Position numbers and translations under genes: made by a program
Origin: Methanotrichaceae archaeon
GTDB lineage: Archaea > Halobacteriota > Methanosarcinia > Methanotrichales > Methanotrichaceae
Reading direction: 5' to 3'
Length of the DNA stretch: 64,000 nt
NCBI GenBank assembly: GCA_963754945.1
Contig: CAVWIG010000013.1
Location: forward strand, 17,352-81,351
Shown: positions 1 to 64,000 of the stretch, one piece after another
Layout of the letters: each line of letters starts with the position of its first letter
Position numbering within the stretch: position 1 is the stretch's first letter
The notes under the pieces: model-generated
Database searches by the model: none
Seen by the model: only the letters and a program-made list of their open reading frames with translations
What the model was told of the DNA's origin: nothing

Positions 1-367
1 TCAGGTTGTCCCCAGAGACAACAAGAATATCGTCGTTTATGTCGAAGTAGTTGATGTTATACCGAAGAGAGTCTGCGCTCCCTCTATCGTCATACTGGGG
101 CTGGTAACAGAATCCGTCCGGGTCGCTGATGCCCAACCGCTTGAAGAAACCTTCCCCAGCCTTGAAGTAGTTGGATAGCTCCAGTGTGTTGTTCGCGCCT
201 CTGCTTCCCAGAATGAATCGGCGGCAGCCCTGGACTGCCAGCAGCCTGAACAGGACGGCTATTATGGCAGTATCGCATAATTCAACCAACGGTTTAGGCT
301 GGTTTAGTGTGAGAGGGTATAGCCTGGTCCCGCTTCCGCCGACAGTTGCCAGTACTTGGGGGCTCAT
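1..367 (-). CDS. NDP-sugar pyrophosphorylase / nucleotidyltransferase, N-terminal part (runs off the window edge)
   Basis: Manual translation from ATG at 367 gives MSPQVLATVGGSGTRLYPLTLNQPKPLV...DRGSADSL...ILVVSGDNL, with the GGxGTRL..PKPL and GD motifs. Absent from the ORF track because it is incomplete. Confidence 0.9.
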   Translation of the reverse strand, partial: MSPQVLATVGGSGTRLYPLTLNQPKPLVELCDTAIIAVLFRLLAVQGCRRFILGSRGANNTLELSNYFKAGEGFFKRLGISDPDGFCYQPQYDDRGSADSLRYNINYFDINDDILVVSGDNL

Positions 368-826
368 GATAATAGTATTTACGATATCATAAATATTAAG
401 CCTGTCGCTGGAAGTCAGTAACCGCGCATCATCTTCATGATTATTCGAGCGATCATGAAGGCGATTAGGAACAGAACGACATATAAGATTATGGAGACCA
501 TTGCCATGTTTGGAGAACTGCATTACTGATTTATAGCTTTGACTGAAACGAGCAATTCCCTTATTCAGAGGTTCGCGCCAAGGAGACGAAACAAGGCATT
601 ATCTATTCTACAATCCATTTCCGTGAAATTGTATCCTGATGCGAAGAGGATATCCTTTAGAGCACAGATGAAATCATTGTATTTATTGGTGAATCCTTCG
701 AAGGATGAAAATGTCGAAACTCGCAAAGGGTGCGCAATTGATATGAGACCAATACTAAAAGAATTTATAAAGAATGGCTGGGAATAAGAAGATCATGGAG
801 GGATAAAAATCGACAGAAGCGTTCTG

Positions 827-1396
827 ATGGGCTTTCTACCATGGATAGCCTTTGCTGTGTCCTCCAGCGTTCTTGGCTTTAAGGCTGGCGCCGTTATCGG
901 GTTGGCCTTGCTGCTCCCGAACTTTGTAAGAATGGTCTTAAAGCGCGATTTCATAATACTGGATGTCTTCGGCTTCGCGTTCTTCATCTTTCTTGTAATC
1001 ACGAGTTTCACGCTCCGTAACAGTGACCTTGAAGGCTTTGTCAGGTGGTCGGCTGCGATGAGCTACGGAGGATTGGCTCTCATATCCTGGGCAACCATAG
1101 CAATTGGTGACCCCTTTACCAGGCAGTATGCTCGCAGATCTGTGCCGAAAGAATACTGGAAAAACGACTTATTTCTCAGCTCCACAATGTCAATGGCCGT
1201 TGGATGGAGCGCTGCTTTCTTGGGCGCCTTTGCAGTCTCCTTCGTTGGGGCTCTTTCTGGATTCAAAGTGGTCCTAATCCAAGGCCTGGCCTTGGGATGT
1301 ATGCTTTTGGCCATCCTCTGGCACATGAGGGTCATGGACGAGACTCAGGCCAAGGCGAAGAAGATGCAGGAAGAACAGTCTAAAAAATTAGAATGA
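827..1396 (+). CDS. Integral membrane protein of unknown function
   Basis: 189 aa with 5-6 hydrophobic segments and a conserved-looking GDPFTRQYAR...W segment. Confidence 0.75.
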   Translation: MGFLPWIAFAVSSSVLGFKAGAVIGLALLLPNFVRMVLKRDFIILDVFGFAFFIFLVITSFTLRNSDLEGFVRWSAAMSYGGLALISWATIAIGDPFTRQYARRSVPKEYWKNDLFLSSTMSMAVGWSAAFLGAFAVSFVGALSGFKVVLIQGLALGCMLLAILWHMRVMDETQAKAKKMQEEQSKKLE

Positions 1397-1461
1397 TAAT
1401 CCTCGATATTGAATTAAACCTTATTCCAAGATGGCCAGTTTAAATTGAGATTCAAGGATAT

Positions 1462-2733
1462 TTAAGACTTTGTTTCCAAATTAAAGTCGGTAGTGTGCCG
1501 AAATTTCTGTAATTTGGATTGCCCTGTAACCCATCCATTCAATCTGCGTCCATAGATAAATACTTTTTTAGCTGTCAGCCACTCTTCATTGATATTGATC
1601 AAGATCGATACGCCAAGCCTCATGAAAGAATTGTCGTTAGGAAAGGCACCTACAACTCTACTCCTTCTTTTTAGCTCCTTGTTAATTCGTTCTAGTCCAT
1701 TGGTAGTTCTAATCCTTCTCCAGTGCCCTGCAGGGAACGACCTGTAATTCCATAAACTGAATTTGAAGTGATCGATAGTATCTGCAGCCTTCGAATAACC
1801 CCTTTCTCGAAGTTCGACTTCCAGCTCCAGCATCTTAATTTCATCATCAAGAGCAACTTTGATCTTATCTGCTATCTCCTTATGATATTTCTTGGCAACA
1901 TTTCTCAAGACGGCTCGGGTGAAATGAACATGACACATTTGCCAGGAGGCACCCAGGAATGAGTTCTCTACGGCTTTCTGTATGCCTTTATGGCCGTCTG
2001 AAGTAACTTGTTTGACTCCAGATAAGCCTCTATCCTTCAGCTCTTCAAAGATTCCAGACCAGAAGAGTTCATCTTCGCCATCGGCTATTCTTGCGCCAAG
2101 TATCTCGCGATATCCATCATCACGAATTCCAATAACTACGAGAAAAGCTTTGGTGACATACCTCGAATCGGTCCTTACCTTAAAGTAACTCGCATCCACA
2201 AAGAGGTAAGGAATGTCATGTTCGATCGGCCTTTTAAGGAAATTCTCTACTTTCTCATCAAGCTCTTTTGATATCCTTGATACACTGGAGGCGGATAGAT
2301 TTTCAATACCTAATTGAGAAACGATATCCTGGACTCTCCTGGTTGATACTCCCTGCAGATAAGATTCGATTACAGCATTGATCAATGCCTTCTCAACCCG
2401 AGAATATCTGTCAAAGACTTCCGTCTCGAAAGGATATTCTCGAAACTGCGGTTTTTTGAGATTGAGCTCACCAACGCGTGTCTTCAGAGATCTTTCTTTG
2501 TAGCCGTTTCTGTGCGCTTTTCGAGACTCAATTCGCTGGTATGGTTCTGAACCTGACTGCTGAATTGACTCAAGCTGCATTACAAGATTCAAGAACCAAG
2601 TCAAGAGCTGCTTTATTCCTTCTTCCTGATCGATAAGATAATCTTCTAGGAGATCTTTAGGTATCATGGTCCTGTGTCCTCCTTTTCCCAATAAAGAACA
2701 GGATACAGGGCCTATAATCCTTGTTATTATCAT
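1462..2733 (-). CDS. IS256 transposase with a C-terminal +1 frameshift
   Basis: YLFVDASY, SDGHKGI, CHVHF and TTNGLER motifs. A 6-T run (5 T in the other copies) changes KKYLSMD to KKVFIYG. True start is probably the MIPKDLL ATG behind the GGAGG site. Confidence 0.9.
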   Translation of the reverse strand: MIITRIIGPVSCSLLGKGGHRTMIPKDLLEDYLIDQEEGIKQLLTWFLNLVMQLESIQQSGSEPYQRIESRKAHRNGYKERSLKTRVGELNLKKPQFREYPFETEVFDRYSRVEKALINAVIESYLQGVSTRRVQDIVSQLGIENLSASSVSRISKELDEKVENFLKRPIEHDIPYLFVDASYFKVRTDSRYVTKAFLVVIGIRDDGYREILGARIADGEDELFWSGIFEELKDRGLSGVKQVTSDGHKGIQKAVENSFLGASWQMCHVHFTRAVLRNVAKKYHKEIADKIKVALDDEIKMLELEVELRERGYSKAADTIDHFKFSLWNYRSFPAGHWRRIRTTNGLERINKELKRRSRVVGAFPNDNSFMRLGVSILININEEWLTAKKVFIYGRRLNGWVTGQSKLQKFRHTTDFNLETKS

Positions 2734-2758
2734 TTTACAGAAAATTCGTTACACTGCC
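1489..2758 (-). mobile_element. IS256-family element, copy 1
   Basis: Terminal IRs ggtagtgtgccgaaatttctgtaa / ttacagaaaattcgttacactgcc enclose a DDE transposase. No target duplication visible. Confidence 0.92.
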
Positions 2759-2892
2759 AGTGTGGACAAGATAAAAAATTAATATAGACGAATCTTATTC
2801 GTCTCGATCAAACTATCTTAACTACCTATCCGATACAAGGAAAACTTAATATATATTTTAATACTAATTATACAACTAAAGAGGCGTAAATT

Positions 2893-4797
2893 ATGTGGAG
2901 GGACCGGATAATCTGCTTCATCTGCTTAGTGTACTTGTGCTTTTGTATTGGTCTATCTTTCAGTGAAGGATCAGACATCGTAAAGTCCCATGACGCTGAG
3001 CATAGTACACCGTTGTTAGATGGAGATCCCAAAATGAATGATGGAACGCTCAAGCTCATTTCCGCTACTCCAGGCTTTTCTCCGAAATCGGCGGGAGGAA
3101 ACCTGTCCATTAGCGGGATGGTATTTAACGACTTAAATGGCACCGGCCTGAGAACAAAAGAAACTATTGGCCTCCCTGGCTGGACAATAGTCCTGAGTCG
3201 TGATATGAATGAGATTCTCCAAACCACAACAGACTATGAGGGGCTGTATTCTTTCAAAAATCTGACACCTGGGAGATACATTGTCGTCGAAAATATGATT
3301 GATGGATGGAACCAGACCTGCCCTGGAGAAGAGAAAGGTGAAGCGAATTATACCATCAACCTGGTTGATGAAGATGCAATCAATTACAATTTTGGCAACA
3401 TTTTTGGCCCTGTGACTTATGTCCCTCAACGACATCCCATTATGTCAAAGAATGCATGGAACCAGCGAACTCAGGCCATTAAGAATCTGCCCAAAGCTGG
3501 AACCAATACTCAAGGCCGAGCTGGAGTTATTTACCCATCGTCTTTCAGCCTTTTGAGTCATATTCCGTACACTGCCAGCCAAAGAGATCAAGGTTCTTGC
3601 GGTAATTGTTGGGTTTGGGGTTGCACAGCTCCCATAGAGGTTGCTCACGATATTCAGAACGGAGTGCATGATCGCTTGTCGATCCAATATCTTAATTCAA
3701 ACTATAATGGAGGATCTGGAAGCAGTTGGGCTTGCTGTGGTGGCTGGGAAGTAGGTTTCCAGAACTTCTATAGTACAAAAGGGAATTTCATCCCATGGTC
3801 CAATTCAAACGCCAATTTTCGGGATGGCGGAAGAAGCTGTTCAGCTGGGACCAGTGTACCAGCCAGCTCGATCTCAACCTCTCCAAGCTACTCGATAACC
3901 TCCATCCAGTGGCACGAAATACAAACTACTGGTGTTAGCACAAATCAGGCAATTAGCAATATTAAAAGCTACCTTTACACAAACAAAGCTGTCACTTTAG
4001 GCTTTTACTTACCTGACTTCACACCATTCTGGAACTTCTGGGGGTCAAATTCCGGAAACTGGAACTCGGATAACTATTGCGGACTATCTGACGGGGCATA
4101 TCCTGGTGGACATGAAGTAACGATAGTGGGCTGGAACGACTCCACAGATTCTTGGATTGTGCTTAATAGCTGGGGCGTAGATTCTGCTCATCCTGATGGG
4201 ACTTACAAGCTCAAAATGGATATGAACTATAACTGCGCCAACGGGGGTTACTATTCATATAGCTTCGGATATTTCGATGTAGCCTTTGGAGCAGATACGC
4301 TAGTACCAGTATATCGCATGTATAGCCCATACGTAACGGATCATCTTTACACAACAAGTTACAATGAATATACAAAGGGTGCGGTTAATGTTGGATACAG
4401 CCAAGAAGGCATATTGGGTTACCTTTACCTAACTAAAGTACCTGGAACAGTGCCGTTATATCGCATGTATAGCCCTTATGTATTGGATCATCTTTATACA
4501 ACAAGTTACGATGAATATACAACGGGCGCGGTTAATGTTGGATACCGCCAAGAGGGCATATTGGGATATCTCTACTTAAATAGCGGCACAACAGGGACCT
4601 CACCAGTATATCGAATGTATAGCCCATATGCTACAGATCACTTTTACACAACAAGTTACAATGAATATACAACGAGCGCTGTAAATGTTGGATACAGCCA
4701 AGAAGGTATATTGGGTTATCTCTACTTAAATAGCGACACAACAGGGACCTCACCAGTATATCGAATGTATAGCCCCTATGTAACGGCTCATTTATAG
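2893..4797 (+). CDS. Secreted papain-like C1A cysteine protease: signal peptide, SdrD-B-like domain, peptidase C1, DUF5648-like repeats; C-terminus truncated by a MITE
   Basis: QGSCGNCW (catalytic Cys), GGHEVTIVGW (His) and NSWG (Asn). ISGMVFNDLNG is SdrD-B-like. VYRMYSPY..DHLYTT repeats of about 50 aa. The stop codon is the first triplet of the MITE. Confidence 0.9.
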   Translation: MWRDRIICFICLVYLCFCIGLSFSEGSDIVKSHDAEHSTPLLDGDPKMNDGTLKLISATPGFSPKSAGGNLSISGMVFNDLNGTGLRTKETIGLPGWTIVLSRDMNEILQTTTDYEGLYSFKNLTPGRYIVVENMIDGWNQTCPGEEKGEANYTINLVDEDAINYNFGNIFGPVTYVPQRHPIMSKNAWNQRTQAIKNLPKAGTNTQGRAGVIYPSSFSLLSHIPYTASQRDQGSCGNCWVWGCTAPIEVAHDIQNGVHDRLSIQYLNSNYNGGSGSSWACCGGWEVGFQNFYSTKGNFIPWSNSNANFRDGGRSCSAGTSVPASSISTSPSYSITSIQWHEIQTTGVSTNQAISNIKSYLYTNKAVTLGFYLPDFTPFWNFWGSNSGNWNSDNYCGLSDGAYPGGHEVTIVGWNDSTDSWIVLNSWGVDSAHPDGTYKLKMDMNYNCANGGYYSYSFGYFDVAFGADTLVPVYRMYSPYVTDHLYTTSYNEYTKGAVNVGYSQEGILGYLYLTKVPGTVPLYRMYSPYVLDHLYTTSYDEYTTGAVNVGYRQEGILGYLYLNSGTTGTSPVYRMYSPYATDHFYTTSYNEYTTSAVNVGYSQEGILGYLYLNSDTTGTSPVYRMYSPYVTAHL

Positions 4798-4883
4798 TGC
4801 TTAACCCAACGATTTACACTTAACATTTAATTGACCAAGCGATGCATAGCGATCATTAGTTTCAAATTTTGGATTAAACACTA
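4795..4883. mobile_element. 89-bp MITE, TA-targeting (IS630/Tc1-like), copy 1
   Basis: TIRs tagtgcttaacccaa / ttggattaaacacta, with TA duplicated at 4793-4794 and 4884-4885. Confidence 0.8.
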
Positions 4884-5035
4884 TATGTTCAACAAATTAC
4901 AATGAATATACAACGAGCGCTGTAAATGTTGGATACAGCCAAGAAGGTATATTGGGTTATCTCTACTTAAATAGCGACACAACAGGGACCTCACCAGTAT
5001 ATCGAATGTATAGCCCCTATGTAACGGCTCATTTA

Positions 5036-5124
5036 TAGTGCTTAACCCAACGATTTACACTTAACATTTAATTGACCAAGCGATGCATAGCGATCATTAG
5101 TTTCAAATTTTGGATTAAACACTA
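5036..5124. mobile_element. 89-bp MITE, copy 2 (inside the tandem duplication)
   Basis: Identical to 4795-4883, offset by 241 bp. Confidence 0.8.
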
Positions 5125-5333
5125 TATGTTCAACAAATTACAATGAATATACGACGGGAGCAGTAAATGCAGGATACAGCCGAGATGATGTACTCGGTTA
5201 CTTGTTTTTGAATTAGTAATATTTTTATAAAATTGATATTTTGCGCTTTTTATCGCTGTTAGGGTACCCATGTTTGATAATTCCATAAAATCCGTATGCA
5301 TAAAGCCCTCCGCAGAAATGGAAAACAGTCAAA

Positions 5334-6494
5334 AGGGAACTTGAAGCCCGACTCGCCAAATATGAGAATGCCCATACTCCACCGAGTCTAAAACGTGGCC
5401 CAAATCGCAAAATAGAGGAGAATGGTGTCGTCAAGGGGATACCCGGTCAGAAAATTGGTCATAAAGGCGTAACGAGACCGTATGCCAAGCCAGATAGGCA
5501 AGGAGATTCCTGAGCCCCAGTCGATCATCGTCACCGAATACAAAATTGCGCATTACAGATGTCCTTGCTGTCGTAAAGAAGTCACAGCCAACAATGCGGC
5601 TTGCTCCCTGGAAGGCAGATTCGGAAACAACATAATTGCTCAGACGACGTTACTGAAATACGAGGATAGGCTACCCCACAGGAAAATCCAGAATCCGCTG
5701 AGGCGACTGCATGGACTGAATATAAGTCCTGCAACGATACTCGATCTGACTCGCCGAGCTGCTGATGCGGTTCAATCGCAATACGATGCAATTCTAAACA
5801 GGATTCGCACTGCTCCGATCCTGTACGTGGATGAAACGTCGATCGATGTCCAGGGAAAGCTGAATTGGATCTGGGCATTTACGACACCATCTGAGACTTT
5901 TGTTGTGATACGAAAGAGTCGGGGCATGAAAGTCCTCTTGGAGGTTCTGACGAGGAGGTTCACAGGCATCATTGTGTGCGATGGCTGGAAACCATATCCC
6001 AAGTTCACAAAAAGCATACAGCGATGCTGGGCGCATCTACTTCGGGAATCGAAAGATCTTGCTGAGAAGATTGAGGAAGCTGTTCTGTTGCATCGAGCGC
6101 TCAAGGGTCTTTTTGAAGAATTGACCGGAGATCTAAAAAATGATCCACCGCCAGAAGTCCGTAGGGATCTATGGCTTAAGGCACAAGTCACACTCCAGCA
6201 ATGGACTATGAAAGAATTCGTCAGTGAGAAAGTAAGAAAGCTCATTGGCAAGATCAACAAAGGCTTCGAGTACTGGTTCACTTTTGTCATTCATCCCGGT
6301 ATAGAGCCGACCAACAATAGAGCCGAAAGGGCACTACGCGAGCATGTCGTTTTGAGGAAGATCTTGGGCACGTTGCGCAATGGCAAAGGGACTTCGATTC
6401 ATGAACGTATCATGACTGTGCTGGCGACATGGGGGCAACAGGGACCTGATAGTCTAAAGATGTTGAGATCAAGCCTGTCCACCTAAACACATAC
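5334..6494 (+). pseudogene. Degenerate IS66-family transposase/element (5' truncated; Zn-finger region deleted with frameshift)
   Basis: RELEARLAKYENAHTPPSL fragment from about 5334, then ORF 5482-6486 (YVDETS, QRCWAHLLR, PTNNRAER). Right IR ctaaacacatac ends at 6494. Homologous to 25870-27186. Confidence 0.85.
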
Positions 6495-6549
6495 CATAAT
6501 TCTATGTGTGCAACTCATAGGATACGTGAGAATCCTAGAGATTCTTTTT

Positions 6550-6820
6550 CTGAGCAAAGCGACCAGATCCGTCTAACAAACCGAGGCTGCCAAAACAGAC
6601 TGAGACCAAGAACCCATTAGAACCATTACCGTAGATCTTAGTAACGGTCGGAGTTTGACTTCAGGTTTGTTTTTATAATAAGTTGATTGGTAGCCTAAAA
6701 AGAATGAAGATCACATGGTAATCCCGCGGCTTGTATGCATCTCCTCAGTCTAAAGCTTTTCGAAAGGAAGGAGGGCAGATCACCCTCTATCAAAGGCCTT
6801 TTCGGATATTTGTGTTGCCT
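6550..6820 (+). ncRNA. Candidate structured non-coding element A
   Basis: Nested helices aggctgcca/tggtagcct, aaacagactga/tcaggtttgttt, accattac/gtaacggt, gaggg/ccctc and atccg/cggat. No ORF. Confidence 0.4.
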
Positions 6821-6823
6821 TTA

Positions 6824-8902
6824 CTACATCTGTAAGTACACAACTGCGGTGTTAATAGCAGGAGGAGCAGCAATTTGCCAGGTTCCTATATTGATAGTGT
6901 AACCTGTTTTAGAAACTGAGTATTGCCAAGTCCCTGGAACACCGGTGATGGTTGCCTGACCATTACTATCTGTTGTTGCCTGTTTGCTATTGCTATAACC
7001 ATCTGTTACAGTTATCAGGGCATTTGGAATCAAAATTGTTCCCGCCGCGTTCTTAACCGTAATGGAAACCGTAGCTTCAGACAGAGGAGATTGAGAACTG
7101 CTATACACGTATCCTAAGATACCTTCTTGCTGGTAACCGACGGCAACTGCTGTCGTGGTATATTCATTATAGTTCGTAGTATAGAAGTGATCCTTGACAA
7201 ACGGGCTATACATGCGGTATACCGGGGTGGTGCCTGCCTGAGGACTGCTGTATATGTATCCTAAGATACCTTCCTGCTGGTAACCGACGGCAACTGCTGT
7301 CGTGGTATATTCATTATAGTTCGTAGTATAGAAGTGGTCCGTGACAAACGGGCTATACATGCGGTATATCGGGATGGTACCGGTTTGAGAACTGCTATAC
7401 ACGTATCCTAAGATACCTTCCTGCTGATAACCGACCTTTACAGCACTCGTGCTATATTCATTATAGTCCGTAGTATACATGTGATCCGTGACAAGCGGGC
7501 TATACATGCGGTATATCGGCATAGGACCACTGAATGCTACGTCAATGGTTGTGAAAAATAATTGAGAGTTGCCGCCGAATCCCATATCATAGTTCATGTG
7601 CATTTTGACTTTGAAAGTCCCAGCAGGATGTGCAGAATTAGTACCCCAACTGTTCAGCATGATCCAGGAATCAGTGGAATCATCCCAGCCAACGCATGTG
7701 ACTATGTGGGCATAAACGCCTGAATCAGTAGGCTGATTATTCCACTGATCGAAGTTGTAGTTGTCGGATCTAGTATTCCAGAAAGTGTTACTAAAGTCAT
7801 TCCAAGCTGTTGCAGTGGGCACCGCGAACCGGAAGACCACCCCTTTGTGCTGGTATAGATAACTCTTGATGTTAGCGATAGCCGTGGATTGTCCCTGCCC
7901 TATAGTGGGGATAGTATTGTATTGGATTGAGTTGATTGGATAGTACGGATTGGTTGAGATTGAACTAGCTGATACAGCTGCGGTATCCCCACATATCAGA
8001 TTGCCGTCTCGATAATCGGCTTGTGAGTTAGACCATGGAATGAATCTGTGTTCTGAACTGTAAAAGTTAACATAATCTGCTGGGGCACCACTACAGCAGG
8101 GACTTGAACCTCCATTGTTGTTGGAGTCTAAGTACTGAATTGAGATGCGATCAAATATTGTATTTTGAATATCATAAGCTATCTCTATCACAGCTGTGCA
8201 ACCCCAGACCCAGCAATTTCCACAATTGCCTTGCTGCCTGTTCGTGTAAGATGGAACATAGCTCAAGAGGCTAAAGGATGAAGGATAAGATACCGCTTGC
8301 GGGGCGGCAGCAGGACGCAGGGGGGGTTTAACTGCTCTGAAATCCTCTTCATTCATCTTGGCTATCTGATCCAGAGTCAGATGCATAGCAGGATGAAATA
8401 GTGGGACATGCGTTACTGGTCCAAAATGGTTGCCAAAGTCGTAATTGAATGCGTCTTTATCGACGAGATTAATGGTATAATTTCCTTCGCCCGGGCGGGT
8501 CTGGTTCCAACCCGGCAAAATGGTCTCTATTACAGTATATTTTCCAGACGAGAGGTTTTGGAAAGAATACTTGCCCGTATCATCGGTGATGGTTTGGAGA
8601 ACTTCTTTGCCATCACACTTCAGGATTATTGTCCAATTCGGAAGGCCAGGTTCGTCTTTTGTTCTCAAGCCATCACCATTTAGATCGCTAAATACTGTTC
8701 CGTTTATAGATAAGTTTACCCCGATGAGTAGATCTTTATAAGATTGCACAATTGGCTGCTGAGAATTGTTGGGAGATATGTTGGATGGATTAAGTGCTGC
8801 CAAGGAAAGCGTTGCAGATAGAATAACCATGAAGCTAAGGAGGATTATAACTCCCGCAAAGCATTTTATCGTTATTGCCAATTGTTTCATATCAGGCCTC
8901 AT
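6824..8902 (-). CDS. Secreted C1A cysteine protease paralog (SdrD-B-like, C1, DUF5648-like repeats, C-terminal carboxypeptidase-regulatory/PEGA-like domain)
   Basis: QGNCGNCW, AHIVTCVGW, NSWG. Three IYRMYSP..DHFYTT repeats. Confidence 0.9.
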   Translation of the reverse strand: MRPDMKQLAITIKCFAGVIILLSFMVILSATLSLAALNPSNISPNNSQQPIVQSYKDLLIGVNLSINGTVFSDLNGDGLRTKDEPGLPNWTIILKCDGKEVLQTITDDTGKYSFQNLSSGKYTVIETILPGWNQTRPGEGNYTINLVDKDAFNYDFGNHFGPVTHVPLFHPAMHLTLDQIAKMNEEDFRAVKPPLRPAAAPQAVSYPSSFSLLSYVPSYTNRQQGNCGNCWVWGCTAVIEIAYDIQNTIFDRISIQYLDSNNNGGSSPCCSGAPADYVNFYSSEHRFIPWSNSQADYRDGNLICGDTAAVSASSISTNPYYPINSIQYNTIPTIGQGQSTAIANIKSYLYQHKGVVFRFAVPTATAWNDFSNTFWNTRSDNYNFDQWNNQPTDSGVYAHIVTCVGWDDSTDSWIMLNSWGTNSAHPAGTFKVKMHMNYDMGFGGNSQLFFTTIDVAFSGPMPIYRMYSPLVTDHMYTTDYNEYSTSAVKVGYQQEGILGYVYSSSQTGTIPIYRMYSPFVTDHFYTTNYNEYTTTAVAVGYQQEGILGYIYSSPQAGTTPVYRMYSPFVKDHFYTTNYNEYTTTAVAVGYQQEGILGYVYSSSQSPLSEATVSITVKNAAGTILIPNALITVTDGYSNSKQATTDSNGQATITGVPGTWQYSVSKTGYTINIGTWQIAAPPAINTAVVYLQM

Positions 8903-9072
8903 TTAACCTTATAATTATTTTTAACATTTAAGGCTTTTCAATAGGATCTAGGGGTTGCAAGGTTAATGTCCTTATCTGTATCTTCGCATTGTTTTCTTTT
9001 TGATCAAGCGACTGCACAATTGGATATATTGGAGTAATGATTGATGTGCGGGGGTCCGTTGAATTCAATTTT

Positions 9073-10196
9073 AGAGATTTCGAAAAACTCAATTAATTGA
9101 AATATTTATATACTATTAACACTATAATTAGTGTTATGCGGACTCTCATAGACTTTTCTATTCTACAGGAATATAGCGATCAAGTTGAGCCTCGCGGTGA
9201 TAAACTATCCTCATTAGCAGCACTGGTTGATTGGAATGCATTTTTGCCGATAGAGAATAGCCTATACAAGAACAAGAGCAAAAAAGGCGGCAGGCCAAAT
9301 ATTAGCATTATTATAATGATTAAACTCCTTATACTCCAGCAACTGTACGGTCTTTCAGATCCACAACTAGAGCTTCAGGTTGCGGATAGAATTTCTTTTA
9401 GGGTTTTCTTAGGGACAACAGAAGTAATCCCTGATTATTCAACGGTATGGCTTTTCCGCGAAAGATTGAAAGAAAACGGTAAGTTAGAAGCCATTTGGGA
9501 AGAGTTCGTTAATCAGCTCAAGGCCAAAGGATATGAGGTTAAGAAGGGAGTCATCCAAGATGCAACTTTTATAACATCTGATCCAGGTCATGCCAAGAGC
9601 GATGTTCCTCGTGGAGATAAAGCCAAGACTCGAAGAAGCAAAGATGGTGCTTGGTCAAAGAAAGGAAACAAATCTTATTTCGGCTACAAGGGACACGTTA
9701 AAGTCGATACTGAGAATAATTTCATCTGGAAGGTTGAGACGACCATTGCTAACGTCCATGACAGCCAGGTGGATTTGGCAAATGAAGGAGAGGTCCGATA
9801 TGGAGACAAAGGGTACCATGGTGCAAAAACCAAAGGATATGATGCATCAATGAAAAGAGCTGCAAGAGGGCGTCAGCTTAGCGGTTTTGATGAATTGCGA
9901 AACAAGAGAATTAGCAGGAAGCGATCTCCGGTAGAAAGATGCTTTAGCGTTATGAAAATAGTTTTCAGAGCAGGACATGTTATGGTAACAACGGTTGAAA
10001 GAGCTGCTATCAAAATAACGTTCAATGCTATCGGATATAACTTGTACAATCTACTTGGCCTGGTCAACAAGAAATCAGCCTAGCGATAGCTTTCGAGAAA
10101 TAGGAAGAAAATAATGAATTATAAAAAGAAAGAAAGCAGAAAATTGTGGAACAAAGGAGGATTGAACGAATTGAGAAGCATCTAAATCGAAAATGT
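9073..10196 (+). mobile_element. IS5-family element (right end degenerate)
   Basis: Left end agagatttcgaaaaac. The right end ctaaatcgaaa resembles the IS5 end at 33734-33750. Confidence 0.7.
9136..10083 (+). CDS. IS5-family transposase
   Basis: GGRP, LSDPQLE, IQDATFI, YFGYKGH, GDKGY and RSPVER motifs. Start placed at the MRTLIDF ATG. Confidence 0.9.
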   Translation: MRTLIDFSILQEYSDQVEPRGDKLSSLAALVDWNAFLPIENSLYKNKSKKGGRPNISIIIMIKLLILQQLYGLSDPQLELQVADRISFRVFLGTTEVIPDYSTVWLFRERLKENGKLEAIWEEFVNQLKAKGYEVKKGVIQDATFITSDPGHAKSDVPRGDKAKTRRSKDGAWSKKGNKSYFGYKGHVKVDTENNFIWKVETTIANVHDSQVDLANEGEVRYGDKGYHGAKTKGYDASMKRAARGRQLSGFDELRNKRISRKRSPVERCFSVMKIVFRAGHVMVTTVERAAIKITFNAIGYNLYNLLGLVNKKSA

Positions 10197-11402
10197 TAAC
10201 GAAGTGCTCTTGAAAGATTGCAGATCAAACCTACTATTTAATTAATTAAAAATTATGTACAAAAATTTATTCCCTATAAAGTAAAATGTTCTGATTTAAT
10301 ACATTATTTTAAATAATTATTTAATAATTATAGAATATTAAGTTTAAATTAAAATTTATGCTAGCGTACTTATGTAGCCATCCATTTTCTTGGTGATGAG
10401 AATAACAACTTTCGTCTACCGTTGCCTCGGAGATAGAATATCCTCTTGAGAATAATACACACTTATAGACTATGTGAATGCCTATTTTACAGTTGACCGA
10501 AAAACAGGTTTTGTTAGCTCGGATTTTCCAAATACTATAAGAATAGAGGCTCATTGTCGCCCACGCCCCCACTTCATGTAGTAAAATGGCTCCTTGAAGA
10601 AGAATTGATATTAGCATGATTCCCAGTAACATATAGTATAGGAATATCAATGAATTGAAAGCGGTATTATGTAATTTTTATAAATAATATTTGGCATCGA
10701 TAACTCAATGGTTTACGCATAGAAACTTTATTTATAAAATAGTAGATTTTATATCAAAAAAATAAGCACATCAAAAGAGAAGAAAGTATAGATAATTGCA
10801 AAATTCAATTTAAAATAAATTATAATAAAAATTAATTTATGATTTAGAAAAATTTATTTTTGATAAAGTTATAAATTATAATATATGATTACTTATAATC
10901 ATATTAGCATAATATATATTTTTTTAATTAATTTTATTATTAAATTATATATGTAGTATCTGCTCTTTTATTTATTATTAAATTATTCTAAATTTCATAG
11001 AAATTCTTTGAACAAATAAGTGAGACTTAATAATGGCATGAACTTTGAGGTTGAATGAGCGAGAAACCCACTAAATGAGAGTCAATTCAATCGCAGAACG
11101 GTCTACATAAAGAAATCAGCCATCATCTAGATGTTCGAAAGGTCTTGTGACGGATAAATGGGGAAATGTTGAGCAGTCTTCGTATACTTGCGATTGCGCA
11201 TTGCACATATACCGATGATATGAGTATTCAGCTATCCAACTCTGAGTAAGCTATCGATGGAATGGGAACACCAATCAGAGGTTAGTATTGACCACATAGA
11301 AGAGCAGCAATCGAGCCAGGAATGTAATAGAGACCAGGTTTAAAGATTGGCATTAGAAAGAGATATAAGAAACTGAGAGAATGACATTCATGGGATAAGA
11401 AT

Positions 11403-11972
11403 ATGAAGATTCTGATACCGCTGGCCGAGGGCTTCGAGGAGATCGAGGCCATAACCGTAATCGACATTTTGAGAAGGGCCGATATCGAGGTTGTGGTCGC
11501 TGGTCTGATGGATGGTCTTATCGAGGGGGCTCATAAGGTCAAAGTGCAACCAGACGTCAGTCTGGAAAAGGTAGACCTAATCGAGTTCGATGGCCTAGTC
11601 TTGCCAGGTGGCTTCCCAGGCTACGTCAACCTAGAAAAGGATGATCGGGTTTTAAACATGGTGAAGCGAATGAATAGAACAGGCAAGTGCATCGCTGCAA
11701 TTTGCTGTGCGCCTTCGGTGCTCATAAAAGCTGGGATCCTGCAGGGCAAAAGGGCTACTGTCAGCCCGTCGGGCAAAGCTAAAGTGGCCGTTTGCGCTCG
11801 ATACTCCGAAGATCGGGTGGTAGTGGATGGCAATCTTATAACGAGCCAGTCTCCTGGCACTGCCATGGAGTTCGCCCTGAAGTTAGTCGAGGTTCTAGCA
11901 GGAGAGGAGAAGATGAAACAGATAAAAGCCCAGACCCTTGCCATCAGCAAAGAAGACGGATGCATGATTTGA
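11403..11972 (+). CDS. DJ-1/PfpI (ThiJ/YajL-like) family protein
   Basis: GFEEIE, LPGG, AAICCAP and DGNLITSQSPG motifs. Confidence 0.93.
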   Translation: MKILIPLAEGFEEIEAITVIDILRRADIEVVVAGLMDGLIEGAHKVKVQPDVSLEKVDLIEFDGLVLPGGFPGYVNLEKDDRVLNMVKRMNRTGKCIAAICCAPSVLIKAGILQGKRATVSPSGKAKVAVCARYSEDRVVVDGNLITSQSPGTAMEFALKLVEVLAGEEKMKQIKAQTLAISKEDGCMI

Positions 11973-12050
11973 GATCATCCAGCCTTCCGCTTTTTCTTTC
12001 TGGCACCGACAGAAGACGACCAGATGCTTGTTTCTAAATCGATTCTTCTT

Positions 12051-13304
12051 TCACCACGAGATCTTCTTTCGATAGTAGTTTCTTACTACGATAGCAAGCA
12101 TATTCGTTAACAGGACCAGGCCCACTAACACCAGGGCTGTACCCCAGGCATTTTTCTCAACGTCCCAAGCACCAAGGAAATATATCAGGTTAAGAAGATG
12201 ATAATCCAGGTTGTTCACAGGCTGGAATACGTTGGGAATCACCCCGTAGATCATCTGTACCGGAGTAGCTGTAAAGGTCACCGCTGTCCACATTATAGGT
12301 GCTGTTTCTCCCGAGGCTTTGGCAACACTTATAATAATCCCCGTCAGAATTCCCGGCATAGACGAAGGTAGAACGACCTTCCTGATAGTCTGCCATTTAG
12401 TCGCCCCAAGGGCCACGCTTCCTTCCCTCAGCGAGTTTGGAACGCTCTTGAGAGCCTCCTGAGTGGTGAGGATTACTATTGGAATATTGATCAGTCCCAG
12501 GATTATAGATCCCGTAAGAAGAGAAATACCCAGGAAGTTAATCAGAAAAGCCACGCCGAAAAGGCCGAAGACAACAGAAGGCACCCCATTTATGCAGCTT
12601 ACAGCGATGGTTATCAAGCGATTTAAAATCAAATTTTTTGAGTATTCATTGAGATAGATTGCAGCTCCTATGCCCAGGGGTGCAGAAAAAATCATGGCAC
12701 CTAGGATCATCCATAAGGAGCCTAAGATTGCCGTACTTATGCCTCCCTGGGTCCCCAGCTTCCTAGGGGGCTCGGTCAGGAACTCCCAGCTCAGGGCCCA
12801 TATGCCTTTGTATATAATAATAAATAGTATACCGCCTAAGATAAGGACGGAGATAACTGCAGTAAGCCGGATGGCAAGAAATACTAACGCCTCTCTGCTT
12901 TTACTACCAGAATCGTAGAGCAAGTTTATGGTGTCCTTAGTGACGACAATGCTGGCTGCTAAAACCAGGGCTGACAGGATTAGCTTGTATCCGAAGGTCG
13001 CACCAATACCCAAAGGAGTTCTTATTTCAACCTTCGGGCTGATGGTTCCTGTGAATATCAACAGAAAGACGGCCATGATGAAGAACAGGTCTAAGGCAAG
13101 GACAACACCAGTTTTCGAAGCTAGATTCAATTTTCTCTTTGTCAGAGCGGATAGGGCAATCAGCAGTGTAGACCCTGCCAGGGCCACTCCCCAAAGAATT
13201 GAGAGATATGTCAGATCAGGCTGGAAAATTATGCAGGCCACTGAAGAGATGAAGAGAAAGGCCGCTGCAGCGAAGGAGAGAGAATATGCGAGTTTTATCC
13301 TCAT
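12051..13304 (-). CDS. pstA: Phosphate ABC transporter permease PstA (with extra N-terminal TM segments)
   Basis: GVPSVVFGLFG, REGSVALGATKWQTI, GETAP. Confidence 0.93.
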   Translation of the reverse strand: MRIKLAYSLSFAAAAFLFISSVACIIFQPDLTYLSILWGVALAGSTLLIALSALTKRKLNLASKTGVVLALDLFFIMAVFLLIFTGTISPKVEIRTPLGIGATFGYKLILSALVLAASIVVTKDTINLLYDSGSKSREALVFLAIRLTAVISVLILGGILFIIIYKGIWALSWEFLTEPPRKLGTQGGISTAILGSLWMILGAMIFSAPLGIGAAIYLNEYSKNLILNRLITIAVSCINGVPSVVFGLFGVAFLINFLGISLLTGSIILGLINIPIVILTTQEALKSVPNSLREGSVALGATKWQTIRKVVLPSSMPGILTGIIISVAKASGETAPIMWTAVTFTATPVQMIYGVIPNVFQPVNNLDYHLLNLIYFLGAWDVEKNAWGTALVLVGLVLLTNMLAIVVRNYYRKKISW

Positions 13305-13305
13305 T

Positions 13306-14229
13306 TCAATATCCTCCGAACTTCTTCCGAATTCTGGCCCTAATTTGATCGGCCACCACGTTTAGAATGGTTACGACCAACAAAAGAACTAGTCCGACGG
13401 CAAATAGCGCTTGAAAATGCAACGAACCTCTGGCAACCTCTCCCATCTCGCCCGCTATGACCGATGTAAATGTAGCCCCCGTATCAAAAATATTGAACAC
13501 GGGGGTGGGTAAACTGGGAACATTTCCTACAACAAGAAGGACTGCCATTGTCTCACCCATGATTTGGCCGACGTTGAGAAGAACAGCTGCTGTAATGCCG
13601 GAGGATGCGGCCGGTATGGTAACGTGCCTTATTGTCTGCCATTTATTGGCTCCAAGAGCCATAGATCCTTCCTTGAATTCGCTTGGAACTGCTCTTAGTG
13701 CATCCTCGCATATGGTAGTCATGCTTGGAATGAACATTATCCCCAAGAGTATAGAACCAGCGAGGAGGGACCTCCCTGTAAGCATGTCGAAGCTCTCCTG
13801 CAAGTACTTAACAAGTATAATCACTCCAAGAAAGCCGTAGACTATAGAAGGCACTCCTGCAAGCAGCTCTATCGCCGGCTTCAGAAAATCCTTTTCCCTC
13901 GGTCCTGCCAGCTCGGACAAGTAAACAGCCAAGGGGAAACCAATACAGATGTTTATAATAAGCGCCATCGACGTTATCAAGAGGGAATTTATGATCAAAG
14001 GCATCATACCATATGTATCGGATGGAGGGTGCCACGTCTGGCCCATGATTAGATTTATTATCCCTACTTTTGCAAATGCGTTGACCCCTTCCTGGAACAA
14101 AAAGTAGAAGATCATCACCATGATAATTATCGAAGTAATAGCGGAGATGAACAGTACGGATTCAACGAATTTCTCGCCGTACCTCCTCTGCAACCCCATG
14201 CTTTCTGGCTTGGGTAGATCCATACACAT
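13306..14229 (-). CDS. pstC: Phosphate ABC transporter permease PstC
   Basis: ELLAGVPSIVYG, EGSMALGANKWQTI, GETMAV. Confidence 0.94.
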   Translation of the reverse strand: MCMDLPKPESMGLQRRYGEKFVESVLFISAITSIIIMVMIFYFLFQEGVNAFAKVGIINLIMGQTWHPPSDTYGMMPLIINSLLITSMALIINICIGFPLAVYLSELAGPREKDFLKPAIELLAGVPSIVYGFLGVIILVKYLQESFDMLTGRSLLAGSILLGIMFIPSMTTICEDALRAVPSEFKEGSMALGANKWQTIRHVTIPAASSGITAAVLLNVGQIMGETMAVLLVVGNVPSLPTPVFNIFDTGATFTSVIAGEMGEVARGSLHFQALFAVGLVLLLVVTILNVVADQIRARIRKKFGGY

Positions 14230-14260
14230 GGCCCAATTGCATCATCGCTTAAAACCCTTG

Positions 14261-14278
14261 TCTATATTATCTATATAG
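14261..14278 (-). promoter_or_regulatory. Candidate phosphate-regulatory direct repeat (CTATAT x2, 9-bp period) upstream of pstC
   Basis: tctatatta-tctatatag. The same arrangement occurs upstream of pstB at 30779-30796. Confidence 0.35.
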
Positions 14279-14494
14279 AGGATGTATTGCCATGCTTGAA
14301 GACCCAAAATCATCATCTTTTAGTTCAATACTTCCCAGCCATAGGGCTTGAAGACCCATGGTTGCTAGTAATAGAAACTTGATTTTTATGAATATTCTCA
14401 ATTGATTCAATGAAAAAAATGGCCCGACAGAATAGCTAAAAAATACTGGATAAGATAAGTTTAATAAAAAAAGTTGTAGGGATCGCCCAGCTCA

Positions 14495-15316
14495 TTACAG
14501 AGCTATGTATCCATTTTCCTTGGCTATCTTCTGTCCTTCAGGGCCGCTTACAAAGTCGATGAATGCCTTAGCGCCCTTTGTAGGCAGGCCGCCAAAGGTA
14601 TCCAGGTAGAGTTTGCGAGCCAATGGATAAGTCTTATCCTTTACTGTTGCCTCGGTAAGCTTGATGCCATTGAGAGTAACTACCCCAAGGGCTCCGCTCT
14701 GGGAATAGCTGTAGCCGAGATATCCAATTGCCTTATCGCTTCCGGTTATGGCAGTCTTGACTTCAGAGTTGCCGCTTGCATAGGTCTTAACTCCGGGAGT
14801 TCGTGCGTTAGCGTCCCCCATTACATCGGTCAAGAAATTAGCCAGAGTGCCGGAGCCCTGCTCCCTTGATATTGCGTAGATCTGTGCATCTGGGCCTTTC
14901 AGGTCCTTCCAGTTCGTTGTGTTACCTGCATATATCTTCTTGATCTGATCTATGGTAAGAGCATTAACGCCTGCGTCATAAATTGGCTTGCTCACGCATA
15001 TGGCTATTCCGTCGTAACCGATCAAATTCTCGACGAACTTGTCGCCGTACTTGGTCTTCTCATCTGTAGTTACCTCTCGAGAGGCCATTGCAACATCTGC
15101 CTGGCCCTGAGCAAGGGCAGTTATGCCGGCACCGGTACCAGTCTGAGCGACAGAAACGTGGTATTGTGTTTGGTTCGCATTGAAGGCATCAGCACATAGA
15201 ACGCCCAGTGGTCCTACGGTTGTGGATCCGGAAACAACGACTTCTGTTGCTGCCGATGAGGCGGCAATCGTCCCCAGCATCAGGGAGACTAATAATACAG
15301 CTATTAGTTTTCTCGT
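14495..15316 (-). CDS. pstS: Phosphate-binding protein PstS
   Basis: SGSTTV, GTGAG, MASR, SREQGSGT, YPLARKLY. The full signal peptide begins at an ACG codon at 15316; the first ATG is at 15280. Confidence 0.92.
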   Translation of the reverse strand, partial: TRKLIAVLLVSLMLGTIAASSAATEVVVSGSTTVGPLGVLCADAFNANQTQYHVSVAQTGTGAGITALAQGQADVAMASREVTTDEKTKYGDKFVENLIGYDGIAICVSKPIYDAGVNALTIDQIKKIYAGNTTNWKDLKGPDAQIYAISREQGSGTLANFLTDVMGDANARTPGVKTYASGNSEVKTAITGSDKAIGYLGYSYSQSGALGVVTLNGIKLTEATVKDKTYPLARKLYLDTFGGLPTKGAKAFIDFVSGPEGQKIAKENGYIAL

Positions 15317-15781
15317 GCTATCACCAAGGGCAAGAACATCCAGGTAATATGTAAGGTTATTCGATATAAAATAGATAGCGGTAATCGAAGTATTTACGTG
15401 TATATGTTCTATGTGGTCGCGTATGTGAGTTACTGAAAAGCGCTAACAAGTGTCCAAATGGATATTTACCGGGAAATCGACCCTTAGCACCTGATTTGGG
15501 CAATGATTTTCAGCAATATTCACCCACGACCTTCTATGTTTTGTCTACGATATTCAGTAGATTGCGGTTTCATATTATCAGCACTTTCATCTATTGTGTG
15601 TTATATCGTCACTATTTTCTATAAAGATAGCTTATTTATTTAATAATCCCATGCTCACGACTGCAGGCATAGTTATGAAAGATGCAGGAATAATTAGGAG
15701 GACAGGAACCGCATCGCTATCCTGGCTTTTAAGGTCACCAAGACCTTGTGAGAAAAAATCTCGATTAACCGGAGGGATTAC

Positions 15782-16831
15782 ATGAAAAGTATTATGTTAG
15801 CGGCGTTTGTCCTAATTGTTTTCTTAGGAACAGCGACGGCATTAACAAATAGCTATATAGCACAGCCCGATCCAACTCAGAAAAGCATAAATGATTTTGT
15901 GGGTGGGATATATGGTACCAAGGACGCAAAAGGTAATGTGATTAATTATCCGATAACTTTTGCGAATCAGGTCGTTGACAAGAACGTGAGCTTCGCCTTT
16001 GAACAAAGCGTTCAGGGCAACGGCTACTACATGACCTACAAGTACGCCAAGATGGGAAATGCAGAGTTCAAGGATTACGCACATGGAAGCGGCTCTCTGG
16101 ACAACGAGGCTGTACTGACCAGCTACAATTCATCCCACCAGTCCCATCTGTGGAACGCGGACTGGAATGACCATAGTGTGAATTGCATCCAGTACAAAGA
16201 AACCACTCACGCGGTATACGCTCCGGTAAGGATCGCAATTGGTACCGGTTACTATGCTACCAATCCGCTGAACTACGACTCACTGATCAAGGAGAAGACC
16301 TGGATAAAGAACCGGCTTGCAGGCTCAGAGATGCAGAACGAGGTTGAGTACGCCCACAAGCTCGACAAAGATCTAAGCGTCTTGGTAAAGGACTTTACCG
16401 ATTTCACCTACGACCCGCTCTTCACGGCCAACGCTATCTCAAATATGAAGATAAAAGAGGATGTAGGAGCAGGCAAGATACACATAGGCGTGTTGCAGGC
16501 AAGCGCCGATGCCGTTAGCCAGGTTCCATTCTCGACGTTAGACACCGCTCCTGTGACTGCAGGGAGAAAGGCAGGATCTGGATGGGTTAAGCCCGCGGTC
16601 GAAATCGATGAGGATTACTTCGGGACATACCATGTCGAGAAGAACATGACCCTTGTGGTACCTTACAGCAGGAACAAGCCTACCTACGACTGGCTGCCAT
16701 GTTCTTGTATGACCACCCCTGGCGGCATTGCCGGCTGGAACGATATGTTCCTGACAGACCAGAAGGCTCACAGTGCGAAGGGATTCTTCGACTGCACGAC
16801 CTGCTGGCCATCGAAACCCTGTTCCAGTTAA
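15782..16831 (+). CDS. Secreted hypothetical protein with a Cys-rich C-terminus
   Basis: Signal peptide, GGAGG RBS, and WLPCSC...GWNDM...FFDCTTC. Confidence 0.8.
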   Translation: MKSIMLAAFVLIVFLGTATALTNSYIAQPDPTQKSINDFVGGIYGTKDAKGNVINYPITFANQVVDKNVSFAFEQSVQGNGYYMTYKYAKMGNAEFKDYAHGSGSLDNEAVLTSYNSSHQSHLWNADWNDHSVNCIQYKETTHAVYAPVRIAIGTGYYATNPLNYDSLIKEKTWIKNRLAGSEMQNEVEYAHKLDKDLSVLVKDFTDFTYDPLFTANAISNMKIKEDVGAGKIHIGVLQASADAVSQVPFSTLDTAPVTAGRKAGSGWVKPAVEIDEDYFGTYHVEKNMTLVVPYSRNKPTYDWLPCSCMTTPGGIAGWNDMFLTDQKAHSAKGFFDCTTCWPSKPCSS

Positions 16832-16844
16832 GTAGCTAAAATAT

Positions 16845-16881
16845 AGGGGGGGTGATAACTCCCCTAACCTTCTCTTTTTTT
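16845..16881 (+). terminator. Hairpin followed by a pyrimidine/T tract
   Basis: aggggg..gt/ac..tcccct followed by tctcttttttt directly after the 16831 stop. Confidence 0.5.
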
Positions 16882-16923
16882 CTGATTCACCAAGATGTTA
16901 TTCGAGAGCTTTGATGTTTGAGG

Positions 16924-17057
16924 AGAAACCTGAAAATACCATTGGGCTAATCTCAAAATGTGGTCGTGTATCCGTTCCACTGAAACCTTGATTGGCAGCC
17001 CAGATCGCATACCTTAGTGGTTTTACTCAGCGAATGCAGATTTTCGAATAGGTTTTC
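16924..17057 (+). ncRNA. Candidate structured non-coding element B
   Basis: gaaacctg/taggtttt closing stem, with tgggct-aatc/gatt-agccca, gtgg/ccac and gcat/atgc inside. Confidence 0.3.
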
Positions 17058-17178
17058 AACTAAGCAGAGGCACGGCCCAAAATGTTATGAGATCTTTAAC
17101 CTTGAAACCAGTTGACTGGATTTATGCCGTTGATTATGACAGATGGTAGCCTTGAGATCCCACAGAACTTTGGTTTCT

Positions 17179-18147
17179 TCAGAGATCGCGATAATGATGC
17201 AGCTTTATTACACTAAGACAGGCAGTGGCCTCTCTGAAGATGAACGCGTTATGATCGCGATCTATGCCAAGTCTGGCCATTCTGAGAAGACCCAAGGCCA
17301 TAAAAAATGGCAACGCTCTTGTGATTCTCCTAAACTCATCTTCATTCCTGCTGTACTTCCACAAGAAATGTCCTATATAGGGCTCTGCTCTTCCTGCGTT
17401 ATTCTTATGAATTGCAAAATAGTGTTTAAGCTCTGCTGCAACTGTTCCAAGATCGTGGACAAAGTTGGCATGCTCCCAGGAGCTCTCCAAATCCAGAACG
17501 TAAACCTTGTTTTGATTAAATACGTAGTTGACTGGATTGGCGTCGCTGTGGATCATACATCCGTGTGGTTGATCCAGAAGTGTGGAATACCACCAGTCTC
17601 CTAGTAGCTGGTCATACTTTAATCGAGTCTTTCGATCCAACCTGAGCTGATCCAATACTTTATGAGAATAGGCGAATTCATCCTGCTTGCGGTACTCTGA
17701 CACTGTATTTTCATGGAGTTTTCTTTGCGTGTGGGCCATGGCTGTCAGCTTATCATAAAGCCCGTTCTCGGTTCTCATATACATGAAAAGAGGCTTGCCG
17801 TGTACGTACTCGGTTACAAGAACGCAAGAGAAGTCCTTTCTCATTCCTACCGGCCTCGGAACGTCTATGATTCGCTCAACCTTTTTTAGTGTCCAGAATT
17901 CCCTCTCCATGGATTTGACCGGATCGTAATCCCTTTTCCAGCCAGTAGGCTCAGCATAGAACTTGGCTACTACGCCACACTCTTCGCCCACGAACTCGTA
18001 TCGGCAGACTGTGTGAGATGCCGGGCCTATCTTGAACACCCGGACGTCGCATTTTTTGTGGTGTAATCTATCACCTAAAGCATCAACCAGCCAGTCTCTG
18101 AAGACGTCCCCTGGTTTCAGTGTACTTACTTGTCTTTCTGAGAGCAT
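17179..18147 (-). CDS. APH/choline-kinase-like phosphotransferase
   Basis: VAKFY, MIHSDANPVN (HxDxxxxN), LDLE, HDLG. Confidence 0.85.
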   Translation of the reverse strand: MLSERQVSTLKPGDVFRDWLVDALGDRLHHKKCDVRVFKIGPASHTVCRYEFVGEECGVVAKFYAEPTGWKRDYDPVKSMEREFWTLKKVERIIDVPRPVGMRKDFSCVLVTEYVHGKPLFMYMRTENGLYDKLTAMAHTQRKLHENTVSEYRKQDEFAYSHKVLDQLRLDRKTRLKYDQLLGDWWYSTLLDQPHGCMIHSDANPVNYVFNQNKVYVLDLESSWEHANFVHDLGTVAAELKHYFAIHKNNAGRAEPYIGHFLWKYSRNEDEFRRITRALPFFMALGLLRMARLGIDRDHNAFIFREATACLSVIKLHHYRDL

Positions 18148-18394
18148 GTATACCTCGATTGGGTCAGAAATTGAGTTTATATAGCTTTTCTCAATTAATT
18201 ATATGCTGTCAAGTCTTATAAAGGATCTATATAGCCGGGATAAACGATAGTGATTTTCAGCACAATTCAGATTTTCTTCTTCCTGCTGAATATCAAGTGC
18301 CCTACTGAAGGCCCAAAGTTAGTTTATTTTCGAAAGGCAAACTAAAAGAACATAATAATACTGGTACATGCCCGTGAATGTTTGTGAAGATTTT

Positions 18395-18561
18395 AGGAAA
18401 TTGGATTTAGCGCCTCAAAAGACAAGCGATTATAAGGAGACACCGCACCTAGGGCCGAAATGGTGCGGTGTTTCTTTAGGCATCCGAGGGGAATTGCCTG
18501 TAGGGTATTATAAGACAGGGCCCTAGGAAGGTCATAATGTATAAGAATATAAAAATTTCCT
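18395..18561 (+). ncRNA. Candidate pseudoknotted RNA, array unit C0
   Basis: 15-bp stem 18435-18449/18462-18476. cctagggcc (18448-18456) is complementary to ggccctagg (18519-18527). Closing stem aggaaatt/aatttcct. Confidence 0.5.
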
Positions 18562-18589
18562 TGATAGAATATATAAGGACCATAGCCGT

Positions 18590-18904
18590 CAATTAAGTAA
18601 CCGATTGAAATTGCTCTATTGTCCTAACATATAGATTGGATTGTTCTGCAGTGGGCGCGTGTAATTGAAGGATATTCGATATGAATTCCGTACCTAAGGT
18701 ATCATAAGAAGGACCTCAGGAAAGTACCACATCTGGACCTGGGCGTTGAGATGAGACATGGTACTTTCCCGGTTTGTTCTGGAAACTCGTTTTTACTGGA
18801 GGGACCACCCAGGACTGGGCCCGAGATGCTTACTGTTAATGTCGAATATATTGATTGTCCAAATAGAATATATGCGGATCATAGGCGTCAATTAAGTAAT
18901 TGGC
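18590..18904 (+). ncRNA. Candidate structured RNA, array unit C1 (about 300-nt repeat)
   Basis: Homologous to 20176-20480. Conserved stems atattcgatat/atgtcgaatat and ggaaagtacca/tggtactttcc. Confidence 0.55.
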
Positions 18905-20175
18905 GGCAGTGTAACGATTTTTCTGTACTTTGATAATAAGAATGATTATCGGCCCTGTATCCTATCCAATCTTGAGAAAAGGAGGACACAGGACCATGAT
19001 ACCCATAGCACTCTTGGAAGATTACCTTATCGATCAGGAAGATGGACTAAAGAAGCTTCTGACCTGGTTCTTGAACCTTGTAATGCAGCTAGAAGCGGCG
19101 CAACAGGCAGATGCAGAACCGTATCAGAGAGTCGAATCCCGAAAGGCACATAGGAATGGCTACAAGGAAAGATCTCTGAAGACGCGAGTTGGAGAGCTCC
19201 GACTCAAGAAACCTCAATTCCGTGAAATTTCCTTCGAAACCAAGGTGTTCGACAGATTTTCGCGCGTAGAGAAGGCTTTGGTCAACGCTGTACTCGAATC
19301 GTATCTCCAGGGGGTTTCAACCAGGAGAATCCAAGATATTGTCTCTCGATTTGGCATCGAGAATTTATCTGCCTCTAGCGTTTCCAGGATATCCAAAGAG
19401 CTTGACGAGAAGGTAGAAGAATTCCTGAAGAAACCTATCGAACGTCCTATTCCTTATCTTTATGTAGATGCAAGCTACTTCAAAGTAAGAACAGAATCAA
19501 GATATGTTACCAAAGCTTTCATGATCGTCACAGGTGTTAGAGATGACGGTTATCGCGAGATACTTGGCGCAAGAATAGCTGACAGTGAAGATGAACTCTT
19601 CTGGTCGGGATTATTTCAAGATCTGGCGGATCGTGGGTTGTCCGGAGTAAAGCTCGTGATATCAGATGGTCATAAGGGAATCCAGAAAGCGGTTGAGAAA
19701 TCATTTCTTGGTGCTTCATGGCAAATGTGTCACGTTCACTTTTCAAGAGCGGTCTTGAGAAACGTTGCCAAGAAGTATCATAAGGAGATCGCCGATAAGA
19801 TCAAGATCGCTCTGGAAGACGAAATCAAGATACAGGACTTAGCGAAAGAATTGAGGGAAAGAGGTTATGCGAAATCTGCTGACACTATCGACCGCTTCAG
19901 ATTCAGTCTGTGGAATTACAGGGCATTCCCCAGAGGTCACTGGAGAAGGATTCGGACTACAAACGGGCTGGAGAGGATCAACAAGGAGCTGAAAAGAAGA
20001 TCCAGGGTAGTCGGTGCCTTCCCAAGTGAGAGCTCGTTCATGAGGTTAGGGGTTTCGATCCTCATCGATATCAACGAAGAATGGCTGACCGCTAAAAAGT
20101 ATTTATCTATGGATGCTGATTGAGTATGTTGGGATACAGGGCAACTCCAAATTACAGAAATCTCGGCACACTACC
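18905..20175 (+). mobile_element. IS256-family element, copy 2
   Basis: IRs present, with 8-bp TSD taattggc at 18897-18904 and 20176-20183. Confidence 0.96.
18930..20123 (+). CDS. IS256 transposase
   Basis: DDE motifs. Protein identical to 39671-40864. Confidence 0.95.
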   Translation: MIIRMIIGPVSYPILRKGGHRTMIPIALLEDYLIDQEDGLKKLLTWFLNLVMQLEAAQQADAEPYQRVESRKAHRNGYKERSLKTRVGELRLKKPQFREISFETKVFDRFSRVEKALVNAVLESYLQGVSTRRIQDIVSRFGIENLSASSVSRISKELDEKVEEFLKKPIERPIPYLYVDASYFKVRTESRYVTKAFMIVTGVRDDGYREILGARIADSEDELFWSGLFQDLADRGLSGVKLVISDGHKGIQKAVEKSFLGASWQMCHVHFSRAVLRNVAKKYHKEIADKIKIALEDEIKIQDLAKELRERGYAKSADTIDRFRFSLWNYRAFPRGHWRRIRTTNGLERINKELKRRSRVVGAFPSESSFMRLGVSILIDINEEWLTAKKYLSMDAD

Positions 20176-20480
20176 TAATTGGCTGAAATTGCTCTATTGT
20201 TCAGACATTTTAGGAGAGGAGTTGAGATTTAAGCGGACTGCTCGAAAAAGGATTACATTGTACTGCCCAGAGAACGTGTAATCGAAGGATATTCGATATG
20301 AATTTGAATTTCGCACCTAAGTATCAGAAGTAGGACCTCAGGAAAGTACCAAATCTGGACCTGGACGTTGAGAGGAACATGGTACTTTCCCATTTTGAAC
20401 TCGTTTTTACTGGAGGGACCACCAGGTTGGCCCGAGATGCTTACTGTTAATATTGAATATATCGATTGTCCAAATAGAAT
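20176..20480 (+). ncRNA. Candidate structured RNA, array unit C2
   Basis: Diverged copy of C1 with pair-preserving changes; indels lie mostly outside the stems. Confidence 0.55.
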
Positions 20481-20624
20481 AAAGCAAGACAATAGAGATC
20501 CCAGATTGACTTATTTACTTTACTTTCCGACTTTTAGTCCTATATTTCAGCTTATTGAGCAGACCTACATCCATCGGGTATCGGCGCTTGTGCTTTGCAG
20601 TTCCGACAGACAATACCCAAGATG

Positions 20625-21100
20625 TTGATCATGGTTTCTTCCGGGAGTCCTCGTGGAGGCAATAGTTAGTGATCAACTTTTGAGAGCTGATCAGCGCGAC
20701 TAAAGGAAAGGTGAATCTCCTCTACTATGGAGCCTTGAACTCAAGATCGACTCGGAACTATAATCGATCGACTTGATGTAGGGTTACCAAACGTCACCTC
20801 ATTCAAGAATTGCAGATGCCAATCATGCGACGACGGTCGCAAGAACCTTCTTTGCTGACTAGACTCGCAGTTTTGTTAAAAGCTACAAGGACTATACTGC
20901 AACGGAGAGCGAGAAGTTTCTTGGAAGTCGTATCGTATAGTTAGGGTAACGTCCACGGCAAAAAGCGTTTCTGAGAGTTGTAGGAACGCCACATAAGAGG
21001 CCAAGGCTTGTGTGGCCGTTCGCGAGACAGTCGAGATCCGTCTTGTGGAGTCCTTTGAGGTACGTTATGGCCTAATGCTTCGAATGGCAACATAGGATTT
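20625..21100 (+). ncRNA. Candidate large structured RNA D (about 470 nt)
   Basis: Consecutive hairpins with G-U pairs: tgatcaactt/gagctgatca, gcgtttctg/taggaacgc, ccacataag/cttgtgtgg, ttcgcgagac/gtcttgtgga. Confidence 0.5.
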
Positions 21101-21104
21101 ATTT

Positions 21105-21212
21105 ATTTTCCAAATACAACAAGAGACGATCAGTGATCTATAGTAATCATTTTCAAAAAGCTGATATCATCGACCACAACACTCCTTTTATGGGAGAGAC
21201 CTAAATCCATCC
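21105..21212. repeat. About 110-bp diverged repeat, copy 1 (copy 2 at about 24431-24538)
   Basis: attttcca.atacaacaag...atctatagtaatca.tttcaaaaagctgatatcat...aaatccatcct is present at both sites. Confidence 0.85.
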
Positions 21213-21447
21213 TAGTCAGCTGCATATCTCTACCTTCCGCGATTCATTCGTGAGCGATATCGATTTAGGCAGTCCTCTTGACCTGTTGCAACCATGTTCC
21301 TATTGTATCTCTGGTGCAGTCTCATCCACACCTCATGAGCGCGAATAGCTCTCGTACTCTCGCCACAGTCTCGCGATCTGGTATCTCTTGGCTCGTAGCT
21401 TCCTGGCTTTCGTAGAGGACTTTGCTTAACCAAGACGGACTGATAAC

Positions 21448-24066
21448 TCAATGTTCCCATAGGATATGACTCTCTTCTAAAGGTACGAGGGCATCCGGGT
21501 GATAGGGAACTATTCGAGGCGTGTAATGATCCGCAGGGCGCGCTGCAAGCAACCGAGCCCTATATAGATAGCCATTGATCACTCCTGGTATGGGGGCCTC
21601 TTTGGTCATGGCCACTTTCATCGGTCCTTTATCATCCATTGAATCAGCGTAGAGTTCCACCTTAACCATGCCTGGATCGATTTCACCGAAGTAGACCTGA
21701 ACCTCAAACTTCCAGTTCTCACCGTCTCTGGAAACACTTGTGCCCAAGAATCGCATGCTACTCCAGTTTTCAGCTATTCTTTTGGCCCAAACGTCCAGTT
21801 CTTTGGCCAGCCTGCAACCATCTGCTTCTCGGCTCCTGAAGGTCTTGGATGCAGTCAAGTAAATCTTCTCAACATACTCGCGCATCATGCGATCGCTGCT
21901 GAACTTTGGTGTAAGCTTTGACATACTGGCTCTGATACGAGCAATCCAGGCACTGGGATATCCTTCACTGTCGCGGGTATAAAACTCAGGAACTACTTGT
22001 TCTTCCAGAAGTCTGTAGAGCTGCTCTGCGTCGCTTTCATCCTGTTGAGGACCCAGGTAATCACGGCCATCTCCTAAGCTCCAGCCCACTTCAGGACCAT
22101 AGGCCTCTGCCCACCAGCCATCAAGGACAGAAAGGTTCAGCCCGCCATTTGCTAAGATCTTCATCCCACTGGTTCCTGACGCCTCCATTGGACGACATGG
22201 AACATTGATCAACAGGTCAACTCCGGACAAGAGCTTCTGAGCTAGGGCTATATCGTAATCCTCCAGGAAGACCACTCTATCGAAGAGATCCGGCCGGGAG
22301 GCAAACTGAGCCATTTCCTTGACCATTCTCTTGCCTTCATCATCTCTGGGATGAGCTTTCCCTGCCACTATGAATTGAACTGGACGTTTTGGGTCCTTCA
22401 GGATCCGGGCAAACCTGTCGGCATCACGAAGCAGAAGAGTAGGCCTCTTGTAAGATGCAAACCTCCGGGCGAATCCTATGGTCAGGGCATTAGAGTCGAG
22501 AACGTGATTGGCCTTCTGGATCTTTTCGGCATCAGCTCCATGCTCCTGAAGTTGGCGGATCAATCTGCGCCTGATATAATCTACCAGGCTCTTGCGTTCT
22601 TCAGCCCGGAAGCTCCAAAGCGCTTCATCGCTTAATCTTGATATCTCCAGAACTTTCTCAACATCGGTCAGATCTTTATGCTCATAACCGCATGCACGAC
22701 TCCATATTTTCTTTGTCACAGGAGATTCCCAGGATGAAACATGCACTCCATTGGTGATGTGCTCAACAGGGACCTCGGCTTGAGGCCATCGAGGGAAGAG
22801 TGGCTGGAAGATCCGTCGGCTCACTTCTCCGTGAAGGCGGCTTACACCGTTGACGTGGGAACATCCTCGCATGGCCAAAAGAGCCATGACATATGGGCTG
22901 TTCTCGTCTTCGGGGTCTACCCTACCTAAATTTACCAGTTCTTTCGCAGTGATTCCAACCGATTCCGCAGTCCATCGTGCATATCGATCGATTAGAGATT
23001 TATCAAAGCTATCAAAGCCGGAACCAACGGAAGTATGAGTAGAGAAAACATTGCCGACCCTGGTTGCCCAAAGGGCCACGGAGAAGGGAACGTTGTGTTT
23101 CACCATGAAGCTATAAGCTCTGGCCAACACCAGAAATGAGGCATGTCCCTCATTGATATGGCATACATCAACCTCTATGCCCATAGCCTGTAGGGCTAAC
23201 CATCCTCCCGCACCTAGGACTATCTCCTGGATTAGCCGTCGTTCCTCTCCAGGATCGTAGAGATTAGCAGTGATAGCCCTATCCCAAAGGCTGTTCAATG
23301 GGTCGTTAGAATCAAGGAGGTAAAGGTCAACTCTTCCAACCTGAGCTTTCCAGACCCTGAGGTATAGATCCCTTTCTGGAAGCAGAAGCTTGACCCTCAG
23401 ACGGCTGCCATCATTCTTGAGCACAGGAACCACGGGCAGCGTTAAAGGATCGTTAAAAGGGAAGGCATCTATCTGTGAACCATCATCGGCCAGAACCTGA
23501 TGGAAATAGCTTTGTTGATATAACAGCCCCATTCCTGTCAGTGGGACTCCTAAGTCACTAGCAGTCTTGAGGTGGTCTCCGGCAAGTATTCCCAGGCCCC
23601 CGGAATAGATTGGTAGCGCCTCGCTTAATCCGAACTCCATGCTGAAATAAGCTATCTTCCCCATCTGGAAACAGTAGCCATGCCGATCGAACCAGCACAT
23701 CTCCTCTTGGCTTTTTTTTCTGCTTTCCGTCCATAACTGAAGTTCCTTCTTGAACTCTTCATCTTGAGAGATTTCTTCCAACCGCTCCTCTGAAATATTC
23801 TTCAGGATCATGTAGGGATTATTGGTTTGCTCCCAGGCCTCAGGATCCAACCGCCTCCAGATCAAATCTGCGGCGCAACGCTCATTCAAGCGAAGGTCTA
23901 AAGCAAGTTCGTATAGTACCTCAAGACCCTCTGGAAGGGAACGTTGAAATGAAGAGTTCATACAAATACCCTCATTATTCAAAATCCCATTAATGAGATG
24001 CTTCAGCCCAATGGTATATCTTACATCCAGGCAGAACTCTCTTGGCCACAAATCCTTCTCGTTCAA
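21448..24066 (-). CDS. glgP: Alpha-glucan (glycogen/starch) phosphorylase
   Basis: AYFSMEFGL, YSGGLGILAGD, ARRFASYKR, AGKAHP, and EASGTSGMK (PLP lysine). Start uncertain. Confidence 0.95.
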   Translation of the reverse strand: MNEKDLWPREFCLDVRYTIGLKHLINGILNNEGICMNSSFQRSLPEGLEVLYELALDLRLNERCAADLIWRRLDPEAWEQTNNPYMILKNISEERLEEISQDEEFKKELQLWTESRKKSQEEMCWFDRHGYCFQMGKIAYFSMEFGLSEALPIYSGGLGILAGDHLKTASDLGVPLTGMGLLYQQSYFHQVLADDGSQIDAFPFNDPLTLPVVPVLKNDGSRLRVKLLLPERDLYLRVWKAQVGRVDLYLLDSNDPLNSLWDRAITANLYDPGEERRLIQEIVLGAGGWLALQAMGIEVDVCHINEGHASFLVLARAYSFMVKHNVPFSVALWATRVGNVFSTHTSVGSGFDSFDKSLIDRYARWTAESVGITAKELVNLGRVDPEDENSPYVMALLAMRGCSHVNGVSRLHGEVSRRIFQPLFPRWPQAEVPVEHITNGVHVSSWESPVTKKIWSRACGYEHKDLTDVEKVLEISRLSDEALWSFRAEERKSLVDYIRRRLIRQLQEHGADAEKIQKANHVLDSNALTIGFARRFASYKRPTLLLRDADRFARILKDPKRPVQFIVAGKAHPRDDEGKRMVKEMAQFASRPDLFDRVVFLEDYDIALAQKLLSGVDLLINVPCRPMEASGTSGMKILANGGLNLSVLDGWWAEAYGPEVGWSLGDGRDYLGPQQDESDAEQLYRLLEEQVVPEFYTRDSEGYPSAWIARIRASMSKLTPKFSSDRMMREYVEKIYLTASKTFRSREADGCRLAKELDVWAKRIAENWSSMRFLGTSVSRDGENWKFEVQVYFGEIDPGMVKVELYADSMDDKGPMKVAMTKEAPIPGVINGYLYRARLLAARPADHYTPRIVPYHPDALVPLEESHILWEH

Positions 24067-24084
24067 CCATTCTCATCGGTCACC

Positions 24085-24430
24085 ACCGAATCAGTCCTCA
24101 CGTCTGAGGCTGGAAAGTGAACTTGGGGTTTACTGCTCTTCTAGGCCCAAGGCATGCCTTTATCTCCGTCATTTTGATCCGTCCGGAATTCCAGGGTGTC
24201 TGACTCTTCTGCTCTAAGATAAGCCTTTGAATAAGCTTCGCCGTAGCTTTCGGCTTTCTTCGGATCAGAATTATTCGGTCGGCATTTCTGGTCAGATCCT
24301 CCCGTGAATGGAACTCCCAAGCGAGAGGGACACCACATAAGAGGCTCACAAGATAGTTGAGATCCCTCTTTTGGGATCCGGTTGAGGAAGCTATGGCCCA
24401 AAGATGTATCCGTGGCAACTAGATATATCC
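24085..24430 (+). ncRNA. Candidate structured RNA E; 3' part homologous to D
   Basis: cctca/tgagg, cttggggttta/taggcccaag, tctgac/gtcaga and gatccc/gggatc. Shares ccacataagaggc, agtYgagatcc, tatggcc and tggcaac with D. Confidence 0.4.
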
Positions 24431-24538
24431 ATTTTCCATATACAACAAGGGATGATCAATAATCTATAGTAATCAGTTTCAAAAAGCTGATATCATGAGC
24501 CAACCACTACTTTTTGGGGGAAAGCCCAAATCCATCCT
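24431..24538. repeat. About 110-bp diverged repeat, copy 2
   Basis: Matches 21105-21212. Confidence 0.85.
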
Positions 24539-24702
24539 CAAAGTAGTTTGCTGAACAGCTTTCCCATAAAAGTAATTTCTTCATGATGGGTGCATATGAC
24601 ATGTTAATGAGGCTTTGGGCAGATTGAAATTAATCCTGACTCCTCGTTCTCGAATGATATTATATAAATATACGCGAATAAACATAATTGGATGAGTAAA
24701 AG

Positions 24703-25782
24703 ATGCGCTCATATTTATTATCAGATGTTGTATTATGCGCAATTGTTATAACCTCACTTACCATTGGTGTTCTTATCGGATCATTTGCAGGCCACACGAA
24801 TAAATTGGGACCCGAAAATGATAGCCTCGTAACTTCTTCCGGAGGAGCCTTATCGAATATCGAAGAAAAAAATAACAGCCTTGCTATTGGGAAGAGCAAG
24901 AATTCCATTAAAAATATGACAATCATACCCCCTAGAATTCCAAAAGTCCCTATAAATATATTTGATCAAAATGATTTTAAACACATTTTTTCTGTAGACA
25001 CATATTATAAAAAAAGTAAATATGCATTCAAGGAATATTATTGGACTGATATAACCGAAATACTTGGAGGCGGGTTCTTTAATGCTTCGAAAGAATCCGA
25101 TTGCGGCGAAAAGGCTGCATTTGCAGAATGGCTTCTAAGAAGGCATGGCATCAATGCGTCTATAGTTGCTGCTGATAAATTCCCGGGCATGAACTGTTCT
25201 CACGCCTGGGTAAAGGTAAAGACCCCCCTAAATGAAACTATATTCATAGATTTAAGTCAGAGCCAGGCTAATGGGAACGATACAGGATATATAAAAATAG
25301 GCGACGATTATAAGCATTTTGACAGGGAATTCAAAGATGTGTTTGAGGCAGAAAGCAGTTATAGCGACTCGTGCAGTAGCTGCGAACATCATTTCGGGTG
25401 GTGGGAGACAGATTGGGGAAAGTTGAAGCTGAAGAGTTTAGGGCTTTATGATAATGAAACCATTACAGTTGCAGGATCTGCAGCAATCTTTCCCATCGCG
25501 GATGCAGAAGCCAAGGCATTCAATTCTCAACGCAACGGTTGCAGGGTGAATCTTAATGGTGGTAGCAATAGCGAATGTATAGCTGCCATCGCTGAGAACA
25601 TATCAGACATAGCATTGACCTCCAGAGAAGTTACGAAGGATGAGAAAAAAGAATACGGCGACAATTTCAAGCAATTTAATATTGGGTTAGAAGGACGAAT
25701 CGTCGTTGTGAGCAAGTCTATCTACCAGGCCGGGATCAAGGAACTGACAAGGGAGCAGTTAAGAAATATCGTATGTGTTTAG
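24703..25782 (+). pseudogene. Secreted/anchored transglutaminase-like domain fused to a PstS-like domain, truncated by IS66
   Basis: DCGEKA..SHAWV..FID (Cys-His-Asp), then ITVAGS..FPIA...DIALTSREVT (PstS-like). The IS66 IR starts at 25771. Confidence 0.75.
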
Positions 25783-27194
25783 CTCCCACGTGAATTAATC
25801 CAAAATTGCCTAACCCATTTTGACCAGAAAAATTAAATAATATAATGATAATAATCCTCAAATGGGATTATGGACGAAGGAGAGATCAATAAGCAACTTC
25901 GGGAACAGAATGAGCTTTTAAAGCGTGAGAATGAGTTGCTTAAGGCAAAAATACGAGAACTTGAGGCTCGACTAGTTCAATATGAGAATGCACATACTCC
26001 ACCAAGTCTAAGACGAGGGCGGAATCAAAGAATAAGTCAGGATAAGAACCTCAAGGGAAATCCCGGTCAAAAGAGTGGGCACAAAGGTTTAGCGAGACCT
26101 TATGCGACTCCAGATAAGCAAGTGGAAGTTACAATGGATCTGTGCCCAGATTGCGGAGCAGAACTTGGCCTTCCTTTTCGAATTGATTCGAAGATTATTG
26201 AAGAAATTCCGGAACCTCAACCTATCACCGTCACTGAATACAAAATCGCGCATTACAGATGTCCCTGCTGCCAAAAAGAAGTTGTTGCAGGCAATTCTGA
26301 CTGCCCACACGAAGGTAAATTTGGTAAAAACATAATCTCACTGGCGACACTATTCAGATACGAAGATAGACTGCCTCACAGAAAAATCCGAGACGCTCTG
26401 AAGAGACTGTATGGGCTGAAAATAAGTCCTGCTACGATACTTGATTTAACCCGGCGCGCTGCTGATGCCGTTAGATCTGAATACGATGCGATTTTAAACA
26501 AAATTCGAGATGCTCCGATTCTCTACGTAGACGAAACGTCAATCCACGTCCAGGGAGAAAAACACTGGATCTGGACATTTACCACACAATCTGAGACATT
26601 TTTCGTGATTCGAAAGAGCCGAGGCATGAAGGTTCTGACGGAAGTTCTGACACGGAGATTCAAGGGAATAATCGTATGCGATGGGTGGAAACCTTATGCT
26701 AAATTCACAAATCGCTTGCAACGATGTTGGGCCCATCTACTTCGAGAATCGAAAGACCTTGCCGAGAAGTTCGAGGAAGCGATTCCGTTGCATGAAGCGC
26801 TAAAAACGCTTTATGAATCATTGACTAAAGCTCTGGAAAGTGATCCTCCACCAGAAATCCGAGCGGATTTATGGCATTCGGCACGAGAAGCGCTAAAGCA
26901 ATGGATCATGAAAGAGTATCCTCTAGAAATAATCCAAAAATTCATCGGTAAAATTAGCAACGGATTCAATTACTGGTTCACGTTTATCATTAATCCGGGC
27001 GTAGAGCCGACCAATAATAGAGCAGAGAGAGCGTTGCGACCCCATGTCGTTTTGAGAAAGATCTTGGGCACGCTGCGCAATGAAAAAGGGACATCGATTC
27101 ACGAGCGAATCATGACGGTGCTGGCAACCTGGGGACAGAAAGATCTGGATTGTCTCCAAATGCTAACGGCAAAGCTAACCAGCTAAACACATAC
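25771..27194 (+). mobile_element. IS66-family element, full length
   Basis: IRs gtatgtgtttagct / agctaaacacatac. The two flanks do not match each other (rearranged). Confidence 0.93.
25870..27186 (+). CDS. IS66-family transposase
   Basis: Coiled coil, CPDCG/CPCC zinc finger, VDETS, QRCWAH, PTNNRAER. Confidence 0.95.
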   Translation: MDEGEINKQLREQNELLKRENELLKAKIRELEARLVQYENAHTPPSLRRGRNQRISQDKNLKGNPGQKSGHKGLARPYATPDKQVEVTMDLCPDCGAELGLPFRIDSKIIEEIPEPQPITVTEYKIAHYRCPCCQKEVVAGNSDCPHEGKFGKNIISLATLFRYEDRLPHRKIRDALKRLYGLKISPATILDLTRRAADAVRSEYDAILNKIRDAPILYVDETSIHVQGEKHWIWTFTTQSETFFVIRKSRGMKVLTEVLTRRFKGIIVCDGWKPYAKFTNRLQRCWAHLLRESKDLAEKFEEAIPLHEALKTLYESLTKALESDPPPEIRADLWHSAREALKQWIMKEYPLEIIQKFIGKISNGFNYWFTFIINPGVEPTNNRAERALRPHVVLRKILGTLRNEKGTSIHERIMTVLATWGQKDLDCLQMLTAKLTS

Positions 27195-27393
27195 TATTTT
27201 TGTATATCAATGGTTCCAAAAATCTGAAACGCTCCCAATTGATCAACGATCCGATCTCGGATAGATCATCTCCGAGGGCTTTTACTCGAGCATATTCTGC
27301 TCGAATGGCAAAATCAATGAGAGTCCTCATGCATTATATTATAGTATTAATAGTATATAAGTATTTCGATTGATTAGTTTTTCGAAACTCTCC
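27195..27393 (-). mobile_element. Left half of a split IS5 element (IR plus transposase N-terminus)
   Basis: IR ggagagtttcga at 27393. ATG at 27330 gives MRTLIDFAIRAEYARVKALGDDLSEIGSLINWERFRFLEPLIYKN, ending in the TSD caaaaata. Confidence 0.88.
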
Positions 27394-27461
27394 TATGTCA
27401 GACAATTAGTTTATTTAGAAAAAGATTGTAATTATAAGTAGCTGCAGGAGTTAGGAGGCAC

Positions 27462-28421
27462 ATGCTTAGGGAACATAGGGTCAATACGCTAAATCGCGGA
27501 GATGTCTTCAGGGATTGGTTGGTCAACCTTCTTGGAGAGAGGATTTGCAACAAGAACTGCCGCGTAGTAGTCTACAAAATAGGGCCGGCATCTCACACGG
27601 TTTGCAGATACGAGTTTGAGGATGAGAACTATAGCGTAATTGGCAAGTTCTATGCCGAACCTACAGGTTGGAAGAAGAATTACAATCCAGAGAAGTCGAT
27701 GAAAAGGGAGTTCAAGAACCTGCAAGTGGTTGAGAAGATCATAGACGTTTCTAAGCCTCTAGCAGCTAAAAAGCAGTTTGGCTGTGTGCTGGTCACGGAA
27801 TATATTCATGCCAGACCCCTTTATGCGTACATGAAAAGCGAGATTGAACTGTACGATAGATTAACTGCCGTAGCCCGTTTACTGAGAAGGCTTCATGACA
27901 GTACTCAGTCGCATTATCATAAAGAGGGAGATTTCTACAAATTCCATCAAACCCTGGACCAGCTACATTTGAATGAGGAACTCAGAGAGACCTTTAATCA
28001 ACTACTTGGGGACTGGTGGTATAGCACACTATTAGACCGGTCAACTGGCTGTATGATCCACCATGATGCCAATCCTGTAAATTATGTGTTTAATGGCGAG
28101 AAGGTTTATGCCCTGGATTTCGAGAGCGCCAGGCTATATGCCAACCCAGTCCACGACCTGGGGGTAATGGCAGCTGAACTCAAGCATTATTTCGCCTTAC
28201 ATAAAAAAGATGGAAACAGGGCTGAACCCTACATTGGCCACTTCCTCTGGCAGTACAGCCGAGATCTCTCGGAGTTTAAAAGGATCACTACGACCCTGCC
28301 CTTCTTCATGAGTCTAGGTCTCCTCAGGATGGACAGACTAAAAATAGATCCTGACTATGGAGCTTTTGTCTTCAGAGAAGCTTTAGCATGTCTGAGGTCT
28401 CTTGAGCTTCAGAGAGGCTAA
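27462..28421 (+). CDS. APH/choline-kinase-like phosphotransferase (paralog of 17179-18147)
   Basis: MIHHDANPVN and LDFE; colinear similarity throughout. Confidence 0.87.
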   Translation: MLREHRVNTLNRGDVFRDWLVNLLGERICNKNCRVVVYKIGPASHTVCRYEFEDENYSVIGKFYAEPTGWKKNYNPEKSMKREFKNLQVVEKIIDVSKPLAAKKQFGCVLVTEYIHARPLYAYMKSEIELYDRLTAVARLLRRLHDSTQSHYHKEGDFYKFHQTLDQLHLNEELRETFNQLLGDWWYSTLLDRSTGCMIHHDANPVNYVFNGEKVYALDFESARLYANPVHDLGVMAAELKHYFALHKKDGNRAEPYIGHFLWQYSRDLSEFKRITTTLPFFMSLGLLRMDRLKIDPDYGAFVFREALACLRSLELQRG

Positions 28422-28499
28422 GACCTGTTTACGGGGCTGCAAGGTAGCTTATTGTTCTATCTCATAACTTATCTAAATTTAGATTCAGGGGACAATGCG

Positions 28500-28690
28500 C
28501 ATCGTGATGCTGGCCAAGAAAGCTCGGATTAAATTAGGCATGGGATGACCCGAACAAACTCCTCATATCGGCTGATAATTATGATACAAGAGGCAAGCCG
28601 AGAGAGCTTCCCTTGTGAGTGATGCCGAGATGATGCTTGCCTCTATTTGGAGATGATGGAGGTCTCCAGACAATAAATGATCGATGGATT
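28500..28690 (+). ncRNA. Candidate structured element F
   Basis: gaggcaagc/gcttgcctc and tttggagat/gtctccaga. Confidence 0.3.
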
Positions 28691-29109
28691 ATATTCATGT
28701 TGCGCAAATATACTATATTATTGGGTTTAGGGCCAATAGAATATTGTCTCGAGGGATGAGGATGAAGTTGAAATAGTAATAACTCTTGTTATATTAATGA
28801 GGTGAGACAATAGACGAGACAGATTTCTATATCTGTATCGCCCCTGTGACCACTTTTTTCCTTCAAGATGATCCGCCTGATTTATTCTCACCGCTGTTTT
28901 TCGGTTCTAGCGGGCTTGATGGCCGTGACATTCACTGTGGCGACCAAAATGCAACTCATTCTTTTTTTTGTACATCAATTGCCTTAGCTGCTGCAAATCC
29001 TGCGCCAGATACAGTAGGAACATGTAGCAAACCGGCATAATACCATGAAAAAAAGAATGGATCAGGTAATAGCTCTAGGTGGACAGAACCAAGAGGACTT
29101 ATACATTAT

Positions 29110-29229
29110 TCACGATAGTGATGCATATTATCGAGCTAGCTTTGGACTCTATTCTTTGTCGGCCAAGTTCTTAGGGAGGGAGATTATGAAGGTAGACTTT
29201 GCCGGTCCCCTGTACTTTTCTGTGTCCAT
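29110..29229 (-). pseudogene. Remnant of an archaeal AbrB-PhoU phosphate uptake regulator (N-terminus only)
   Basis: With two frameshifts it reads MDT-RKVQGTGK-STFIISLPK, the AbrB-like start of this family. Directly downstream of phoU; stops follow. Confidence 0.65.
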
Positions 29230-29235
29230 GATCAT

Positions 29236-29901
29236 CTAATTCAGATGCTCTCTCTTTGCTTCTACTATGTATATAATGGCCTCACAAATGTTGCATATGT
29301 GATCTCCAATCCGCTCAATTTGCCTGTTGACCATCAGGAGAGGTGTGGCTTCATTAATGAATTTCGGATTTTCGATTAAGGTCTTAAGCAGCTCGTCTCT
29401 GGCCTTAACGTGCATCTCATCTATTTCATAGTCCCACTTGGTCGTCTCTCTAGCCATATCCGCATCGTCATTTCTGAGGGCTTCAATCGCCGAATCCAGC
29501 ATCTTTCTAGCGATATCTGCCATACGAGGTATGTACTTCAGATTGTTCATACGGGCCATGTCCCTGAGCTGAATTGTAGCTCTGGCCACATCCACCGCCA
29601 GATCCCCAATCCTTTCGAGGTCTATCCCGATCTTCAGTATGCCAACTATCATCCTAAGATCCTTTGCCATGGGCTGTTGAAGGGCGAGAAGCTCCGTGCA
29701 CATCATCTCGATCTTCTGGTTAAGCTCGTCAACCAACTGATCCCCTTGAATCACTTCTATGGCCAGATCCAAGTTCGACTCTTCCAAGGACCTTATCGAT
29801 TGCTCTATTGCAGCGCTGACCTGATCAGCCAGACTCTCCGTTAAGATCTTCAGATCATCAAGCTGCCTATGATACTTCTCTCTGTGCGGACTAATCTCCA
29901 C
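29236..29901 (-). CDS. phoU: Phosphate signalling protein PhoU
   Basis: QQPMAKDLR, DLERIGD, ERIGDHICNI. Confidence 0.95.
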   Translation of the reverse strand: MEISPHREKYHRQLDDLKILTESLADQVSAAIEQSIRSLEESNLDLAIEVIQGDQLVDELNQKIEMMCTELLALQQPMAKDLRMIVGILKIGIDLERIGDLAVDVARATIQLRDMARMNNLKYIPRMADIARKMLDSAIEALRNDDADMARETTKWDYEIDEMHVKARDELLKTLIENPKFINEATPLLMVNRQIERIGDHICNICEAIIYIVEAKREHLN

Positions 29902-29935
29902 CCTCCCCTTCGTTAACTAATGAAATTCGATATTC

Positions 29936-30682
29936 TCAACCGAATCTTCCCGTTATGTAATCTTCAGTGCTCTTCTCTTTTGGCGCCTCAAACAGGCGCT
30001 TAGTCTCCCCTACCTCAATCAGTTCGCCGAGGAGAAAATAGGCCGTGTAATCGGAGATCCTCGCCGCCTGCTGCATATTGTGGGTCACAATGATCTGGGT
30101 GTACTTCTTTTTGAGCTTATCCATCAGGCTCTCAATTTTGCTTGTAGAGATAGGATCAAGGGCGCTGCAAGGTTCATCAAAGAGTATCACATCCGGCCTC
30201 ATAGCCAGGGTTCGAGCTATACACAGCCTCTGCTGCTGGCCTCCGGATAGTCCCAATGCAGGCATATCCATTCTATCGCTCACTTCATCCCATAGGGCAG
30301 CATCCTTCAGGCTTCTTTCCACTATCTTAGCGATGTCTTTTGCACCGTGGATTCTGGGTCCATAAGCAATGTTATCGAATATGGACATAGGAAATGGGTT
30401 GGGCTTCTGAAAAACCATTCCTATTCTCTTTCGGATCTCCACAACATCAACATCTTTGCTATAGATGTTCGTGCCTTCGTACAGCACATCTCCTTCGATT
30501 CTTACATTACCAATCAGATCGTTCATCCTGTTTAGGCATCGTATGTAAGTCGACTTGCCGCAGCCGGATGGCCCGATCAGTGCTGTGATCTTGTTCTCAA
30601 GGACGCCCAGGTTTATATTTTTCAAGGCTTGCTTCTCGCCGTACCAGAGGTTTAGGTTCTTGGATTCAATCTTGAAGCTCAA
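29936..30682 (-). CDS. pstB: Phosphate ABC transporter ATPase PstB
   Basis: [32 protein letters not shown]. Start placed at the TTG behind AGGAGA (the ORF track extends to 30745). Confidence 0.95.
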
Positions 30683-30778
30683 TGCTGATCTCCTTCCTAA
30701 CAATAACCTATAACAATTCCTTGACCAATCCGGTACTATTCGCATGTGGCCTTGATTCCCGAATCCATTTAGAATCTT

Positions 30779-30796
30779 CCTATATAGTCTATATAC
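30779..30796 (-). promoter_or_regulatory. Candidate phosphate-regulatory direct repeat upstream of pstB
   Basis: cctatatag-tctatatac, at similar spacing to a TATA-like box as at pstC. Confidence 0.35.
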
Positions 30797-30809
30797 AATC
30801 CTTGAAACA

Positions 30810-31170
30810 GATAACGGGTGCTGTCGTAACTGAGGTAGTGCAGACGTAGTGGTGCAATAATGCGTTAAAGGGCTGAGAGCTATGAAAAAGCTTATTGCGA
30901 AAGCTTATCCTCTTCCGCAGAATGGCCAAACAACTTACTATCCCAAATGTGACAGCGACCCGTAGGTGTGAAGGCAGCAAGCGATCAATCTAAAGCTAAT
31001 GGATTCGAGGCAGCTAAGCATGGAAGGAGCTGGCGGAGATAGCTAAGAAGCATCCTAGAGAGCTTTCTACGCTTTTGATGATCCACTGGAGGTTGATCAG
31101 AGAGAAAAAGTCGAGTGAGAGGTTAAGTGGCTTAGTTCGATTGATTAAAAGCTCATTCATCGCGAGATTT
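30810..31170 (+). ncRNA. Candidate structured RNA G
   Basis: acgggtgctgtcg/tgacagcgacccgt, gatcaatct/aggttgatc, tagagag/ctttcta and agtcga/tcgatt. Contains the AGCTTAT motif. Confidence 0.45.
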
Positions 31171-31315
31171 CTGTACTTGTATGTGTTTAGCTCACCATAA
31201 TCAGTATCTATGAGCCAATTTTACTACTTCAGTGTCGCTAATTGCTAGGGATCGTTTTAAGGACCAATACGTCAGTTGATATCTGTTTCTGATTAAATTC
31301 AGATTAATATATATT

Positions 31316-32587
31316 GGTAGTGTGCCGAAATTTCTGTAATTTGGACAGCCCTGTTATCCCACACATATTCAATCCGTATCCATAGATAAATACTTTTTAG
31401 TTGTCATCCACTCTTCATTGATATCTATCAGAATTGATGCACCTAGCCTCATAAAGGACTGGTCGCTGGGAAATGCTCCTACAACTCTTGTTCTTCTCTT
31501 CAGCTCCTTGTTGGTCCTTTCAAGTCCGTTCGTAGTCCTTATTCTTCTCCAGTGATTTCTGGGGAATGACCTGAAATTCCATAAGCTGAATCGGAAATGC
31601 TCAATGGTACCCGCAGATTTAGAATAGCCTCTGCTTTCCAGATCGAGGCACAGTTGCTGCATCTCAGTTTCACTTTCTAGAGCTATTTTGATCTTATCCG
31701 CAATCTCCTTATGATATTTCTTGGCTACATTCCTTAAGACAGCCCGTATGAAATGTACGTGACACATCTGCCATGAAGCACCCAGAAAGGATTTCTCTAC
31801 TGCTTTCTGGATTCCCTTATGACCATCTGACACAACAAGCTTTACTCCAGATAACCCTCGGTCCTTCAGATCATCAAAAAGTCCAGTCCAAAAGAGTTCA
31901 TCTTCTCCATCGGCTATTCTTGCACCCAGTATCTCTCGATAGCCGTCATCACGGACGGCTGTAACAACCAGAAAAGCCTTGGTGATGTATCTTGAATCAG
32001 TTCTGACCTTGAAGTAACTCGCATCAACAAAAAGATAAGGAATTGAGTGTTCGATAGGTCTCTTAAGGAATTCCTCCACCCTTCCATCAAGCTCTCTGGA
32101 TATCCTTGATACGCTAGAGGCAGACAGATCTTCAACACCTAATCGAGAAACGATATCCTGGACTCTTCTGGTTGATACTCCCTGCAGATATGATTCAATC
32201 ACGGCATTGATCAGAGCCTTCTCCACTCGCGAATACCTGTCAAAGACTTTAGTCTCAAAGGATATTTCACGGAATTGCGGTTTCTTGAGCTTGAGTTCGC
32301 CAACTCGCGTCTTCAGAGATCTATCTTTGTAGCCATTTCTATGGGCCTTTCTGGAATCAACTCGTTGATATGGTTCTGCATCTATTTGCTCCATCGCTTC
32401 AAGTTGCATTACGAGATTCAAGAACCAGGTCAAAAGCTTCTTTAGTCCATCCTCTTGATCGATAAGGTAATCTTCCAAGAATTCTATTGGTATCATGGTC
32501 CTGTGTCCTCCTTTTCCCAAGATTGGATCGGATACAGGGCCGATAATCATTCTTATTATCAAAGTACAGAAAATTCGTTACACTGCC
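31316..32587 (-). mobile_element. IS256-family element, copy 3
   Basis: IRs present, with 8-bp TSD tatatatt at 31308-31315 and 32588-32595. Confidence 0.96.
31369..32562 (-). CDS. IS256 transposase (diverged isoform)
   Basis: DDE motifs as in the other copies. Confidence 0.95.
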   Translation of the reverse strand: MIIRMIIGPVSDPILGKGGHRTMIPIEFLEDYLIDQEDGLKKLLTWFLNLVMQLEAMEQIDAEPYQRVDSRKAHRNGYKDRSLKTRVGELKLKKPQFREISFETKVFDRYSRVEKALINAVIESYLQGVSTRRVQDIVSRLGVEDLSASSVSRISRELDGRVEEFLKRPIEHSIPYLFVDASYFKVRTDSRYITKAFLVVTAVRDDGYREILGARIADGEDELFWTGLFDDLKDRGLSGVKLVVSDGHKGIQKAVEKSFLGASWQMCHVHFIRAVLRNVAKKYHKEIADKIKIALESETEMQQLCLDLESRGYSKSAGTIEHFRFSLWNFRSFPRNHWRRIRTTNGLERTNKELKRRTRVVGAFPSDQSFMRLGASILIDINEEWMTTKKYLSMDTD

Positions 32588-32654
32588 TATATATTATACT
32601 CACTGAACCAAAAACAGCATCTATCGATCGATTCTTGGGCAGCTAAACACATAC

Positions 32655-33750
32655 CAAAAATAAAACTAGCCGCGGAGGTCGTCCGAACATTGACATCGTG
32701 ATTATGGTGAAAGCTCTCGTAATTCAGCATTGGTTTGGTCTAACAGATCCAGAACTGGAGCGACAGGTTGCGGATAGGATCTCTTTTCGTATTTTCCTTG
32801 GCACCACTGAAGTAATTCCTGATTTCAGCACAGTTTGGCTATTCCGTGAACGTTTGATTAAGTGCGACGTATACGATGATCTTTGGAATGAGCTTCAAAG
32901 GCAGCTCGATGAGATGGGGTTTACTGTAAAGAATGGCACTATCCAGGATGCAACCTTCATAACTTCGGACCCAGGTCGGAAGAGGAACAAGAAAGACGAG
33001 CAAGGCGGGGACAAAAAGGAAGGTCAAGATTCCGAAGCCACCAGTACGAGCCTGAATCAGGAGTTTGATAAAGAGCTAATTGGTATTTCAAATAATATTA
33101 TTGATGACAAGGCCAAACCACAGAGACTCGAAGAAGAGCCAATAAATGAGGGAAGTTGGGCAAAAAAGGGTGTCAAATCCTTTTTCGGATATAAAGGTCA
33201 TATCTCAATCGATACCAATTACCACCTTATCAGATATTTTGAGACTACAACTGCTTCTGTACACGATAGTCAGGTAGATCTTGGAATTGAAGGGCTACCA
33301 CGTTACGCCGATAAGGGATATGATGGTGCAAAAACTCGAGGATATGATGCAGCCATGAAAAAAGCTACAAGAGGTCACAAGCTTGGAATCATAGATCTTC
33401 TGAGGAATAAGAGAATCAGTAAAACGCGATCGCACATCGAAAGATGCTTCGCTGTTATGAAGCGGGGGCATAAGGGAGCACATGTTTATGTAACAACTGT
33501 CGCAAGAGCTGGAGTAAAATTCATGATGAATTCGGTCGTTTACAACCTGGAACAGTTGAAATATTTAGTGCATAAACAAACAGCCTAGCGGAAGCTCTCT
33601 AAAAAAGCGCAAAAATTAGAAACAACAAGGTAAATTGAAATCTAATAAGCCAATTTAGGGGTGAAATATGCTAAAAAACCACTATAAAGATTGAAAATAT
33701 TAACGCAAGAATTTAAGGCTTCATTAACCAACACTAAATCGAAACCCTCC
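32655..33750 (+). mobile_element. Right half of the split IS5 element (transposase C-terminal part to 33588, plus IR)
   Basis: Begins with caaaaata (KNKTSRGGRPNID...). IQDATFI, FGYKGH and ADKGY motifs. IR tcgaaaccctcc ends at 33750. Confidence 0.9.
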
Positions 33751-33751
33751 T

Positions 33752-34810
33752 TTGACTTATCTGGCAGCTCCCACGCCTGCGGGAGCGGAGAGCATTCTGA
33801 AGGTGCGCGTGGACGATGTTCTATGGCATGAGATAGACAGCCTTGCCGGACTTGAACCGGTCGACCGCAACTACATCACTACTACGGACGACGATAGCAA
33901 GACTACAGTAGTCTTTGGCAATGGCGAGCATGGATCTCGCTTGCCCACAGGAGTCGAGAACGTCAAGGCCATCTATCGATCAGGCATAGGCAAGCCCGGC
34001 AACGCCAAAGCAGGACAGATCAGCCTTCTGGCGACCCGTCCACTGGGAGTGAAGGGTGTTACCAATCCCCTGCCTGCCACTGGCGGAGCTGATCGAGAGA
34101 ACAGAGATCAAGCACGGCGCAATGTGCCTTTAGCGGTACTGGCACTAGACCGACTGGTCTCGGTGCAGGACTACGCTGACTTTGCCCGTACCTTCGCAGG
34201 CATAGGAAAGGCCAGAGCTGCCAAGCTATCTGATGGAAGAAGACAGGTGGTCTTCGTCACCATAGTCGGCGCCGAAGACATCCCCATCGACTACCATTCC
34301 GATCTGTACCTGAACCTCCTCTCGGCATTGCACAAAAACGGAGATCCGCATCAGCAGATCCGCGTAGAGGTTAGAGAACTCTTGCTCATGGTCATAAGCG
34401 CCAAGGTGCGCGTAAAACCCGACTACTTATGGGACAAGGTTGAGCCCATTATAAAGGCCACTCTCCTGGATACTTTCAGCTTCGAGCGTCGTGAGCTGGG
34501 CCAGGACGTCCTTTTGAGCGAGGTGATCAGCACCATTCAAAACGTTGTGGGCGTGGACTATGTGGACGTGGACGTCGTCGCAGGAATTCCGGAAAAGAAA
34601 CTTGACGGCGTGGTGAGGAGAATTCTGACACCGGAAGAGATCGTGGCCGCGGTTAATGCCCTGCTAGGAAAAAACAATAGCGAAAGGCCCCAGCCAAGAA
34701 TAGCAGTGAACCTAGCAGACAAGGAGGGGGGCATTTTCAGGCCTGACCAGATCGCCTACCTCACACCTGATGTTCCCGATACCCTGATCCTCACGGAGTT
34801 GAAATCATGA
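33752..34810 (+). pseudogene. Baseplate J-like (Afp11-type) protein of a contractile injection system, 5' truncated at the IS5 end
   Basis: VFGNGEHGSRLPTG, YRSGIG..GN, VTNPLPATGGAD.E, RLVSVQDY. Confidence 0.85.
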
Positions 34811-37023
34811 GCCAATCCAAGGACCGTCTTTACAATTTGCTTCCTGCTGTTTACCGCCAGCGTGATGCAGAGCAGGGCTATCCCCTCAAGGCACTATTGC
34901 AGGTGATCTCAGAGCAGGTGAATGTCGTGGAAGACGACATCACCGGACTCTATGAGAACTGGTTCATAGAGACATGCCAGGACTGGGCCGTGCCCTATAT
35001 CGGCGACCTGGTTGGCTATCGGCCTGTCGCTGAGGCAGGCGAACCTGGTGGCCAGAGTCTTAACAAGATACTCTTCCCCAGAAGGGAGGTTGCCAACACC
35101 ATTGGCTATCTGCGAAGGAAAGGCACTCTGGCCCTGCTGGAACAACTGGCCCAGGGCGTTGCCGGCTGGCCGGCAAGGGCAGTGGAGTTTTACCGGCTCT
35201 TGCGAGTGGCTCAGCATATCAACCACCAACACCTTAAACGGGGCAAAACTGTGGACCTGCGCCGGGGCGACGCCCTGGAACGTCTGGACGGTCCCTTCGA
35301 CGAGCTTGCACATACTGTGGACGTGCGTCGCATAAACTCTCACCGCACTCTCGGGAGGTACAACATCCCCAGCGTTGGGGTCTATGTATGGAGGCTGAAG
35401 TCCTACTCGGTTACACAGGCCCCTGCCTACTGCATAGATAGGGATCTGAACCATTTTACCTTCAGCGTTCTGGGAAAGGACACCAAGCTCTTCACCAAAC
35501 CCACAGAGGAGCCGGACCCCACCCACATTGCCGATGAGACCAACGTTCCTACAATCATCAGACGCCGGGCCTTTGAGGAGCGACCGGAGGACTTCTATGG
35601 AGAGGGCAAAAGCCTTTGCATCTGGCGCAGCGACCTGAGCCAACCGGTCCCCGTAGAGAACATAGTAGCGGCGGACCTCAGCGATTGGTCTTATGTGCCC
35701 AAGAACGATGATCTGGCTGTGGATCCGGAGCTGGGACGGATCGCCTTATCCAGTTCTTATTCCCTTAAAAATTCTGATGTCGCGATCTGGGTATCTTATC
35801 ACTACGGGTTCAGCTCCGACATGGGGGGTGGAGAGTATCCGAGAAAGCTCAAGCAGAGACTCGAGCAAGAGGTCTATCGAGTGGGCCCGAATGAGAGTTT
35901 CCACAGGATAAGCGATGCTATATCTCAATGGAATAGTGATAAAATTAAAGAAGAGAAAAAGCGCGATGCAATCATAGAGATCGAGGACAGTGGTGCTTAT
36001 GTGGAGCAGATCAAGATCACTCTGGAGGTAGGCGATCGGCTGGAGCTACGCGCCGCCAATGGCAGTAGGCCTGTTATCCGTCTCCTGAATTGGGAGACAA
36101 ACCGGTCGGATTCTTTAAAGATCGAAGGCACTGGCGGAGAGGGAAGGCTGGGTCATATAACCCTCGACGGGCTTCTTATCACAGGGAGAGGCATCAAAGT
36201 TACGGGAGAGCTCGCGGAGGTGAGGATCAGACATTCTACCCTGGTGCCAGGCTGGATGCAGGAAGACGATCATCAGACGCAAAAAGGCGCTACGCCAAGC
36301 TTGAGGCTGATCAACACTTCTGCCCGTCTGGTTATCGAAAGCAGCATCCTGGGATCTATCCTGGTGAATCAGGATGAGGTACGAACCGATCCGCTTTCTG
36401 TTTGTATCAAAGACAGCATACTGGATGCCACGGACATCGAAAAGAAAGCATTGGATGCATCGGGATGCCCTGTGGCTTTTGCGAAGCTGACCCTCTTACG
36501 CAGCACGATTTATGGAGAAACCCAGGTCCACGCAATTGATCTGGCTGAGAACTCCATATTCTTTGGCAAGGTCACAGTGTGCCGCCGACAGAAAGGGTGC
36601 ATGCGCTTCTGTTACATCACACCGGAATCCAGGACTCCTCGTCGTTACCATTGCCAGCCAGACCTTGTGGAGCAGGCGGCAGAAGAGGAGATACGCATTG
36701 CTGCCAAAGAGTCAGGCACGGCACTGTCAATGCTGTCCGATGACGAGCTTAATGAAGAGATAAAAGCGGCAAGGCATGGCGAGAGTGACCGAGTTATACC
36801 CCAGTTCAATAGCATTCATTATGGCATACATGACTACTGCCAACTGGCCGATTCCTGTGCCAAGGAGATAAAACGGGGCGCGGACGACCAGTCTGAGATG
36901 GGGGCCTTTCACGACCTTTATCAGCCCCAGAGGGAGGCCAACCTGCGCGCCCGTCTTGAAGAGTACACACCGGCAGGGACAGATGTGGGCATCATCTTTG
37001 TGAACTTTGGAGGAGAAACATGA
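34807..37023 (+). CDS. Contractile injection system baseplate wedge/tail protein
   Basis: LYNLLPAVYRQRD, WFIETCQDWAVPYIGDLVG, RRKGT, VDPELGRI, EMGAFH..LEEYTPAG. ATGA overlap with the upstream gene. Confidence 0.85.
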   Translation: MSQSKDRLYNLLPAVYRQRDAEQGYPLKALLQVISEQVNVVEDDITGLYENWFIETCQDWAVPYIGDLVGYRPVAEAGEPGGQSLNKILFPRREVANTIGYLRRKGTLALLEQLAQGVAGWPARAVEFYRLLRVAQHINHQHLKRGKTVDLRRGDALERLDGPFDELAHTVDVRRINSHRTLGRYNIPSVGVYVWRLKSYSVTQAPAYCIDRDLNHFTFSVLGKDTKLFTKPTEEPDPTHIADETNVPTIIRRRAFEERPEDFYGEGKSLCIWRSDLSQPVPVENIVAADLSDWSYVPKNDDLAVDPELGRIALSSSYSLKNSDVAIWVSYHYGFSSDMGGGEYPRKLKQRLEQEVYRVGPNESFHRISDAISQWNSDKIKEEKKRDAIIEIEDSGAYVEQIKITLEVGDRLELRAANGSRPVIRLLNWETNRSDSLKIEGTGGEGRLGHITLDGLLITGRGIKVTGELAEVRIRHSTLVPGWMQEDDHQTQKGATPSLRLINTSARLVIESSILGSILVNQDEVRTDPLSVCIKDSILDATDIEKKALDASGCPVAFAKLTLLRSTIYGETQVHAIDLAENSIFFGKVTVCRRQKGCMRFCYITPESRTPRRYHCQPDLVEQAAEEEIRIAAKESGTALSMLSDDELNEEIKAARHGESDRVIPQFNSIHYGIHDYCQLADSCAKEIKRGADDQSEMGAFHDLYQPQREANLRARLEEYTPAGTDVGIIFVNFGGET

Positions 37024-38543
37024 AAGGCGAGTTTAGAGGAGATTTTTCACGCGACACCTTCGACCCCAGCAAGCACTTCATGCGTGTGCTGATGCAGCAG
37101 GGCAGGGTCAGCCTGGACGCAGACTGGAACGAGCAGACGGATATATTGTTGCACTACATACAAACGCTGGCAAAGGACCTCATAGGACCCTTTGCGGGAC
37201 CTGAGGATGCAGATGAGCGAGGATTCGGCATAACTCCGACGACTTCACCCAGTTCGCCCAAGAGCTTCTACATCAGCCGTGGTCGGTACTATGTTGACGG
37301 CATTCTATGCGAGAATGGACCGGACAACAATATATGCGAAAATGGGGCGGACGAGTTGGTGGATTATTACAATCAACCGGACTACCCCCGTGATATTAGC
37401 GAGAACGATTTCCCTCAAACCGGCGATCTACCCTTACTGGTCTACCTGGACGTCTGGGAGCGCCATATCAGCTATATTGAGGACGATTACATAAGGGAGA
37501 AAGCTCTGGGTGTTGCGGATACGGCGAGCAGATCCAAGGTGGTGTGGCAGGTTAAGGCGCTGAAATCAGGTGACGATTGGAGAAAATATGTGGGAGATAC
37601 AGAAATATCTTGCAACGCCATCGAGGGAAACTGGAGCGAGATTGTGGAGAATCTGCTACAAAAGGCTAATCGGGGATGTCTCAAAGCCCGGGCAAAGGAG
37701 ACCGATGCGGCGCCGACTGAACCCTGCATAACCGCTCCCGAGTCAAGCTACAGGGGAGAGGAGAATCAGCTCTACCGGGTGGAGATACATAGAGGCGGAC
37801 TTGCTCTAAAGGATGGTGGATCGAATAAATTCGATGCTGCCACATTCAAGTGGTCTCGCGATAACGGCACAGTAACCTTCCCTATCATTTCTAAAGCAGG
37901 CAATACGTTAGTGCTGGAGCACCTGGGGAGAGACGACAGGCTGAGCCTGGAGAAGGACGACTGGGTAGAGGTGGTTGATGACGACTATACACTGCTGATC
38001 CAATCCAGGCCCTCTCCACTGGCTGGAACCAGGATTCTGGCTCAGGTCGACACAGTGGACACGACTGAGATGACGGTGACTCTAAGGCTGCAAGACAGCA
38101 CAAAATTGCCTGATTATTCGGAAGGTAGCCAAAATCATCCGCTGCTGCGTCGCTGGGACCACAAAAAAGGCGACCCGACTGTGCAGGACGAGCCTGAACT
38201 GGCGGATGATGATGGTGCTCTCTATGTAGAGGAGGGTAACTGGCTAACTCTGGAAGACGGGGTCCAGGTTTGGTTCCAAAAACTAGATACGGTTTACAGC
38301 TATCAAACAGGCGACTACTGGCTGGTCCCTGCGCGCACAGCCACGGGGGATGTGGAATGGCCGAAGGATGCCCAAGGCGCTCCGAGGCCTTTTCCCCCTC
38401 ATGGAATTGTTCACCACTATGCTCCTCTGGCCTATATTGATAATGGTGATGGAGGAAATTGGGTGCAAACGGATTGTCGCTGTGCGATCAAAAGGGCTTT
38501 AAATCCGCCATGCGGCGAAATGCAAAATAGAAAGAAATCGTAG
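37020..38543 (+). CDS. DUF6519-type contractile injection system tail-fibre-associated protein
   Basis: GDFSRDTF, QQGRVSLDADWNEQ, GRYYVDGILCE, ENQLYRVEIH, FKWSRDNG, GDYWLVPARTATG. Confidence 0.85.
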   Translation: MKGEFRGDFSRDTFDPSKHFMRVLMQQGRVSLDADWNEQTDILLHYIQTLAKDLIGPFAGPEDADERGFGITPTTSPSSPKSFYISRGRYYVDGILCENGPDNNICENGADELVDYYNQPDYPRDISENDFPQTGDLPLLVYLDVWERHISYIEDDYIREKALGVADTASRSKVVWQVKALKSGDDWRKYVGDTEISCNAIEGNWSEIVENLLQKANRGCLKARAKETDAAPTEPCITAPESSYRGEENQLYRVEIHRGGLALKDGGSNKFDAATFKWSRDNGTVTFPIISKAGNTLVLEHLGRDDRLSLEKDDWVEVVDDDYTLLIQSRPSPLAGTRILAQVDTVDTTEMTVTLRLQDSTKLPDYSEGSQNHPLLRRWDHKKGDPTVQDEPELADDDGALYVEEGNWLTLEDGVQVWFQKLDTVYSYQTGDYWLVPARTATGDVEWPKDAQGAPRPFPPHGIVHHYAPLAYIDNGDGGNWVQTDCRCAIKRALNPPCGEMQNRKKS

Positions 38544-38711
38544 CTGCATGAAAAGCATGCCCAGTGTCAGATCCTGGGCATTTATGGTTTTTTTTGGGAC
38601 CGTTGCCCTTTTCATTATTTCTTGAGGATTTCAAAAATCATTGCATTAGCAGTCCATGAATAGGACAACGTTAATATTTTTCAACTTAACACTTCCGTCT
38701 TTATTGAATGA

Positions 38712-39488
38712 TCAGGCGAATCCATCTACAAATTCTTTTATATTGTATCTTAGATCCTGATGATATCCTCCTTCAAGAATGGCAAATCGTCTTCCTCCGC
38801 AGCTCATAGAGCCTTTCTTGATCACCTGGCCGATCCTTTTATAGTCCTCAGTGTAAAGAAGCTTGCCCCAATCCTCGATATATGTATCGAAGCCTGCCGA
38901 GACGCTTACGATATCATAATCAAAGCTCTCGAAAGCCTCCTCCACTTGATTGATATAACCGCTATTGTTCAAGCTCAAGTAGTTAAACTCCGGATCTACT
39001 GACCCGGGATTGACGATCTTCACATTTTCATCTCCACGGAAGATGCTTACTGTTCCGTCTCCGAAGTGCAGATCGATGTCGATTATCAGTATCCTTTCGG
39101 TCAAGGGTCTGATCTTTTGAACTGCCATCGCCATATTGTTGAAGAAGCATAATCCCCAAGCCCGATTAGCCGACGCATGATGACCTGGTGGCCTTATCAG
39201 GGCAAACGTCGGCTCGCCCTGCATAGCTAGCTCCGCAGCCGTGATAGCTCCTCCCGCAGCCAGTGTGGCGGCCTCGTACAATCCCATGTGCTTCACTCTC
39301 TCCATGTGCTCTCTACCGTGAACCCTGGCCACGTCCTCGTCGCTTGCAGCGCTCGGCTCTACGAACTCATAGCCTGCCTTTTTTAGTTCCATAGCAGGAA
39401 GCCTCACCCTTTCAGGATTCTCCACAGGGTTAGTAGGGTAGCGCTCCTCATATTTAGTGCTATAAATTATTTTCATGGAGTTCAGCAT
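38712..39488 (-). CDS. Histone deacetylase-superfamily (AcuC/AphA-like) deacetylase
   Basis: RPPGHHA, GLCFFNN, DIDLHFGDGT, SAGFD, LEGGY. Confidence 0.93.
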   Translation of the reverse strand: MLNSMKIIYSTKYEERYPTNPVENPERVRLPAMELKKAGYEFVEPSAASDEDVARVHGREHMERVKHMGLYEAATLAAGGAITAAELAMQGEPTFALIRPPGHHASANRAWGLCFFNNMAMAVQKIRPLTERILIIDIDLHFGDGTVSIFRGDENVKIVNPGSVDPEFNYLSLNNSGYINQVEEAFESFDYDIVSVSAGFDTYIEDWGKLLYTEDYKRIGQVIKKGSMSCGGRRFAILEGGYHQDLRYNIKEFVDGFA

Positions 39489-39618
39489 CTCTTCTTGACA
39501 GGCAATCTCTTGAGCACGGTCATTATTTTATACCTTACGAACGTTAACCCGTGTTAAATTTTATATACAAAACATACATTATCCCGTAATTGAAAAAGAA
39601 GTTCAAATTCATGCCTAT

Positions 39619-40889
39619 GGTAGTGTGCCGAGATTTCTGTAATTTGGAGTTGCCCTGTATCCCAACATACTCAATCAGCATCCATAGATAAATACTTTTT
39701 AGCGGTCAGCCATTCTTCGTTGATATCGATGAGGATCGAAACCCCTAACCTCATGAACGAGCTCTCACTTGGGAAGGCACCGACTACCCTGGATCTTCTT
39801 TTCAGCTCCTTGTTGATCCTCTCCAGCCCGTTTGTAGTCCGAATCCTTCTCCAGTGACCTCTGGGGAATGCCCTGTAATTCCACAGACTGAATCTGAAGC
39901 GGTCGATAGTGTCAGCAGATTTCGCATAACCTCTTTCCCTCAATTCTTTCGCTAAGTCCTGTATCTTGATTTCGTCTTCCAGAGCGATCTTGATCTTATC
40001 GGCGATCTCCTTATGATACTTCTTGGCAACGTTTCTCAAGACCGCTCTTGAAAAGTGAACGTGACACATTTGCCATGAAGCACCAAGAAATGATTTCTCA
40101 ACCGCTTTCTGGATTCCCTTATGACCATCTGATATCACGAGCTTTACTCCGGACAACCCACGATCCGCCAGATCTTGAAATAATCCCGACCAGAAGAGTT
40201 CATCTTCACTGTCAGCTATTCTTGCGCCAAGTATCTCGCGATAACCGTCATCTCTAACACCTGTGACGATCATGAAAGCTTTGGTAACATATCTTGATTC
40301 TGTTCTTACTTTGAAGTAGCTTGCATCTACATAAAGATAAGGAATAGGACGTTCGATAGGTTTCTTCAGGAATTCTTCTACCTTCTCGTCAAGCTCTTTG
40401 GATATCCTGGAAACGCTAGAGGCAGATAAATTCTCGATGCCAAATCGAGAGACAATATCTTGGATTCTCCTGGTTGAAACCCCCTGGAGATACGATTCGA
40501 GTACAGCGTTGACCAAAGCCTTCTCTACGCGCGAAAATCTGTCGAACACCTTGGTTTCGAAGGAAATTTCACGGAATTGAGGTTTCTTGAGTCGGAGCTC
40601 TCCAACTCGCGTCTTCAGAGATCTTTCCTTGTAGCCATTCCTATGTGCCTTTCGGGATTCGACTCTCTGATACGGTTCTGCATCTGCCTGTTGCGCCGCT
40701 TCTAGCTGCATTACAAGGTTCAAGAACCAGGTCAGAAGCTTCTTTAGTCCATCTTCCTGATCGATAAGGTAATCTTCCAAGAGTGCTATGGGTATCATGG
40801 TCCTGTGTCCTCCTTTTCTCAAGATTGGATAGGATACAGGGCCGATAATCATTCTTATTATCAAAGTACAGAAAAATCGTTACACTGCC
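39619..40889 (-). mobile_element. IS256-family element, copy 4
   Basis: IRs present, with tgcctat duplicated on both sides. Same protein as copy 2. Confidence 0.96.
39671..40864 (-). CDS. IS256 transposase
   Basis: Identical in the ORF track to 18930-20123. Confidence 0.95.
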   Translation of the reverse strand: MIIRMIIGPVSYPILRKGGHRTMIPIALLEDYLIDQEDGLKKLLTWFLNLVMQLEAAQQADAEPYQRVESRKAHRNGYKERSLKTRVGELRLKKPQFREISFETKVFDRFSRVEKALVNAVLESYLQGVSTRRIQDIVSRFGIENLSASSVSRISKELDEKVEEFLKKPIERPIPYLYVDASYFKVRTESRYVTKAFMIVTGVRDDGYREILGARIADSEDELFWSGLFQDLADRGLSGVKLVISDGHKGIQKAVEKSFLGASWQMCHVHFSRAVLRNVAKKYHKEIADKIKIALEDEIKIQDLAKELRERGYAKSADTIDRFRFSLWNYRAFPRGHWRRIRTTNGLERINKELKRRSRVVGAFPSESSFMRLGVSILIDINEEWLTAKKYLSMDAD

Positions 40890-40982
40890 TGCCTATCGCA
40901 AGTTAGATATAGAACAGTACTCCCGTTAAACTCGTAATGGCCCGCTGCCGTTCTCGGGGACGGCAGTCAATAATACCTAAAG

Positions 40983-41528
40983 GTGATAAATATAACACAA
41001 AATCGTGCGGCTGTATTCATAGATGGTGCGTATCTTACAAAGATCTTGGATATCGATTTTGGCAAGCCCAAGATAGACCTAGCCAAATTTTCTGATATAC
41101 TATGTGGCGACTATGAGCGTCTCAGGACGTACTATTATACCTGTATGCCCTATCAGAGCTGTCCTCCGACGGAAGATGAGCGCAGAAGGTTTTCATCCAT
41201 GGACAAGTTCGTCTACACCCTCAAGAAGCTTCCCAGGTTCGAGGTGAAGCTGGGAAGGTTGGGGTGCGTCGCCGGGGAGTACATACAGAAGAGGGTTGAC
41301 ATAGCTCTGGCGGTTGATCTGGTAAGATTGAGCAGCATCAGGTCGATAAGCAAAGCGGTGATGGTGACAGGAGATAGCGATTTCGTTCCAGCGATCGAGG
41401 CGGCGAAAGACCTAGGAGTCCTGGTGGAGCTGTACTATTCACCAAGCTCGATACACGATGAACTTCTATCCGCAGTGGACCAGAGCTTCATGATGGACGA
41501 AGTGCTGATCGAGCAGGTAGTACGGTAG
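40983..41528 (+). CDS. NYN-domain (PIN-like, LabA/DUF88) putative RNase
   Basis: FIDGAY, QKRVDIALAVD, TGDSDFVPA. Confidence 0.92.
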   Translation: MINITQNRAAVFIDGAYLTKILDIDFGKPKIDLAKFSDILCGDYERLRTYYYTCMPYQSCPPTEDERRRFSSMDKFVYTLKKLPRFEVKLGRLGCVAGEYIQKRVDIALAVDLVRLSSIRSISKAVMVTGDSDFVPAIEAAKDLGVLVELYYSPSSIHDELLSAVDQSFMMDEVLIEQVVR

Positions 41529-41603
41529 TGCAGTTGTGCAAAAGCCAATTAGGAGAATTAGCTGCAAGTAATTCAAGGCATAAATAGGACCCTCTGGATC
41601 ACG

Positions 41604-42512
41604 TCAGCTGGTCGATCTCGATGGAATCGACGTTTGACTCGTCCGGTAAACGTCGTTCTTAAGATCCAGAAGCCAGGTCTCTTCATCTAGCTTTGAAGTG
41701 TCCTCGTATCTGGAAAGTGCCTCTTTCACGAATCCCGCCAATCCGCCAGGATAATAGGCTTCCAGAGCATCGAGTTCAGCCATTCTCTTCCGGCTAAAGC
41801 CATAGGGCGTTATGTACGTTTCGTACATCTTTCGATACTCCTTAGCTCCTTGTTCTCCCTGGACCATGGGTATCTTGAGGTCAAAGACCTGTTTAGGAGT
41901 CAGGCCAATGTGCTTTACCCTTATGTCTTTCCCCTCAGCGGATTTTGCCTCAGCAATAGCTCTTGCCAGATCCCGACAGAATAAGAAGCTGCTGATGCTT
42001 AGGTCAGAAAGGCATACGATTATGGTTGGTCGATCCGATCGTTGGCAGAGGATTTCTACAGCTTCTCTGTATGGCTTGCTGCTAACTGAGACCAAGGTTG
42101 CCTTGTGCTTAGTGCAGGCAGGAAGGATAAGCTGGTTCAACGCGGACTTGTTTATCCATACTTCCATTCGTGGTTTTGTTGTGTCTTTAGAAGACGTTTC
42201 CGGAAGAAATACCTGCTCTCCCGGGATCTCATCGAGGATAGCGTCTTCGGGTATGAATCCAAGTTTCCTGGCCCTGCTGACCCATTTGGGAAGGCGTTCT
42301 CCGTCGCCTTCTGTATATGGCCTACAGATCCTGATCTCTCCCACTAGTTTGCCGCAGATGGGATAATCAGATACTCCTCTGCGCATCGCAAAGTAGAAAA
42401 GCGCTCTTACCGTAGTCCTGGGGCGGCCGAAATCCTTCAAGGCTTCAGCAACCCATCTTGACTTGGTCCTGTCAGTCTCAGTATCGACAAATGGCTCAGT
42501 CATGATTAGCAA
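41604..42512 (-). CDS. Hypothetical protein with a TOPRIM-like (Topo VI-A-like) domain, acidic motifs partly degenerate
   Basis: TVRALFY, EVWINK (EK expected), CLSDLS (DxD expected), GLT..Q, ELDAL. Confidence 0.6.
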   Translation of the reverse strand: MLIMTEPFVDTETDRTKSRWVAEALKDFGRPRTTVRALFYFAMRRGVSDYPICGKLVGEIRICRPYTEGDGERLPKWVSRARKLGFIPEDAILDEIPGEQVFLPETSSKDTTKPRMEVWINKSALNQLILPACTKHKATLVSVSSKPYREAVEILCQRSDRPTIIVCLSDLSISSFLFCRDLARAIAEAKSAEGKDIRVKHIGLTPKQVFDLKIPMVQGEQGAKEYRKMYETYITPYGFSRKRMAELDALEAYYPGGLAGFVKEALSRYEDTSKLDEETWLLDLKNDVYRTSQTSIPSRSTS

Positions 42513-42868
42513 AGGTCCACTTCTGCTTCATCGCAGATAAATATATGTCCTTTTTACCTGCGCTGCATTAGGATGACTACTCTGACACAAGATAGCAATA
42601 ACTTGGCTATCGATAGCATTAAATCCCGAACATCTTTTAGCAGACTCCGGAGAAACCGATATGGTGGCTACAGCGGCAACACATGCTGACCTCCAAACCC
42701 ATATGGGATCTATTTTGAGTGCCACGTAGCCCACCTTTTAGTGCTTAGGCATAAGCGTGATCTCCACACCTGAATCCAGGTGAACTTAAAAATTATAGAA
42801 CCAGAATCTCTAAATAAAACTAAGTCCTATATCTATACTAAGTTTTTGAATCGTAATTGAGGAAGATC

Positions 42869-43191
42869 ATGAAAGATAAATACCTTACAACGAACCTGGG
42901 AGTTCCCGTTGCCGACAACCAAAATTCACTAATCCTTGGCAAACGTGGACCCGTAAGGCTACCATCTGGATGGAGATGTAGTTCGCCGGAAGATCTGCCT
43001 GACCAATGACTTCGAGCAGGCCTGGCGAACGCTACCGATCCCTTGGCAAGGTCGATCAGGATCATCTGGTGGACAACATCGTCGACTCGCTGAGAAAAGC
43101 GGATAAACCGATTAAGTTGCGCATGGTTGAAAATCTTTCCAAGGCAGACCAAGAGCTTGGCAGGCGCGTGGCTGAAGGGCTTGGAGCTTAA
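42869..43191 (+). pseudogene. katA: Monofunctional catalase remnant (core deleted)
   Basis: MKDKYLTTNLGVPVADNQNSLILGKRGPV joined to DFEQ..GERYRSL..DHLVDNIV...AD.ELGRRVAEGL. Confidence 0.85.
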
Positions 43192-43260
43192 TTGAGATTG
43201 ATCGTTTAGAAACTAAGATGAACATCAGAAAACCAATGTACGTACGAGGAGATTCAAAAA

Positions 43261-43839
43261 ATGAAGAGCCTTAAAGGGTCAAAGACCGAGAAGAATGTAC
43301 TGCTGTCCTTTGCCGGGGAATCCCAGGCAAGGAACAGATACTCATATTTTGCCTCCCAGGCGAAGAATGAAGGCTATGAGCAGATAGCGGCAATATTCCT
43401 GGACACCGCCGACAACGAAAAGGAGCATGCAAAGGTGTTCTTCAAGCTCCTGGAGGGAGGAGAACCCTTAGAGGTTACTGGTGCCTTCCCGCCTGGAATT
43501 ATCGGGGACACCAAGGCCAATCTCAAGGCTGCAGCCGAGGGTGAAATGTTCGAGAACACCAAGCTGTACCCGGGATTTGCAGGCATCGCCGAGGGCGAAG
43601 GATTCCCCGAAATCGCCAGTACCTTCAAACTGATATCCAGCGTCGAGAAAGGGCATGAGAACCGATATCGTGCACTGCTCAAGAACGTAGAGGAGGGCAC
43701 TGTCTTCAAGAAGGGCGGGAAAGTCTTCTGGAGATGCCGCAACTGCGGGTACATTCATGAGGACACAGAGGCTCCGGAGGAGTGTCCGGCCTGCCAGCAT
43801 CCCAGGGCTTACTACGAGGTTTTGGGCAAGAATTACTGA
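43261..43839 (+). CDS. rbr: Rubrerythrin
   Basis: [30 protein letters not shown]. Confidence 0.96.
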
Positions 43840-43971
43840 GGAAGAACGCCTAATAGAAAGGCGACCTGATTTTTTTTGAGAATTTTTTGATGATTATTTA
43901 ATTCTAGTGTTTAATTCTGGTGTCTCAGCCAGAGATCAGCGCCGCTTCAACTCTCCAATTTCTTCATTGAT

Positions 43972-44628
43972 CTATTCGCCTATCTCCATCTGGAGGTCCA
44001 CAAGATACTGCTTCAGAACTACTGCCCTTCTCTTAGCGATCCTCCTGGCGGTCTCGGTGTACATCCCGGACTCAAGCTTTAATAGCTTTTTAAAGAAGTG
44101 GTCAAGGTTCCACATTTTGTCGTCCGGAGCCCTGGTCTTGCAGAATGGGTCATCGGGGCTGTAGAATTTTCTTCCCATGGAACCGCCGGTTATGAAGACT
44201 CTCGCTATTCCTATTGCGCCCATTGCATCCAGCCGGTCCGCATCCTGGAGGATCTTGGCTTCCTTTGTGGCCGGAACTATGCCTTTGGAGAAGCGGTGGA
44301 CGTCGATGGCATAAAGGACCTTGTTTCTTAAATCCTCGGGAAGGCTCTTCTTCTTCAGGAAATCCTCTGCAATCCCCAGTCGAAGAGCATCCGATTCTGC
44401 TGATTCCCCGGAAAGCTTTGATTCAGCTCCTACGTCATGCAGGAGGGCTGCATAGAGAAGAACCTGCATGTCAGCACCTTCCGCCTTGCCTATTTTTTGG
44501 GCGTTTTTGTAAACCCTTAATATGTGAGAAAAATCGTGGGCCGAATCTGCTGATTCGTACATCTCCTTGATCTCATCCAGCGTGGTTTCTGCAATGGTTT
44601 CCACATCAAAGTCTATCTCGGAGCACAT
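43972..44628 (-). CDS. HD-domain phosphohydrolase (YedJ-like)
   Basis: AHDFSH, LLHDV, HRFS, QDADRLDAMGAIG. Confidence 0.92.
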   Translation of the reverse strand: MCSEIDFDVETIAETTLDEIKEMYESADSAHDFSHILRVYKNAQKIGKAEGADMQVLLYAALLHDVGAESKLSGESAESDALRLGIAEDFLKKKSLPEDLRNKVLYAIDVHRFSKGIVPATKEAKILQDADRLDAMGAIGIARVFITGGSMGRKFYSPDDPFCKTRAPDDKMWNLDHFFKKLLKLESGMYTETARRIAKRRAVVLKQYLVDLQMEIGE

Positions 44629-44749
44629 CTATGCGAGATTCCGTCCTCAGCATAAATAATCTATCGGGAGAGCGGATTGATGTGATTGATACTACAGATA
44701 ATGAGCAATTGAATCCAAACTGTGACTGACTGCTATCAAGGTCTCGACA

Positions 44750-45769
44750 CTATTCTACACTATAATTCAATCCTTCTGCCTTGGCAATCTGGGCCAGGTA
44801 ATCCTGAACAGACTTCTTATGGCCATTCTGGCTTGCCAGCCTCTGAATCTCTCTCATCACGCCGCTACCGTATTGCATGGCTTTCTTCTCGTATTGAGCT
44901 ATCGAGTGTGGAAGGTATCTCTCTGCTACATCCCTAAGAGGCAGCTTTCTAACTCCTCCACACACCTTCTTTTCAGGCGGGATGGCGCGGGCTGCCTGTA
45001 CGACTCTCACATCCATGTAGGGCAGCGAGAAGGACGTGTTATGAAGTGCAGCCACTGCCTGATCCCTGGCAAGCTGGATGGGAAGGCCAAGAAAATCTCT
45101 CTCAAGATCCTGGCAAAGGGTGTCCGTTTGGAGATAGCGCGCGTATCCGCCAAAGAGCTCGTCTGCGCCCTGGCCTGCGAGGATGCGCCTGTAGCCGTGG
45201 CTTCCTGCCCATTCGGCGACGAAGTACAGGGTTGTAGCAACTGATGCATTCACAGGGTCTATCTTGGGAATAACACGCAGAACCTGGACCAATGCTGCCT
45301 CAATCGATCCCGGGTCTACAACTACCGTGTTTAGGCACAGTCCAAGCTCGGTTGCCACCTGCTGCGCCCGTCCCAGGTCGTGAGAACCGGCGACTCCTAC
45401 GGCAATGCACTCTCGCCCGGCCAATTTGGCAACCAGGGCTGAATCAACACCACCTGAGAGTGCGACTACGCCTTCATCGCTCCTGAGCCTGACGGCTATC
45501 TCGATTGCCTCGCCAAGATCCATCTGAGGATATTCCGGATCTACTCTACAGGCATCTTTCCCTTTGCAGACAACTGTTCCAGCAGGGGAGTCTCCGACCA
45601 TAATCCCAAAGTGGTCGCGTGCCGTGCATCCGTTCCATTTTAGGAAGAACTCGCCCCCGAATCTCGAAATCGCGCCGGGATTTTCTAAGAGAATAGTCTT
45701 CAACTCATCATAGGAGAGCCGTTTTCCTTCCAGCTCAATCCAGCCCTTAAGCTCAATATTAGAAACCAT
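44750..45769 (-). CDS. Asparagine synthase-related protein (C-terminal synthetase domain)
   Basis: ARDHFG, LSGGVDS, GQGADELFGGY, KKAMQYGSG. Confidence 0.88.
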   Translation of the reverse strand: MVSNIELKGWIELEGKRLSYDELKTILLENPGAISRFGGEFFLKWNGCTARDHFGIMVGDSPAGTVVCKGKDACRVDPEYPQMDLGEAIEIAVRLRSDEGVVALSGGVDSALVAKLAGRECIAVGVAGSHDLGRAQQVATELGLCLNTVVVDPGSIEAALVQVLRVIPKIDPVNASVATTLYFVAEWAGSHGYRRILAGQGADELFGGYARYLQTDTLCQDLERDFLGLPIQLARDQAVAALHNTSFSLPYMDVRVVQAARAIPPEKKVCGGVRKLPLRDVAERYLPHSIAQYEKKAMQYGSGVMREIQRLASQNGHKKSVQDYLAQIAKAEGLNYSVE

Positions 45770-45939
45770 GAAATCGCAATTTATAGTCTTACAATGGTAT
45801 CCAAATAACTATCGTCGTGTGGGCAGGCGTCGGAGAAGATTACATTCCATGACAGAGTCATGATTTTCAGCACAATTCTCAATTCCTAACATTGGATTGA
45901 CTGTTCTATAGAATAAGGCAATCAAATTTAATGTGCCTT

Positions 45940-46230
45940 TGCCATCAGAACTTTTTCGACTCATTTTTCAAGTTGCTAACACCTCGACGTTTCAATCCTT
46001 GTCTTCGTGGATCGTGCTCTCGAAGCGTTTTATGCAACTTCCGACCTTATCAGAACTATAACGTTGGTAATCTTAGCAATTATTCTTCATCCTTGGAGCA
46101 ACCTTCGAGAAAGCTGATTCGACCCAGTGATTCCACGTGTTCTTGAAGTCTGGTGATCTTCAAGTTTCCTTCGTTTCCTTATGCTCCAGATCCTTCGACG
46201 CCCCCTGAAGTAGATGCGTCTTTTTGAGCA
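45940..46230 (+). ncRNA. Candidate structured RNA H (strand tentative)
   Basis: aagttgc/gcaactt, ccgac/gttgg, tggagca/tgctcca, cttgaag/cttcaag and gacgc/gcgtc. Confidence 0.4.
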
Positions 46231-46311
46231 AAGTTTTATTACAATCAAGAGAATAATATGGGTGTTGGCAAGAATTCAAACATCACAGAGTTTGCGGGAA
46301 GTCGGTTCTAA

Positions 46312-47839
46312 GTACTTGCTCAATAATCAGTTGATTTTACTAGCACTGAGAATGAGATCGGATAACTTTGGCATAGAATAACTATCTGAGAATATATCAT
46401 AAAGATATTTGTAAAAGCTTATTCCGAGCTTCCTGCAAGTATCGATTATAGAGAGCATGTTTTCCCATGCAAGCTTGCCGAGTTCACTTCTTGTTCCATA
46501 ACTGATTTTTCTCTTGATCACACCTTCTCGCACAGCTATCTCTGCGAGATTGTTATGAAGCGGAACATTTGGAAAATCCAACACCAGCAACAACTCTTGT
46601 TTCTTTTTCTTAGTCTTTGTAATGCGATCATCCAACGTCCCGTAACCAGTTACTGTCGAGAATATCGAATCAAACCTCTCCTGGACATACTTACTCATAA
46701 TTTTATTAGGATTCTCCTTATATTGTGTAAGCAATTCATAGAACTTCCAAAGCTCAGTTAAAAACATATTAAGAACCGACTTATGATGAATTAGAAAAGG
46801 ATTCATCTTTTTGTAGTGTCGTATTTCATGTATCCAGCACAGAGCATGGTGTGACGATACATCTATGTACTGCCCGGCATCATCCGAGATAATGGGTAAA
46901 TCTATCTGCTCCTCATCATTTAGCCCAAAGAAATGTCTGATTGTATCACTTCCTTTGGTTTGCCTGATAAAGAAAGCACTAAAGAACTTGTTGCAGACAA
47001 CGTGCAAATAATGGTTATTGCCTTTATGCCTCGCGCCTGTCTCATCAATGTTAAGATAATCAGCCCGATTCACACCAGTTTCAAATAAGGCCTGCTTCTC
47101 TATCGCATATGCATTGCTCTTTTCCTTGGTCAGTATGTTTGAGATCTCGCCTTCCGAGATTATTATGCCGATCTCTTCTAGGATCTTGTGGATCCTATTC
47201 TCAGTAACCCTTCCAGCATAGTAGAGGTAAGCGATGAATGCTTTCAGATGACTTCCAAATTCCGTGTTCTTAAGGGACTCGGCAAGTTCTGCTTCATAGG
47301 TCTTTTTCAGGGACGGCGAATAGTAGCGTTCCAACCAATATTCCACGTTGTCGGTTTCAAATTTTATGTTCTGCTTTATGACCCGTCTATAGCCGTTATG
47401 CTTGGCATCATGTGGAAGAATCGATTTATCAATTTTAATGTATTCTGTCCTGTCGATTTTTATCTTTGGTTTCTTGCTATCTTTATGCCATTTTTTGGGT
47501 TTTTCCTTCGGCACATTAGCCTGGTATTCAGGATTGTCCGGCAGTATTTTAGGACGGCCTTTCTCACCTTTCAGCCGGTTTATTTCATCCTTTAGCTGTT
47601 GATTGTCTTTGCGGAGTTCTTGATTTGACTGGGCTAATTGCTCTATTGTGCTTAGAAGCTGGAGGATCAATTCTTTCATCGCTTCTTTATCGTCGAAGTT
47701 GATCTTGTCTACATCGAGGTTGATTATGGCCTCGTGTATGATATCTGGCACAAACAAAATATTTTAGATATATGTATTAATAATTTTTGGTCCATGCACT
47801 CACTCGATTGGGGAATTCAACGTAATATTGAGCAAGTAC
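46312..47839 (-). mobile_element. IS66-family element (second type)
   Basis: IRs gtacttgctcaata / tattgagcaagtac, with 8-bp TSD ggttctaa. Confidence 0.94.
46327..47757 (-). CDS. IS66-family transposase
   Basis: IDETG, SDDAGQY, LCWIHEIR, LHNNLAE. Confidence 0.92.
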   Translation of the reverse strand: MFVPDIIHEAIINLDVDKINFDDKEAMKELILQLLSTIEQLAQSNQELRKDNQQLKDEINRLKGEKGRPKILPDNPEYQANVPKEKPKKWHKDSKKPKIKIDRTEYIKIDKSILPHDAKHNGYRRVIKQNIKFETDNVEYWLERYYSPSLKKTYEAELAESLKNTEFGSHLKAFIAYLYYAGRVTENRIHKILEEIGIIISEGEISNILTKEKSNAYAIEKQALFETGVNRADYLNIDETGARHKGNNHYLHVVCNKFFSAFFIRQTKGSDTIRHFFGLNDEEQIDLPIISDDAGQYIDVSSHHALCWIHEIRHYKKMNPFLIHHKSVLNMFLTELWKFYELLTQYKENPNKIMSKYVQERFDSIFSTVTGYGTLDDRITKTKKKKQELLLVLDFPNVPLHNNLAEIAVREGVIKRKISYGTRSELGKLAWENMLSIIDTCRKLGISFYKYLYDIFSDSYSMPKLSDLILSASKIN

Positions 47840-47889
47840 GGTTCTAAGACATCTAATAGAATTGCTCATGTATTGAGTATATAATAGCC

Positions 47890-48556
47890 ATGGTTCAAAT
47901 TGCGGAGCACTTCATCGCTTTCATCATCGGACTAATGGCATGGCGTATGCTTGTCATAGGTGTTCAAGTTTGGAAGCTCGGCAAAAGATTCGACTTGAAC
48001 CCACAGTTAGGACACCCGGATACTTGTGGAGGCCTGGAACCTCTAGGCAATCTATGTCTTTGGAATGCCCTAATTCTGGCCCTGCCAGGTGTTTTTCTGG
48101 GCGGCTGGATCATCCTTGGGCCAAGTACTAAGTACGGAGACATTTACACCAGCTTATTTTATAAATTGCTCATATTGCCCGTTTCCTGGGGCGGCGATCA
48201 GTTTCTTTCTGCCTTTATGGAGCGTGCACGAAATATTGTTATCCAAGAGGGAAACCATACGATTGCAGCTAGACCAATTGAGCCGATGCATTGACAAATT
48301 GGCTCATCGGATGCTCAATCACGCACATGAGCTTGAGCCAGAAGAGAGTGAGAAGATGGCCAAGAAATTGGAACTTATGCAGCAGACTTACCAGCAGAAC
48401 AAAGATTACCCAGTATGGCCTTTCAACTACGAGATTTTGAAAAAACTGGCCTTGTCTCAGACTGTGCAGGTTCTGAGCCTGACGGGTCTAGGAAAGCCTA
48501 TACTTGACGCAGTCAAGATCGTTGTAGATCTTCTCAATGGTCTGTCGAAACCGTAA
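47890..48556 (+). pseudogene. Frameshifted membrane protein, C-terminal remnant
   Basis: Overlapping ORFs 47890-48294 and 48089-48556 join at a G run (HPDTCGGL...YPVWPF). Its 5' part lies next to the IS66 insertion. Confidence 0.6.
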
Positions 48557-48696
48557 GACGAGCCAAATATCTAAAGAAGCTGTAATTGACTAATCCATAA
48601 GTACCGCAAGAAGCTGCAGTCCTGCTTTACTCACCTGGAACCGATACTTTCCTTAAGGATACGACCAGAAATGCCTGCATGGTATCCTATTCCGAC

Positions 48697-49882
48697 TAGT
48701 GCACCATAACATTAATTTTGCAAATTAATATAATGCCTGTTTAGCTTTAATCTTGCATCATTCTTCGTGAATTTCCATCTTACAGTAGTTTTTTTTGCGT
48801 TACGTTCTTGTGCCCACACCGAAGCCTCTTTGGTTAAAGTATCGATGTCTCCAATCCGACGATCGAGGCATTGCTTCGATAGGGCTGAGAGTTCTATCTC
48901 AGCCATGTTGAGCCAGCTACCTTTCTTTGGCGTATAATAATATTCGAACTCCTTAGCCAGCTCAAACGCCTCTTCAGGCGCAAAAGCATTATAAAATGAG
49001 CCTGAAGTATGCGTATTGAGATTATCCTGGACCAATCGAATGGATTCTACACCTGGATATTGCTGGGTAAGTTCTTTCATGAAATGGGCGTAGTCCACCC
49101 TTGTCCTGTGCTCCATGACACGAATCATTCTTTTTCCTGCATGAAGATCAAAAGCAATAAGGATGCAACATGTCCCGTTACGGACGTATTCATAATGCAC
49201 CTTCTTCGGACTGCCTGGTTTCATGGGTATAGGCACTAAGACATCGCCTATCAGTTGGCATGGCCTCTCGTCGAAACAAACCACAGGATGCCTCGGATCA
49301 TATGGTTGCTCGTACAGAGTTAATACATTTTCCATGTTCCAGATATATTCGCTCGTCATGCTCCCTATGCACCATCGCTGTTTGAGCCATGGCTTTATTT
49401 CATTTTTTTTAACGCTCTGCAAACGCTCATTCCTGAGATCGAGTCCACTTCCCCCAGCTCAACAAGCTTGTCGGCCAATAGATTCAGCGTCCATCTCGAT
49501 CTGCCTTCAGGCGGATCTGAGCAAGCAATGCCGGTCAGTTTAGCCTCAACTCGTGCATCTATCTTCGGAGGCGCTCCACTGCGAGATCTTTCATTCAATG
49601 CAGATTCCAGGCCACCCTCGAAATATCTCTTTCTTATCCTCACTATTGTCGTTCTGCTCGCCTTCAATGCATCAATGATCTCCGCATCGGATTGCCCTTC
49701 GTCGGCCAGGAGCAGTATTCTTGCGCGAGTTAAACTCCTTGCAGACGACTTCCCACGACGGATGTACTGGTTCAACTCTTCTCGTTCTTTCTCTTCCAGT
49801 TTCACACAGAATTTTGTTTTTCTTGCCACGATCTATATTCTAGACCTTTTATAAGATTTAAAACTTGCGTTATGGTGCACTA
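48697..49882 (-). mobile_element. IS630-family element (coordinates include the duplicated TA)
   Basis: tagtgcaccataac / gttatggtgcacta; the reconstructed target is CTAG. Confidence 0.94.
48712..49829 (-). CDS. IS630 transposase in two ORFs, joined by a probable programmed frameshift
   Basis: HTH ORF 49395-49829 and DDE ORF 48712-49422 (FDER, QDNLNTH, WLNMAE) overlap at an A-rich run. Confidence 0.9.
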
Positions 49883-50055
49883 GTACCAAGAGCTACGACG
49901 AAGCTTATTTCGAAAGCTTATCCAAAGGCGCCGAAGATCCAGACGACACTGGAAAGACTGGACGTGCAGCTAGGGCAAATGCAGCCCGGGGGATAGGCGG
50001 ATAGTGCCTATCCGGGCTCAACAGCACTAGTGAGTCGTGGTCTTGGAATTAGATT

Positions 50056-52000
50056 CTATTGTGAGGCCCCCTTGGCCAACCCTATGAAGAACATTCTCCA
50101 GAACTCCGGAAACCGCATACCATCTCGGCGGTTTAATGGATCATTCGCAACCCGCTGACCCCAGCGGCCACGGTAGCCTGTTTGTAAATCGTCACTAGGC
50201 CACCAGATCTGTACCATGCGGTCTACGATGAAGTTGTAAGTGCGGCCACCGATTGAGACGTTCTCATTGGCGGTCCAGTCCACGAATTCGGCTCCAGGAT
50301 CAGTAAGAGTTAGGCCCATCGGACGGACCACTTTTCCGAGGTTACCAGGCGCAGGCGTAACATCCGGCTCCGCGTTCGTGTCTGGAGAACTACCGACTAC
50401 TCCTATACCTTCTCCTAGAATTGGAATGCCTGGATCAGGCGCTTCCAACACACTCCAGATACCAACTGCAATATAGCCAGGAAGGCCACCTAGCATAAGG
50501 CCACCGATCATCTTCGCCAAAACAGCAGCATCACTAGGCACCTGCGACAGACTCGGATCATCATTTTCAAAGGTAGGGCCGTCAAACTGACCACAAGGCA
50601 TTGTTGGAAATGCCTCCGGAGGATAAGGATCCACAACAAAAGTGCCCGGCTGGAGATAAATGCTGTGAGTATCCCGCGCAACGAATAGTTTTGGATTATC
50701 ATTGATTGTATCGGGCAGCAACGTCTCGTGAACGTCCATCTTGAAACGCCATCTCTGGACGGTCATGCCAATACGACTGTCTGGGTCCAAACCTTGTGCT
50801 GTTCCCAGGTTTCGGCGCCCAGTTAAGCCTATAAACTCCGGTTGGAAAGTTTCGGTTCTCATTAGCACGCCCAAGGAGAATAGCCATGCAAGCCCATTCA
50901 CCGGCGAAGCTGGATAATTCTCGCCCAGTTTCAGTTTGATCGCAAGGCGGTGCAAGCGACTCTTCATGAGCCGGGAAGAAGAAATAATAGCAGAGAAGAG
51001 CTGGGTTCAGAACCGGCGGATTTAGGGTCCCCAAATTGCCGATGACCTTGCTTAAATCCAGAGTACCCGCTCTAGGTATGCTCATGAGTAACCTCAGCCG
51101 GACGGTATCGAACAGCTCTGCATGGTACCAGAAGCGGCTGTTATTAAGGTCGGCGTTTGTATTGTAGAGGTTATCCAACTTGTCGCGGTTAGAATATAGA
51201 TTCTCGCTAGTTTTGGTGACCCCCGGAGAATCCTTCCCGCCAGTGTCTTTCCAACCAGTAAGTTCGAGAAATGTTCCTCGGTGCTGCTATCGATAAGGAA
51301 AGAAGGAACGTCAAGAAATTTATCCCCCGGTGATACTTCCGCATTAGACGCTGCGATCTTGTTGTGATCAATAAGCATTCCCCAGGCATCCTTCCTATCA
51401 AATCGAGCCCCTGCAAATGAAGAATTAGCCTTCCACAGTGCGCAATGTTCGATGTAGCGCTTCGCATCGGATGGAAAAAACTTCTCTTCAGGATGGAAAT
51501 AAAGTATCGGCTCAAATCGGCGGACTAGATCAATTATAGTCTTTAACGCAACTATGAATCCTACAGTAATCCAGGGGCCGCCTGGAGCCCGATGAGGTAA
51601 ACCAGTGACCGAGTGAATTGCAGAATTGATTTCATCAGTGTTTAGCGTGGGTGTCGTGGACTTTCCGCGAAAGGCTGCATGAAGTACGCCCTGGGAATCA
51701 AAGAAGAACATGAAGGATGAGTCTCCCGCGATGATCATCTGTGGGCGGTTGTACGGGTCAATCCGCAAGGTTGCCTCGACCTTAATTCCGTCTATGGGCG
51801 CCCAGGCAGAACTCCAGGGAACTCTGACGCGACTATCTGTTCGGGAAAAAGGCTAACGCACCTGATCCGGGTGCAACACCATCTTTCAAGAAGTCTGTAT
51901 CTATCGTATTACCGTGGCTGTCATAGTCCGAAAGATCAACCGGTAGGCCGTCGAATCCTGAATAGGTGTGGTGTAAAATCAATTCGAAGGTAAGTGTCAT
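50056..52000 (-). pseudogene. Multiply frameshifted gene (LamG-like N-terminus, Vps62-like segment)
   Basis: ATG at 52000 (MTLTFELILHHTY..DLS...GALAF), then overlapping frames with FEPILYFHPEEKFFPSD, YYFFFP, GEWAC and YRGRWG. Domain names are tentative. Confidence 0.6.
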
Positions 52001-52254
52001 GCTACATTTCTCCAGGTAATCGTAGTTATAGTATTATTCTAGAAACTATTTACGTTTACCCATCACATCGAGTCTTTGTTTCCACGATTCGAATTCTGTA
52101 ACTGAAATTCTAGGCTAAATGACCTTCAGCTTGAGGATTTCATGGACTTTACCTGCATATCCAGCCCGAAAACCAAATGAATCCAACTCATACCGAATGG
52201 GGGAGCGGAATTTACGATGACGATTCCTTCGACTGGATTGAACTACTACTTATT

Positions 52255-52600
52255 GCCCAATGTCAAAATTCTGAAAACCGCTTATATAATTGAGATCTGA
52301 ACGCAGGCTAGATTAGGATCCGAATTGCGGAGGCGACACCCGGTGTATGTCAACAATGCAGCAGGAATTCTTCGAAGTCCTTGCCAAGGCAAGAGTCTGG
52401 AGGATCTCAGAGGATTGAGCCCAAAGCTCGTCAGGTCTACAGAAGGTATTTGGACGAGCTTGGAAGACGCTGATGTTAAGGATCTGGGCCATTCACCAAA
52501 GAGTAAGCAGGTTGAACTATTATGCGTTGAGATTTGAACCAACGAGTTAGAATTTTGGAACTCTCCTTTGAGCGACTTCGGGAGCTTTCCATCGGTTGAC
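52255..52600 (+). ncRNA. Candidate structured RNA J
   Basis: caaaattctga/ttagaattttg, agatct-aacgca/tgcgtt-agattt, aagctcgtcaggt/atttggacgagctt and cttgcc/ggcaag. Confidence 0.45.
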
Positions 52601-52626
52601 CTAATAAGATAAGTACTTCTCAGAAA

Positions 52627-53217
52627 ATGTTTATTGCCTCATCCAACGTTCTCCATGCCATGGAACTAGACGCCTGCATAAAAGGAAGGAGAAGCATTCG
52701 AAAGTTTGAGGATAAACCCGTTCCCAAAGAAGTCATCGATGAATTGCTGGAAGCCGGAGTTTCCGCACCTTCAGGCATGAATGCCAAACCTTGGAGATTT
52801 GTTGTTATTGAAAACAGAGACGTCATCAGAAGATTATCTAAAATGACAAAAGAAATCTTATTGAAGGGACGATGGCCGGATAATCTCAAAGAATCTTTCA
52901 AATCAGAAAGAGATGTGATATTTTACGGTGCACCGTTATTGATTCTGATGTGCATTCCTAAGAAGGAAGACTGGAGGACGGTCAATCTATTGGACTGTGG
53001 TCTGGCCGCCCAAAATATGTTCCTCAAGGCGTACCAGGAAAGCCTCGGTAGTTGCTTTATAGGGTTTGCTAATTTCTTGAACCAGAATCCTAAGTTGCTG
53101 GCAGAAGTGGGTGTGCCTGAAGACCATGAGCTTATCGCTCCGTTGATCTTCGGTTATCCTGCGGAGAAACCAGCACCCAAATCACATGAAATTAAGATTC
53201 TAAATTGGATAAAATAG
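52627..53217 (+). CDS. Nitroreductase family protein
   Basis: RRSIRKF, APSGMNAKPWRF, DCGLAAQN, LGSCFIG. Confidence 0.93.
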   Translation: MFIASSNVLHAMELDACIKGRRSIRKFEDKPVPKEVIDELLEAGVSAPSGMNAKPWRFVVIENRDVIRRLSKMTKEILLKGRWPDNLKESFKSERDVIFYGAPLLILMCIPKKEDWRTVNLLDCGLAAQNMFLKAYQESLGSCFIGFANFLNQNPKLLAEVGVPEDHELIAPLIFGYPAEKPAPKSHEIKILNWIK

Positions 53218-53355
53218 TTGAAATTAGGGGCCGCATAAGCCTATTAATCCATTTTTCGGAAATCCATTGCAGCACGATTCGGGGTTTTTAAGAATCCTCC
53301 AGTGTCAACAAACTAAAATGGGGATCTATAAAAGGTATAAATACAATCGGCAGAA

Positions 53356-53949
53356 TTGCGTATGCAAGAAATGTGTGAGAAAAGCAAAAGCAATACCATA
53401 ACAGCATTCGCGCTACTTGCATTCTTAGTCTTACTAGGTTTCATGCTGACACCAGCTTATGCTCAATCGGACTTGTACAAGCTCGCAACGCTGAAACCAG
53501 CATACGATGACCTATTCGAAAGCGACGTGCAACACATATTAGACAGCTACCACTGGACCCACTCGTTCGTCACCGGCAACTTCTCCTGCTCGGACATTTC
53601 AATATATACAATGATGTTATTCGAAAAATACGGATACATAGCCGTATGCATCACAGATGAGGGGCCAGACAACAAATCGTTAAGTGGCGGACCACAGGGA
53701 CACATGTGGTTAGCTGTTGACGATCCAAGACACAAAGAAGCATGGATATTCATAGAAGGAGATGGTGGATTCTACCCTAACAAAGAACCAATGCCTCATT
53801 CGATCGGAACAATCGTCTATGACGACCAATACCAGATTGGATACATAACAACCGATCCACTAGCGTACATATTAAAATACGACTTGTCAAGACAACCGTG
53901 GAGACAACACTATAGTCTAAACGACACAAATGCACCACAACCTAATTGA
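53356..53949 (+). CDS. Secreted hypothetical protein, possibly transglutaminase-like fold
   Basis: Signal peptide; FSCSD...GHMW...FIE (Cys-His-Glu). Confidence 0.65.
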   Translation: MRMQEMCEKSKSNTITAFALLAFLVLLGFMLTPAYAQSDLYKLATLKPAYDDLFESDVQHILDSYHWTHSFVTGNFSCSDISIYTMMLFEKYGYIAVCITDEGPDNKSLSGGPQGHMWLAVDDPRHKEAWIFIEGDGGFYPNKEPMPHSIGTIVYDDQYQIGYITTDPLAYILKYDLSRQPWRQHYSLNDTNAPQPN

Positions 53950-54497
53950 CGTTAAATAGCAGATCGCATTCAGCAATTTCCTGTTACTGCTTTTTTTTCG
54001 TTCATCGCATTTGGCGATAAACCTTTTTTAAACGTGAAACATGCCCTTTGGAATCCCATATAATGACATTGCTAGGCTTGAGAATCTAGATGCCCCAATA
54101 CTATCATCCCAGGAGATTACATGCGAAGAGCGTAAGAGAAGGAGCGAAACGGACATTGTGAAGAAGCTCAAAGAAGGTACGTAGAAATGCCATTGAGTTT
54201 GATCTATGTCTGGCCCAAAGGTATCGGGGCTCAAGCGATTGTAACTATGAAAAAGAAAGAAAAGATCACCTCGTTTAGAGCTGAGTAGATCCATTTCCTC
54301 CAATGGCATCTGTATAGCTATAAGGCGGATATGATACGCTCATTCCAGTCCAATTCGCCTCAGGCATGTGGCCGGATACTTTTCCCTGAGCTTGTACAAT
54401 TATCGACTTTCCGCTAACAGGCTTATTAATCCTAACCTTCCAGCTTGCCTTAGCGGTTGACCCTGCCCTCATATCCCCTAAGGAAATGTTCCAGGAT

Positions 54498-54886
54498 CCG
54501 TACTTTCTTATAGCCTCGATAAAGGCCTGGTAGAGGGGAACGCTTCCAACGCTTAAGCTGGTGGCCTCGACCACTCGCCTGCGAATCTCGTGGAAGTCTC
54601 CTCCGGTCGATAGCTCCATGACGGTGTCCGCTCCAGTTTTCTCCGCCATGCGCGCCTTCTCCAACTCCATCTCCACATCCACGATATCACTGCTTGTTCC
54701 GATAGACGCGTTCACCTTGGTCCGAAGGCCCTTGCCAATGCCTACCGGTTTCGTGAACCTGTATGGGCTTCTGGGAATGACGACCCTGCCGCTCGCTATT
54801 CCTCTGCAGATGAACTCGGGCGTTTTCCCTTCCTCTTTCGCGACAACTATCATCTCTTCGGTTATCTTTCCAGCAACAGCATCCTC
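54498..54886 (-). pseudogene. thiC: ThiC N-terminal fragment fused to unrelated sequence
   Basis: GIGKGLRTKVNASIGTS, GADTVMELSTGG, GSVPLYQA; ThiC similarity stops after IRKYG. Boundaries approximate. Confidence 0.85.
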
Positions 54887-55140
54887 TAAATATGCTCAAA
54901 AAAATCACGGTAGATAGCATAGTATTATTTAAACATGTTTAAAAAACTAAATTTAACAAAAGGAAAGTTAACTTGTATTGGATTTGTTGCAGAAAACAGA
55001 AACGAATTATTTTCCTGGTCTGCCAGCAAATCTTGCCTTACCCTGTCCACAGCAATAGTGTTCCTGGCAGCAAGCCTTATCTATCAATTAAGCCGGTATC
55101 GGCTTTAGAGAATTAAGTGCAATAAAATTGAGGGTCACTA

Positions 55141-55935
55141 GTGTCGATTAATGCTTCAGATGTGCTGGAAAGAGTCAGAGCGCATAAGCCTGTAATTCAC
55201 CACCTGACAAACTGGGTAACAATTTACGACTGCGCCAACATCGTTAAAGTCTTCGGGGCATCACCTGTCATGGCCCATGCGAAGGAAGAGGTCGCAGACA
55301 TGGCTGGCATAGCGTCCGCCCTTGTCCTGAACATCGGCACGCTTACCCCTGATTTTATCGATGCTATGAAGCTGGCTGCCATTGCCGCAAACCGGAAAGG
55401 AATCCCAGTAGTTCTCGATGTCTGCGGTGCAGGCGCAACGAAACTCCGCGACGATGCGTGTTTCGATATTCTGGATAGTGTGAAAGTGAACATCATCAAA
55501 GGCAATGCTTCTGAAATAGCGAGAATTGCCGGCGAAAATGTCCAAACCAAAGGAGTCGATGCTGCTGCCGTCGAAAAGGACCTCCGGGAAGTCGCTGCGT
55601 CTCTAGCGAAGAGAAGGAGCTGCACTGTAGTCATTACCGGCAAAGAGGACATCGTAGCGGATGAGAGAAGGTTGGTGCTGGTGAAGAACGGCCACCAGAT
55701 GATGGCAGATATCGTCGGCACTGGATGCATGGCAGCATCGGTTATAGGAACGTTTGCCGCAGTCGAGAAGGATTTGGTCAGCGCATCGGTCGCCGGCCTT
55801 GTCTGCTTCGAGATCGCAGCCGAGATAGCAGCACGAGAAGCCAAAGGCCCGGGCACCTTCAAGGAGAGTCTGTACGATTCAGTGTACAGCCTGAACTCTG
55901 AAACAATAAACCGAATGCAGAGGATCGAAGAGTGA
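55141..55935 (+). CDS. thiM: Hydroxyethylthiazole kinase
   Basis: HHLTNWVT, GASPVMA, NIGTL, KGNASEI, GTGC. Confidence 0.96.
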   Translation: MSINASDVLERVRAHKPVIHHLTNWVTIYDCANIVKVFGASPVMAHAKEEVADMAGIASALVLNIGTLTPDFIDAMKLAAIAANRKGIPVVLDVCGAGATKLRDDACFDILDSVKVNIIKGNASEIARIAGENVQTKGVDAAAVEKDLREVAASLAKRRSCTVVITGKEDIVADERRLVLVKNGHQMMADIVGTGCMAASVIGTFAAVEKDLVSASVAGLVCFEIAAEIAAREAKGPGTFKESLYDSVYSLNSETINRMQRIEE

Positions 55936-56552
55936 AGGGCTACTATTTCATAACCGACTCCGACCTGAGTCGTGCAGGGAACATCAGTGATGTGAAACAG
56001 GCCGAGGCCTGCGGTGTTTGCGCTGTGCAGTACAGGAACAAAAATGCCGAAACCAGAGCGATGTACGAAGAAGCAGTCAGGCTAAAGGAGATATGCCGCG
56101 ATGCGCTCTTTCTGATCAACGACAGAATCGACATCGCCCTGGCTGTAGACGCCGATGGCGTCCACCTGGGGCAATCTGATATGCCCTACAGAGCAGCAAG
56201 GAAAATGCTGGGGCCTGAGAAGGTAATCGGTATAACTGTCCACAATCTAGCTGAAGCCGTGGAGGCTCAACGTTCGGGCGCTGACTATCTGGGCGTTTCG
56301 CCGATTTTCCAGACCGCGACGAAATCCGATGCGGGAAAGCCGTCGGGCATTGCCCTGATCGAGGAGATTCGAGCCCAGGTTGACATTCCCTTGATCGCTA
56401 TAGGTGGCATAAATCTCGCTAATGCGCCAGAGGTCGTCAGGGCAGGGGCAGATGGGTTGTGTGCCATATCAGCGGTTGTAGCCAAAGAAGATGTGAGTAG
56501 CGAGATCAAAAGGTTCCAGGAATTGTTCAGGATCTCTGAAACGACGTCATGA
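55932..56552 (+). CDS. thiE: Thiamine-phosphate synthase
   Basis: QYRNK, INDRID, DGVHLGQSD, TATK, AIGGI. Confidence 0.96.
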   Translation: MKGYYFITDSDLSRAGNISDVKQAEACGVCAVQYRNKNAETRAMYEEAVRLKEICRDALFLINDRIDIALAVDADGVHLGQSDMPYRAARKMLGPEKVIGITVHNLAEAVEAQRSGADYLGVSPIFQTATKSDAGKPSGIALIEEIRAQVDIPLIAIGGINLANAPEVVRAGADGLCAISAVVAKEDVSSEIKRFQELFRISETTS

Positions 56553-57035
56553 GTTACCAATTCCCGAGATCGAAATTCGTCAGATCGTGTGGCATTTTTG
56601 AGCTCTGTCGAGATTCTCGACTATTATTGCCTTTGATGATGTTCACTTTTCCACATTGGCATTTGAACAATTCACTTCCATCATCGACGATGTAAGCAAT
56701 GGGTAGTGAACTCTTGAGCACGAGGGCTATCGTTTAGTTTAACCGACTTTATCAAGTATCTGTCCTTGTAGGCTCCTAGATCAATGCCCATCAGGTAAGT
56801 TATGCAATGAATAGCCCAGGAGTTTAACGCCCAGGATAATACGAAAACCACAGCAAGGGGCTCCATGAAGTGGTACTGCCAGAATCCTGCGAGGGAACCC
56901 ACAAGCTCCATGTACCCTCCAATCGCAATGCTTACAACCATCAATGAGGCATTCCACTCTATAGAATGTTTAGTTGAGTACAGTAGTCCCAAGGCTGCCA
57001 TGAAGGCGTACAAAGCAAGGACTTCTCTGTTGGAA

Positions 57036-58594
57036 CCTTAACTTCGCGCATGTAGGGAATAAAATCGGTTTTCTAAGAGGCTTTTCTGGCTACCAATCAA
57101 TATTTAAGCGAAACTTTTATATATCATTATTCCCCATATACTGAACATGGAACCCTGGGCAAAAGAATGGCTTGAGGCTCAAAGAAATAAAGGAGTAAAA
57201 TGCCTTGAGATAAAGCAGCGCGGTGAAAAGCATTATATTTATCATTCTACCACCCATTGGGATAGAGAACAAAGAAAGGCGATAAAGACATCAAAATACT
57301 TAGGCAGATTGGACCGCGATGCAGGTTTCATTGATAGCAGAAAGGAAGAAACATCTCAATCTAAAAAGACCAAACCACCAGCTGTGAGAAGTGTTACCGA
57401 GTACGGAAATTCTGTTCTTCTCAATGAAGCGATGAAAGACATTAAACCGCTTCTGATGGAGGGATTCCCTGAGAACTGGGAACAGATCTATGCCCTCGCA
57501 ATGTTGCGGACATCTGGAAATGTTCCCTTGAAAAGAGTAGAAAGCTCATGGGAGAAATTATACAATGTTGAATTGATTGAGCCTGATCTCAAGCCAAATA
57601 GTTTATCTAGAATGTTACATTCTGTTGGAGTAAACCGTGAAGGGCAAGAAGTAGTCTTTAAAAGCCTCCTTGATCAGAGCCAACAACTTGTTTACGACCT
57701 GAGCTGCATGTTCTCACGTTCTATGAGCATAAGTCAAGCAGAGAAAGGCTACAACAAGGATAAAATCCACGTCCCTCAGATCAATATCGCCTTGCTTTGT
57801 AGCGCTAATTCAGGATCGCCCACGATGATAAGATCGCTACCGGGAAGCGTTAAAGACATAGCAACCTTGTACAACTCGATTCATGAGCTTGACCTTCACG
57901 ACAAAATGCTTATTCTTGACAGGGGATTCTTTTCTGAAGATGTTTTTACGTTCCTTGACGGTAGGAAGATCTCCTACCTAATTCCAGCCAGACGAAATAG
58001 CCACTACTATGATACTCGAATTCATCTCAATGGGCATTTCCGCTATCACGATCGTCTGATCAAATGTGGCAGCAGGAATGTTGGAGACAAGTATCTCTAT
58101 CTCTTTGAGGACCAGGTTCTGTTGTTTGAAGAGCAAAATACGCTTTATGAGCATTTAGACAAAAGAGAAATCACCAAAAATGAGCTTCAAGAAGACATGA
58201 AGCGGGCTGGACGCATTCTTATCCTGTCTAATCAGGAGATGTCTGAGCAGGAGGCGTACGAGCTCTACAAGAGAAGAGAAAACGTCGAAAAAAGGTTCGA
58301 TACCTACAAATCAACGCTGTCTGCGGATAGATTGTACCTGCAAGACAATGAGAGTGTCTTTGGGCATGTGTTCATAGCCTTTTTATCCCTCTACGCTTAC
58401 TGCAGGTTGGAATTGCTCTTAAAGAAGGCCAAACTGAATAAAAAGATGACACCTGTCGACCTGCTCTTTGAGTTCAGTAAAGTTTATCATATCGACTTTG
58501 GAGAAAATGGACGAGTCTTGGAAGTTCCTAAAAAAGTTAGAGAAATTGAGGCAAAGCTGGGATTGACGCTATTCCCCATGCAAGAAAGTTAAGG
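57036..58594 (+). mobile_element. IS1634-family element
   Basis: IRs ccttaactt / aagttaagg, with 6-bp TSD ttggaa. Confidence 0.92.
57147..58592 (+). CDS. IS1634-family transposase
   Basis: VYDLS, GYNKD, LDRGFFS, YKRRENVEKRF. Confidence 0.92.
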   Translation: MEPWAKEWLEAQRNKGVKCLEIKQRGEKHYIYHSTTHWDREQRKAIKTSKYLGRLDRDAGFIDSRKEETSQSKKTKPPAVRSVTEYGNSVLLNEAMKDIKPLLMEGFPENWEQIYALAMLRTSGNVPLKRVESSWEKLYNVELIEPDLKPNSLSRMLHSVGVNREGQEVVFKSLLDQSQQLVYDLSCMFSRSMSISQAEKGYNKDKIHVPQINIALLCSANSGSPTMIRSLPGSVKDIATLYNSIHELDLHDKMLILDRGFFSEDVFTFLDGRKISYLIPARRNSHYYDTRIHLNGHFRYHDRLIKCGSRNVGDKYLYLFEDQVLLFEEQNTLYEHLDKREITKNELQEDMKRAGRILILSNQEMSEQEAYELYKRRENVEKRFDTYKSTLSADRLYLQDNESVFGHVFIAFLSLYAYCRLELLLKKAKLNKKMTPVDLLFEFSKVYHIDFGENGRVLEVPKKVREIEAKLGLTLFPMQES

Positions 58595-60708
58595 TTGGAA
58601 ATGGCCAGATATCCTTCCCATAACATAAACGCAGCGAAGATGGCCGAAGTCAATAATATTGGTAGAATGTTCCATCCCTGAAGCTTCTTGAAGATCCCCA
58701 AGATAGAGAGCCACTCAGTCAGGAAATCAGATAAGTAGATGATCACGACCATCATCAGCATCCATCCCGATACAACGAAGAGGGAGACATCGGTGCTTCC
58801 GGTGTACCTAAGAAGCCCTGAAGATATATTGATATGTTCAGCTACAACCGAAACAAGAGCGGATGAAGCTAGCAACGCAACGAGATGAAGTGTTTTCATT
58901 CGTGCTGCTGCTATCACGCCCAGCGCAAAGGCCAGAAGGTAACTCAGATCAAACAGAAAAGTTGAACGCCATATGTATCCGTCAGCGTAAAAACCTGCGA
59001 TTGAGGCCAGGCCTAATAAAGCCATTATAGATATATTGGTCTTCCTTCGGGCTTTATCTTGATCTGTGTCTTTGAATTGGCTTATGTTAAGGTAAACGAA
59101 ATCATGCAAAATCTCTAGAAATGCCGGGGTAAGGTAACGAAAACCTGGCAGACGGGCTAGGTCGTAGAGGAAAAAGTCTGCACCGATGTTGAACAGAGTT
59201 TGCCACCCGGGCAGCCTCAGCAGAAGTTCGATGCACCATTCGTAAAAATCCTTAACCTTTGGTTCAGGTCGGTTCCAGTTTCCGTCCTTGCCATTGTCGT
59301 GTTTGTAGGGAAGATCGTCTAGGTTGTATCTCTTGGATGCATCTCCGAGTCCACGTTCATTTGCGATCTTGAGATGGTTTATGTCCATTGGATCATAACC
59401 CATTAGCTGACAGGCAATTGCATCCGCGGTCACTACATCGTTCGAGGCGATGATCGTCTGAAAATTGAGGGGCGTGCAGCTTAATGGGCCAATCGCTTCA
59501 CCTCCGATGCTGCCGTCAATTATCGTTAGGTTGGGCGTGAAGGCCAGGTTTATTTCGTATATCACATTCTCTATCGTCTTGCGGTGGAACTTTGCCTTAT
59601 CGATATCCGGAAATGTGCCGTACATGTTCTTCATGCCGAGGGTGACGCCTGTCAGCAAGTGCGTCTTCATTACAGGCACAGAGATTATGACGTCTGCATC
59701 GACGAGCTCTTTTGAGATCCTTTCCACGCCTACGGCACTTTCATTTCCAAAGTCGAACCAGACGAGCTCTGTATCCGCTAGGTTTAGTAGCCTGACACCT
59801 TTCTTCTTAGCCCAGTCAACCCAGCCTGAATCGGATGCTGCCTGCCAAAATTTTGTCCAGATCATGTCAGAGTCCACGATCGATGGCTCGGCCCCGACAG
59901 ACCTTAAGAGGTCTACCAGCTCGCCAACCACCTCCGTGCCTGTAAATGTGCCCTTAATTTCGGGTACACCACCACAAATATTGACTTTTATGACTACCCG
60001 GTCCCCTTTTTTGACAAACTCCTGGATGCCCCCCAATGAATCTAGGGCACTCCTAACGCACTTCTTTACGTTCGGATCTCTGGCTACTCTGTAGACCGAA
60101 TTCGCTGTCTTGTGCCGACTTTTGACATCCGAGTAAGAGCATACATTCTTTGTAACGCGCCTGTGTTTGGACAAAAGAAGGACGGTGGCGTAGCCAAAGA
60201 AGATCCAGAAAGGATATAGAAGGAATAAAACGACGACCACAATCACAGGAACTTCCGCTTTGGAGATTCCTGTGAGGTTTGTATGAAACATGAATTCTGA
60301 GCCTTTCATGCCTGTGAAGAAGGGAAAAACACTACGAAGTATGTCAGCATACAGGAGGGATGAGAACAATATAAAAATCAATGCAATTGCAATTCCGACC
60401 ACTATCTTAGCGTGTCTATCCCACTCGAGCCTTTTACCAGCAAAAAAGATCAGTATGCCTGATAGAAAGAGCAAAGGAGGATCTATTATAAAACTCATTT
60501 GTAATTTTCCCCTCAAATTTTTATTTCTAGAGAATGATATCATTAAATGATATATAAGCTTAATTCACGATATCCTGGCCATGGGCATACAAACAGATGT
60601 AGCTTAACAATCAATCTCAAGCGATCAACCTATTATAAGGCAAATCTTACAATCACCATTTATTAATACTAATAGATACACTTCATCATCAATCGAGCGC
60701 GGATATCG

Positions 60709-61263
60709 ATGAGGAATAATATGAAGATCCGACAGTTCTTATCTCTAATAACGCTGTTATCGCTTGCACCAGTTATCGCGTCTGGTTTTTCCGATAAGAT
60801 AGATGTAGGGCCGTTCGCCGTTGGATTTGCCATAAATGCCTCAGTACAACCCACCATTAATACCAGCGCACCTATCAAACAGAGTGGCTTAGATGAATAC
60901 AGATTCGAAATTAAAACGGCCCCTTTGAGCCCAAAGGCGATCAACGTCACGATCGATGATTACCAGAACAGCACGAACGCTTCGGAAACAAGGCTTATGA
61001 ACTTGGTGACAGAGATGATCAAATCAAATTCCTACAAACTCGACTGGAATAAGGTTAGTATAGGGAGTATTCCAGGAGTTATGGCTCAGGTCCAAGATTC
61101 TGAATCTTTTGCGTCCTATTCTATTGCAGCATATAGCCCTGACGGAGATGGCAAGAAAGGCAATACAATAGTATTGATAGAATCGTCTTTAACTAGAGAC
61201 GTTACAAACTCATTCCTGAAAGATCTCAAGATTCAGCGAAAGCAGCTTAATAGTCCTGAGTGA
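60709..61263 (+). CDS. Secreted hypothetical protein
   Basis: Signal peptide, 184 aa. Confidence 0.7.
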   Translation: MRNNMKIRQFLSLITLLSLAPVIASGFSDKIDVGPFAVGFAINASVQPTINTSAPIKQSGLDEYRFEIKTAPLSPKAINVTIDDYQNSTNASETRLMNLVTEMIKSNSYKLDWNKVSIGSIPGVMAQVQDSESFASYSIAAYSPDGDGKKGNTIVLIESSLTRDVTNSFLKDLKIQRKQLNSPE

Positions 61264-61457
61264 TCCGTGGGACAACACCATCCAGTTAGTAAAAAGGAGT
61301 GAGTGACGATCATAAAATCAGTCGCACACCGGATTGACGAACTTCTGGAGTTGTACGGCAGCTCATGTTGGGCGATTCCTACCTTTATCAGCGCTGTGCA
61401 GACGACAATGCCATTCAGCCTACGAGGAAATCCCCTAGACACCTTCACGTTTGGCCG

Positions 61458-62141
61458 CTAAGCCTGATATCTCCTCAAATATTCCTCAATGTACTTCCTG
61501 ACTTTATCTCCCTTGTAAACTCCCGCATGACCCTCGCACAGCACGTCAGCCTTCAGCGCTAATAGCTTCCCCATGGATTTCCTCCACTGGGTCAGATCAG
61601 AACCCCAAGCAGGCGAAAACGGACCGTGAATGTCCTGCCCGAACAGGACCCTTCCGTCTTTGGTATCGATGTAAGGAGAGACGCTCCCTGGAGTGTGGCC
61701 TGGTGTGTGAACGAAGTTGAACTCGACGTCGCCCAGACGGAGCTTCTCGGCCTCGCCTTTGATCAAGATATCCACCTTGACCGGCTGGTAGTCTATTCCG
61801 TACATGTTGGCAGCCGTCAGATCATTGTTCTCTCCCTCGATTCCTGACCGGTCGAGCTCGTGAGCTATGACCTTCGAGCCGTACCTTTGCACCAGCGGTT
61901 TCAGGCCGCCGATATGATCTATGTGGCAGTGAGTGGCTATGATATGCCAAATCTGGGCTGGCTCAAAGCCCGCTGACCTGATGTTCTTCTCTATCCGATC
62001 AATGCTCAGTCCCGCACCTGAATCGATGAGGACCAGCTCGCTAGAAGCGTCCACCAGGTAAACACAAGCGTCCTCGGGACCGGACAGGCCGGAACCGCCA
62101 ACGGCATACACCCTATCGCAGATCTCTAATGCTTTGCTCAT
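61458..62141 (-). CDS. Metallo-beta-lactamase-fold hydrolase
   Basis: THCHIDH, TPGHTPG, CEGH. Confidence 0.92.
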   Translation of the reverse strand: MSKALEICDRVYAVGGSGLSGPEDACVYLVDASSELVLIDSGAGLSIDRIEKNIRSAGFEPAQIWHIIATHCHIDHIGGLKPLVQRYGSKVIAHELDRSGIEGENNDLTAANMYGIDYQPVKVDILIKGEAEKLRLGDVEFNFVHTPGHTPGSVSPYIDTKDGRVLFGQDIHGPFSPAWGSDLTQWRKSMGKLLALKADVLCEGHAGVYKGDKVRKYIEEYLRRYQA

Positions 62142-62201
62142 CCCATCAACCTTGAGTCAAACTGAGAGTAGATTCAATACTTAGATTGGCTACTATTTTG
62201 C

Positions 62202-62891
62202 TTAGGCTTCTTTTTCGGCTTCCCTGCTGATTGTTCGAAGCTTTCTGATGCTTGCATAATACTCAAGCAGCAAGATGGCGGCCATGATTGCGAGCAGGGC
62301 GAAGATCCTCTTCAGGGCATCAGGAGCGCTCACCTTGTAGTAGTCCACCTCTATCACCTGTCCGGGCGGGTTGTTCCAGGTCAGAACAGTCTCGTTTTTA
62401 TCTACTGTGACCTTGTCGGGGTCCGGCCTGGCTATTCCCAGGATGCGGTCTCCTGTGGTGTAGCCTGGTGGAAGAATCAAGCGCACCGATCCGTTGTCAC
62501 GGAGTGGGAGGATAAACTGCTGCCCGAGGTGTGGCACGGTGTAGACCAGGTTGCCTGTCACCCGCTTTTCGAAGTCTACCCGGTAAATATTGTCTCCCCT
62601 CCAAAAGGAGTAGCTAGTATTCACCACCGTCATCTTGCCGTCCGGAGTCAGAAGGCTGATGTTATCCGTCTTCTGGCTGATGGTGACGTTGAAGCTTGTC
62701 CCATTTATGGGCTGAGTGACCACCATATCCGATAGGCTTAGCTTGTAGGTAGTTCCGTTGAACTCTTCAGCCTGGACTATGCATAGGCAGAATGGGACTA
62801 AGGTCAGCAAGACGACTAAGAATGCTTTTTTCATGGACAAGAGCGACAAACGATTATTCACCTGCGGGTTCTTATAATTTGGCCTGGTCAT
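62202..62891 (-). CDS. Membrane-anchored exported protein (DUF5803-like)
   Basis: Signal peptide, LPPGY..G..LG...P and a C-terminal TM helix. Start probably at MKKAFL. Confidence 0.65.
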   Translation of the reverse strand: MTRPNYKNPQVNNRLSLLSMKKAFLVVLLTLVPFCLCIVQAEEFNGTTYKLSLSDMVVTQPINGTSFNVTISQKTDNISLLTPDGKMTVVNTSYSFWRGDNIYRVDFEKRVTGNLVYTVPHLGQQFILPLRDNGSVRLILPPGYTTGDRILGIARPDPDKVTVDKNETVLTWNNPPGQVIEVDYYKVSAPDALKRIFALLAIMAAILLLEYYASIRKLRTISREAEKEA

Positions 62892-63000
62892 AGAGCCATT
62901 CAGATTGGCTAACTCAGTAACTACTCTAAAAAATCTGTCATTATATAAACAAAATCAGGCATAATCGCACCTGGTCCGATTAATTGATATTCGATGTAGC

Positions 63001-63783
63001 GTGATGGTCTTTGGCATGAAGTCGTTCCTGATTGATCTCGATGGAGTCCTGTACGTTGGCAAAAAACCGGTAGAAGGTGCCAGGGAATGCCTGGCTCTCA
63101 TGGATGAGTTAGGTTACGATTACCGGTTTGTTTCCAACTCCACACGGAGGTGTAGGTGTTCTGTAGCCGAACGACTGAAGGGGTTTGGATACGATGTTTC
63201 GCCGGAGCGCATCTTCACGCCGCCCTTGGCCGCAATCCAGAGGATGAGAAGATCGGGAAAGGACAGGTGTTACCTCCTGACCACGGGAGATGTTCATCTG
63301 GAGTTTGAGGACGCTGGAATATCCCTCTCAGACGAGGACGTCGATTTCGTGGTTGTGGGGGATGCTGGCCGGGATTTCACCTTCGACCGCCTGAACAAGG
63401 CACTGAGGTTGATCCTCGATGGTGCACAGATCCTGGCCCTTGAGCAGGACAGGTACTGGCAGGAGTCTGACGGGCTGGTTCTGTCCACAGGCCCCTTCGT
63501 GGCTGCACTGGAGTACGCCACGGGAAAGAAGGCCGAGCTGATGGGAAAGCCTTCACCGGAGTTCTTCCGGATGGCTCTGAGGGACATGGGTTCCCGCCCT
63601 GACCAGGCTGCCATGATCGGGGACGACATTCTGACAGACGTTGCAGGCGCTCAAAAACTGGGCATGCAAGGAATCCTCGTCAAGACGGGAAAGTACCGAG
63701 AAGATATTGCCAGAAGCTCGGGCGTGGTGCCAGACCTTGTTCTGGAATCCCTGGCTGATCTGAAGATGCACCTGAAGGCCTAA
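63001..63783 (+). CDS. HAD-superfamily IIA hydrolase (LHPP/HDHD2-like)
   Basis: DLDGVL, VSN, GKPS, IGDDILTDV, KTGKY. Confidence 0.93.
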   Translation: MMVFGMKSFLIDLDGVLYVGKKPVEGARECLALMDELGYDYRFVSNSTRRCRCSVAERLKGFGYDVSPERIFTPPLAAIQRMRRSGKDRCYLLTTGDVHLEFEDAGISLSDEDVDFVVVGDAGRDFTFDRLNKALRLILDGAQILALEQDRYWQESDGLVLSTGPFVAALEYATGKKAELMGKPSPEFFRMALRDMGSRPDQAAMIGDDILTDVAGAQKLGMQGILVKTGKYREDIARSSGVVPDLVLESLADLKMHLKA

Positions 63784-63958
63784 AACTAATGGCTAATTCC
63801 AGTGAAACCCAAAAGATGCCAACCTTCTTGATCTTCTCTTTTGATTATTCAACTTTATTCGCCTGTTAGCGCCACTTTCAAAGTGTGGGGGCTGGTGAAA
63901 ATCTTATGTAGATGAAGACCACTATCAACATGTTAAATTTAGGTATGAGGTGAGTAAC

Positions 63959-64000
63959 ATGAAAAACTGGATTGTGCTAACCATAATTCTTCTGATGAGC
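63959..64000 (+). CDS. Start of a secreted/membrane protein (runs off the window edge)
   Basis: GAGGTGA RBS followed by MKNWIVLTIILLMS. Confidence 0.5.
   Translation, partial: MKNWIVLTIILLMS

Follow-up and report, generated by a model that had tools for sequence, protein, structure and literature searches.

In Haloferax volcanii, the intergenic small RNA sRNA132 builds up when phosphate is low, and its targets are the operons of phosphate ABC transporters (PMC6560208). In Methanosarcina mazei, phoA and pstSCAB-phoU belong to a PHO stimulon that rises upon phosphate starvation; the available sections of that report describe the regulation of polyphosphate genes in Archaea as unknown, and name no cis-element or regulator (PMC6864096). 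The locus described here recalls both systems. Like sRNA132, its cassettes belong to a neighbourhood of pst, phoA and phosphatase genes. The likeness is one of description, not of sequence or structure, and the host belongs to a different phylum-level lineage; in addition, the units here are arranged in tandem, carry a box that is common to protein-gene promoters, and are known from their sequence alone. As to the M. mazei stimulon, the resemblance is that a Methanotrichaceae box is found before phoA and beside pstS, the box being here a computational candidate. A literature search, covering main texts in a limited collection, found no paper on small RNAs of Methanothrix/Methanosaeta or on the box motif.

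The window analysed is a stretch of 64,000 nucleotides, in which the cassettes lie upstream of a kinase gene. Its features are given below; the minus strand entered for modules and boxes is the one on which they most likely act.

17179-18147, minus strand: kinase gene, the neighbour toward which the minus direction of the box points
18148-18232, minus strand: promoter-like stretch of the kinase gene itself, directly upstream of it; identity of 91-92% with two metagenomic orthologues, four-fold sites reaching 66-75%
18425-18546, minus strand: module M0 (the conserved part of a proposed unit C0), a 17-bp hairpin (18433-18449/18462-18478), about 68 nt, then the T0 box
18547-18571, minus strand: T0 box, a diverged version of the 25-nt promoter box; 17/25 identical to T1, alignable with the other boxes
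18572-18622, strand undefined: linker and 17-nt block (18606-18622); 86-87% identical to the orthologues
18623-18705, strand undefined: variable spacer of C1, lacking about 39 nt present in C2 and in both orthologues
18706-18845, minus strand: conserved domain of C1, an 11-bp hairpin (18719-18729/18759-18769), then the stretch up to the box
18846-18870, minus strand: T1 box; no mismatch to the family pattern, 24/25 identical to T2
18871-18904, strand undefined: hybrid linker ending in copy 1 of the target-site duplicate (18897-18904); 26/34 identical to the T0 linker
18905-20175, plus strand: IS256-family insertion sequence, transposase ORF 18930-20123 (PF00872)
20176-20183, strand undefined: copy 2 of the target-site duplicate; its 8 letters can be assigned to either flank of the IS-less joint
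20184-20456, minus strand: C2, with 17-nt block, spacer containing the segment of about 40 nt, and conserved domain (hairpin 20341-20351/20380-20390)
20457-20481, minus strand: T2 box, matching the family pattern without mismatch
20581-20976, plus strand: fragmentary pseudogene (DUF4352-like secreted protein), 5'-truncated and frameshifted, outside the cassette
20981-21267, minus strand: R1, a more distant module paralogue, with hairpin, about 75 nt and a T-like box (21097-21121)

An earlier, sequence-only reading of this stretch had seen two diverged adjacent copies of one unit, split by an IS256 element with its target duplication, and this is indeed what is found. C1 (18590-18904) and C2 (20176-20481) are 83% identical over 243 columns and, with the insertion removed, repeat at an interval of about 299 nt. 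The insert codes for a Mutator/IS256-type transposase (PF00872, E 9.1e-103, profile positions 20-378 of 379) and is flanked by an 8-bp duplication, as is typical of IS256 (18897-18904 and 20176-20183). A DNA run and an RNA-library run each supplied contigs in which position 18896 is joined to 20176, 1279 nt being skipped, and the assembly holds 22 full-length copies at 100% identity, this one included, with two more above 99.6%. By its transposase, target duplication, empty site and multicopy state, the insert is an IS256/Mutator-family element, and its insertion between C1 and C2 is young. The units themselves have no credible open reading frame, as had been stated: eight small ORFs gave no credible match in Pfam, and the indels that separate C1 from C2 are not multiples of three.

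The idea of an array of such units did not hold, as this locus has two copies, and the relatives seen, namely L039, L042 and one DNA contig of run X2, have one each. Of 24 sequencing runs listed, 8 contain a fraction of 0.19 or more of the unit's words. No further copy occurs in the 2.97-Mb assembly outside this locus, and BLAST against 60 relatives gave no real unit homologue, only matches of at most 40 nt. Exact-word scans with one unit 20-mer in metagenome contigs, and with another in genome contigs and viral contigs, returned no match; in same-genus genomes, the kinase and phosphorylase genes are not adjacent. The hairpin-to-box domain of C1 is 92-93% identical to its orthologues, and that of C2 86-88%, with deletions of 7 and 3 nt (10-11 gap columns). 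The second copy is a strain-level duplication and not part of an ancestral array. The third unit, C0, that had been placed in front of the pair survives in part: about 90 nt are common (18514-18600 against 18813-18899, 72.5%) and the hairpin-to-box layout is the same, but it is not a full unit. T1 combines a T2-like box (24/25) with a T0-like linker (26/34, against 13/34), a mosaic that speaks for unequal crossing-over, as do the single units of L039, L042 and run X2.

The TATA-like linker that had been noted before each unit does contain a promoter-like element, the 25-nt box. With up to two mismatches, its pattern occurs in 23 of 101 Methanotrichaceae genomes, against none for the reversed control pattern. 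Read on the minus strand, the box shows a BRE-like hexamer rich in purines and, after it, an AT-rich octamer, and every variant in this orientation has what we take to be a BRE and then a TATA box. It resembles archaeal BRE/TATA promoters in this succession and in its distance from the gene, since in L053 it ends 28 nt before the ATG of alkaline phosphatase (phoA); it differs from them by 10-12 additional conserved bases upstream and by a second short repeat some 8-9 nt beyond, which suggest that a regulator may bind there. On the minus side of the box, 16 of 21 gene-to-box rows read away from it with their 5' end nearest the box, and 5 point toward it. This orientation and the placement in L053 are those of an archaeal promoter. 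Among the genes that read away are those for alkaline phosphatase (7 loci), Metallophos, LMW-PTP, an ABC ATPase and response regulators, together with the G002 phosphorylase and this window's kinase. Of the 30 box loci, 21 have one or more of 11 query proteins within 1.5 kb on either side (PhoA in 7, PstS in 8), these genomes being kin with many syntenic loci, and the link to phosphate being one of gene neighbourhood. In the window itself, pstS, pstC and pstA-like genes occupy 12051-15280. The box abuts phoA in species such as G091 and G110. Because in other genomes it immediately precedes the alkaline phosphatase gene and further genes related to phosphate, it may well be a phosphate-starvation promoter.

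This gene context bears on the direction in which the units work. They had been thought to act on the plus strand; the arrangement in relatives indicates that the box fires on the minus strand of the window, and the cassettes most likely act on that strand, toward the kinase gene. Two loci of another genus, L047 and L069, have an ORF start 121 nt away on the plus side of the box, and the window itself has one (24703) at a distance of 255 nt from the R2 box, likewise on its plus side, so that the box region may be divergent.

Between the hairpin and the box, the unit is under purifying selection. Positions 18706-18870 are identical to the two metagenomic orthologues at 153/164 and 152/165 sites, whereas the fraction of identical four-fold sites in the adjacent kinase gene is 0.66 (56 sites) and 0.75 (63 sites), respectively (Fisher p 2e-6 and 7e-4). 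Conservation ends just beyond the hairpin, the spacer 18633-18705 being 63-69% identical, which is not above the four-fold sites; the approximately 75 nt that separate hairpin and box are as conserved as the rest of the domain (92-93%). Among the four unit sequences, the 17-nt block that follows the linker shows no variation. Such conservation could serve DNA-binding proteins instead of an RNA.

A plus-strand fold of about 300 nt, with long-range stems and a pseudoknot, had been proposed for each unit, and the complementarities on which it was built are present (18661-18668/18851-18858, 18672-18682/18839-18849, 18719-18729/18759-18769 and 18738-18743/18808-18813). The evidence offered for the fold did not rise above controls. 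Pair-preserving covariation was not recovered: in a set of four sequences (C1, C2 and the two orthologues), which has low power, none of 36 pairs changed on both sides, each change being a one-sided wobble. Paired cells amounted to 94.4%, against 94.2% after shuffling, and 376 of 500 shuffles reached the observed value. Nor did C1 alone fold better than its dinucleotide shuffles (z -0.98 on the plus strand, -0.57 on the minus strand). The four-sequence consensus fold, compared with column shuffles, gave z -1.11 (plus) and -3.54 (minus) for the whole unit, and -3.27 (plus) and -5.62 (minus) for the hairpin region, the minus strand scoring better in both. The 11-bp hairpin, in which 43 of 44 cells are paired across the four sequences, is the sole robust part of the proposed fold. 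Substitutions in this hairpin (L039u), in that of M0 (L039, L042) and in the loop pairing (L039u) make A-C on the plus strand and G-U on the minus strand, which hints, like the consensus fold, at the minus strand. The two long-range helices have standard pairs in 72 of 76 cells over the four sequences, with 15 G-U and no A-C on the plus strand, so that they could form only in plus-strand RNA; one pair is seen as G-U, G-C and A-U. These helices were found by a plus-strand search that allowed G-U, which biases the G-U count. Two pairs of helix a are broken in L039u; in L042u, helices a and b each lose one pair.

The pseudoknot fared no better. Loops paired with their own downstream sequences over a mean of 6.08 bp, against 5.41 for cross-group combinations, 43% of which reach 6 bp. 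A targeted test is null overall, with p between 0.007 and 0.04 in 4 rows and between 0.08 and 0.78 in the other 8, the target columns of the C1 and C2 rows being too short to test the proposed pairing fairly. Complementarity between loop and downstream sequence, with different letters, recurs in M0, R1, R3 and G116b (p 0.007-0.04 in four of six rows). The unit is no tRNA, rRNA or CRISPR repeat, as had been noted, and no member of an Rfam family: with Rfam release 15, nothing in the region reached the gathering score, nothing credible appeared in 18100-21500 up to E 10 (best E 1), and nothing in eight related loci up to E 0.1.

What recurs from module to module is the place of a hairpin. In each of the 12 modules, which represent six sequence groups and four genera, 63-89 nt separate the box from the end of a helix of 6-17 bp, and the stems are of six unrelated kinds at the same place relative to the box. 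The 17-bp helix of M0 (inverted repeat I5) was reached by none of 200 shuffles, and one of its pairs is kept through a two-sided change in L039. Folded singly, 8 of the 12 modules are more stable on the plus strand. R1 has copies at 24346-24538 of the window and at C17:200245-200527. A Methanothrix stretch of some 215 nt, which adjoins the box and sits between it and phoA, has two long-range inverted repeats in 10/10 sequences, with column-shuffle z of -6.3 and -7.1. RNAalifold kept 19 pairs in this element, nearly all of them invariant (covariation term +0.48). Since the stems hardly vary and show no covariation, it is the conserved long-range inverted repeats that suggest a structure. A profile of the element run with nhmmer against the present genome matched its box-proximal 55-85 nt only, best in C2 (E 0.012).

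In two metatranscriptome runs, contig depth over the kinase gene was 12-30. One contig, of depth about 5, spans the IS-less C1/C2 junction, and the hairpin domains have no cover. The pseudogene, presumably silent, has a depth of 2-8, which places the junction contig at background level; DNA carry-over is possible.

The reading that we favour, and to which we give about an even chance, is that the locus consists of promoter-plus-hairpin-RNA cassettes that belong to a phosphate-type regulon and were duplicated in tandem by unequal crossing-over between flanking promoter repeats. Each cassette would comprise the archaeal promoter box T, from which transcription would start, followed by a minus-strand transcribed stretch of about 100-120 nt that would end in the strong hairpin and a pyrimidine-rich tail. 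The ancestral locus would have comprised M0, a single unit and a flanking pair of box-plus-linker repeats. The tandem of C1 and C2 would have come from unequal crossing-over between the members of this pair, and the hybrid linker is where an active element of the IS256 family later inserted. As for the RNA transcribed from each box, it would most likely have a regulatory role as a small RNA, or serve as an attenuating leader, upstream of the kinase gene.

A different picture, already present in the sequence-only reading, is that of a structured plus-strand RNA of about 270-300 nt, starting in the TATA-like linker, with the T box within its 3' end, closed by the helices 18661-18682/18839-18858 and enclosing the hairpin and the loop-to-downstream pseudoknot. 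It draws on the 72 of 76 paired long-range cells with 15 G-U, no A-C and one pair in three forms, on the invariant 17-nt block, on the 8 of 12 modules that fold better on the plus strand, on the loop complementarity recurring in M0, R1, R3 and G116b, and on the ORFs on the plus side of some boxes. We consider it unlikely: shuffles pair equally well and no change is two-sided, helices are broken in L039u and L042u, the G-U count is biased by the search that produced it, the folding energies are unremarkable (z -0.98 for C1 alone, -1.11 for the consensus), the pseudoknot test is null overall, and before alkaline phosphatase the box would be a promoter in the opposite direction.

The stretch might also be only promoter, operator or terminator DNA in a rearrangement-prone phosphate-gene neighbourhood, where no dedicated RNA product matters, the hairpins being leftover terminators or palindromic protein sites and the second copy a neutral by-product of crossing-over. 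The AT-rich box itself is the best-conserved element across genera, the units lack two-sided covariation and the Methanothrix stems never vary. The C2 domain is decaying relative to C1 (86-88% against 92-93%), the strain L029, whose kinase is 96% identical, has neither the M0 hairpin nor the unit, and pseudogene and IS copies litter the locus. We nevertheless find this explanation rather improbable, as a common protein site would not be expected to fix the hairpin in place in 12/12 modules with six unrelated stems, the 75 nt or so from hairpin to box are also 92-93% conserved, and the 215-nt Methanothrix stretch keeps its two inverted repeats in 10/10 sequences. That the units are the relic of a mobile element (MITE) or a decayed protein-coding gene is very improbable indeed, in spite of the imperfect inverted repeats about 160 nt apart and of a true pseudogene 100 nt downstream. 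A MITE was rejected on finding no dispersed copies in the assembly, no match longer than 40 nt in relatives and no target duplication at the unit boundaries. A decayed ORF was rejected likewise, as a relaxed tblastn with the intact 346-aa paralogue of the DUF4352-like pseudogene, which lies on contig C32, finds nothing in the units, and their indels are not in threes; 20581-20976 alone is a decayed ORF.

The sensing of phosphate shortage by archaea, and the response to it, are largely unknown. A testable box that stands before phoA and beside pstS, and is repeated before what would be small hairpin-forming transcripts, would offer a concrete experimental handle in the Methanotrichaceae, acetate-using methanogens that matter for the release of methane from peat and sediments. 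The locus would also show how such cassettes increase in number, namely when promoter repeats undergo unequal crossing-over. In its boldest form, which we regard as a speculative and rather unlikely proposal, the box would be the first recognisable phosphate-starvation cis-element in methanogenic archaea, and its hairpin/pseudoknot RNAs (the modules of about 115 nt and the two-domain Methanothrix element of about 215 nt) a new, Rfam-absent family of phosphate-linked riboregulators or sensing leaders. If these RNAs are real regulators, they would constitute an archaeal RNA family that is missing from current libraries.

The window comes from an archaeon, for which the archaeal SSU model gave 1550 bits across its whole length. 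It is a phosphate-uptake neighbourhood interrupted by IS256, IS66 and IS1634-type elements. The features treated here are the following (counts and percentages are matches to the related loci L039 and L042):

12051-15280, pstS-like, pstC-like and pstA-like genes, close to the cassettes
17179-18147, minus strand, APH-like kinase gene
18330-18424, middle of C0, the stretch ahead of C1: L039 59%, L042 mostly deleted
18425-18571, M0, the conserved part of C0, a hairpin-to-box module
18539-18632, T0 (the box of C0), linker and 17-nt block: L039 82/94, L042 81/94
18633-18705, spacer: L039 63%, L042 69%
18706-18870, hairpin-to-box domain: L039 153/164 (p 2e-6), L042 152/165 (p 7e-4)
18905-20175, IS256-family element, transposase PF00872 (E 9e-103)
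20581-20976, pseudogene of a DUF4352-like secreted protein (346 aa), frameshifted, internally deleted and 5'-truncated
20981-21267, R1, another hairpin-to-box module and a distant paralogue of the others: hairpin, T-like box and about 150 nt conserved on the box's plus side
21448-24066, minus strand, alpha-glucan phosphorylase gene
24703-25782, second PBP_like_2 protein, close to the cassettes
45989-46025, minus strand, CRISPR repeat (Rfam CRISPR-DR7, 40.3 bits)

No credible ORF was found in the 3.3 kb from the kinase gene start to the phosphorylase gene end. The baseline for constraint, the four-fold degenerate sites of the kinase gene compared with the window, is 0.66 for L039 and 0.75 for L038/L042, two loci identical in sequence across the cassette region. 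The matches tabulated here argue that this region is not junk. In the conserved domain, C1 is 92-93% identical to its orthologues and C2 is 86-88% identical, with deletions of 7 and 3 nt. C0 had been read as a further unit; its conserved part is indeed a hairpin-to-box module, but its middle is poorly kept. No relation of the 20581-20976 pseudogene to the units was detectable; the full-length protein is encoded elsewhere in the assembly (C32:25927-26964), and the same pseudogene occurs at the metagenome locus L042.

C1 and C2 are homologous, as proposed from the sequence (83% identity across 243 columns), and the IS256 insert is there with its 8-bp target duplicate. With the IS removed, 18514-18870 aligns with 18813-20481, so that the sequence repeats every ~299 nt. 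Across the assembly the element is present in 22 full-length copies at 100% identity, in 2 more above 99.6% and in several with 79-83% identity, which indicates that it multiplied very recently. Many contigs break off within it. The IS-less site occurs in nature, since 18896 is followed directly by 20176 in contigs of one DNA run and of one RNA-library run.

No further copy of the unit was found in the 2.97-Mb assembly, BLAST found none in any of the 60 relatives, and its exact 20-mers gave 0 matches in metagenome, genome and viral contigs. With the kinase protein as query, 15 metagenome loci were recovered. At L039 and L042, C0 and a single unit are present together with the downstream sequence. 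Run X2 has a DNA contig on which one unit leads into the sequence that follows C2, and run X1 has both copies and no IS. Thus the tandem is a strain-level duplication, and the array of units proposed earlier comes down to two copies here. T1 and T2, the boxes of C1 and C2, are identical at 24 of 25 positions, whereas the next 34 nt beyond T1 are T0-like (26/34 vs 13/34). This mosaic reads as the signature of unequal crossing-over between box-plus-linker repeats flanking a single ancestral unit. At L029, where the kinase is 96% identical, only 18152-18409 is kept (the first ~260 nt upstream of the kinase), followed by unrelated ORFs; among close strains, therefore, the cassette region can be dispensed with or replaced. 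In place of the cassettes, a divergent gene stands about 100 nt upstream at the more distant kinase loci.

The 25-nt box that closes each unit, searched as an IUPAC pattern with at most 2 mismatches, has matches in 23 of 101 Methanotrichaceae genomes, spread over 5 of 16 genera; the reversed control pattern has none. Box pairs 293-299 nt apart are found in three genera (the window, G116 and G028). All 12 modules examined, in 6 sequence groups with unrelated stems, have a helix of 6-17 bp ending 63-89 nt upstream of the box in + orientation; as single helices, 6 of the 12 are clearly better than shuffles (0-5 of 200) and the others weakly or no better. R1 has copies at 24346-24538, at C17:200245-200527 of the same assembly and in G002 (L017, ~3990-4100); the first and last lie upstream of a phosphorylase gene and have lost the 3' half of the hairpin. 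RNA-library contigs cover 21040-21182 of R1 (summed depth ~20 in run X15). A locus of another genus, L046 (G026 C21:187-193 kb), holds four boxes in 6 kb, adjoining an LMW phosphatase, a response regulator and a kinase homologue.

In ten Methanothrix genomes, about 215 nt before the box are conserved (L052, L055, L058-L064 and others). This element occupies the interval from the box to the phoA side of a pstS/response-regulator/phoA cluster. It has two long-range inverted repeats, one of 8 bp and one of 7-12 bp; column shuffles give z of -6.3 and -7.1. It is without covariation because its stems hardly vary. Rfam gave 0 matches in 8 of these loci, and the element is a candidate new RNA motif.

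The sequence-only reading had proposed a + strand RNA with a long-range fold. All the complementarities listed are present. Covariation is not borne out: among four sequences 94.4% of cells are paired vs 94.2% in shuffles, 0 pairs changed on both sides, and the pairing score of 376 shuffles out of 500 is at least as high as the observed one. One long-range helix has two broken pairs in the L039 unit, and each helix has one in the L042 unit. Nor is the fold of C1 alone more stable than that of shuffles (z -0.98 and -0.57). The pairing of loop to downstream sequence is short, with a self-complementary four-base core in most paralogues; own loops pair 6.08 bp vs 5.41 bp for loops from unrelated groups. 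In a targeted pseudoknot test, 4 of 12 rows reached p 0.007-0.04 and the other 8 showed no signal; the target columns chosen truncated the rows for C1 and C2. What stands of the fold is the 11-bp hairpin (43/44 cells paired). As anticipated, no Rfam family matches the region and tRNAs are absent.

Gene context points to the other strand. Eleven proteins from box loci and the window were searched within 1.5 kb on either side of the box at 30 loci, two of them the window itself and some overlapping; 21 hold at least one, with PhoA in 7 and PstS in 8, besides response regulators, calcineurin-like phosphoesterase, LMW phosphatase and kinase. Of the 21 gene rows on the minus side of the box, 16 read away from it, their 5' ends nearest and 35-1490 nt distant; the remaining 5 lie 563-2242 nt off, and 3 of these belong to a third, oppositely oriented box at L046. 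Rows of these families on the plus side all face the box with the 3' end. At L053, 28 nt separate the box end from an alkaline phosphatase start codon. Read on the minus strand, all box variants have a purine-rich hexamer and then an AT-rich octamer, which we take to fit the archaeal BRE/TATA consensus. We conclude that the box is a predicted promoter firing on the window's minus strand, opposite to the transcription proposed earlier, so that T2, T1 and T0 would all face the kinase gene. Such a promoter would account for the loss of conservation directly beyond the hairpin and for the fixed spacing of the module parts from the box. Against it, ORFs begin on the plus side, 121 nt from the box at L047 and L069 and 255 nt from R2, another box in the window; the + strand folds better in 8 of 12 modules, and on that strand the long-range helices show 15 G-U and 0 A-C cells. 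The metatranscriptome contigs are at background level.

In Methanosarcina mazei, phoA and pstSCAB-phoU are phosphate-responsive, and the passages cited name no regulator or cis-element (PMC6864096); Haloferax has a phosphate-starvation sRNA whose targets are pst operons (PMC6560208). In both cases the likeness to the cassettes is one of functional analogy only. Under the minus-strand promoter reading, a phosphate-type box would drive a short minus-strand RNA, with its 5' end within the conserved block adjoining the box and the hairpin plus a pyrimidine-rich tail as its 3' end. This RNA may act as a stand-alone regulator or as an attenuating leader ahead of the kinase gene.
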